Positions 1 through 64,000 of a stretch of 64,000 bases of DNA are shown piece after piece. Under the pieces are notes generated by a model. It searched no databases. It was not told the DNA's origin and worked only from the letters and a program-made list of their open reading frames with translations. The position numbers and the translations under genes are program-made. Origin of the DNA: the human T2T-CHM13v2.0 reference genome, Homo sapiens. How positions within the stretch are numbered: the first letter of the stretch is position 1; every line of letters begins with the position of its first letter. The DNA lies in the NCBI GenBank assembly GCA_009914755.4, contig CP068257.2, positions 17,600,001-17,664,000 on the forward strand, read 5' to 3'.

Positions 1-1824
1 GATAGAATTTTCAGAGGTCATCTGATTCTTGTTCAGGATCATTTCTTATCGATTGACCAGGAAATGGAACAGTTTGAGGTTTTCCTCTAATTATTTAAAG
101 CCATCTTCACTTATCTCATTATATATTTATAATGTTTCAAACTAATCATGATGATTATATCTTTATAAAGGTTACTGTAAGGGATTCAGCCTTCACTATA
201 AAAAAAAACTGCTGCAATTTCTTCAAAACATTAAATAATAGAAAGTGTAGCCACTGATTTGGAAAACCTGCATGTAAATAAGAGATCATCTGTTAATAAT
301 TTTAGTAATAATTTAGAACAATTTGTATACTTATGCTCATAGTTCCATAAACCACATATTGTGGTTTTCTGGGAAGTAATATGGTGCTATATAATATGAA
401 GATATCGTTACTCTTATGCAAAATGCAATATTAAAGCTTCTACTCAAGAAGTTTACACTTTCCATAGGTGCAAGTGTAGTTATACATTTGCATATTTAGT
501 TTGCATTGGAAATTACAGGGATCATTTTAAAGAAGTAATGTTGGATTAATTTTTATGCAGTTGTACTTTTTGGAAATAAAATTGTATTAATAATACCAAA
601 TGGTGCTTTTTTTGTTTGTTTTTAAATGGCAAAATCCCCAACCAACCTGCTCTGGTAGCTCCTAATGTATTTCAGGTAGATCCCCACAGCTCTTTGGAAT
701 GCGAGGCTAGAGGTCATTTAAATGAAATTTCATATAGAGACATATGTAAAAGCATTTCACTTAATTAGAAAGCATTATAAAATATATGTTCAAGCATTAT
801 TAAAGGAAATCGATTTCTGGATAAATAAGAATTTTAGTGAAATTGAATAGTATTCACATATACTGCCTGCTTGTTTCTGCTTTATTATTTTCTAACAAAT
901 AGAATCCACATAAAAATGTTGTATCTTAATTAAATATTTGAAGGTCAATGTTAAACTTATTTTTACTTTTACCAAAAAGTACATTTTACATATGACTATG
1001 TAATTAGGTATTTTTCTGAAATTGTCAGGAAGTACTGTGAGTAAAAGTGTAACTTCTGTGACCACGAAATAAATTTTGTTTTATGACAGTTTTTATTGAA
1101 TATGACTACAGCTAATGAAGTATTCATAAAATTATAGGTTTGGGAAAGACCTTGAGAATACAATTAGTCTATCTCCTTTCCTGATCACTTTAAGACACTT
1201 TATTATTCCATTTCATTCTGAGAACTACAGGGAAGATAATTTTATAAAATCTTTCTGTGATAATACATTTCAAGTCTTTTAAAGCAATGTGACAGTTCTC
1301 TTTTTTCAGAGGTCTGCTGCTCTGAACTATGTTTTATCTTTTAAAAGTGGCTGAAGATAATAATTTGTACCTACGAAAGTAGAATTTTCTTTTTTCCCTA
1401 TATTTACCTTTTACTTTTTTATTTATGATGAAAATACACATTCAAAAGGTAATCCTCCTCTTGAATATTTTTTCTGCTTTCATCTTAGTACCAGTAATGT
1501 CATCTCTTAAGTGATTCTTCTACCATTAAATAGATAATTTCATTTTTTTTAATGTCAGACTCTTTTGCAATTTTTAGCTGGAATAGATGTTGATTCAAAT
1601 TACTACTATAAGTTTCAAGGCCTTTTCACAGAATGATGTGTTAAAGCCAGCAACACAAGAAAAATGTAGAGGATCCAAGAGTTGATGCATAAGAACAAGC
1701 AGTCATATAAGCCATAGTGTTCATAGAAACCAGAGTGCCTTTAATGATCCGGAAAAAGTCTGTAATTGTTAATACTAGTACCTCATATTCCAAGGCACAA
1801 CCTGACACAGAAGAGACTCGCAGA

Positions 1825-2122
1825 TTTTTTTTTTTTTCTTTTAAGAGACAGGGTCCCGCTCCAACACCCAGGCTGCAGTGCAGCAACATGATCATAGTTC
1901 ACTGCAACCCTGAACTCCTGGGCTCAAGCAATCCTCCCACTTCAGCCTACCGAGTATCTGGCACTACAGGTGTGTGCCACCATGCCCAGATAATACTTTT
2001 TGTAGATACGGGGTCTCACTTGTGTTGCCTAGGTAGGTCTTGAACTCCTGGCCAAAAGTTATCTTCTGGACTTGGCTTCCAAAAGTTCTGGAATTGCAGG
2101 CATGAGGCACCATGCTCGGCCA
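1825..2122 (-). mobile_element. Alu SINE (older AluJ/S-like), full length, antisense
   Basis: + strand shows poly-T then gagacagggtc...cactgcaaccctgaactcctgggctcaagcaatcctcc...ggccagg, the reverse complement of the dimeric Alu consensus. Moderately diverged. Confidence 0.85.
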
Positions 2123-4094
2123 GGAACTCAGAATTGATTGATGTCCATGTCTATAATTTTTGGCAAAACTGAAATCCAGAGATGAAGTACCTCTATACAA
2201 AAGCGGGTACAAAGCAAAAACACATACATTTCTCCCTATATGCAAAAAAATAATAAAACTTCATTGTGACTTTCTTATCACTCTTAAAACTGAGGTTTCT
2301 AACACATACTTTACTCGAAACTCTATCTAGATTTCCATTTTGTTCCCAGTTCTTTGCTACTCTGTGCCCATATTTCATCAATGATTATGTACTGGCATTA
2401 TTTTCATTTTATCACTTTGAGAACACGAACTTAGGTTTATCTTTTAATTTTAATGTTTAATTTACAGGCCGTGAAAAAAGTACTTCTAGTTACGATTATA
2501 AAGAAAAATGAGAAAAGTAGGTAGCATGGATTTTTATACAAACTGTTTTTAACCTTTTTTAAAATAATTACCAGGCTCAAAGTGTGCTGATAAACTCTTT
2601 GGTATCCATCTCAGGAAAAAGAATTCATAGTAGCTGGATCACAAAGACTCTGTATCTAGTTTTACTTTCTTGATTGAATCAAAGAACAAGTCAAAAAATT
2701 GTTCAGAACACAACATTTTGATGTTATTAATTCAACAATAAAGTAAGAGTTTTACAAACTGCTGAAAGATAGGAACATTTGTGATTCCTGACCAGAGAGT
2801 AAAGATAAAGTTAGAAATTATGTAGCCTTCTGTAAAGGTTGCTTGGTTCATAAAGGCTAAAAAGACGAGGTGCTCTTAGAAGAAGTAGAAACTCTTCAAG
2901 GGAAACTGAGCTCTCTGTAAAGCAAGCAAAGGACAAATTCCTATGGAATCATTGTGTAAGAAAGAAAAGATTAGAACGAGAAATTTCAAAAGTATTACTT
3001 GACTGAGTGAATAATGTAGCGACAACACAATATTCCATCATAAAAATTTCTTCAGAGGCCTATATTAATGCAGCCCATTAATCCTTGGAATTCTTGGATA
3101 ATATATATTTCAAACATTCCCTGGTTGTCTGGTAGTTAGGGTTAGGCACTCTCCATATATATTTTTTCTCCTTTTATAAAAATAAATATAAAACTCATAA
3201 CAGACAAAGAGAAAATTGGAAAGAAGTTGATAAAATTCATCTCCAAAGAAAAAATGAAAATAACATAATTTGATATTTAAAAAAATCTAAAATACATTAT
3301 ACTTAACAACAATAGATAGAATCATGAAGGAGTCTTATTTGGGAGCTCATTAAGGCTAATTTAAATTTTAATAAGACAAGTGTTATTGCCAATCTGAGGT
3401 GTATAAATTTGTTAATTTCTATCATTAATTCTATTATTATCCTTCTCAAATTAATTCAGAGCTTAAAAATCATGTTACTATCTATGTAGTTACCTTTCCC
3501 TTTATTCTTCTAAGGCTGCATTGAGTTTATCAGAGAAAAGAATACCAAGGAATATTAATTAGTTATCTTGTTGTGTAGAATTTATTTAAAATTATAGCGC
3601 TTAAAACTTAGTTATAAATCCTAATATATTGCTATTACAGACATAAATTGTATTGGTGCTATCGTAATAAAAAAGCCATATGATATGAGATGTTAAAAAT
3701 AATTATTCATATTTGAAATAGAAGCCCTATATTTTAAAATGTTACAAAGAATAGACAAGAATACCATTCTAAATCCTTATATTTGTTTTCACTGATAGAT
3801 TATTCTTAGCTCCTTAGAGAGGTCATGGCCTCCAGGCATTTAATCTGTGGTTGAGAGATATTAACCTCTCTTTAACATTTTCACTGTAAGCTGCATAACA
3901 ATAAATTCATTTCCAGAAAGGAATAATTAGTGCAAACCTGGGTAAAATACCATCCAAAGTAGCTGTTAATGTTAATTTCTACATCTCATTATTTATTTTT
4001 GTGTGTTTTCTTAGGGAAGGGAAAAAATTATGTAAACACAGACAGACCCCTTCCTTTTTTGTATCATTATTCAGGCACGTGTCAAAAACCTTTC

Positions 4095-4175
4095 TACCAC
4101 CACATTCTGGCTGTGCAACTTTGATTAAGTCGCTTAACGTCTCTGAGCCTTAGTTCCTCATCTCCATGTGGGAAA
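4095..4175 (+). mobile_element. MIR (mammalian-wide SINE) 3'-core fragment abutting the pseudogene 5' end
   Basis: ctgtgcaactttgattaagtcgcttaacgtctctgagccttagttcctcatctccatgtggg closely parallels the remembered MIR core gtcacttaacctctctgagcctcagtttcctcatctgtaaaatgggg. Confidence 0.45.
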
Positions 4176-4183
4176 GCGAAGAG

Positions 4184-6022
4184 ATGGTCACCAAGGAGAA
4201 GCTGCAGTGTCTGAAAGATTTCCACAAGGACATCCTGAAGCCCTCGCTGGGGAAGAGCCAGAGAGCGCGGTCTGAGGACAAGGCCGAGGGAAAACCTCCG
4301 CAGAGGCAGAAGTGGTCTCGTCTAGCAAGATCGACTTGGTGATCTCCGTGGCTGGCGGCTTCGTGGGCCTGGTCAACGTCTGGCGCTTCCCATACCTCTG
4401 ATACAATAATGGTAAGGTGAATTTCTCATACTTTCCTGTTTGGAGCGGCCTGCCTGTGTTTTTCTTGGAGATCATCACAGGCCAGTACACCTCTGAAGGG
4501 GGCATCACATACTGGGAGAAGATCTGGCACTTGTTCTCTGGCATCGGCTCTGCCTCCATCGTAATTGTGCCCTTCCCGAACGTCCACTACATCGTCATCG
4601 TGGCCTGGGCTACAGACTACCTGTTCCAGTCCTTCCAGAAGGAGCTGCCCAGGGCACACTGCAACCACAGCTGGAACACGCCCCCCTGCATGGAGGACAC
4701 CATGCGCACGAACGAGAGTGTCTGGATCACCATCAGCTCCACCAACCTTACCTCCCCTGTCACTGAGTTCTAGGGGCGCAACGTGCTGAGCTTGTCCCCT
4801 GGAATCGACCATCCGGGCTCTTTGAAATGGGACCTCTCTCTCTGTCTTCTCTTTGTCTGGCTAGCCTGTTTCTTCTGCATCTAGAAGGATGTCAGGTCCA
4901 CGGGGAAGGTCGTCTACTTCACAGCCACGTTCCAGTTCGCCATGCTCCTGAGGCAGCTGGTCCGAGGGCTGATGCTGCCCGGCATGGGTGCCGGCATCAA
5001 TTTTTCTCTGTATCCAGACATCACCTGCCTCGAGGGCGCACAGGTGTGTATTGACGCTACGACCCAGATATTCTTCTCCTAGGCCATCTGCCTGGGGGCC
5101 GTGACCTCTCTACGGAGCTACAACAAGTACAAGTACAACTCGTACAGGGACTGCATGCTGCCTGGATGCCTGAACAGTGGTACCAGTTTTGTGTCTGGCT
5201 TTGCAATTTTTTCCATCCTGGACTTCATGGCACGAAAGCAAGGGGTGGCCATTGCTGACGTGTCTGAGTCAGGCCTGGCCTGGTCTTCGTTGCCTACCCC
5301 AAAGCTGTGACAATGATGCCACTGCCCACGTTTTCGGTCCCTTTTTGTTGTTGTTGTTGTTGTGCTTCTCTTGCTTGGACTGGATGACCAGTTTGTTGAA
5401 GTCGAAGGGGAGATCACGTCCTTGGTTGATCTTTACCCATCCTTCCTAAGGAAAGGTTATTGTCGGGAAATCTGCACCGCCTTCGTGTGTAGCATCAGCT
5501 GCCTGCTGGGGCTGACAATGGTAACGGAGGTTGGCGTCTATGTCTTTGACTACTACGCAGCTAGCGGTGTATGCCTTTTAGGGGCTGCGTTCTTTGACTG
5601 TATAGTTACTGCCTGGATATATGGTGTTGATAATATTTATGACAGTATTGAGAACGTGATCGGCTATCGGGCCGGGCCCTGGATGAAGTACAGCTGGGCT
5701 GTGATCACTCCATTTCTCTGTGTTGGATGTTTTGTCTTCTCGATCGTCAAGTACACACCCCTGACTTAACAACGAAACCTACGTGGACACCATCTGCACC
5801 ATCGGGCTGGGCTGGAGCCTGGCCCTTTCCTCCAGGTTGTGGGTTCCCTTGGTCATCGTCATCCGCCTCTGCCAGACCGAGGGACTGTTTCTCGTGAGAG
5901 TCAAGTAACTGCTGACCCTCAGGGAACCCAACCGCAGGGCTGTGGGGCGCGAGGGAGCCACACCCTACAGCTCCCGCTCCGTCATGAGCGGCGCTCTCAT
6001 GAAACCGACCCACATCATTGGG
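4184..6022 (+). pseudogene. SLC6A6P1: Processed (intronless) pseudogene of taurine transporter SLC6A6, disabled by multiple stops and frameshifts
   Basis: Continuous cDNA-like match to the SLC6A6 protein, recalled from memory, from [20 protein letters not shown] (here [20 protein letters not shown]) through [158 protein letters not shown] to the C-terminal [17 protein letters not shown]. The homology spreads over all three + frames, i.e. frameshifts. In-frame stops include TGA 4399-4401 (replacing the Cys of FPYLCYKNGG), TAG 4771-4773 and TAG 5080-5082 (Y to stop in FFSYAICLGA). The parent gene is multi-exonic, so an uninterrupted CDS means retro-copy. Homology stops abruptly at about 6022, 2 codons before the native stop, with no 3'UTR, poly(A) or TSD found. 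The symbol SLC6A6P1 (a chr21 pseudogene) is given from memory and not verified. Confidence 0.85.
5343..5365. repeat. (TTG)n microsatellite inside the pseudogene
   Basis: ttgttgttgttgttgttgttgtg at the position corresponding to the parental LFFIMLLLLGLD segment; a local expansion. Confidence 0.8.
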
Positions 6023-6974
6023 GGTAGGAAATGCTTTCTTTAAACTATTATTCTCTGGGTTCTTGTTTCTCTGCTTCATTGTTTTAGAGTTTACCTTTCA
6101 TATTAAAGTATTTACCCAAGTATGTGGGGACTTTTTATTTCTTTTCTTTGCAAGAATTATTTTTTTAATTACACTATTTGTAATAGAAAAGTTGAAACAT
6201 ACACAAAAGTAAAGGTACTATTATGATCAGTATGTATTCAGTATTTTGGTCAATCTTTCTTAATATAATTTTGTATATCTATATATAGATATATAGGTAC
6301 ATTATTTTGCTAGATTATTTTAAAGCAAATCTTACATAGCTTGCCTTTTCACCCAACAGTAATTTGGTATGCTTCATTAACTTTAATATTTTGATTTTAC
6401 ATTACCACCATGTCTTTAATAACTCAACAATATTCGTTACATTTTAATAATATTTTATACCCAGCCAAAATTTACATGTTTCTTATTGTTCTAAATGTTA
6501 TTTTAATTTTGCTTGCTTGAATTAGGATGCAAAGTTCACACACTGCATATTTGTTTACTTATTTTTAAAGAGGGAGTCATAATTTGGTACTCCTATGTCA
6601 TAAATAAAAAGTCAATAGGAGTAATTGAGTTACTCGTTTTCAATATTGGCAATTTGATGATTATATTCCTTTTAAAGTCGTATAACTATGGTTGGATACA
6701 TTGAGAGAGTTCATTTTCTCCTACTCATCAGTGTGTGTATGGATCTCTTTAGCAACATATCCAAAAAATTATAATCACCCTTCTGCTTAAACAATTCCAG
6801 GGACAAGAATTTCACCATTTCCAAGGATATCAAATATCACAGTATTTGATATGTTGAATCATTAGACTTTGTTCTCATGTGGAAAAAACATAATTCCACA
6901 TGGAATACATTGTTACTCTTCAATGATATATAGGATTATATATACTGATTCTACCAATTCTACATGAAATATGA

Positions 6975-8744
6975 CACATTATTTTTTAAATATGCAGACT
7001 TTATGTTTTAGAGCAGTTTTATGTATCACCTTACTCCCCTCTTCCAGCATGCACTGACATGGTATATTTGTTACAATTGATGAATCAATATTGGTACATT
7101 GTTGTAAAAGCCCACACTTTTCATTGGGGTTCACTCCTTGTGTTGTACATTTTATGGGTTTCCACAAATGTACAGTTGCATGTATCCATTATAACATTGT
7201 CATTAAGTACAGTTTCAATGCCTTAAAATCCCTGCCCATTGCCTGTTCATCCCTCCCTCCCTTTAATAAAATCCCTGGAAACCACTGATGTTTGAATGTC
7301 TTTTATGCTTTGCCTTTTCCAAAATATCATGTAGTTGAAATCACACAGTATGTTTTATTTTCAGATTGGCTTTTTTGTTTACTTAGCATGGAAGGTGCCT
7401 CTGTGACTTTCAATGGCTTAATAGCTCCTTTTTATCACTGAAAAATAATTTATTGTGTGGATAAAACAAAGTTTTTTATCCATTTACCTCTTGAAGAACA
7501 TCTTGGTTCTGTCTAATTTGTGGCAATTAAGAAAAAGCAGCTATAAGCATTTGTATGTAGGTTTTTAGCTGGTCATAGTTTTTCATCTTATCTGGATAAG
7601 TACCAAGGAAGGCACTTGCTGGATCATATTGGTGAGAACTTTGTATGAAGTTTTTTGTGAGCTTTGTGTGAATCTGCCAAACTAACTTCCAAGGTGGTTG
7701 TACAAGTTTGCATTCCTACCAGAAAAGAAAAGGAAACAAAACAAAACACAAACAAAAAACAAAGAAAAATACCCGAGTGTTTGCTCCATATGCATGTCTT
7801 GTCAAAATTTGATGTTGACAGTGTTTTGAAGTTTAGGTATTCTAATGTGTAATGATATCTTGTTGGTTTAATTTGTATTTTCCATATGTATGACATATGA
7901 TACAGAGCAACTTCTCATATGCTTATTTTTCATCTGTATCTTTTTTGATGAGGTGTTTGTTCTGATTATTTTCCAGATTTTTAATTGAATTGTTTGTATT
8001 TTTATTGCCATTGTTGTTGAGTTTCAATAGTTATTTGTCTATTTTGGATATCAGTCCTTTATCTGGTACATGTTTTGCAAAGATTTTTCTCCCATTCTGA
8101 GATTTGGTTTTTCATTCTCTCAACAGTATCTTTCACAGAGTAGAAAATTTTATTTTTAATGTGGTCCAAATTTACATTTTTTTTTCCTTTTTATGGATGG
8201 TGCTTTTGTGGTTGCATCAAAAAACATTTGCCAAAACCAGTCACTTAGATTTTCTCCCATGTTATCTTCTAGAAGTTTTTTTTTTTAATTCTACATCTAG
8301 ATTCATGAACCATTTTGAGTTAACTTTTATGAAAATCATAATTTTTGTCTTTTGCTTCATTTATTTGTATGTATAAGTTCGATTTTTCTTGTGCCATTTG
8401 TTGAAAAGGCTATCCTCTCTCTTTTCATTTGCCTTTCCCTCTTTTGTAAAAGATTATTTATTTATATTTGTATGGGTCTATTTTGGGGCTCCTTATTCTG
8501 TTCCTCTGAAGTATATGCCCAGTTTCTTCACCAGTGCCACGTGGTTTTGATTACAATTGCTGTATAGTAAGTCTTGAAATAGGGTAATGTCAGTCATCCA
8601 ACTTTGCTCTTTTTCATTGATATTGTGTTTTCTATTCTGAGATTTTTGCCTTTCCATTGCAACTCATTTCTCTCTTTTTTTTGGCAGATATTTTAACATT
8701 TAATGATATTAGTTCTATTTTCTTAATTGTCATACTTATCATCC
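6975..8744 (-). mobile_element. L1M-type (old LINE-1) 3' portion: ORF2 C-terminal region plus 3'UTR, antisense
   Basis: + strand carries the reverse complement of the typical L1M 3'UTR (ttagagcagttttatg..., tacaattgatgaa..., gggttcactccttgtgttgtacattttatgggtttccacaaatgtacagttgcatgtatccattataacattgtcattaagtacagtttcaatgccttaaaatccctgcc, catccctccctccc). Antisense ORF2-end motifs follow (gtaccaaggaaggcacttgctggatcatattggtgag, catgttttgcaaagatttttctcccattctgagatttggtttttcattctc). Confidence 0.7.
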
Positions 8745-10057
8745 ATGGAATATTTTATTTTATTTTATTATTTCCATAGGTTATTAGGGGAACAAGTTGT
8801 GTTTGGCTTATGAGTAAGTTCATAAGTGGTGATTTGTGAGATTTTGGTGCATCCATCACCTGAGCAGTATACACTGTACCCTAGTTGTATGTAGTCTTTT
8901 ATCCCTGGCCGCCTTCCCCCCTTTTCCTCCTGAGTACCCAAAGTCGTTGTGTCTTTTTTTTTTCTTTTGAGACAGAGTTTCCCTCTTGTCACCCAAACTG
9001 GAGTGCAATGGCACCATCTTGGCTGACCGCAACCTTTGTCCTCTGGGTTCAAATGATTCTCCTGCCTCAGCCTCCTGAGTGGCTGGGATTACAGGCATGC
9101 ACCACCACGACTGGCTAATTTTGTATTTTTAGTAGAGACTGTGTCTTTCCATGTTGGTCAGGCTGGTCTTGAACTCCCGACCTCAGGTGATCCACCCACC
9201 TCGTCCTCCCAAAGTGCTGGGATTACCGGCGGGAGCTATGGCACCCAGCCTATTGTGTCATTGTTATGCCATTGCATCCTCATAGCTTAGCTCCCATGTA
9301 TGAGTGAGAATATATGATATTTGGTTTTCCATTCCTGAGTTACTTCACTTGAATAATAGTCTCCAATTTCATCCAGGTCACTGAGAATGTCATTAATTCG
9401 TTTCTTTTTCTGCCTAAGTAGTATTCTATCGAATATATATATACCACAGTTTCTTTATGCACTCATTGATTGTTGGGCATTTGGGTTGGCTCTGTTTTTG
9501 CAATTGTGAATTGTGCTGCTATATACATGGATGGGCAAGTATCTTTTTCATATAGTGACTTCTTTCCCTCTGGGTAGATACCCAGTAGTGGGATTGCTGG
9601 ATCAAATGGTAGTTTTACTTTTAGTCCTTTAAGCAATCTCTCCACGCTGTTTTCCACAGTGGTTGTTTGTTTACATTCCCATTAGCAGTGCAGAAGTGTT
9701 CCCTATTCACCTCATCCATGCCAACATCTACTATTTTTTGATTTTTTTGATTATGGCCATTCTAACAGAAGTAAGGTGATATCACACTGTGCTTTTGATT
9801 TGTGTTTCCCTGATCATTAGTGATGTTGCACATTCTTTCATATGTTTGTTGGCCATTTGTATATCTTCTTTTGAGAATTGTCTATTCATGTCCTTAGCCC
9901 ACTTTTTGATGGGATTGTTTGCCTTTTTCTTGTTGATTTGTTTGAGTTCATTGTAGAATCTGGATATTAGTCCTCTGTCAGGTGTATAGATTGTAAAGAT
10001 TTTTTCCCATTCTGTGGGTTGTCTGTTTACTTTGCTGACTGTCCCTTTTCCCACTCA
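8745..10057 (-). mobile_element. L1 (L1PB/L1MA-like) 3' segment: ORF2 C-terminus, 3'UTR and A-rich tail (tail at low coordinate), interrupted by a nested Alu
   Basis: Minus-strand translation (ORF 9463-9657 ...FDPAIPLLGIYPEGKKSLYEKDTCPSMYIAAQFTIAKTEPTQMP; ORF 9782-10054 ...[80 protein letters not shown]) matches the L1 ORF2 C-terminal region. 8760-8940 is the reverse complement of the L1 3'UTR (gggaacaagttgtgtttggcttatgagtaagttc...tggtgcatccatcacctgagcagtatacactgtaccc). The T-rich tail lies at 8749-8790 on the + strand. Confidence 0.78.
8954..9250 (-). mobile_element. Alu SINE nested inside the L1 3'UTR, with TSD TTGTGTC
   Basis: poly-T then gagacagagtttccctcttgtcacccaaactggagtgcaatggcacc...gggattacaggcatgcaccaccacgactggctaattttgtatttttagtagagac...gcacccagcc. 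L1 sequence continues co-linearly on both sides. Flanks are gttgtgtc|Alu|tattgtgtc. Confidence 0.88.
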
Positions 10058-11797
10058 AAAGTTTCTAGCAACCGCAGTTAAAAAAGACAAAGTGGAACAT
10101 TATGTAATGATAAAAGGACTAGTCCAACAAGAAAATATCACAATCCTAGCCATACATGCACCTAACACTGGAGCTCCCAGATTTGTAAAACGATTACTAA
10201 TAGACCTAAGAAATGAGATAGACAGCAACACAGTAATAGCAGGGGACTTCAATACTCCACTGACAGCACTAGGCAGGTCATTAAGACAGAAACTCAAGAA
10301 AGAACAATGGATTTAAACTACACTCCGGAACAAATGGACTTAACACCTATATACAGAGCATTTTATCCAATAACCGCAGAATATACATTCTTTTCAACAG
10401 CATATGGCACTTTCTCTAAGATAGGTCATATGACAGGCCATAAAACAAGCCTCAATAAATTTAATAAAACTGAAATTATACCAAGCACTCTCTCAGACCA
10501 CAGTGTAATAAAGCTGGAAATCAACTCCAAAAGGAACCTTTGAAACTATGTAAATACATGGAAATTAAATAACCTTCTCATGAATGAACATTGGGTCAAA
10601 AATGAAATCAGGATGGAAATTAAAAAATTATTTGAACTTAATGACAATAGTGACACAACCTATCAAAACCTCTGGAACACAGCAAAAATGGCGCTAAGAG
10701 GAAAGTTTATAGCCCTAAACACCTACATAAAAGACTGTGAAAGAGCAAAAACAGACACTCTAAAGTCACACCTCAAGGAACTAGAGAAACAAGAACAAAC
10801 CAAATCCAGCAGAAGAAAGGAAATAACCAAGATCAGAGCAGAACTAAATAAAATTGAAATGAAAAATACAAAAGATAAATGAAACAAAAAGCTGATTCTT
10901 TGAAAAGATAAATAAAATTGGTAGACCATTAGCAAGATTAACCAAGAAAAAAAGAGAGAAAATCCAAATAAGCTCAATAAGAAATGAAACAGAGATATTA
11001 CAACTGACACCACAGAAATACAAAACATCATTCCAGACTACTATGAACACCTTTATGCGCATAAACTGAAAACCTAGAAGAGATAAATAAATTCCTGGAA
11101 AGATACAACCCTCCTAGCTTATATCATGAGGAACTAGATACCTTGTACAGACCAATAACAAGAAGCGACATTGAAATGGTAATTAAAAAATTACCAACAC
11201 GAAAAAGTCCAGGACCAGATGGATTCACAGCAGAATTCTATCAGACATTCAAGGAAGAGTTAGTACCAATTCTACTGATACTATTCCACAAGATAAAGAG
11301 GGAACCCTCCCTGAATTATCCTGTGAAGCCAGTATCATCCTAATACCAAAACCAGGAAAGGACATAACCAAAAAAAACAAACAAACAAACAAACAAAAAA
11401 AACTACAGGCTAAAATTCCTGATGAACATAGATCCTAAAATCCTTAGCAAAATACTAGGTAATCAAATCCAACAACATAAAAGACAATCCACCATGATAA
11501 AGTGGGTTTCATAGCAGGGATGCAAGGATGGTTTAACATGTGCAAGTCAGTAAATGTGATACACCACATAAACAGCATTAAAAACAAACATCATATGATG
11601 ATTTCATAGATGCAGAAAAAAATTCCACAAAATCCAGCATCCCTTTGTGATTAAAACTCTCAGTAAAATCAGAATACAAGGGAGATACCTTAATGTAATA
11701 AAAGCCATCTATGACAAACTCACAGCCAACAAAATACTGAATGGGGAAAAGTAGAAAGCATTCCCGCTGAGAACTGGAAAAACGGAAGAATGCCCAT
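10058..11797 (+). mobile_element. L1 ORF2 5' portion (endonuclease to mid reverse-transcriptase), opposite orientation to the adjacent L1 3' segment
   Basis: + frames translate to ...YVMIKGLVQQENITILAIHAPNTGAPRFVKRLLIDLRNEIDSNTVIAGDFNTPLTALGRS (EN domain), [114 protein letters not shown], and [44 protein letters not shown] (RT start). Homology decays after ...ctgagaactggaaaaacggaagaatgcc at about 11797. Confidence 0.8.
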
Positions 11798-13091
11798 GGT
11801 ATGGGGTAAATGGTAAGATTTACCCCAAACTCACCAGTAATGGTATGATCTTGGTAGAATCAGGAACACTTATTACATCATGCATTATATACATTAATCA
11901 GTAGAGTGTAAGATGCACATTTCTTCTATATTTTTGGAATATCAATTGCAACATCATGAACTATCATAAACTAGCACACACATTTTTTTCTCATATAGGT
12001 TCAGTGATGATTACTAAGTAGATATAATAATTTGGTTATTATTAGCTCTTCTGAGCAAATTTGTTAGGAATAGATCCTTAATTTCCATCTTCAAGCATAA
12101 TCATCTTATCAATGGCAAAACAACAACAGTGAAACTGACTTTACGGAGTTGGAATCTAGGTTCCAGCCAACTGAAGACCACAACCAATTCCACCCTACTC
12201 TGCTCCATTTAGCACAAATACAATACATCGAGTCCTGTAGAATTGTGTGAAAAAAAATGAGTAGTTTTGGAGCAGCCTGCCTCTGTACCTACCTACCTTA
12301 GCAAATAGCAGTAAATTACCACAGATTCATTATCAATGGTAGTAAATGGATCCACAGATCCATTCCCATTAATCACATTCTCCCCACTGATTTGCTTTAC
12401 AAAGGCTAAGAGAAGGTGGAGTCTTTGCCATTTGCAGAGATTGAGGGACTAGTACATAAGTGATTATTCATTTTTTGCCTTATTACTATTGTAGACAGAA
12501 AGACAGTATGTGCTTTACAAATTTAGTAGATTGAAAACTTGTTAGGTAAAAATCCAGTTAATTGTACACTAAATTAACACAGCTAGTTAAAACTCAGATG
12601 AAGTCCTTTTTTGAAGTCCTCCTACCTTTTGCTATCCTAGTTGTTGTCTTCTCTGTCCTTAGCTTTTTGTTCATGCACTTACTGTTACTTACATTATATT
12701 GTATGATAATTTATCTTCCTATATAGCTTTCCCTTTCACGAGACATTTAGTTCCTCTAAAATATCAATATGTCACAACCTAGCACATAAAAAGTAACCAG
12801 GGCATATTGACCAGTTTTGAGAGAATGAATAAATATGTATGTTAAGGATGATATCTCCAGTTCTAATAATTAACATTATCATTTTTCTTCAGTTGTGGGC
12901 TATTTATATGCATCAATGTGGCCAACTTCTTAATTATACGTCTGATTGCTTTGGGGGATAAATGCTTTCTGTGTCCCTAATTTTACATATTTGGACCTCC
13001 AAGGGGGTAATTAATGGCATCAACTCTATTATCGTGTCACAGATAACTGGTGTTCATGTTAAATTTTCTAGAGGAGACTTCTAAGAGAAGG

Positions 13092-13111
13092 TATATATAT
13101 ATATATATATA
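13092..13111. repeat. (TA)n microsatellite
   Basis: tatatatatatatatatata run. Confidence 0.8.
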
Positions 13112-14415
13112 CTCATATATGCTTTTGAAATCACTTAATGAAGAGAGAACACGTTTATTATGAGAATTTTCCAAAACTAATAATTAGTGAAAGATAATGG
13201 ATGCAAGTATGTACATATACTACAAGTATTTGCAAGAATCTGAAATTTTGAATTTCATAGTATCAGCTCCTCATCACAAACTAAGATAAATATATAAGCA
13301 TATTCTGTGTCTTACCCAAATGTGTGCCAATTGTACGTAAGGTACAAAAACAGTTCTTGTGCATGGCTATATTTCCTAATGCTAATAATCTCTGAGAATC
13401 TCAATAGTAAAAGTGTTTATTGTAAGACCATCATTATATAAAGAAAAACAAAAAGAAACAAAGAAAAGAAAAGTAAGATACAGAAGCCATCCTTGTTATT
13501 TGAAAGAAGAAACAGAAATAAATCAACACCAAATAGTTCATACGCTGTAATATTAAGGAAAGTTGGGACTTGAATTTAAGTAGACAAATATAGTGTATTT
13601 CACTGTTCCTGAAAAAAGAGAAACAGAATATGATCTACATCTACTGCTTGCCATATGTCTCCACATTTCCCCTGATTTTTGGATAGTAAGCTAAATCTAA
13701 TAAGAAGAGCACAAAGAGGTAAATGACAAAGGTGAGCTAAAGCATTTGGCAGCATTTAAACAACATAATACAGGCTGTACTTACATCTGCCTTTGTGAAG
13801 ATAAAAGGATGTTGTACTGGAAAACCATTCTAATTTTAGTAACTACCTCTATAAAACTGCAAGCAAATAATTTGCAAACAGCAGATAGTTCCATGATTTG
13901 CTCTAGGAGCAACTGTGTCTTAAGCAACTGATTTCCTTTTTGGTTTTCCCTTAGCTCGAGAATCTTAATTGTTACAACTTTATGGGGAGTTTGGCCCTCA
14001 GTAGTTAAGATCATATTCATGCTTTTTTAGTTTGCTCTCTCTTAACACATTAAAATTGACCATTAAATTGTAGACAACATGTGACTTACAAGCCCTTTGA
14101 ATGTATAACTTAATGCAAGTATTGTGTTCTTATCATTTTGGTGTATAATAAATGACTTCATATGCTCTATACTTCATAAATAAAAGTACCTGGCTACTGC
14201 ACGTCTCCATCTAGGCTAAAGGGAAACTTGTATATTCCTTTCTTATTCATAACATGTAATACAACATCAGAAAATGTGACATAATGAAATCATAAAAATA
14301 GTCTTAGTGTAACAACATACACACTAAATGCCTCCTCAGCAAGCATTTTAGTTATTGCTATTTTCATTATTAGAATATTTAAAATTTAGCCATTTCTCAA
14401 ACTAATCTGCAGTTT

Positions 14416-14435
14416 TATATATATATATATATATA
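14416..14435. repeat. (TA)n microsatellite
   Basis: tatatatatatatatatata run. Confidence 0.8.
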
Positions 14436-17400
14436 CTACAGTTCCTTGATAATTTTATCCATCTTTGAACTTCACCATTTCATATACACATATGCCAAAA
14501 TTATGTATATACATATATGTACATATATGATACATAGTTATATATAATTTAACAAAAATATAATTTTGAAGTTTGAAATAAGAAGAGGTTAATATATTTT
14601 AAAATAGGTGGGATCATCAGATAGATACATCTACAGATATTCACATAAGCAAAATATCTTTCATAGCTATTCCAAGACAGTTATTATGTTGTACAGCTTG
14701 GATGTAGAAGTGTGTGGCACAAAATAAAGAGAACAAATTATGAGATAAGATACGTATTTCATTATAAGGATAATAATTTTATTGTAAACTTGCTAATATG
14801 TATTATACTATAGCAATTACCTAAATGTACATGTATGTCATTAAAATAACTATGACATTTTAAGCATTTCTATTAAATAACATTCCAAAGTTAGAGTTAA
14901 TGAGTAATTTACACTAATCCTATAAATACAGAATAAATAGTAGTCCATATTAATAAAAGGATATAATCAATATTGTTCTCTAGATTTGAATAATAAAATA
15001 TGAACATAAGATTGTCTTCCAGTGAAACATTCAACCTTGTCTCTGCCTCTCCTCCAGGAATTTCATGTCTCTCCTTTCCTATGAATACTCAAGATTTTTA
15101 AAGACTAAGCTATACACAGCCACCTCCTTAATATCATATACTGATAGTAGAGAGTAAATTTATTTGGATCCTGATTCGCCATATTCACTGAAGTTGAATA
15201 AACATATATCCATTTAGCCAATGGTTCTACTTATAGATGGATTTCATCTGTTCACTTTTTTTCTTATATTTTTTCCTAACTTTTAAAACAAGTTTTTGGA
15301 TTGCAAGCTACTTTTGGATGGGTCTTATTAGGATTTGATCACACCATTTATATTAATAACGTAGCACATCAACTGACACATAATGAGAACTGAATAAATG
15401 TAATTCTTTTTTATTCTGGGCCTAAATATTGTTTAAATAAGCAGGGAAAAACTAAAGTTGAATTTTTAAAAATAATTCTTTGGTTTTACTGTTATGATAA
15501 TTTTCCACATGGGATAGGCTGGTATTTAGCTCCTACTCAGGACTGGTCTTCTTTGGGCAAGTTTTCACATTAGTTTATCACTTTTGTAATCACTATTTAT
15601 GCACAAAGTTGCAACGATATTACGATTGTCTCTTCAGAGTGAGAATTTTGATAAAGTCTAATAAAAACCCATACTTCCTCTGAGATTTTCAGAAAATCCA
15701 CTATGATATTCCCTTTATGCCTGCTGGTTCTGGATAGTGTATTTGACTTAGTATGGCCCCAGCAGAGACTATTATGAGACTTTTATTTGTTGCTTGTGGA
15801 AAAAGCTCTTTTTTGTGCACGATGATCAGTATGTATATGAGCCCAAGACTGTTGAAGAAAATTTGCTAAAGTAAGAAATAAAGGAAAGATGAAGGATGCA
15901 GAGCTCAGAGATCTGGAGAGAAAGAAAAGCCTTGGGTTCTTATTAAATAATGTAACTGAAGCCTGGCCAGTCTACTGACTTTTAATTTACCGAACTTCAT
16001 AAATTCTCTTTTTAATTTTAGTCAGTTTTATATTTTTTCAAACAATCATGCCCCCTTAATTGTGAAGTCTGATCCACGTTATATAATGTGTTGAATATCT
16101 CAAAATATGGAAAATATGAATATACATCCTCCAAACTTCTGAGTTACTGCTACAATTCCCATTTTTTTTTAATGTGAGTAAACTCATCCCTGGAGTAGTT
16201 ATATGAATTTTCTCAAAGTAGTTGTTCACTGTTGAATACCAAATTTGACACAAAAACAGTCTCCAGTCTTATATAATTTTAATTTTTATAAGAGAGACAA
16301 CCTCATGAAAAACACCAATACACACTTTGTGTTGTGTGGATTATGACGCCAAAATAATCACTACCATTCTGAACTCTGTAATCTCCCTCACCTATTAATT
16401 TGGCTATTTCTTGCCCAATTTTAGACAATATTCTTTCTTCATAAAATGATTTCATATCAGTTAGACCTAGATCCTGCTCATTTTCCCAAAATTTTCTTTA
16501 TTTTTATTTTGTTTTGTTGGTCCAGCTACATCAATTTTTCATTCAAAAATACATGTAGACAAAATTGTAACTAAAAGGTCATCAATTTTAATGACTAATT
16601 TGGCAAAAACTGATATCTTACAAAAATTGCCTTAAGCTCCAGAGTCTGCACTAGATTGAGAATTAGTGTTAGCCAAGGACACTGCTAGAGAGGAGATGGG
16701 TGAATGGGCACTGAGATGATGGCTAAGGCCCAAAGCACACTGTTCTTGCCTTACTGCCAGGGGGATATTGACAAGCTTGACAAGAACAAGTGCATGGACA
16801 AAAACAGAAGGCAGTGGTGAAGGCAGCGGTGGCTGCTACATCAGTAAAGCTCTTGGCTTATTATTAGTCGGCCAGCTGTTAAACTATTTTCTTTCAACTC
16901 TAAACCTGATGATCTATACCCTACTTTTTGATGCCAGGGATGGGACTTTGCAAACTGTCTTTCTTCTTTGCCAGCTGGCTTCTCCTTAGGTTATGCAAAT
17001 AGAGAACAATGGAGAGAGTTTGGAGGGACAGGAGGCAGGAGGAGGGACAGGAGCTTTCTCCTTCCTGTCTGCATTCTTCTCTTGTCAGTGGCTCTTCAGA
17101 AGCACTCTTCACTCTGGCAGTGGCAGTTGGCTTTATTATCTAGCTTATTTTGGTCTTTTCAATATCAGCCTTACTACTCCCCTTCAGAAGTCTGGACTGT
17201 AGCTGTCAGCTCAGAAGTAAGACTCCCAGATGCATAGGACACTCTACGCTGCTGAGGTGCAGCTATATCTTGGACAAACGTGCCCAGGGGTTATTGATAT
17301 GATTCTTATTTCTTGATAACATTTTCCATCAAGTTTTAATTCTACTTCTAGTTGAACACATACACACACATACACACATGCATACATAATACATACAGGT

Positions 17401-17464
17401 GATCTTCAAATATGTCACTTTGTTCAATGTCATCTTATTATAATGTTGAAGAGAAAAGAAATTG

Positions 17465-17760
17465 ATTCCCAGCTGGAGCTACAGTGTGTGTGGAGTTTGC
17501 ATGTTCTTCCCATGTCTGTGCAGGTTTGCTCTGCGTATTCTGGCTTCCTCCCACTTTCCAAAGATGTGCATATCAGGTTCATTGGAGTGTGTACATTGTG
17601 CCATAACAATGTAGGATGAGTGAGTCTGGGTGTGGGTGTGAGGGCACCTGCCATGGGATGGAGTTCTGACCTGCACTTGTTACTGCCTTGCATCCTGAGC
17701 TGTCCAGATACGCTCTGGCCACCTGCGACCTTGAGCTAGAATACATGAATAAATCATGAT
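17465..17760 (+). mobile_element. Ancient SINE-like element resembling the conserved central domain of V-SINE/DANA-type fish SINEs
   Basis: gtgtggagtttgcatgttcttccc...cttcctcccactttccaaagatgtgcatatcaggttcattgg...cctgcgaccttgagctagaatacatgaataaatcatg parallels, block for block, the remembered teleost SINE core gtgtggagtttgcatgttctccccgtg...tttcctcccacagtccaaagacatgcaggttaggttaattgg...cctgcgaccctgtagaacaggataaagcggctagagataatg. The assignment rests on memory and is not verified. Confidence 0.35.
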
Positions 17761-17994
17761 CTTAATTTGTATTTATCTGTCTTAAATGTATGTACAGGTT
17801 ACATTCATTTTAATGTTTAATATTAGTAGTGTTTTGTTATCTATTTAGAAGTGTATAGATGTTTTTGTGACTACAAGTATGCCAAGGGAACTTAGCCCTT
17901 GATTATATCAATTAGCCTATGAAAAAAATTGGTTTTGTTATATGCTGTTTTGCTTGAAATCAAAGTTCTCGTATCTATTGTAGAGGTTGTGAGG

Positions 17995-18274
17995 ATTTAC
18001 TATATATATATGTAAATATGATATATTTTGCATAATATATGTATTATATAATATAAACTAAATATATTAATATAAACTATATAATATATAAAATTATAAA
18101 ATATATTATATTTCATATAATTTTAATTGTAATGCATAATTATATGAAATACAATTATAATTAAATATAACGTGTAAATATTATATATTATATACTTCTA
18201 ATAATTATATAATATAAAATATATTGTATATATGAATACAATATATTTTATGTATGTGTGCACATATTAATACA
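17995..18274. repeat. AT-rich low-complexity / degenerate (TATAA/TATAT) block
   Basis: Long run of tatata/ataata/aatata motifs, essentially no G or C. Confidence 0.75.
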
Positions 18275-18600
18275 TGTATTAGTCCATTCAGGCTGCCACA
18301 ACAAAATAGTTTAGATTGGGAAGCTCAGATATTACAGAAATGTATTTCTCACAGTTCTCGAGGCTAGAAAATCCTAGGTAAGTTGCCGGCAGATTTGATG
18401 TCTGGTGAGGGCCTTCTTGCTTCATAGATAGAGGTCTTCTCACTGTAACCTCACATGGCAGAAGGGACAAATGAGTTCCCTTGGACTCTTTATGAGGACT
18501 CCATATCCATGACCTAATCTTTTCCCCGAAAGCCTTCACTCCAAAGATCATCACTTCGGGGTTAAGATTTTAACATATGAATTTTGAGGAGAAAGAAGTA
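18275..18600 (-). mobile_element. MaLR solo LTR (MLT1/MST-like), antisense
   Basis: tgtattagtccattc...ctgccacaacaaaata...tctcacagttctcgaggctag...ggtgagggccttcttgcttcatagatag...ctcacatggcagaagg...ttaagattttaacatatgaattttgagg is the reverse complement of the MaLR LTR consensus architecture. Confidence 0.65.
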
Positions 18601-18639
18601 TTCAGAATATTCAAGTAACATATGTATGTATAAATTCAA

Positions 18640-18900
18640 ATAAATATCATGTGCACACACACAATATATATAAACATATATGTTTATACATATATTTATA
18701 TATAAATATATAGACATATATATAAATATATAGACATATATATTTATAGATATAGCATGTTCATATTTATTTGAATTTATATATAAATATAAACTTTATT
18801 CACATTTGAATATTTACATTTATTTGTTCATAGTATTTACTTGAATAATACTTGAATTCAATTATTTTTTATATGTGTACATATATATATAGTGTGTGTG
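18640..18900. repeat. AT-rich degenerate tandem repeat (about 22-70 bp units such as tatataaatatatagacatata and tatttatttgaat)
   Basis: tatataaatatatagacatata occurs twice in tandem at 18694-18740. Related tatttatttgaat / tatttacttgaat / tatttatttgaat motifs recur downstream. Confidence 0.6.
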
Positions 18901-20140
18901 TTCATAATATTTATTTGAATTTTTTTCATGCTGTTTAGACCCTCTATTATATTTGAACTAAGGTTAAGAATCAATGTTTTTCAGTTTAATTTGTAGCTAT
19001 AGTATACTTAACATATAGCCCACAAGAATTTTGAACCATAGAAGAACTTAATATGTTTTCAGAAGTTTTCATGGATAAGACAAATAATATGACAGAAATG
19101 AGAAAATGCAGCCACAGGAAATTTTCTTAAACATTGTATTCCAAAGCATGAAGAACATTTCTAATGATGACATAGGTTATCCAGAGAACGGCCAAAAGAA
19201 AATTCAAACTACAAGAATAACATCCACTTACTAGCCTTCTATTTTGGAAATTATATTATTATATAAACCAGTGCCAAGTAAAATAGAATTATATATATTT
19301 TATTAGGTACAGTTGTGTGAGTTTTATTTAGACTTTCCAACATAATTTTATAAGTTGCAGTCATTTTTCAACCTAAGGAATAATACAATAAATACAACTA
19401 AAGTTCTTGAAGGGATAGAGTTATCTTATGAATAGAATTTATATGTATCATTGTAGACAAATAAATTAAGCTAATGATCTAGCATTGGACTGATGAGGGG
19501 AATTAAACGCAATAATCAAGGGTGTAGAATTAATATGCAGAGTTGCTGTCTATCTGAAATGTCTAAGAGGTAGGATTTGTGTCTTTTTTATATTCCCCAT
19601 AGCAGTCTTATATGTATAAAACAAAGCAATGACTTCCTCTGTCGCACCAGCTGTATGTACCCCTTGATGTTATAAAAGAGATTGGCTTATCATCTAAGGC
19701 CCTTTCATGATTAATGAGAGAGGGAAAGAAAATGAGCTAATGATTTAAAAATAAAACGGTGGTTTAAGGTAAAAATAAAATTTTACATCAGGAAAAAGGG
19801 AATGAATTGTCCCAGGGGAATGAAATACCAATGATTTCTCCCACTATACTGAGTATTAAATTCATAAAGACATACACTGCTGGTCAGGTGATATGCTAGT
19901 TGCTCAATGGTTTTACTTTCACTGGTTACCATCTTCAGAAGACACATGGATATGACAAGGATAAATATGGATTCATACACACACGCACTGATAAAACTTC
20001 AGAGTTTATTGAACATAATAATTCAGCAGCACAACTCTGTCAACAACTACATCCAAAAAGACACAAGTAATTTTGTCCAGGCTATCAAGACATGAAGAGA
20101 ATGTAAGAAAAAAAAAGGAAAAACAGAAGTTTCCAACCAA

Positions 20141-20142
<2 letters not shown>

Positions 20143-20193
<51 letters not shown>
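20143..20193. repeat. (AC)n microsatellite, about 25 units
   Basis: Perfect acacac... run. The ORF-track poly-CV / poly-HT peptides come from this repeat. Confidence 0.95.
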
Positions 20194-20197
<4 letters not shown>

Positions 20198-21209
20198 TTC
20201 TACCATCAAAAGCTTTGAACTAGAACTAGGCAGCGATTTCCTGATTAATGGGCTGTGTAATGAAAGAGATGCTTGAGGGTGACCTTTTCCAATCTATATA
20301 ACACGAACTGTAGTCACTTAGGTGCCCCACAGAAGTGTTTTCAGGGCAAAACGTTTTCAGAAAAAAAAAGTATTCTTTATGAAAGAACTAGACTATTGTC
20401 TCGGTAATTTTTAAGAGATACTATACCAGTTCATTTTAAATATTATATAATTTTAAATAAGTACTAAAAATATGCTATGTTATTTAATCTTTAAAAAACC
20501 ATAAACTTTATTTTTAAAAGTTTAAATAATAAAAAAGGGAAAAATATATGGGAAGAAATGTTTGAATTGCAGATTTACATGTTCTTATTTTTTTCGGTAC
20601 AGAATCAATTGTATTTTACCTTTCTTAAGATGAAGATAGAAAGGGATGTTGACTGACATACAATAGCAGGTAATCAGAGATATCCAGAAAATTTTATCAA
20701 TAACAAAAATTTTGACAATAAGACTTTTTTTCCAACAAAACTATTAAGAGTAATTTTACATTTATAGGTAATTTTCAAACTCCTCCATCATCAATTATCT
20801 ATATCGCACCTAACACCATGGTCTTCTCAATGCTCCCCAATGCCACCTACAGGCACAAAAAACAGACTTAAAAAGGACATTAAGAAATTGATATGATTAG
20901 AAATCATTCTTATTTTAAAGTTTTTTTCCTTAATTCTTTTGTATCAGAAAAAAAAGCAAGTCTTTCTTTGTCATCCATTGGCTAGAAGCCTTCAAAATTT
21001 TGAAAGCAAATACAATTTCTAAGAATGCCAGGAGAAAATAAGGCTTTGAATCTATAGAGTAAATAAGAAAGCGCCACAGCCTACTTTCTGGAAGTATGTT
21101 CTAGGCTGAATTGCGTCCTCCAAATACTGACATTCAAATCCCAAATAACTCATAATGTGACCTTGTTTTGAAATAGGGCCATTGTACATGTAATTGTCAA
21201 GTCCATTAG

Positions 21210-21615
<406 letters not shown>

Positions 21616-22130
21616 TAATGTGTTTAAAAGCCAAGGAATGCCAAACTGCCAGCATATCTCAAAAAGCAAAGAGGAAGAACTGGAACAGATTTTTTCCTAG
21701 TGCCTTTAAACAGAGAATGGCCCTGCCAACATCTTGACCTCAGGCTTCTAGCCTCCAGAACTGTGAAACAATACACTTGTGTTGCTTAAGCCAGTAAATT
21801 TATCGTACTTTGTCACAGCATCCCTAGGCAACCAATACAAAGTGTGATGTCATGGAGGTCACCTGCCTCTGCTGAGTGCAGACAGCAAGGGTTCTCTTTT
21901 GATGGCACTAAAACACACACAACCTTCATGCCAATCATATTCAGTATCCTGTGGGGCAAGAAAGCTAAGCGATCTTAACATAGTAAGACTAAATTTAATA
22001 TTCCATACCCATTAGATTAGACTTTATTAGAAACAATGTAAAAATAACTAAGTATAAAAAACAAATTCAGAGCATAAGTAGGAATTAAATCAGTAATATT
22101 AAATTAGTCTGCTTAAGAGAAAAAATGAAC

Positions 22131-22240
22131 ATAGAGTAGTAACATAAATGAAACAGTATAGTAACATAAATGAAACAAAGTATAGTAACATAAATAAAAC
22201 ATAGTTTAGTAACATAAATGAAGTATAGTACAGTAACAAT
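22131..22240. repeat. Minisatellite, about 4.5 copies of a 23-bp unit (agtatagtaacataaatgaaaca)
   Basis: atagagtagtaacataaatgaaac / agtatagtaacataaatgaaaca / aagtatagtaacataaataaaac / atagtttagtaacataaatgaagt / atagtacagtaacaa. Confidence 0.85.
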
Positions 22241-23235
22241 TTGGACCTCAAGTTATTTTATTAGCTAAAGAGGATTTATTTCTTTTTAATTTTAAATGTG
22301 TGATGTTTAATGACAATAAAAATAACAATAAAATTAATAGAAATTGTATTTGTATTCAAAATCCAGCCAGACACTTAAATCGCAAAACCAGTTCCTCTCC
22401 TGTTAAAAATTGTTTTTGACACTGGTATTCCACCATATAGTAAAACATAAACTGAAAGTTTTGTATTTATTTTTAAATAAATATAAGGCTGCTTTTAATT
22501 TATTTATTAATGTGGCATATAAACTGTTTTTTAAAAAAGATTAAATTACATAGCAAATATTGGAAATGGCTTGCTCTTGTTTAATAGAGCTCAGAGTATT
22601 TTGCAAAATTAAAGTGTTGAATAACCCCATGTTCTGGGAGTGTATTACAGTTTCAGAGAAGACAGCATCTTTAATCTGCTGTGGTGCGGAAAGTGCTTCA
22701 ATTCCACTTGGGGACTTTAATTCATACGTATGTCAGCATTGTCAATTAATGCTGACATTTGGTAACATGATTATAAATACGATTTACATATTCTATTATT
22801 TTTTCATTGTTATCAATAGAATAGCTTACTATTCAAATTGTTATTTTCCTGTTTTTAAGACAGGAAGAAGCCTCATTGTTATAGTAGCAGATATTTCAGA
22901 AAAAAAAAATAAGACTGCATTATACACACTCATTGATCTAATTGATTTTTCTTTCAGAAATGTAAAAGTGTGAAAAATGTACATATTAGAAATAAGAAAA
23001 TGTGGCAATAAGAAAAGAAACGGTGTCTTTTCATGATAGTTTCTTTTTTATTACACATTAAGAAAAATCAAATAGGAAAAGCTTGAGGAAAATCTCCAAA
23101 ATAAATACTTGGTGAACTATTTCTCTCTCCTTGGTCCCCACCACATATTCTTTAATTTTATTTACTTTTTGTTCCTCCAGTCAAACTCCCGCTGTGAGGC
23201 AACAAATAAACTATAAGACTATGAGGAAAGTGCTA

Positions 23236-23655
23236 TGGAATATGGTTTGTTGGTCCCCACCAAAACTCATGTTGAAAATTAGTCCCAATGTGATAATGTT
23301 AGTTAGTGGGGCCTAGTGGGAGATTTGTAAGTAAAGGAGGCTGATCCCTCATGAATGACTTGATGCTGTTCTTGCGGTAGTGAATGAGTTCTCGCTGTTG
23401 CGAGATTGGATTATCTTGGGAATGGATGAGTTCCTGTGATAGCGTGCTGTTACACAGCCAGGACATCCTTCAAGGTTTTCCCTCTTCACTCATCTGCTTC
23501 TTTTCTGACCTTCTTTCCCATCCAGTGATGCAGCATGAAAGTCCCCGCCAGAACCCAGGGTCATGCCCTTGATCTTCTCAGCCTGCAGAACTGCAAGCTA
23601 AATAAACCTCTTTTATTTATAAATTACCCAGTCTCAGATATTCTTTCATAGCAAC
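23236..23655 (+). mobile_element. MaLR solo LTR (MST/MLT1-like)
   Basis: tatggtttgttggtccccaccaaaactcatgttgaaa...tgtgataatgttagttagtggggcctagtgggag...ctcatgaatgacttgatgc...cttctcagcctgcagaactgcaagctaaataaacctcttttatttataaattacccagtctcagatattctttcatagcaacacaaaacggactaagaca follows the THE1/MST LTR architecture, including the diagnostic 3' end. Confidence 0.7.
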
Positions 23656-23836
23656 ACAAAACGGACTAAGACAGGAAGCAAACACAACTGCATTTTTTTA
23701 AGCAACAGTAAAGTATTTGGAGTTTTAACAAGAAACTGTGGAATACTTACTTTCCTTCTTTTGAGATCCTAGATCACTTTTATCATTTAAGGTGGGGAAC
23801 ATGTAGCTCCACTTTGTTTCACTTGGTTTTCAAATT

Positions 23837-23866
23837 CTGTGTGTGTGTGTATGTGTGTGTGTGTGT
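23837..23866. repeat. (GT)n microsatellite (one interruption)
   Basis: tgtgtgtgtgtgtatgtgtgtgtgtgtgtg. Confidence 0.9.
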
Positions 23867-24104
23867 TTACATCAGGGAATATATAAGAAAACAGTAGTCG
23901 CTCTCAATGACTCAGAATTATACAGGCAATATAATTGTGAGTTTCTTTCTAGTATTAACCTATTACCAAAGAAACACAGATTTATCTGTCTTATTTGGAA
24001 GGGAAGGTAAAAATATTTGCTACAAATACGTATCTATATATTTACATGGCATCATACTATCTCAGTCAATATTATTATTATCATCATCATCATCATTATT
24101 TTTA

Positions 24105-24880
24105 CATTAAGTTTCACTTTTGATGTTGTACATATTCTGTGGGTTTGGACAAATGTATAATGACATGTATCTGTCATTACATTGTTATGCAGAGTATTTT
24201 CAGTGCTCTAAAATTTCTTTGTACTCTGCCTAATTATTCCTTCTTCCCCCTCACCTCCTGGTACTCACTGTTCTATTTACCATAGTTTTGACTATTCCAT
24301 AATGTCATATCTTTGGAATCATAAATATGAAGCCTTTTCAGATTGGCTTCCTTCACTAAGTAACATGCATGTAAGTTTCCTCCATGTTTTTTCATTGCTT
24401 GATAGCTCATTTAATTTTAGTGCTGAATAATATTTCATTATTGACCCATTCTGCCACAGTTTATCCATTCACGTACTGAAGGACATCTTGATTGCTTGTA
24501 AGTTTCGGCAATCATGAATAAAGCTGCTAGAAACATCCATGTGCAGGATTTTAGGTGGGCATACATTTTTAACTCCTTTGGATAAATACCAAGGTCCAAT
24601 CATATGGTAAGAGTGTATTTAGTTTTATAAGTAACTTCCAAACTCTCTTCCAAAGTGGTTATAACGTTTCACATTTTTCCAGCAAAGAACGATTGTTCTT
24701 TCTGTTCTACATCCTCACTAGCACTTGGTGTTGTCACTGTCTTGGATATGGACCATTCTAATAAACATGGAGTGGTATCTCATTGTTGTTTGAGTGTGCA
24801 TTTCTCCAATGGTGTAAAATGTTGAGCATCTTTTCATATGCTTATTTACCACCTGTATATCTTTGGTGAGGAATATTTTT
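24105..24880 (-). mobile_element. L1M-type 3'UTR / ORF2-end fragment, antisense
   Basis: gttgtacatattctgtgggtttggacaaatgtataatgacatgtatctgtcattacattgttatgcagagtattttcagtgctctaaaatt...cagattggcttccttcactaagtaacatgcatgtaagtttcctccatg...gctgaataatatttcattat...ggtatctcattgttgtttgagtgtgcatttctcc...gagcatcttttcatatgcttatttaccacctgtatatctttggtgagg matches the antisense L1M 3'-end consensus. Confidence 0.7.
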
Positions 24881-26162
24881 AACTAGGAAATATATTTACT
24901 TCATTTAATCCAAAAATGTATTAAAGGATCTTGGGTAGTTTATTTCTAAGAGGGACAAATGATTATCACAGAGGAGTACATGTGTGTTCTCTCTGTGTCA
25001 TTATGGACACCAAATATGGGGTTTTGTGTCCAGTGCTTCTATCACTACCACTCCTGGGTCTCCACCTCACTTCTTGAAAGTATTTGATTACAAATAACAC
25101 TGGGTTATTTGACTTTCTGCTGAATTGGAATTTTTAGTGGAAACCTCCAAATGGCAGCTCCTAGATCATATGCCTAGCTCCTAGATGCAAAAGAGTCTAC
25201 AACAGGTAATTATGCCTTCCATGTTGGGAAATAGGAATGGAAATTTGAGACACATTCAGATTTCAAAATGACATTAAAAAGAAAATAGGCTTCCACAAGC
25301 ATCTGCTGTCTATCCCTTTATATGTGCATAACTAGCTATGTCCTACTTCCAATGACCAGGCCTTTTGGTTGTTGATTCCATACTGTTCAGGTCTCTGTCA
25401 AGTATTATTTGTGGTTGACTTGTCTCTTAACTCTCTACTATTGTGGATGTTTCTGGTGCCTCAGTCTTTTAGTTTTTATTGGACAGGTCTTGCAAAAGGC
25501 TACGCAGTGGTGACATCAGCTTCCACTCAGTTTTGTAGGGTTTCCCAGACAGTGACTTTGAAGGAAAGACTGACACATTATCACATACAAAATATTATCC
25601 TGAAAATCCTGAAGTAATAGTGGAATTATGTTTTAGTGTATAAAATTATGGAATGTGGGTTCCTATCCTCAAACAGTCTAACTCTAAAAGAAACAACAGA
25701 ATATATTAGACTGACAAAAATGAACAGACTCTATACAAAATGATTGGGCTATTTTAGTAAAGACATTCTTTTGTAGATTTTAATAGACAGTTTATAATTT
25801 GTACTCTTGTAGATAATTTTATTATCTGTATTTGCACCTATTTAACATGACACTTTAAAATTACTAAATACTCACCAAAACAGGAAGTGTATCTGTGCAG
25901 TATATTTTAAGGTCTCTTGTAGGTCATTCTTTCTTGAGTAAATAGATTCTGAGATCTCTAAAACTACTACATGTCATTATATTACTAACTGCAAGTGATT
26001 TCTTAGCCATTCCACTACAGAAATGTGGGTTAAAGAAGAAAAATGCTATAGCCTGTTAAACATTATTTCTATAATGTTATGTTACATTCAATATATATAT
26101 TTACTATTTATATCTATTGAATAGATTTAATATAACATGACATTATAGAAATAGTTACAGAC

Positions 26163-26205
26163 ATATATATATATATATATGTATATACACACACACACAC
26201 ACATA
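26163..26205. repeat. (AT)n(AC)n compound microsatellite
   Basis: atatatatatatatatatgtatatacacacacacacacacatacatat. Confidence 0.9.
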
Positions 26206-27143
26206 CATATATGTAACTCATAGTAGGCATATGTTGTAAGTAGCTTTAGAAATATTTTATGCTTTCAGAACTTGTTGACCATTACCTTTTAGCTACATAA
26301 TCTAGAAATACTTTTATTGATTTTTTAAAAGTAATCCATCATGATTTGTTGTTCATAAATTTGATTATACAAAAGAGCATTAGTGTCATGAATTGAAGTT
26401 CAGCATTTTGGTGTTTAAATCTGCACAGTTTAAAATGGACTGTTTTCAAAACCAAAGACATATTTCAGATGCATTCCTCCCCGAGGAATGCATGACTTTG
26501 CATAGCAATGGATTTATAGGAGATCATGGAATAACTAAAGGCTTTAAACAACTCCTTGTTTTTCTTTACTAACTTCTGGCATTAAAGACACTCAATACAT
26601 TTAAGATAGTCCCTGGTACTTCCGATAATCTCGTAGCAAGTTTATTTATTCAAATTTTTAGTGAACCCTCTCCAACAAAATATAGCCGATCATATGTTTT
26701 AATGACTTTTAATGGATAATCATTGATTAATAAAATGCCTTCACCACAATATTATCAAGACTATAAAAATGATTTAAGTATGAAGAATTGGGACCAGGGA
26801 GTTGTAAAAATATATTTTTCTATCAAAACAAGGACTGAAAAATTTCTTCTTTAGTTACATGGATGTATCTTAAAATACATTCAGCTTTACTAATACCAAA
26901 CAGATTTACTAAAACTCACACCAATTTCTAACACACACACATGCCCACACACTCAAACAACACTCATATCAGATGAAAACTGTGAAAAATGAAATAAACC
27001 AGTCATATTTAAGCATAGTCAAGTCAATAAGTTAGAAAGAGATTATTGCTGGAAAAGCCTGATTCATGTTTGATGATTGATCATACTGTCAACGAAACAA
27101 GATTATTTGATCTTCCACTGATAACTAACATAACATGAGCCTA

Positions 27144-27170
27144 TGTGTGTGTGTGTGTGTGTGTGTGTGT
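27144..27170. repeat. (GT)n microsatellite
   Basis: tgtgtgtgtgtgtgtgtgtgtgtgtgt. Confidence 0.95.
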
Positions 27171-30100
27171 ATTACCTAATATTTTCATGCCAACTTTCTG
27201 CTCATTTGGCATGTATAATCATATACAATGTAGAAGTAAAAAACCTATTTTGCTTTTCATTCAACATACCGCAAGTTAATGGTACATATTAGTAATTTTA
27301 TTAATTTGTTGGTACAAATTCTGCCAATTCATGTTTATAGTTGATATTTCTGTTCAATACTTTTCGTAACTAAAATACAATTTAATACAAAACTAATTTT
27401 TGCATATTTTCTGAGTTTCCTTTATTGGCTAACCTGGAAGCATAGTCACAATACTACTATAGAGAGTTTGTTATTCATAAGATATATTACACAAGGAAGT
27501 ACTTAATAAGAAAGTTTAGCTTCTGAAATAGTTAAAAGAGAGAGCTATCTAAAAAGTATGAGGCAAAGAGATGAATAAATATGTATAATATTTTAATATA
27601 TCAAATAGATGGGCCACTAATAAAATCATGTATTCTGTATATAAGTTGTAACGATTTTACTAAGAAGGGTAAGTTTTTATTTTTTAACATATTGGTCTAG
27701 TAAAACATCTATTTGAATTTTTATTTATTCATTATGACACAATCAAAATATTACAAATCACTTAGATATCTTAAATATAGCGTACTTTCAAAAACAAAAA
27801 GGATGTCTATATGCCGTTAATAATTAGACAATTCTAACTTATTTCTATTTGGTTATCTTGAAGATAAGTTTCATTTTCTTTATTCTAAGAACATACTGGT
27901 TCATTTAACTGCATTCTGTTCTATCAATCATGTTGCTGAAAGTAGTCATTTTCTTATTTCAATTGCTTCTGGAAATCATATTTTATAAAAACTCAGATAC
28001 ATGTTTCACATGAGTATTGGTGGTAAGAGTGGTTAATAAGCCTGTCAGTTAGGTAAGCCCAAGTGATTTGGTCTGCATTAAAACAAACAAATAGGAAGTT
28101 TAGAAGCAGTGGTAGCAGCCTTTGGTTGTCTTATTTCTTATTTCTTGATTGCTGTTTTATTTCTCTCTGTCAGTAAATGACTTCCATTCTTTCAGCATTC
28201 TCTATTTCATTACTCAAGTCTCTGTTTTCTACTTTCTCTTTCCAGTACCCGAACAGCAGAGAAGACAGTGTTGGAAAAGCTAGCATTGTTATTAGTCTAA
28301 ATATTTTATTGAACAAGGGCTGGTAGAATATTTTGAAGGAGCACAAGCTATAATAAATCATGGCATCTACCAATGACAGTTTCAAATGAACACGTTCATT
28401 GGGCCAGACAAGTACATCACTAAGAGTGTTATTTACCTCAGGTGCTGACATATAGTGCCAGATGTTGAATTTAAACCCTGACTCAGTGATTGTGGCTGAA
28501 AACTGCATTGGCATTTTAAAAAGCATCTGTTATAAACCCTGATCTGAGTAAGACACAAACCACAGACCTTAATGCAGGCAATAACGAATGAGAGTTTAAA
28601 GTGATTACCTTGGCAAGTTCAGAAAGCATGAAGGCTGAGGTCAACTCAGAGTATGGAACATGTTCCTGTTAAAGGGACGTTTGTGGGGTCACTTTTCTAA
28701 GCACTTTCCCACAGAAGTATGAAAGATGTGTGGATAACTTCTAACTTAGCATTAAATGATATTTTATGAATTTGCAATATTTTTGCACGTGTTTTATTTT
28801 AAAAGATACCCTTATGAGTACTGCAGTTGGACCCCGCAAGAGGAATTTATGAGTTACTGAATAGTCATAAGAGTTGTACACTGCCAGTGAGGATCATTTT
28901 CAATAGGGTAACATGCATGTCATTCGAAGCTGTATATGTAGTTTTGGAAAATAACATATAAAGCCTGATACTAATTATTTACATCAGCAAATAGATTGAC
29001 ATTAAATTAAAAAAATATAGCAGCAGTTCTGTTCTAGAAAATATATAACAAAAAGTAATAAACTAAAAAATAATTAAGCTTTACATAAATAAATTTGATT
29101 TAATATGTTGATATCCATCCACTATAACTGGCATTTTGTCTTTAATTTTAATTAATAATTCTGTACATTTTACACAAAAATATGTTATAAAGAATACTTT
29201 TTATTTTTTATATTTATCATAGTTTATATTTTGATAAAAACATTGAAATTTTGTAAATATGTAAAATTTTATTTGATTTTGTTATTTTAGTTACTCAGTA
29301 GTAAAAAACTCACATGAAAATTTTGATTAAGCAACCTGTTAATCAAATTTTGATTAATAAATCGATAAAATTAGTCAAATTATTACTTTTATCCAATTAA
29401 AAGCAATAAAAAATTTAATTAAGTATAACATGATTATGCATGTCTTTATTTTATTGTTTATTCAGACACTGATAGCTCATCAACTGAATGGTCTGATAGC
29501 CAAAATAAAAATATGTAAGTCATCTTTGCCAATTTCAGCAATATAAAAGCCATTTATTTAAATATATGTATATATTTAATGTAATATTACATAATATTTT
29601 CAAGGTAGTAGAACAGAACATATGTTATTTAAGTTTGTTAAACCAGTTTATTGATTTTAAATATTTAGAGTCTATGAGCCTCCATGTTCTCATTTTAGGA
29701 CCTGAAAGTGTTAAGGTGATCAGAACCAAACCAGCCTATTCACATTTTAACAATGTGACACTTCTATTTCATGAGGAAAGATAAACATGAATGACCTTGC
29801 TTTTCACAATTTCATGAAAAAATATGTTTCACTCCTTTAGTGGTCAAAAATAGGGATTTCAATATCTATAAATCATTACTCTATTTTTTTATCTTAATAT
29901 CGTAATTTAGCTTGGACAACTACAACTCCCCCCAAGAACATAGCTGTTGGAAAGGGTGTGAGCTTATAGGCGACAAGTAATCCCACTATATTTCCTTGCT
30001 TCAGAGATTGGTTCAGGGGTGCTCAAATGAGCTGTCAGAGCCATTGTGATGCAATGAGATTTTGCTGGGACTTTGAGAGAGTGACAGTCCTCTCCTTCCA

Positions 30101-30919
30101 AGTATGCAAGGAGCACTGGGACTAATAAAACCCACTACTGAATAGCATAAAAACCTACATAAGCAGCCAACAGAGCCAACAGAAAATATAAAGCATTAAG
30201 ACATGAAGGAAAATTAAGTCCTTTTGTTATTAATATGAGAGTCTTTATAATAATGAGTTTGAAGCCAGCTCTATTATTCCTGGACTTGCCAGTCATGTTA
30301 GCCTTTATAATCTGCTTTGTTTTTGCAAACTCAACCATTTCAATTAATGCAATCATAGAGGAGAGAACTATGAAAGAGAGACTTTTACAGTGCTTTTCTA
30401 AATCCCTTAACCACTCTTTCCCCCAACTAGGGGTACAAGTGAGTTATCCAAGGGGATGGTAGGTAAAGGTTACTGCTGATGTTCAGTAGAATCAGTTGGT
30501 TCTGGCTCCCTCTCCCTCTTTCTGTCTCTCCATTTTGCCCATTGAAATTGGTAAGAAGGACTGGACTAGATCTTAAGAAGTAGGAATATACATTATGGCC
30601 CAATGTACTGGCCCTCTGGATTTTCAGTAGGTACATCTGCTAGTAAGTGAACACTTCAGTCTATAGTGCACAGGAACACTGAGAGAGCCACATTTCAGCA
30701 CTGGATTCAAACTACAATCACTAAAATCATTAAAATAAAAAAAAAAAAACCTTTGTAGGACTGAGATTAATTGGAGAGTTTTACAAAGAGTGGGAAGATC
30801 TTTGGGTTAACATTTGAATTAGGACCTGCATGGTCAAAAGTTAACCACCATGTAACAATGAGGATTAAGAATACGTCAGAGGAAATAGTGCCACAACTCT
30901 AAGGTTGAAGTGACCTTGG

Positions 30920-31275
30920 TGATATAGTTTGGCCATGTCCCCACCCAAATCTCATCTTGAATTGTAGCTCCCATAATTCTCTCTTATTGTAGGAGGGACA
31001 CAGTGGGAGATAATTGAATCACAGGGGCAGTTTTTCCCATAGGGTTCTTGTGGTAGTGAATAAGTCTCACGAGGTCTGATGGTTTCAAAAGCGAAATCCC
31101 TTTCACTTGACTCTCATTTTCTCTTGCCTGCTACCATGTAAGGCGTACCTTTCACCTTCTGCCATAATTGTGAGGCCTCCTCAGTCACACGGAACTGTGA
31201 GTCCATTAAACCTTTTTCTTTTGTAAATTGCCCAGTCTCAAGTATATCTTTATCAGTGAAAACGGACTAATACAC
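30920..31275 (+). mobile_element. THE1/MST-type MaLR solo LTR
   Basis: tgatatagtttggccatgtccccacccaaatctcatcttgaattgtagctcccataattc...gggagataattgaatcacaggggcag...ttcttgtggtagtgaataagtctcacgaggtctgatggttt...cctgctaccatgtaaggcgtacctttcaccttctgccataattgtgaggcctcctcagtcacacggaactgtgagtccattaaacctttttcttttgtaaattgcccagtctcaagtatatctttatcagtgaaaacggactaatacac matches the THE1 LTR consensus end to end. Confidence 0.8.
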
Positions 31276-31614
31276 TTGACATACTTGAAGAAGGCATAGA
31301 ATGCCATGCTGGCTGGAACTGTAGATGAGCAGCTAGTAATAAAGAATGAGATCAGAAAGATTGAAGGGGCTCAGATATTTTTTTTTTTTTCAATTGACTG
31401 TCATGTCCCTGTGGGCCAAATGCATCAATCAGAAGCCTGGAGGAAACAAAGTATTCGTATTCTGAACTGAATCTACAATTAGAATACTTCTTATCAATGG
31501 GTATCAAAGGAACAGTTCTACTTCAGCATTCAATAGACATTGCAAATAATAATACATATAGGGTTGTGTGGACTTACAAAAATGGTACAGGAAGAGGGAT
31601 ACATAAGAAAGAGA

Positions 31615-31985
31615 GTAGTACCTGTCTTCATCCTTTTGGGCTGTGGTAACAAAATACCACAAACTGGGTAATTAATAAGCAATTTATTCCTCACGGTTCT
31701 GGAGGCTGGAGGTCCAAGATCAAAGTGCTAACAGATTCAGTGCCTGGTGAGGGCTCACTTTCTGGTTCATAGATGGTAACTTCTAGCTGTGTTCTCACAT
31801 GGTGGAAAGGGCTAGATACATTCCAAGGGTTTCTTTTATAAGGACACCAATTCCATTCATGAGCATTCTTCCCTCATGACCCAATCATTTCCCAAATGCC
31901 TCACCTCCTAGTATCATCATATCAGGTGATTTGGTTTTAACATATTAATTTTGGGGGTACACTAGTATTCAGACCATAGTAGTAT
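31615..31985 (-). mobile_element. MaLR solo LTR (MLT1-like), antisense
   Basis: ggctgtggtaacaaaataccacaaactgggtaattaataagcaatttattcctcacggttctggaggctggaggtccaagatcaaagtgctaacagattcagtgcctggtgagggctcactttctggttcatagatggtaac...ctcacatggtggaaaggg...tcttttataaggacaccaattccattcatgag...ttaattttgggggtac is the reverse complement of the MLT1-family LTR. Confidence 0.7.
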
Positions 31986-33824
31986 CCATGACTCTTCCTG
32001 ATGAGGGAAGCAAATATTTTGTTTCAAACACTCTAGTCATGAAGCTCCTTTCCTGCCCAATACAGTGTAATATAACATGTTTCAAAGCTGCATTTCAGGC
32101 ACCAGAGAATCAGAATAGAAGATGTCAATCACCCGAATGCAGGGCACTCAGATCACTGACATAGAACAGAGTACAAGTGTTAGGCAACCAATTGACAGTT
32201 GCCTAAAGAAAATACATAATTTACAAAAGTTGCCTTTGGAAATAATCTACAAAATCACAATGGTTTAACTCAACAGAGGTTTATTTCTTTCTTACTTGAA
32301 ATAAAAATTGTTATTCTTGATGAGCAAGAAGTACTTCTCCAAGCAGTAATTCAGGTACCCCAAGTTTTTCTCACCTTTAGTTCCATTGTCTTTAGCGTCT
32401 AGATTTTAATAATTCTGTGCTTATCTGTATCAAGCAAGAGGAGGAAAGAACTAGGAGATTTGCTGGCGACATGTTTCTGCAGACTGGGCCTTAGCGTGGC
32501 ACACATTGCAACATGCATGTTGTACATCCCCACGTAATTGAGACTGAGAATGTGGTATAGCTATGCTTCCAGAAAGAGCAGGTAAAGGGTTTGGAGGTGA
32601 ACACATTGTAGATGACTACAGACTATCCTTCTGGTCAGGAAATATGCTTTACAGAAAAAGCTAATGGACCAAAACATTATTACTGACTCTAGCAACTCTT
32701 CCTACTCCTCTTGTAAAACTGAAATTGATCAAAGAGTGTCTGTTAAACTGTGGCCCTAGTTTTGCAGTTGCTGAATGCTGTCCCATGTCTAATGCAATCT
32801 AAATTTCTCACATCTGACAACATTTTGAATAGTGAGAAATTATTGAAATAAAACTCAGTCTATCTGACCTTTCCCAGTTTAAGCTCTAAATTCTTTGGAA
32901 TACTTTCTGTCTACAGAATAGTCCTCTTGGACTGTCCTCGCATTGCAATGTTTTAATACAAGCTTAATGGCTTCTTTTCCCCATAGATTATACTTTTTTT
33001 GTGTCTGTTTCCACATATGGCTGCACTTGCCATGAGTGTTTGGGAGACTAAGAGCTTTTGTTTTATTTTGTTTTTTTCCTAACACCCCAAAAGCTAAAGA
33101 TATTTATAGTTTAAGTTTGTGTAATTTTTGGACAGGCAATTTTCTTGATTATTAGGATTCTCATTTTTGCTTCTAATCAGACCATGTAAGAGGGATATAC
33201 CCACAATTTGCCTTAGATATAACTTCCAAGCCTGCTTTATTTCCGAAGCCATATCTCATGGTTTCTCATTTTAATGGCAGCTAACTTAAGACTACCCGTG
33301 ACATTAGTTTGTGAGTAGGCAGAGGTACTCTATTAATCTGATCTTTGCAACAGACCTGAGTCCTCATCATCCTCTCCTCCTCCAGTTTCTTTTCAGAGTT
33401 ATCTCTTACTGTTTGGTATCTAAAGGCATTTCCTTTTCCAAAGGCTTCATTGCTCAAAATCTCTAGATGTTTGTTATGCCTTTCTCTCTTTTTCTAGCAA
33501 AACAGCCAATTATTTATTGAAATAGTCACTCCACACAATGCCTTCCTAAAAAAGGACAAATTAAATATCAACACCATTACTCTTTTATAAACCATTTTCC
33601 TCATAACTAAAGTAGTGGCTGTCAGTGTTTCGGTTGTCTTAACGCTAAACAATTTTTCATATTTTAGAAATGTATTGCAGCCTGACTACCCTCCTGGGGC
33701 AAATTTGATATTACATGTATAAACCTTACAGCTGAAAATTTAATAATAATAAAAAAAAACCTGAGTGGCTTATTCATCTGAAGGCCAAATGGAACTGCTT
33801 GATCAAGAGATCCAGGTCCTGATG

Positions 33825-34075
33825 TTTTTCTTTCTTTCTTTTCTTTTTTTTTTTCTTTTCTTTCTTTTTTTTATTTTTTTGAGACCGAGTCTCGCTCTGT
33901 CGTCCAGGCAGGGGTGTAATCGCATGATCTTGGCTCACTGCAACCTTTGCCTCCCGGATTCAAGTGATTCTCCAACCTTAGCCTCCTGAGTAGCTGGGAC
34001 TACAGGCACTCGCCATCATGCCCAGCTAATTTTTGTATTTTTGTAGAGATGGGGTTTCACCATGTTTTGAACTAA
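33825..34075 (-). mobile_element. Alu SINE, antisense, lacking part of its left monomer, with a long T/CTTT-rich tail
   Basis: (ctttc/t)n tail at 33825-33880, then gagaccgagtctcgctctgtcgtccaggcaggggtgtaatcgcatgatcttggctcactgcaacctttgcctcccggattcaagtgattctcc...gcccagctaatttttgtatttttgtagagatggggtttcaccatgtt, then breaks off. Confidence 0.85.
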
Positions 34076-37000
34076 TTCAATTTTAGGCTCCAAATTTGTA
34101 TGTATCAAATTAGAAGCAGTAAAGTACATGGCAGATAACTCTGTCAGGTAATTGGTTATGGACACATGTATCTATAAGGGAGGCTTAGAATTATAGTTCT
34201 AGCCGTAAGTCCCAAAAGTGCAAATAGGTTTTGGTGAACACATAGCAGCCTCTGCACGTTGGAGAAAATATCAGTTTTGAGCATGTACATATGCATAGAC
34301 TAATAAGTTTCTATTAAGAGTCCTAAATTCTCTCAGAGGGCCAATATCTCACAAAAGGCTTTTATTAGACATGTGCTTCCTCTACACAGAGTAAATGTAC
34401 TTGAATTTAAAGTGTCTGTAGAGATTGTTGAGTAATCTAAAATTTGCCTGTTTACATTGCCATATTTAGAGAAATCCAAGTTCAGTGAGATGAATAGGAA
34501 AGATATGCTCAAGTTACTGTACTTCAAATGTATACTGATCTTCTTTCACTTGTTTTCATCTAAGCCTACATTTGTCTTCTTAGAGTTCTAAGGTAAGGAA
34601 CCAGAATTACTCTCAGTAATGTTGAAAGTGAGATTTAATAGTGTGGTATGGATAGTTGCAATAGGAAAAGACTTTTAAGTAATGAGGAAAAAATGTCAGG
34701 TAAGACTCAACTTCTCCTTTTTCTCATATTACATAATCAAGGAAAGGTTTAATATCAGCTGGATCAGAAATTCAGTAATACTCACTTTCAGAAGAAAGTG
34801 GTATATTGCCATGTGATGCATTCAAACTGCATAACTTTCAGGATTCACGCAGTAGGAACTAAGAATAAGACTACAGAATAGTGAAAGTATCATTCACAAA
34901 CAAAATGCTGAGTAATTTGGAAAGACAAATATGTCTATAACTAGTACAGTCTGACAAGGGCTGTTATGATATACAGGTATAGATCAATTAGAAAGAGCAT
35001 AAAGAAAGAAGAAGGGCTACAACATCAAAAATAGCACATATATTTTCCTCAGAGTTAAAGAGCCGTAGAGGTAATCAACATTGCATGATAGACAATCCCT
35101 GATAGTACTTGTAGTTTGTGTGCGCATTTCATTCAAACTTTGGTTTCTGATATTCCTAATATGTGAAGCCACATTTTAGCCTAAAAATAAAAAGAATCAC
35201 TGAATATATTTAAAGGAAATAGAAATGCCTAATTATGTTTGTACCTAAAATGTTGGGGCCCAAAGTAATAAGATGAATTATACAACAACCTTATTTAATG
35301 AAGATTCAGTAGCAATTTCTTATTTTTGGTGTTGCTGAATATTCTGTTTTCACTCCCCCAAAGTTAGAGGACATAGTAGCACTCTCCTTTTGCTTCCTTA
35401 TTAAAAAGATAAATTACTATCTCATCCCACAGAGAATATTGTAACTAACTTTATTTTTTAAATCATCAAATACATCTCAAATCATAATAAGTGTAGTGCA
35501 TATAAGAGGCAGTAAAATGCTGAGCTGCCTTAAACTATTACATTTTAAACTCATAGAAACTCTGAAATATTCTAAATTATTATGCCAAAAATCATGCCAA
35601 TTAATCAGTATAATTGGATAGCCTCAATTAAGAAAAATAAAATTATAGAAAACACAGAAAATTAGAAATAACTGTAAGTATTCTTTCTTGAAGTGGAGAA
35701 AACTTCTCATTAGATATTTATACTATTCTAGACTCTGTTGACATTATTACTTATTATTGAAGAAAATCTCAGAAATAGACATGTTTTATTTTAACAGCAG
35801 TAAAATGCAGAAATAAAGAATGTAATAGATTTATTTCATTTTCCAAGTGGCTTCATCTCAAGACAATTCAGCATCATGTAAATGTAACAGTAATATGCCT
35901 TTTCCCAAAACACACTGAGTCTTCTTATCTCTAAAACTGATTCCTTTAAACTTTTAAAGTTTTCACTCTAAGACAAGATGATTAAGGGTAAAGCGATATT
36001 AATGCTTCTTGGAAACGATCGTATCACTTTCCCTGACCTTCAAATTACATATATCATTTGTCTTTGGCAAAACTACACCATTGCTCAATGTTGTGGACAG
36101 CAAAATTAATCTGGCATTATTAATAACATCAGCAATGAAATAAAAAGTTAACTGAGCTTACATTTTTTATAACCCCAGGAGTTTTAAAACCATGTTAAGA
36201 GCTTTAGTGTGATGACAGAAAATTTGTGCTGTGGCATAAATGATATGACAAGTCAAACAAAACATATCATTGAAAAGACTATATTAATTCAGCAATATTT
36301 TTATTGTATTTTGAATACATTTTATACTACGGTTAGGAAAAAAAAAAACAACTCCAGCTGTTTTTCCTCTGCTCTCACATCACAGCAATCAACATAAGAC
36401 TTATATGACAAGATGTGTAGGGATCTCTCCCTACCAGCAAGCAAGCAATCAATTATTCAGCCAACACCAGCTTGCTGTCCTCCATTTGTCTTCTGACTAT
36501 TTCTCTGGGGATAGCATCAGATTCCACAGGCCCAGTCGCACAAGACTGCCCCCACTTCCAATGTCAATCACAAGCCCCAGGTTGTTTAACTTGTGCTTCT
36601 AACCAACCGCCTGTAAATTGGTATTCCCACAACCCCCTCCTTGGGTTTGATAAACTTGTTAGAGCAGCTTACTGAACTCCAGGAAACGGGTTTATTACAA
36701 AAGATATTCCAAAGGGTGCAGATGAAGAGATGCATAGGGAAAGGTATGAGGGAAGGCTCACAAAGCTTCAATGTTCTCTCCGGCCTTGCTATCTTCCAGG
36801 AACCTCCACATGTTCCGTTTTCTGGAAGCTCTTCAAACTCTTTCCTCTTGGGCCTTCTATGGAAATTTCATTGAATAGGCATGACTGAAGCATGAACAAC
36901 TGTGTACAAATGCAATTGGACAAAGGGGTATAATCTAATAGTCACAGACTGAGTGGGAAAATCCAGCAAGGTCTGTCGGTGGAGATTTCATCTTGGCCTC

Positions 37001-39651
37001 TGTGCAGCATTCCTTTCTCCATGGTATGGCACAGGACCGCCTCTGAAATGCAGCTCATATGACCTATGATCAAACAAGGTAGGTTAGAGAAATTTTTGTA
37101 TGGCCAGCTCCAAGGTACAAAGGTAGGGGAAGATTTCTACCCTTTGGAGAAAAAGGAGCAGGTAAAAGGAGGACTGGAGAAAGTCAGAAAGAGAAATTCT
37201 GTTTTCTGAGGCCTGCTTCTGGGGCCCAAAGTGCCCCAACATTATAAGAAAAGACTAATGAGAGCTTTGAGAGTCATGAGCCAGGATGTGTGGATAGAAA
37301 CATATTTAAATATTCTCCATCTCCTAATATAACGATGTGAAAAGGGAAATAAATTGGAACCACAAGAAATAGTGGCAAAGGTTTGGAAAGCTTAAGTCAA
37401 AATGTGTTGTTCATAAATACGGTCTGAATAATTTGAACATTTTCTGTTAATGGTATTTGTTCAACTATAATGATATTTTCCAGCCAAGATATAATTGGCA
37501 ATGTCAAAGTCACACACAGATGGGTAAAATGGCCAATGTCTCTGGAAAATCTTGATAATAACTTTTTAGTATCTCTGGTGCAAGGTCACTTAAATTCAGA
37601 AAATAGCACCCAAGGAAAAAATAGCCATATTCAAAAAAATAAGCTCCATATATTTAGATGTAGATATAAATTTGGGGTGATTTATTTCTTATTAGACACT
37701 AATATTTTTTAAAACAGAGAATGACAAATAAGGAAATTTTGCAGTTAACTATGTCCTAATGAAAAAGGGTAGTAGTTTTACAAGAAAGATATAATTCATC
37801 AAAAAGGCAGGGAAGCATTCAGACTAAACATTGAGTATGTTTGGAAATAATAAAAATTATTGTTTCTTTTACCAACATCAACAATCTTTTCAAATTAATT
37901 TATAAAACTGTCATCTCTGTTCACTAATTTTGAATTACTCATATTATTTTTAATTTTGAATACTTATAATATTACTTACTAATTTTTAATTAATTTTGAT
38001 ATACCTATATCACTGTTTTGAATTGATCTATGAATGATCTAGAAATGACTTTGCTTGTTTTTTTTTTTGACTCATGGGTATTTACTTTTCATTAGGTAAT
38101 TTTAATGTATTGTTAACTAGAAAAATAAGATGAAGAAAAAAACATTTTAAATGCAAAATATAAATTTAAAGAACTTCAAAAGAATAAAATTTCAGTTTTA
38201 TGTCTTTCAAGTAAATTTGCTGTTTTCAAAATTATTTTTTGTTACAAACCTATTTTATTTCAAAAAATATGCTATTGTTTTTAACCTATAATTTTTAAAT
38301 ATCTGACAGCATTGTAGGACTTAAAGCTATTAAATATATAAAGATATAATAGAACTTATTGGAAATATTCAAGGAAAAACTAACATATTCTTTAAAAACA
38401 TTTTAATTTTTAAATTCTATGTTAATTGACTTTTTGATACATATTTTACTTTTCCTTCACTTCTTTTGTCAATTCTTAAAAATGTCTTTCTTCATAATTT
38501 TTGGCAATTAGTTTTTACACTTTAATAGCAAACATTGCCATAAAAGTGAAATTAAGCATTAATTAATTTTATGTCTGCAGGCAGAGTGATTTCCTTAGGG
38601 AATCAATTTTAATAGAGAGAACTATGTTTGTACCTGGCAGGATATTCACAGAAATAAAATATTTATTGGCTATCTACTTTGTTTAAGACCTCTTAACAAA
38701 CCATAACTTATTAAAGCATAAAGTAACATACATAGTAAATACTTTTAAAATCTGTAAACAACTAATTCCTTTCTTCTTGTGAAGTCTTGTTTAGATCATT
38801 AAAGTAATAGCAGATTTTCTCACAACAGGTTTGTGAATATTGTCTGTTTAACATGAAAACTATAAAAAAATTAAAGACAATTGATATATATTTATTCAAC
38901 TATGTCAACTCAAAGATGATCTGCAATTGTTTTCTGAATAACTTATTAATAATGCTTAGGCCCCTTTGTTGAACATGCTTTTATTTGTGTAAATAAGAAT
39001 TCATTTAAAAATACATTGTACAACTTCAACACATTGTGTGTCCCTGAAGGTACTCTGAGATTTTGCAGTTATAGTATAAATGAGACAAAACGGCAGAGAA
39101 AATATTCCCCATGTGTAATTCTTTCTACATTTATTTCCCACATCAATCTCACAAGTGTTTTTATTTCACACTGATTGATATCATTGAGCACATACCTCAA
39201 TATCTATTATCACAAAAACTATCATTATCAACAAGGACTTTAAAAAATATCTAAACATTATTATCTGGGTAGCAACTCTATACTCCATTTTATCCATTAA
39301 TTTTGTCTAATTAGTAAAGAAGTACTTATGGTAAAAACAAATTAAAAATAGTACAGAAAACATACTCCTGTATGCAATTATTACAAATATTTTATTTAGT
39401 TCCTATAAAGTATTTACATAGCTGAGATCACTATATAATATTATACTCATGTTACTTTATGTCCTAACTTTATATCAGAAAAAGCTTCCCATACTAATAA
39501 ATGTAAACTACTGTCAAAGAATCTATGATACCTACTCAATAATGTTTACATGAATAAATATGATTTATGTAAGCATTATCTTGCAGATGGACACTTTATT
39601 TCTTCCCAAACTTCATAGAGTAATTTTAATGCTACAGTAATGACGTACATA

Positions 39652-52591: not shown

Positions 52592-55500
52592 TTGATTTTC
52601 TTCACATCCAAGGACAAATATAGCAGATCAGCAGATCATATGGCTACATTCTGCTTCGCAAAGGTGTGCAGTAAACTCACGATCCCTTGATCCTTAGAAA
52701 GTTTGGCAGCATTTTTTTTTTCAGTCCCATTTCAAGACCACAAAGTCTGGTTTCAGTTGATAATACAGGATCAGGCCGTTGTCTCTTTAGGCTTATTTTT
52801 ATTCCCCTTTATCCATGTCTTGCTTTAGAAACTGTAATCTAGCACATACCAATATTCAGTTTTCCACAATCTCTGCCACTATGTGTTTCTATTCCATTTG
52901 TGGAGCACAGAAATATTTGTATTGCTTCAGAGCTCATCAATATTTGTTTAGTTGTTCTTTCTGTTTATCTAACAGTGTTATTTGTTTGGTGGGAAAGGTG
53001 CAACCAGATGTGAATTATTTGTACCACAATGACAAGAAGTTCGTGAATCGAGTTTACATATTTATACATCTATGCTGGCTGGAGATTTACATGTGAATAT
53101 TCTTAATGACTATATACTCTACGCATATTGCCAGTTGCCTTCACAGTAACTTCGTTTGAATGTCACAAGTGCATATTCAAGTTAAAAACATACAAATCAG
53201 AACTCTTCCCAATCTTCTCCATTGCAATAAATAAAATAGCTCCACGTTCTTGCAAACTCAAGCAAATAAACTGTCCTAGACTCCTTTGCTTCACATCAGC
53301 TCCATCAAATGTAATACCTAGTTCTCATCATTCTTCATCTCCGTTGCTATTTTGTGAAACTAAATATTCACTACCCACTTACACTTAATCTTGTCACCAT
53401 ATTTATTCCCTTCACAGCATTTATCACACCCTGAAGGGGGTTTGTTAATATATTTTTGTTAATGACATCATTTACCTATTGAACACTGATTGTCTTCCTG
53501 TTCACAGAGCTTTTCCGAATTCATTATAAGAACTCAGCAAATCTTGGGTAAACCAGTAAAAAACATCCATCAGTATTAGATGGCTACATTACGCATTACC
53601 AGAAGTCAGGATTTCTGGTAACATAGCCCGCTTTCGTTTCTCAACAATGTACATTATAAAAAAGATGTAGGCAAATGTTTAATTTTACTTTCAAACTTTT
53701 ATTTAATTTATACTGGGTTTCATATATAAAAGAAAAATAAAAACCATTTTTCATTGCTATTTCATATAAATTGAAACTATGGAAAATGTAATTCCTTGAT
53801 AATGTGGTTTATTCCCTGAAATATAATATTTAATTATGTAAGTTTGCATCAGATACAACCTGTCTACACTCTGACTTTTCTGAAATATTAAAATATGCCA
53901 ACCCAAATATGATATTCTCCTGAAAGTGTTTACTTGAGAGACTTTATTTTCATAGTAAGACAACAACTTTTGTTTGGAGTGCATTTCCTATTCTCATTCC
54001 CCTTAAATATAAATGGGCTTAATGCCCCAATTAAAAGACACATGGCAAGCTGGATAGAGTCAAGACCCATCAATGTGCTGTATTCAAGAGACCCAACTCA
54101 TGTGCAAAGACACACACAGGCTCAAAATATAGGGATGCAGGAAAGTGTATCAAGCAAATGGAAAGCAGAAAAAAGCAGAGGTCGTCATCCTAGTTTCTGG
54201 CAAAACAGATTTTAAACCAATGAAGATTAAACAAGAAAAAGAAGGACATTACATAATGGTAAGAGGTTCAATTCAACAAGAAGAGCTAACTATCCTAAAT
54301 ATATATATCCCCAATACAGGAGGACCCAGATTCATAAGGAGGACCCAGATTCATAAAACAAACTCTTACAGACCTGCAAAGAGACTGAGACTTCCAAACA
54401 ATAATAGTCGGTGACTTTAACATCCCACTGTCAATATTAGACAGAATATTAGCAAGATATTCTGGAGGCCTGAACTCAGCTCTGCATCAAGTGGACCTGA
54501 TAGGTATCTACAGAACTCTCCACCCAAAAACAACAGAATATACATTCTTCTTGGCACCACATGACACTTATTCTAAAACTGACCACATAATTGGAAGTAA
54601 AAACACTCAGCAAATGCAAAAGAACTGAAATCATAACAAACAGCCTCTCAGACCACAGCACAGTTAAACTAGAACTCAAGGTTAAGAAACTCACTCAAAA
54701 CCACACAATCACATGATAATTTAACAACCTGCTCCTGAATGACTCCTGAGTATATAGTGAAATTAAGGCAAAAATCAGGAAGTTCTTTGAAACTAATGAG
54801 AACAAAGAATCTCTGGGATGCAACTAAAGTAGTGTTAAGAGGAAAATTTATAGCACTAAATCCCTATATAAAAAAGCTAGAAAGATCTCAAATCAACCTC
54901 CTAACACCACAACTAAAAGAGCTAGAGAACCAAGAGCAAACAAACCCCCAAACTAGCAGAAGACAAGAAAAAGACAAGCTCCAAGCTGAACTGAAGAAGA
55001 TAGAGACATGAAAAACTCTTCAAAAAATCAATGAATCCAGGAGCTGGTTTCTTGAAAAAAATAATAAAATAGACCACTAGATAGATTAATAAAGAAGAAA
55101 AAAGGGATAAATCAAATAGACAAAAAATGATAAAGGGGATATGACCACTGACCCCACAGAAATACAAACCATTAAATAATACTATAAACATCTCTATGCA
55201 AATAAACTAGAAAATCTAAAAGAAATGGATAAATTCCTAGACATATACACACTCCCAAGCCTGAATCAGGAAGAAGTTGAATCACTGAATAGACTAATAA
55301 CAAGTTTTGAAATAATAAATAGCCTACCAACCAAAATAAGCCCAGGGCCAGATGGATTTAGAGGTAAATTCTACCAGAGGTACAAAGAGGAGCTAGTACT
55401 ATTTCTTCTGAAACTATTCCAAACAACTGAAAAGGCGGGACTCCTCCTTAACTCATTTTATGAGGCCAGTATCATCCTCATGCCAAAACCTGGCAGAGAT

Positions 55501-55535
55501 ACAACAACAACAACAACAACAACAACAACGACAAC
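55501..55535. repeat. (CAA)n microsatellite inside L1 ORF2
   Basis: acaacaacaacaacaacaacaacaacaacgacaac expands the short Thr/Lys-rich linker (DTTKKENF) to a poly-Thr run in the ORF2 frame. Confidence 0.9.
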
Positions 55536-57536
55536 AAAGAAAACTTTAGGCCAATATCACTGATGAACATTGGTTTAAAAATCCTCAATAAAATACTGAC
55601 AAACAGAATCCACCAGCACAACAAAAAACTTACTCACCTTGATAAAGTCAGCTCCATCCCCAGGATGCAAAGCTGGTTCAATGTACACAAATCAATAAAT
55701 GTAATTTATCACATAAACAAAACTAAAGACAAAAACCACATGATTACCTCAACAGATGCAGAAAAGGCCTTGGATAAAATTCCACATCTTTTCGTGTGAA
55801 AAACTCTCAATAAACTAGATATTGAGGACATATACCTCAAAATAATAAGAGCCATTTATGAAAAACCTACAGCCAATATCATGTTGAATAGGCAAAAGCT
55901 GGAGGCATTACCCTTGAAAATCAGCACAAAACAAAGATGCCTTCTCTCACCACTCCTATTCAACATAGTATTCAAAGTTCAGGCCAGGGCAATCAGGCAA
56001 GAGAAAGAAATAAAGGGTATTCACATAGGAAGAGAAGAAGTCAAACTGTCTTTGTTTGCAGATGACATGATCCTATAATCAATGTGCAAAAATCACAAGC
56101 ATTCCTATACACCAACAACATATAAGCAGAGAGCCAAATCATGAAGGAACTCCCATTCACAATTTCTATAAAGAGAATAAAATACCTAGGAATACACTTA
56201 ACAAGTGAAGTAGAGGACCTCTTCAGGTAGAACTACAAACCACTCCTCAAAGAAATCAGAGAGGAAGGAATAAAAGGAAAAAAACCCCATTCCCACGGAG
56301 AGAAAGAATCGATATCATGAAAATGGCCATATTGCCCAGAGTAATTTGTAGATTCAATGCTATTCCCATCAAACTACCATTGACATTCTTTACAGAATAT
56401 GGAACCAAAAAATAGCTTGTATACCAAAGACACTCCTAAGCAAAAAGAACAAAGCTGGAACCATCACGCTACCCAACTTCGAACTATACTACAAAGCTAC
56501 AGCACCCAAAACAACATGGTACTTGTACAAAAACTGACACAGACCAATTGAACACAGTAAAGAATTTAGAAATAAGACTGCACATCTAAAACAATCTGAT
56601 CTTGGACAAACCTGACAACAACAAGCAATGGGGAAAAATTCCCTATTTGATAAATGGTGATAGAACTGGCTAGCCATATGCACAAAATTTAAACTGGACT
56701 CCTTCCTTACACCTTATACAAAAATTAACTCAAGATGGACTAAAAACATAAATGTCAAACCCAAAACTATAAAAAACCCTAGAAGAAAATATAGATAATA
56801 CCATTCAGCCACAGGCAAAAATTTCATGACAAAAACATCAAGACCAACTGCAACGAAAGCAATAATTTACAAATTGGGTCTAATTAAACTTAAGAGCTTC
56901 TGCAGAGCAAAATAAACTATCATCAGAGTGAACAGACAACCTACAGAATGGTATAAAATGTCTGCACCCTATCTATCTGACAAAGGTCTAATATACAGAG
57001 TCTACAAGGAACTTAAACACATTTACAAGAAAAAAAAATCCCATTAAAAACTGGGCAAAAGATATGAACAGACACTTCTCAAAAGAAGACATTTATGTGG
57101 GCAAGAAACATATGAAGAAAAGTTCAACATCAGTCTTCATTAGAGAAATGTAAATCAAAACTACAATGAGATACTATCTCACATCAGTCAGAATGGCGAT
57201 CATTAAAAAGTCTGGAAACAACAGATGCTGGCAAGGCTGTGGAGAGTTAGGAATGCTTTTACGCTGTTGGTGGGACTGTAAATTAGTTCAACCATTGTGG
57301 AAGATAGTTTGGCGATTCCTCAAAGACCTAGAACCAGATATACTATTTGACCCAGCAATCATATTACTGGGTATAAACCCAAAAGAATATAAATCTTTCT
57401 ATTATGAAGACACATGCATGTGTATGTTCATTGCAGCACTATTCATAATAGCAAAGACATGGAATCAACCGAAATGTCCATCAGTCATAGACTGGATAAA
57501 GAAAATGTAGTACATATACACCATGGGATACTATGC

Positions 57537-57612
57537 ACACATCAGAAGTGTCTGATTTCAATTATGGAACATGAACATTACATAGTGAGCCCAGGACTTC
57601 TTGTTGTACCAG
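57537..57612 (+). other. About 75-bp non-L1 insert interrupting the L1 ORF2 3' region (copy 1 of a duplicated roughly 68-bp unit)
   Basis: L1 sequence ...ccatgggatactatgca | cacatcagaagtgtctgatttcaattatggaacatgaacattacatagtgagcccaggacttcttgttgtaccag | aatgagataatgtcctttgcagggacatgg... The L1 consensus is co-linear on both sides. Confidence 0.7.
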
Positions 57613-58885
57613 AATGAGATAATGTCCTTTGCAGGGACATGGACGGAACTGCAAGTCATTATCCTCAGCAAACCAATGCAAGAACAGAAAACCAAACACC
57701 ACATGTTCTCATTCATAAGTAGGAGCTGAACAATGAGAACACATGGACCCAGGGAGGGGAACATCACACACTGGGGCCTGTAAGCAGAAGGGAGTTCTTG
57801 GGGGGAAAGAGAACATCAGGAAAAATAGCTAATGTGTAGGGGGCTTAATACTTAGGTGAGGGGTCAACAGGTGTAGCAAACCACCATGGCACATGTATAC
57901 CTATGTAACAAACCTGCACATTCTGCACATGTACCCCGAAGCTTAAAATAAAATAAAAATTTTTAAAAAATAGTTTCAGAAAATTATTGTAAAAACACTT
58001 AGTAACAAATCAATACAATTTGTGTTTATGTATTATCAATAACAATTTTTTAAAGTTTACATACTACATCTCAATTCAATAGACTTGGGAATTTTTTAGA
58101 TCACAGTAATATTTAAATAGATTTTAATCTGCTGAATACTTCTGTTTCTTTTCCTGTAAAACAGGAAAATGCTCAGCAGCTGGGATTCTTAAGACTACAT
58201 ATAAGTGATGTATAGAAGTACAGTGCCTAGCAAATATATGTTCTTGAAAGTCTTTGCTATACTCACAAATTTCTCCTCAAGTTTTTAGTTTATCGTTTAT
58301 CACTCAATTGATACCTCATATCTAAGAACTAGTTCAGACGTAGGCCATAAATATTAACCTATGAATTCAAGGCTAGTTATTAATCAGATTTTTTAACCTT
58401 TTATGTTACACGTGGTTTCTGTTTGAATAACAGATTGTGTTTTACTCTTGAAATGAAGTAACATAAATCTTGAAAGCTAGTTGTGAATTGTTTATGAGGT
58501 GCAATGTAACTAAAAAAATGAATTTCAGCTTTTCCTTGTGCTTATAGATATTTAAATACAAAATGATTAGAGATAGATAATGTAAATGTAATCATCACAG
58601 ATGATTACATTACAATACAAAATGTACCTTTCTTACATAAAAATTTTAAGTAGTAGACATGCTAGAAAATGCTGATAAAAAGTCAAAACTTAAATATCAC
58701 CCATCAGCTCATTTTCATACTCCAAATCTTTGACCAGATCTATGTGTCTGTGTTTGTGTATATATCTGCATGTCTGTATAATTTTACCTGTAGTCTGTCC
58801 ACCTAGTGAACAATGAGCAGGCACTCAGACTGGCCGGAATTTGGCTTTCATACTCCTATATGAAAATAAACCAGGGCTCTCTGGG

Positions 58886-58968
58886 GAAGTGGCTGATTTC
58901 AGTTGTGGACATGAATGTCACATAGTGAGCCCAGGACTTCTTGTTGTACCAGGAAAAAAAAAAAAAAA
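58886..58968 (+). other. Copy 2 of the roughly 68-bp unit, followed directly by A15 (poly(A)-tailed retro-copy-like)
   Basis: gaagtggctgatttcagttgtggacatgaatgtcacatagtgagcccaggacttcttgttgtaccagg + aaaaaaaaaaaaaaa. It is about 90% identical to 57545-57612, and both copies end at the same ...ttgttgtaccag position. Confidence 0.65.
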
Positions 58969-61957
58969 CCACTTTGCTATCAATATTTTTGTGTAAAGAC
59001 ACAAGAAGTAGCTTAAAGAAATACGCACTCATCAAATCTGGGAATATCGGCACATAAACAGTTGCTTTAAAAAACATACCAGCAAAATAAATAAGTGAAT
59101 GTAAAAGTTTAACTTTAATTTTTTTCATTATTCTTGATATTGTAATTCTGAAACAACCCCCATTTTATCTATAACCTATACTTTAATTTTTCACAAAATT
59201 ATTTTATAAATAGAAAAAAGTTTCAGAAAACTATTGCAGAAGATTTGTAACAACTCAATACTATTAATTTCTGTTTATGTATCATCAAAAATACACTTTA
59301 AAAAATTCACTTATTAAATCTCAAGTAAATCAATAACTCTCCAATAATCTTAATAAGTGTCAAATAATAGTTCTATGCCAATAATGTAAAATAAATAGTA
59401 TTAATTTCTAAAATTCATCAAATGTTTCAAATAAATATTAAAAACTTTATTTTAAAATATGCTTTATTTTACCCAGTTTGCTTTTCACTCTTCTATAATT
59501 TTGTAAATGAAAACTAAAACTTAGAAAATGTATATGCATAGCAGAAAATTACCTTGTTAAATATACATGTTTTAATATACTTGTGCCTGTATTATAACTT
59601 GCAGCTTTTCTCTATCTTTGAAGTGCCATATGTAATGAAAAACTAAGATTCTTCTTTTACATTTTTAGATCCATAATTGTGTAACATTTACGTATTCTTT
59701 TGGATTAGTGTCTCTATTTGTGTTAACAATAATACTCAATATTAAAATCTTTCAAGGTTTTTAGTTATTAAAATAAATCACAGTATTTCCAGAATTTTTT
59801 GTCAGCTATAAAAATATAAAATTCACAATGTTTTCTTCAAAAACTTTTATTAGCTTGAGTGTAAAAGCAGTCTTCAAGTTCTGGCCAGCTAAATTCTAAA
59901 GGTCAGAAGTTCCTTTGAATGCAATATGATTGCAACATTAAATATTCTAACATATTCTATGCTGTGATTCAATGAATATTTTGGATCAACATTTGAAAGT
60001 GGAAATCTTTTCAGGCAGATATCTCTGATTATGGCTGTTCTATATTTATTTTTTGAATATTTAGCATTCATAATTTTATGGAGAATAATTTTTTTGAAAG
60101 TCATTATTAATATATGTAACAAATATTATTTGTGCATATGATTACCTTGGAAGTTGGCATTGGAAAAGGAAGAAAAATCAAAATAAAAAAAGGAAATTAA
60201 TAGTTGCTGTGAGTTAGGTATTGTTTGGATATTATGAGCAAAACAAGTCCCTTCCTTTTTGCCTTATCCAGGGAATGTTAGGAAACCAATTTAGTTTGCC
60301 ATGGATGTTAAGGCAAAAGAATAGAAGAGGATCCATGCACTTAAGCTTAGCTAAATGACAGTGTAAGTGTGAAAAATCACATAAGATGATGAAATAATTC
60401 TATAATACTCAAACCAGGAGTAGATCAATAACCTAAAAAAATTATTTTTTAAAAAAGCAAAAGTTTTTATAGTTACCTCAGCATTCCCTCAGCATGAGAT
60501 AAGCACATCTTTTAGATTATACTTTGCCATACTTTCTTTGGGAATTTCATAATATTTCATTTTTATTTGAAAGAGAAATGGGTTGTAATATTTAAAATGC
60601 TGTGGGAGACGAAAAAACATTCATGTTTTCATAATCTCTTCTGGGCATTTTTACTCAATTTCGTTGACAATTTTGCAATTACAAAGTTGGTCAACTTATA
60701 AATGGAAGCAAGTTTTATTATATAATCAGTATTGTATTTTTAACGGATGTTATTTTAGGAAAGCAAAGCATAAACAGTGACCTCTATTTTATAATTAAAT
60801 GTTTATACAATAATATATAATGCCTCTATTTAAAATTTTGCAAAAAACTCAGTGGAAATTCTTGTTAATATAAAGAATTACCTTTTATTCTGTGTTCTAA
60901 CATATTAATCCCTAGAATCAGAATCAACCCTGAAAGAGAGGTCATGATTTGTATTCTCTGCAGTTCCCAATAAGAGGAAATAAATAGTATTACTCAACTA
61001 TGCTAACAGAGACATACAAATTTACTTAATTCCCCTGACACACAATGGCTTTCTAAGTGTGCTTTCTCATTAGTGTCTGAATCATTAAATAGGTTCAAAG
61101 TGCAGGATTTAATTAATTTACAATTCTTAAAATGACAAATTGTTGAATATCCATGGTTACATAAACTATCATGTGGAAGTTCTAAAGAGGTTAATTTCTT
61201 CATTATGAAAAAGGTCATTAGTTTTTTCTTTTGCATTTTTTTCTCTCACAGAACTGTAACTAGTCCGAGAAAGTTAGAGGATGGAAAAGAGTAGAATGGT
61301 GCAAGAAATTATAGGAACTAAGATTAGAAAAAGAGTCAAGGAATTCTTAATGGAGCTTTTATATACTATGCTACAAAAATTGAGTTTATTCTGGAAATAA
61401 TGACGATGCATCAAAAGGTTGAAAGTGGTTGGAGGATAAATTGGATGGAACATAAAAATATTTTTTAATTGGAAAATATGAAAATGAGGAGAATCATAAG
61501 GAGGGATTCCAGGCAAGGAAAGGTGAGTACCTGAACCAAAATGGTACCTGTGAAAACGTTTGTAGTAGAGTTAAACTGGACCTGCATGTAATATTAAGAT
61601 GATCATGGCCAGTAAGAATTACTTTTGTGATGCCACAGTGGCAGACATGAATTTAAGGACTGTCACTGGATTGATTTGTAATGGGATACTAGGACCATAT
61701 GACCATAAATTATACACAGTGAGCAGAGAAGAAGAGTTATTGAGGAAAACTGATGTGATAAGCATGGCAGACACACCAGAATCCAGAAAGGGAAAGTCTT
61801 TTTGAGACGTAATTCAATGACTTTGTGTTAGTTGAGCCAATTTTAAAGTTTTAAGGATGGAATGATCCACAGATTCAAATACGACCATTTCAAGTAAGGA
61901 ATGTACTGAATCCTGAAAATCACTGAGGTTATGAATAATTGTAGCAAAGATTTTCAT

Positions 61958-62118
61958 CCTTCCTTTCCCCTCCCCTCCCTTCCTCTTTCTTCCTTCCTTT
62001 CTCTTTTCTTTTCTTTTCTTTTTCTTTTTCTTCCTTCCTTCCTTCCTTTTCTTTCTTTCTTTTTCTTTCCTTCTTTCTTTCTCTCTTTCTTTTACTTTTT
62101 CTTTTTTCTTCCCTTTGT
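61958..62118. repeat. Long polypyrimidine (CTTT/CCTT-rich) tract, about 160 bp, almost purine-free
   Basis: ccttcctttcccctcccctcccttcctctttcttccttcctttctcttttcttttcttttctttttctttttcttccttccttccttccttttctttctttctttttctttccttctttctttctctctttcttttactttttcttttttcttccctttg. The minus-strand ORF 61814-62122 (poly-K/E/R) is its mirror image. Confidence 0.9.
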
Positions 62119-62270
62119 TCATTGTTAAATTCCTATCTGCTCTTCTTATATTAATCCTTCTTTCTAGTTGTTAAATGTTCTGTTATCTTGCTTGTTGGGT
62201 TTTCTATATACATTCATTAGTTGGCCTTTCCTCTTCATACCTACTTTCCTCTTTCTTTTCTCCTTACTTG

Positions 62271-62340
62271 AAAAAATATATATACATATATATATAATTT
62301 ATACATTTATTTATATATATTTACATATATATATAAAGGA
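62271..62340. repeat. AT-rich (TATA/TACA/TTTA) low-complexity repeat
   Basis: aaaaaatatatatacatatatatataatttatacatttatttatatatatttacatatatatataaagg. Confidence 0.8.
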
Positions 62341-64000
62341 CTTTTTTTGCTGATGTAGAAATTTAACAGTACTTTTCATTCAAGTTTTCTTAAATAATTT
62401 GTGTTTCATATTTGTATTTAAAAAACAACTCTGGTATAGCTTCTTACATCATTTTGAAGTGGTTTTTATTGTTAGTGTGAAGACAATTTATCTACCAAGA
62501 GACAGAAAGTATTTTCTTTAAAAAACAATAGTAAATTTATAATTTTAAAAACTATACATTTAGGAAATAAAATGTAAATTCTATTCAACCTTAGCCACAA
62601 TTAGAAATATAGCTTCTTCAACAAAAGAATAGAAGAGCGCAAATGCAAATAATTCTGAACTTATTTAATCTTTTTTGGCCTTAAAGAAAGCATTGGAAAA
62701 TGTATATTTATTGTCTATGTTCTTCTATCACTTAATGTTTTACAAGATGAATTTCTGAAGCTACCTGGAAATAAAGTGCAAGTAACAATAACAGGCTTTG
62801 TAACCTGCATAGACAGAATACTTTTTTAAAAAAGAATTCCAGGTAGGAACCGTTTTTAAAGATAAATCTCAACAGGCAGAATTGTTTGCAATTAGTCCCT
62901 TTAAAAATATTCCTTTCAAAATTTAAAACTTAAATCAAGAGTGAAGTTATCATAAAACTGCTATAAAGAGGGATTTTTCCCAACGTCTGTTACTGCTTCT
63001 TCATTTCTTGCAGCTTGTATCCAATGCATGTTGCTGACATTATGCTCTGCAGATTCTCATTACACCAAGTTCTTCTGTGTTCATCTGCTTCCTCAAGGCC
63101 ATTATCCATTACATCTGTCTCAGCTCAGCTGATGCTCTGGCAGTGGTTCTCTGCGTTGAGCATTGCTGCCACACACCTTTGGTCTTTAAACCTGAACTGG
63201 AATGAAGCTTAAACTGAAATGTAGAGGGCAAATGGTGTGCAAAACAAACTTTAAGTAGTAGTGATTAATCTTTCCAATGAATTTTTCTGTTTTTAGCCCA
63301 TTAATTTTCAATAAACATTAATGAAGTACTTATCATGTATTAGCCACTATGTTACCTCCAAAAATAAAGATGATAGATAAACGATATTTGGTTTCGGCAC
63401 TCATTTAATATCATTTTGTGTGTATATGTATGGGTAGACAAACTAATAACATTATGACATGGATAATCACATGATCACTAGAAGCTATGTAGTGTGTGAG
63501 CCCAAAGGACTGCAAGTAAAAGGTGGTAATGAATATGCACTTTCTCATCCCCCCAATAACATCACTAACACCCAAATCCAACCTCTGGGGAGTTAGATCC
63601 ATGAAGGCAAGGATGCTTTGATTTTACAATGGTTCTACTCCCGGGTCCCTAAAATTACCAAGCACTGAACAAATATGTGTTGAATTAATGAAAGAATTAG
63701 ATTTGAACAAAATTTATATTCTCAGTAAACTCAAACTCCTTATTAAAAGACTCTTAACAAAAACAAACAAAACTATGAGCACTTGCATAATTCTCAGAAA
63801 TACTATTTGTTTCCAAAAGCTTAAACTTCTAAATAAAAAATGTATAGAAAGAAAACACTGCGTAAAAAATAATTTTTTGAATTAAACAAATTTTAAAACT
63901 TGTAGACTTCGCATTTATTAAGATTTTATCCAAAGATTGCTGAGTTTTAAAAGGCTGTTTCATGTGCTTTTCTGCCTTAACTCTTTCCTTTACAACAAAT

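What the first reader, a model, noticed from the sequence alone, without database searches (positions are those of the whole stretch)
17465..17760. Element resembling the conserved core of teleost V-SINE/DANA-type SINEs in primate DNA
About 300 bp align block for block with a sequence I recognise as the strongly conserved central domain of abundant fish tRNA-derived SINEs (zebrafish DANA-like). Window gtgtggagtttgcatgttcttccc / fish gtgtggagtttgcatgttctcccc. Window cttcctcccactttccaaagatgtgcatatcaggttcattgg / fish tttcctcccacagtccaaagacatgcaggttaggttaattgg. Window cctgcgaccttgagctagaatacatgaataaatcatg / fish cctgcgaccctgtagaacaggataaagcggctagagataatg. If real, this is a very old, possibly exapted SINE relic (V-SINE/MamSINE-type conserved element) rather than a primate-era insertion. 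Elements of this kind are sometimes conserved noncoding enhancers.
Basis: partly seen in the sequence, partly recalled or inferred. Interest (0 to 1): 0.5.

Follow-up and report, generated by a model that had tools for sequence, protein, structure and literature searches.

The report
MER6A transposon carrying fish SINE fragment
The fish-SINE-like stretch is real, but it is the well-known internal segment of an ordinary, dead MER6A DNA transposon copy in primate DNA, not a free-standing ancient or exapted SINE relic.

Summary
The quoted blocks are at the stated coordinates, and the similarity to fish V-SINEs is far above chance: z = 10-27 against published fish and frog consensus sequences, over window 17487-17598.

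The 296 bp are not an element of their own. They lie inside a full-length, 607-bp copy of MER6A at 17396-18002 (+). MER6A is a non-autonomous Tc1/mariner MITE.

- **Match to consensus:** the copy aligns end to end with the published MER6/MER6A consensus at 79% identity (BLAST E 4e-66 and 3e-55).
- **Subfamily:** it carries the roughly 260-bp internal deletion that defines MER6A.
- **Ends:** they match the consensus inverted-repeat termini, and TA flanks both sides.
- **Other copies:** similarity to 14 independent copies from public contigs stops at these ends.

MER6 was already known to carry a head-less Ac1-like V-SINE (Ogiwara 2002, as cited in Luchetti 2019, PMC6887750).

In this copy the SINE-derived part has decayed as much as the rest (non-CpG identity 83.0% vs 82.8%). 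Only 4 of the 35 consensus CpGs remain. So nothing suggests exaptation.

Verdict: already known, ordinary, low interest.

The parts
17394..17395 (.). TA dinucleotide flanking the 5' end (target-site duplication of a Tc1/mariner insertion)
   Evidence: The sequence reads ...ACATA|CAGGTGATC. Other copies also show TA|CAGCAGGT, for example L027 and L021.
17396..17419 (+). 5' terminal inverted repeat of MER6A, degenerate
   Evidence: 15 of 24 positions match the consensus 5' terminus CAGCAGGTCCTCGAATAACGTCGT.
17396..17461 (+). 5' mariner-derived arm of MER6A (consensus 1-67)
   Evidence: Global alignment to the MER6A consensus. The paper maps the first ~56 bp to Mariner-2_CPB.
17462..17745 (+). 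Ac1-like V-SINE-derived module (consensus 68-341). It starts at a B-box remnant TTGATTCC (17462-17469). The tRNA head is missing, and the SINE tail is removed by the MER6A deletion. This is the finding's region.
   Evidence: MER6 consensus 68-367 aligns to published fish Ac1-like consensi from their position ~54-60 onward. Window alignment; B-box remnant. No tRNA is found by ARAGORN or Rfam.
17487..17598 (+). V highly conserved domain, the only part directly and significantly similar to fish and frog V-SINEs
   Evidence: blastn gives 71-76% identity and E 1.5e-16 to 3e-6 against 10 published consensi. z = 10-27 against shuffles.
17603..17612 (+). 10-bp insertion private to this copy (ATAACAATGT)
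   Evidence: It appears as a gap in the consensus and in all five other sequences aligned.
17744..17750 (+). Junction of the ~260-bp internal deletion that distinguishes MER6A from MER6
   Evidence: MER6 positions 341-602 are absent from the window. Independent copies L004 and L021 have a gap at about the same place, while L013 and L034 carry the full MER6.
17750..18002 (+). 3' arm of MER6A (MER6 consensus 603-860)
   Evidence: blastn gives 78.7% identity over 258 columns, E 2.9e-55. Global alignment.
17979..18002 (+). 3' terminal inverted repeat, degenerate
   Evidence: 17 of 24 positions match the consensus 3' terminus ...GTGAGGACTTACTG.
18003..18004 (.). TA dinucleotide flanking the 3' end
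   Evidence: The window reads ...GGATTTACTA|TA. TA also follows the 3' end in L029, L004, L026, L007, L027 and L013.

Best explanation
Window 17396-18002 (+) is one fixed, inactive copy of MER6A. MER6A is a roughly 605-bp non-autonomous Tc1/mariner DNA transposon (MITE) found in primates.

**How it got there (inferred from family knowledge).** A mariner transposase supplied in trans bound the terminal inverted repeats, cut the element out, and pasted it into a TA dinucleotide. That TA was duplicated and now flanks both ends.

**Where the fish-like sequence comes from.** The finding's stretch (about 17462-17745) is a passenger inside the MITE. It is the body of an Ac1-like V-SINE that had retroposed into the MITE's ancestor before the family amplified. 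It lacks most of the tRNA-derived head, so it has no A box and no polymerase III promoter. In the MER6A subfamily it also lacks the SINE tail. It therefore never moved as a SINE in primates and spread only by riding in the DNA transposon.

**What has happened since.** The copy has decayed neutrally.

**Shown here:** family membership, boundaries, the TA flanks, the subfamily deletion, the V-SINE homology, and the uniform decay.

**Inferred from literature or established knowledge:** the transposition mechanism, the order of events in forming the chimera, and the age.
For: - **Match to the published consensus.** The MER6 consensus (transcribed from the supplement of PMC6887750) hits the window in two colinear pieces. 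Positions 25-340 align to 17419-17743 (76.4%, E 4e-66). Positions 603-859 align to 17750-18001 (78.7%, E 2.9e-55). Between them, 262 consensus bases are missing.
- **End-to-end alignment.** A semi-global alignment to the reconstructed MER6A consensus covers positions 1-605 against 17396-18002. Identity is 79.0% and Jukes-Cantor distance 0.246. The published family means are 19-23%.
- **Ends.** They match the consensus termini at 15/24 and 17/24 positions, and TA lies on both sides.
- **Independent copies.** 14 MER6/MER6A copies were recovered from public metagenome contigs. Their similarity to the window lies only within 17420-18005 and never extends into the flanks. L004 and L021 have a deletion at about the same place, while L013 and L034 are full MER6.
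- **V-SINE homology.**
- **No tRNA gene or tRNA-like match**.
- **Neutral decay.** CpG count falls from 35 to 4, with observed/expected 0.18. Non-CpG identity is 83.0% in the SINE part, 82.4% in the 3' arm and 84.4% in the 5' arm. Fisher p = 1.0 for SINE part vs arms, and p = 0.48 for the V domain vs the rest.
- **Literature.** The V domain inside human MER6, the Ac1 origin, the Mariner-2_CPB-like ends, the copy numbers (364-428 MER6 and 482-648 MER6A per primate genome) and the ages are all in PMC6887750.
Against: - The two ends of this copy are poorly complementary to each other because of decay and small indels. TIR status therefore rests on similarity to the consensus termini.
- The first 5-7 bases at the 5' end can be aligned in two ways, starting at 17392 or at 17396.
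- The consensus was transcribed from a machine-read PDF: 860 of 865 bases were recovered, and MER6A was rebuilt from MER6 plus the stated deletion. Identity figures may be off by about a percent.
- No Dfam or RepeatMasker run was possible.
- Cross-species conservation at the orthologous locus could not be examined, so a locus-specific function is not excluded.
Confidence: 0.95

Rival explanations
1. A free-standing, very old V-SINE retroposon relic that inserted as a SINE and was kept by selection.
For: The V domain and SINE body homology are real. A B-box remnant, TTGATTCC, sits at 17462-17469.
Against: - Homology to a DNA-transposon consensus runs without a break across both edges of the SINE-like part, out to the consensus termini and TA flanks.
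- Independent copies share those arms.
- There is no tRNA head and no SINE tail.
- The literature reports no V-SINEs as such in amniotes.
Confidence: 0.01
2. This is a MER6A copy, but its V domain has been exapted here, for example as an enhancer or part of a transcript, and is under purifying selection.
For: - The paper speculates about roles for the V domain in mRNAs and lncRNAs, and notes that about 40% of copies lie in or near genes.
- In this copy the V domain has slightly higher non-CpG identity (85.5%) than the whole element (82.9%).
Against: - That difference is not significant (Fisher p = 0.48).
- 7 of the 12 consensus CpG-site bases in the V domain have changed.
- A private 10-bp insertion sits at the 3' edge of the V domain.
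- The copy lies in AT-rich, repeat-rich DNA between a decayed microsatellite and an AT-rich low-complexity tract.
Confidence: 0.03
3. A full-length MER6 copy that lost about 260 bp by an independent local deletion after insertion, rather than a member of the MER6A subfamily.
For: The deletion end points differ by a few bases among the window, L004 and L021.
Against: - The gap (MER6 341-602) matches the published 261-bp MER6A deletion.
- It is in about the same place in two independent copies.
- The small differences in the junction lie within what 20% divergence and alignment ambiguity allow.
Confidence: 0.03
4. Chance similarity, or fish DNA contaminating the assembly.
For: None found.
Against: - z = 10-27 against shuffles, and E down to 4e-66 against MER6.
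- The element is embedded in Alu-bearing DNA.
- It shows mammalian-type CpG decay.
- It is closer to the primate MER6A consensus (79%) than to any fish consensus (71-76%, and only over the V domain).
Confidence: 0.005

Closest known systems
MER6A (Repbase/Dfam; Tc1/mariner non-autonomous DNA transposon, MITE) of primates, bats and eulipotyphlans
   Same: Full-length colinear match to the consensus. Termini matching the consensus inverted repeats. TA flanks. The subfamily-defining ~261-bp internal deletion. The internal V-SINE-derived module. Divergence typical of the family.
   Different: Nothing of substance. This copy has a private 10-bp insertion (17603-17612) and small indels near both ends.
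MER6 (865-bp parent variant)
   Same: Same ends and the same V-SINE module. The published consensi differ by 0.3% outside the deletion.
   Different: MER6 retains about 261 bp, including the SINE tail (…GCGGGTTGGAAAATGAATGAATGAA) and further internal sequence. The window copy lacks this.
Ac1 / Ac1-like V-SINEs of bony fishes (V-SINE superfamily, which also includes zebrafish DANA)
   Same: The V highly conserved domain (window 17487-17598, 71-76% to published consensi). Through the MER6 consensus, the rest of the SINE body as well.
   Different: No tRNA-derived head with an A box and no LINE-type tail. Not mobilised by a LINE, and embedded in a DNA transposon. Similarity to DANA itself was not tested here.
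Exapted ancient SINEs of amniotes (AmnSINE1, LF-SINE, MamSINE1-type conserved non-coding elements)
   Same: SINE-derived sequence carrying a superfamily core domain in a mammalian genome.
   Different: Those carry Deu or other cores and inserted as SINEs. They are recognised by strong cross-species constraint at individual loci. Here the core is V, it was delivered by a MITE, and the copy shows uniform neutral-type decay.

Membership tests
MER6A (Tc1/mariner MITE) | Colinear sequence similarity to the family consensus from end to end | tested here: met
   Consensus 1-605 aligns to window 17396-18002 at 79.0% identity. blastn E values are 4e-66 and 2.9e-55.
MER6A (Tc1/mariner MITE) | About 24-bp terminal inverted repeats | tested here: met
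   The consensus ends are mutually inverted: CAGCAGGTCCTC...TAACGTCG against the reverse complement of the 3' end. The window ends match them at 15/24 and 17/24 positions. The two window arms are themselves only weakly complementary because of decay.
MER6A (Tc1/mariner MITE) | TA target-site duplication | tested here: met
   TA lies at 17394-17395 and at 18003-18004. TA also follows the 3' end of six other copies.
MER6A (Tc1/mariner MITE) | 261-bp internal deletion relative to MER6 | tested here: met
   MER6 positions 341-602 are absent. L004 and L021 have a gap at about the same place, and it is absent from L013 and L034.
MER6A (Tc1/mariner MITE) | No coding capacity (non-autonomous) | tested here: met
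   The longest ORF overlapping the element is 87 aa, which is not transposase-sized.
MER6A (Tc1/mariner MITE) | Dispersed multi-copy family whose homology stops at the element ends | tested here: met
   14 further copies were found on unrelated contigs. Their similarity to the window is confined to 17420-18005.
MER6A (Tc1/mariner MITE) | Ends related to an autonomous mariner (Mariner-2_CPB) that supplied the transposase | not testable with these tools
   No Repbase or Dfam library, and no turtle genome, is available here. The claim rests on PMC6887750.
V-SINE (as a SINE insertion in its own right) | V highly conserved central domain | tested here: met
   Window 17487-17598 against 10 published V-SINE consensi: 71-76% identity, z = 10-27.
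V-SINE (as a SINE insertion in its own right) | tRNA-derived head with A and B boxes | tested here: not met
   ARAGORN finds no tRNA. Rfam finds nothing at the gathering threshold or at E <= 1. Only a B-box remnant is present. The fish consensi align from their position ~54-60 onward.
V-SINE (as a SINE insertion in its own right) | LINE-related 3' tail ending in short tandem repeats | tested here: not met
   The tail present in MER6 (…AAAATGAATGAATGAA) falls inside the MER6A deletion and is absent from the window.
V-SINE (as a SINE insertion in its own right) | Element boundaries at the SINE ends, with unrelated unique flanks | tested here: not met
   Both flanks of the SINE-like part are MER6A arms shared with other copies.
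DANA (zebrafish) specifically | Closest similarity to the DANA consensus | not tested
DANA is listed among V-domain SINEs. The literature names Ac1 as the closest fish family.
Exapted SINE-derived conserved non-coding element | Purifying selection at the locus: cross-species constraint, or at least slower decay than neighbouring neutral sequence | tested here: not met
   Only the within-copy test could be run. SINE part vs arms: 83.0% vs 82.8% non-CpG identity, p = 1.0. V domain vs the rest: p = 0.48. CpG count falls from 35 to 4. Cross-species conservation is not testable here.

The most novel reading that the evidence does not exclude
This particular MER6A copy, or just its V domain, might have been recruited as a regulatory or transcribed element at its locus. 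That would make it a case of a fish-type SINE core exapted in primates after delivery by a DNA transposon.
Probability: 0.03. Interest if true: 0.35.

Novelty: already known. Interest (0 to 1): 0.06.

Why it matters
For the scan it matters little. This is one of several hundred ordinary, dead MER6A copies in a primate genome, and RepeatMasker would label it at once.

The family itself is a curiosity. It is a chimeric MITE that carried a fish-type V-SINE core into mammals, which otherwise lack V-SINEs, and where its two parent elements came from is unresolved. That is already documented (Ogiwara 2002 as cited; Luchetti 2019, PMC6887750), and this copy adds nothing to it.

The practical lesson is that SINE-core similarity in mammalian DNA should be checked against the flanks for transposon arms before ancient exaptation is proposed.

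Tried and rejected
- **Inverted-repeat search on 17300-18400.** The AT-rich low-complexity tract at 18005-18256 swamped it, and the decayed TIRs did not appear. They were found only by alignment to the consensus.
- **Viral-contig scan for the MER6 18-mer.** It gave two hits, both chance matches limited to the 18-mer.
- **Rfam and ARAGORN for a tRNA head.** Nothing was found. The two Rfam matches at E of 0.25 and 0.84 (mir-297 in the CA-rich tract, sR28) are far below their gathering scores and are treated as chance.
- **Direct comparison of the 3' SINE body (17601-17749) with the fish consensi.** Not significant, so that homology rests on the MER6 consensus as an intermediate.
- **Family of the SLC6 pseudogene.** My recollection that the SLC6-like pseudogene elsewhere in the window was GAT3 was wrong. 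The PDB search gives the taurine transporter.
- **Not run.** The large protein-database searches, structure prediction and covariance-model tools were not used, because the question was settled by DNA alignment and the literature.

Full report
**Observation.** The window is primate DNA: six matches to the Alu core against 0 expected. The 20-mer GTGTGGAGTTTGCATGTTCT occurs once, with 0.01 expected.

**Lead from the literature.** A full-text search for V-SINEs in mammals returned Luchetti et al. 2019 (PMC6887750). The paper makes these points:
- V-SINEs as such are absent from amniotes.
- The V highly conserved domain sits inside the human DNA transposon MER6 and its deletion variant MER6A. The paper credits this observation to Ogiwara et al. 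2002.
- MER6 is an 865-bp Tc1/mariner MITE with 24-bp TIRs and TA target-site duplications. MER6A differs by a 261-bp internal deletion.
- The ends resemble Mariner-2_CPB of a turtle.
- The interior is a nearly full-length, head-less Ac1-like bony-fish V-SINE.

The supplement prints the MER6 and MER6A consensus sequences and the consensi of fish Ac1-like and frog V-SINEs. I transcribed these, recovering 860 of the 865 MER6 bases.

**Test against MER6.** blastn of the MER6 consensus against the whole window gives two strong colinear hits:
- Consensus 25-340 aligns to 17419-17743 (76.4%, E 4e-66).
- Consensus 603-859 aligns to 17750-18001 (78.7%, E 2.9e-55).
- The 262 consensus bases between them are missing, which is the MER6A deletion.

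All other hits in the window are short matches to simple repeats. A semi-global alignment to the reconstructed MER6A consensus covers positions 1-605 against 17396-18002. Identity is 79.0% and Jukes-Cantor distance 0.246. This is close to the published family means of 19-23%.

**Ends.** The element reads TA|CAGGTGATC…GGATTTACTA|TA. Its ends match the consensus termini at 15/24 and 17/24 positions. The finding's coordinates 17465-17760 correspond to consensus 71-358. That is the SINE-derived interior plus about 15 bp past the deletion junction.

**Independent copies.** I scanned public metagenome contigs for an 18-mer from the non-SINE 3' arm. It returned 33 loci, 14 of which carry MER6 or MER6A copies, evidently mammalian host DNA. 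Three results follow:
- Their similarity to window 16400-19000 is confined to 17420-18005 and never enters the flanks.
- In a multiple alignment, L004 and L021 have the window's internal deletion at about the same place, while L013 and L034 carry the full MER6 interior.
- TA follows the 3' end in six of these copies.

So this is a dispersed repeat whose boundaries are the MER6A termini, not the edges of the SINE-like part.

**Fish similarity.** The window element hits all ten published V-SINE consensi over 17487-17598 at 71-76% identity, with E from 1.5e-16 to 3e-6. z-scores are 10-27 against dinucleotide shuffles. The 3' body (17601-17749) is not significant on its own (z <= 2.4). However, the undecayed MER6 consensus aligns to the fish consensi over positions 68-367 (72-77.5%, E down to 8e-54). 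It aligns to the frog consensi only over the V domain. The fish consensi align from their position ~54-60 onward, so most of the tRNA-like head is absent. In the window only a B-box remnant, TTGATTCC, survives at 17462-17469. ARAGORN and Rfam find no tRNA.

**Selection.** Within this copy, non-CpG identity to the consensus is 85.5% in the V domain, 83.0% in the whole SINE-derived part, 82.4% in the 3' arm and 84.4% in the 5' part. The differences are not significant: p = 0.48 for the V domain vs the rest, and p = 1.0 for the SINE part vs the arms. Of the 35 CpGs in the consensus, 4 remain, with observed/expected 0.18. Half of the CpG-site bases have changed, mostly C>T and G>A. A private 10-bp insertion lies at 17603-17612. 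This is the pattern of neutral decay in methylated mammalian DNA. Cross-species conservation could not be examined with these tools.

**Mechanism.**
- *Inferred from family knowledge:* a mariner transposase acting in trans on the TIRs inserted the MITE into a TA.
- *Supported by the missing head and tail shown here:* the V-SINE fragment was a passenger without a polymerase III promoter or a LINE-recognised tail, so it spread only with the MITE.
- *Age:* published estimates for the family are about 50-70 Mya (Pace & Feschotte, as cited) or about 96 Mya. This copy's divergence, 0.19 at non-CpG sites and 0.25 overall, fits that range at roughly 2.2e-9 substitutions per site per year.

**Comparison and verdict.** The element meets every MER6A criterion that could be tested. 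As a SINE in its own right, it fails three of the four V-SINE criteria: head, tail and boundaries. Both the phenomenon and the family are already described, so interest is low.

Noticed in passing
window ~4185-6020 (+): An intronless, frame-disrupted copy of a taurine-transporter (SLC6A6/TauT)-like coding sequence forms a GC-rich island (0.5-0.6) in AT-rich DNA. ORFs 4417-4773 and 5362-5769 hit Pfam SNF (PF00209) at profile positions 48-158 and 354-487, colinear with their DNA spacing. The best solved relative is the taurine transporter (232 bits, against 137 for GAT3). The N-terminus [19 protein letters not shown] starts at 4185. It is most likely a processed pseudogene.
   Followed up: partly
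window 18001-18256: An AT-rich low-complexity tract, (TATATAA)n-like with several overlapping periods, begins exactly at the 3' TA flank of the MER6A copy. It hid the TIRs from the inverted-repeat search.
   Followed up: partly
window 17355-17393: An impure CA/CATA-type microsatellite directly abuts the 5' end of the MER6A copy. It gives a sub-threshold Rfam match to mir-297 (E 0.25, 22.7 bits against a gathering score of 90), which I take to be chance.
   Followed up: partly
window 20142-20197: A clean (CA)28 dinucleotide microsatellite. It is also the source of spurious blastn hits to the GT-rich stretch of the MER6 consensus.
   Followed up: no
window 9215, 21576, 41676, 42891, 47405, 48283: Six matches to the Alu core sequence on both strands, which establish primate origin. 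Rfam at the gathering threshold reports no family anywhere in the window.
   Followed up: no
window 55225-55563 and 57166-57510 (+): Two ORFs whose translations look, from memory, like LINE-1 ORF2 fragments. Pfam gave no hit at E <= 0.001, so this is unverified.
   Followed up: partly
window ~4090-4170: Just upstream of the TauT-like pseudogene, the sequence ...taagtcgcttaacgtctctgagccttagttcctcatctc resembles, from memory, the MIR SINE core. Not tested.
   Followed up: no
loci L003, L004, L006-L008, L013, L014, L021, L026-L029, L033, L034: 14 of the 33 public metagenome contigs containing the 18-mer TATATCAATTAGCCTATG are MER6/MER6A copies, meaning mammalian host DNA assembled into metagenomes. 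L027 carries three MER6 fragments within 4 kb.
   Followed up: partly
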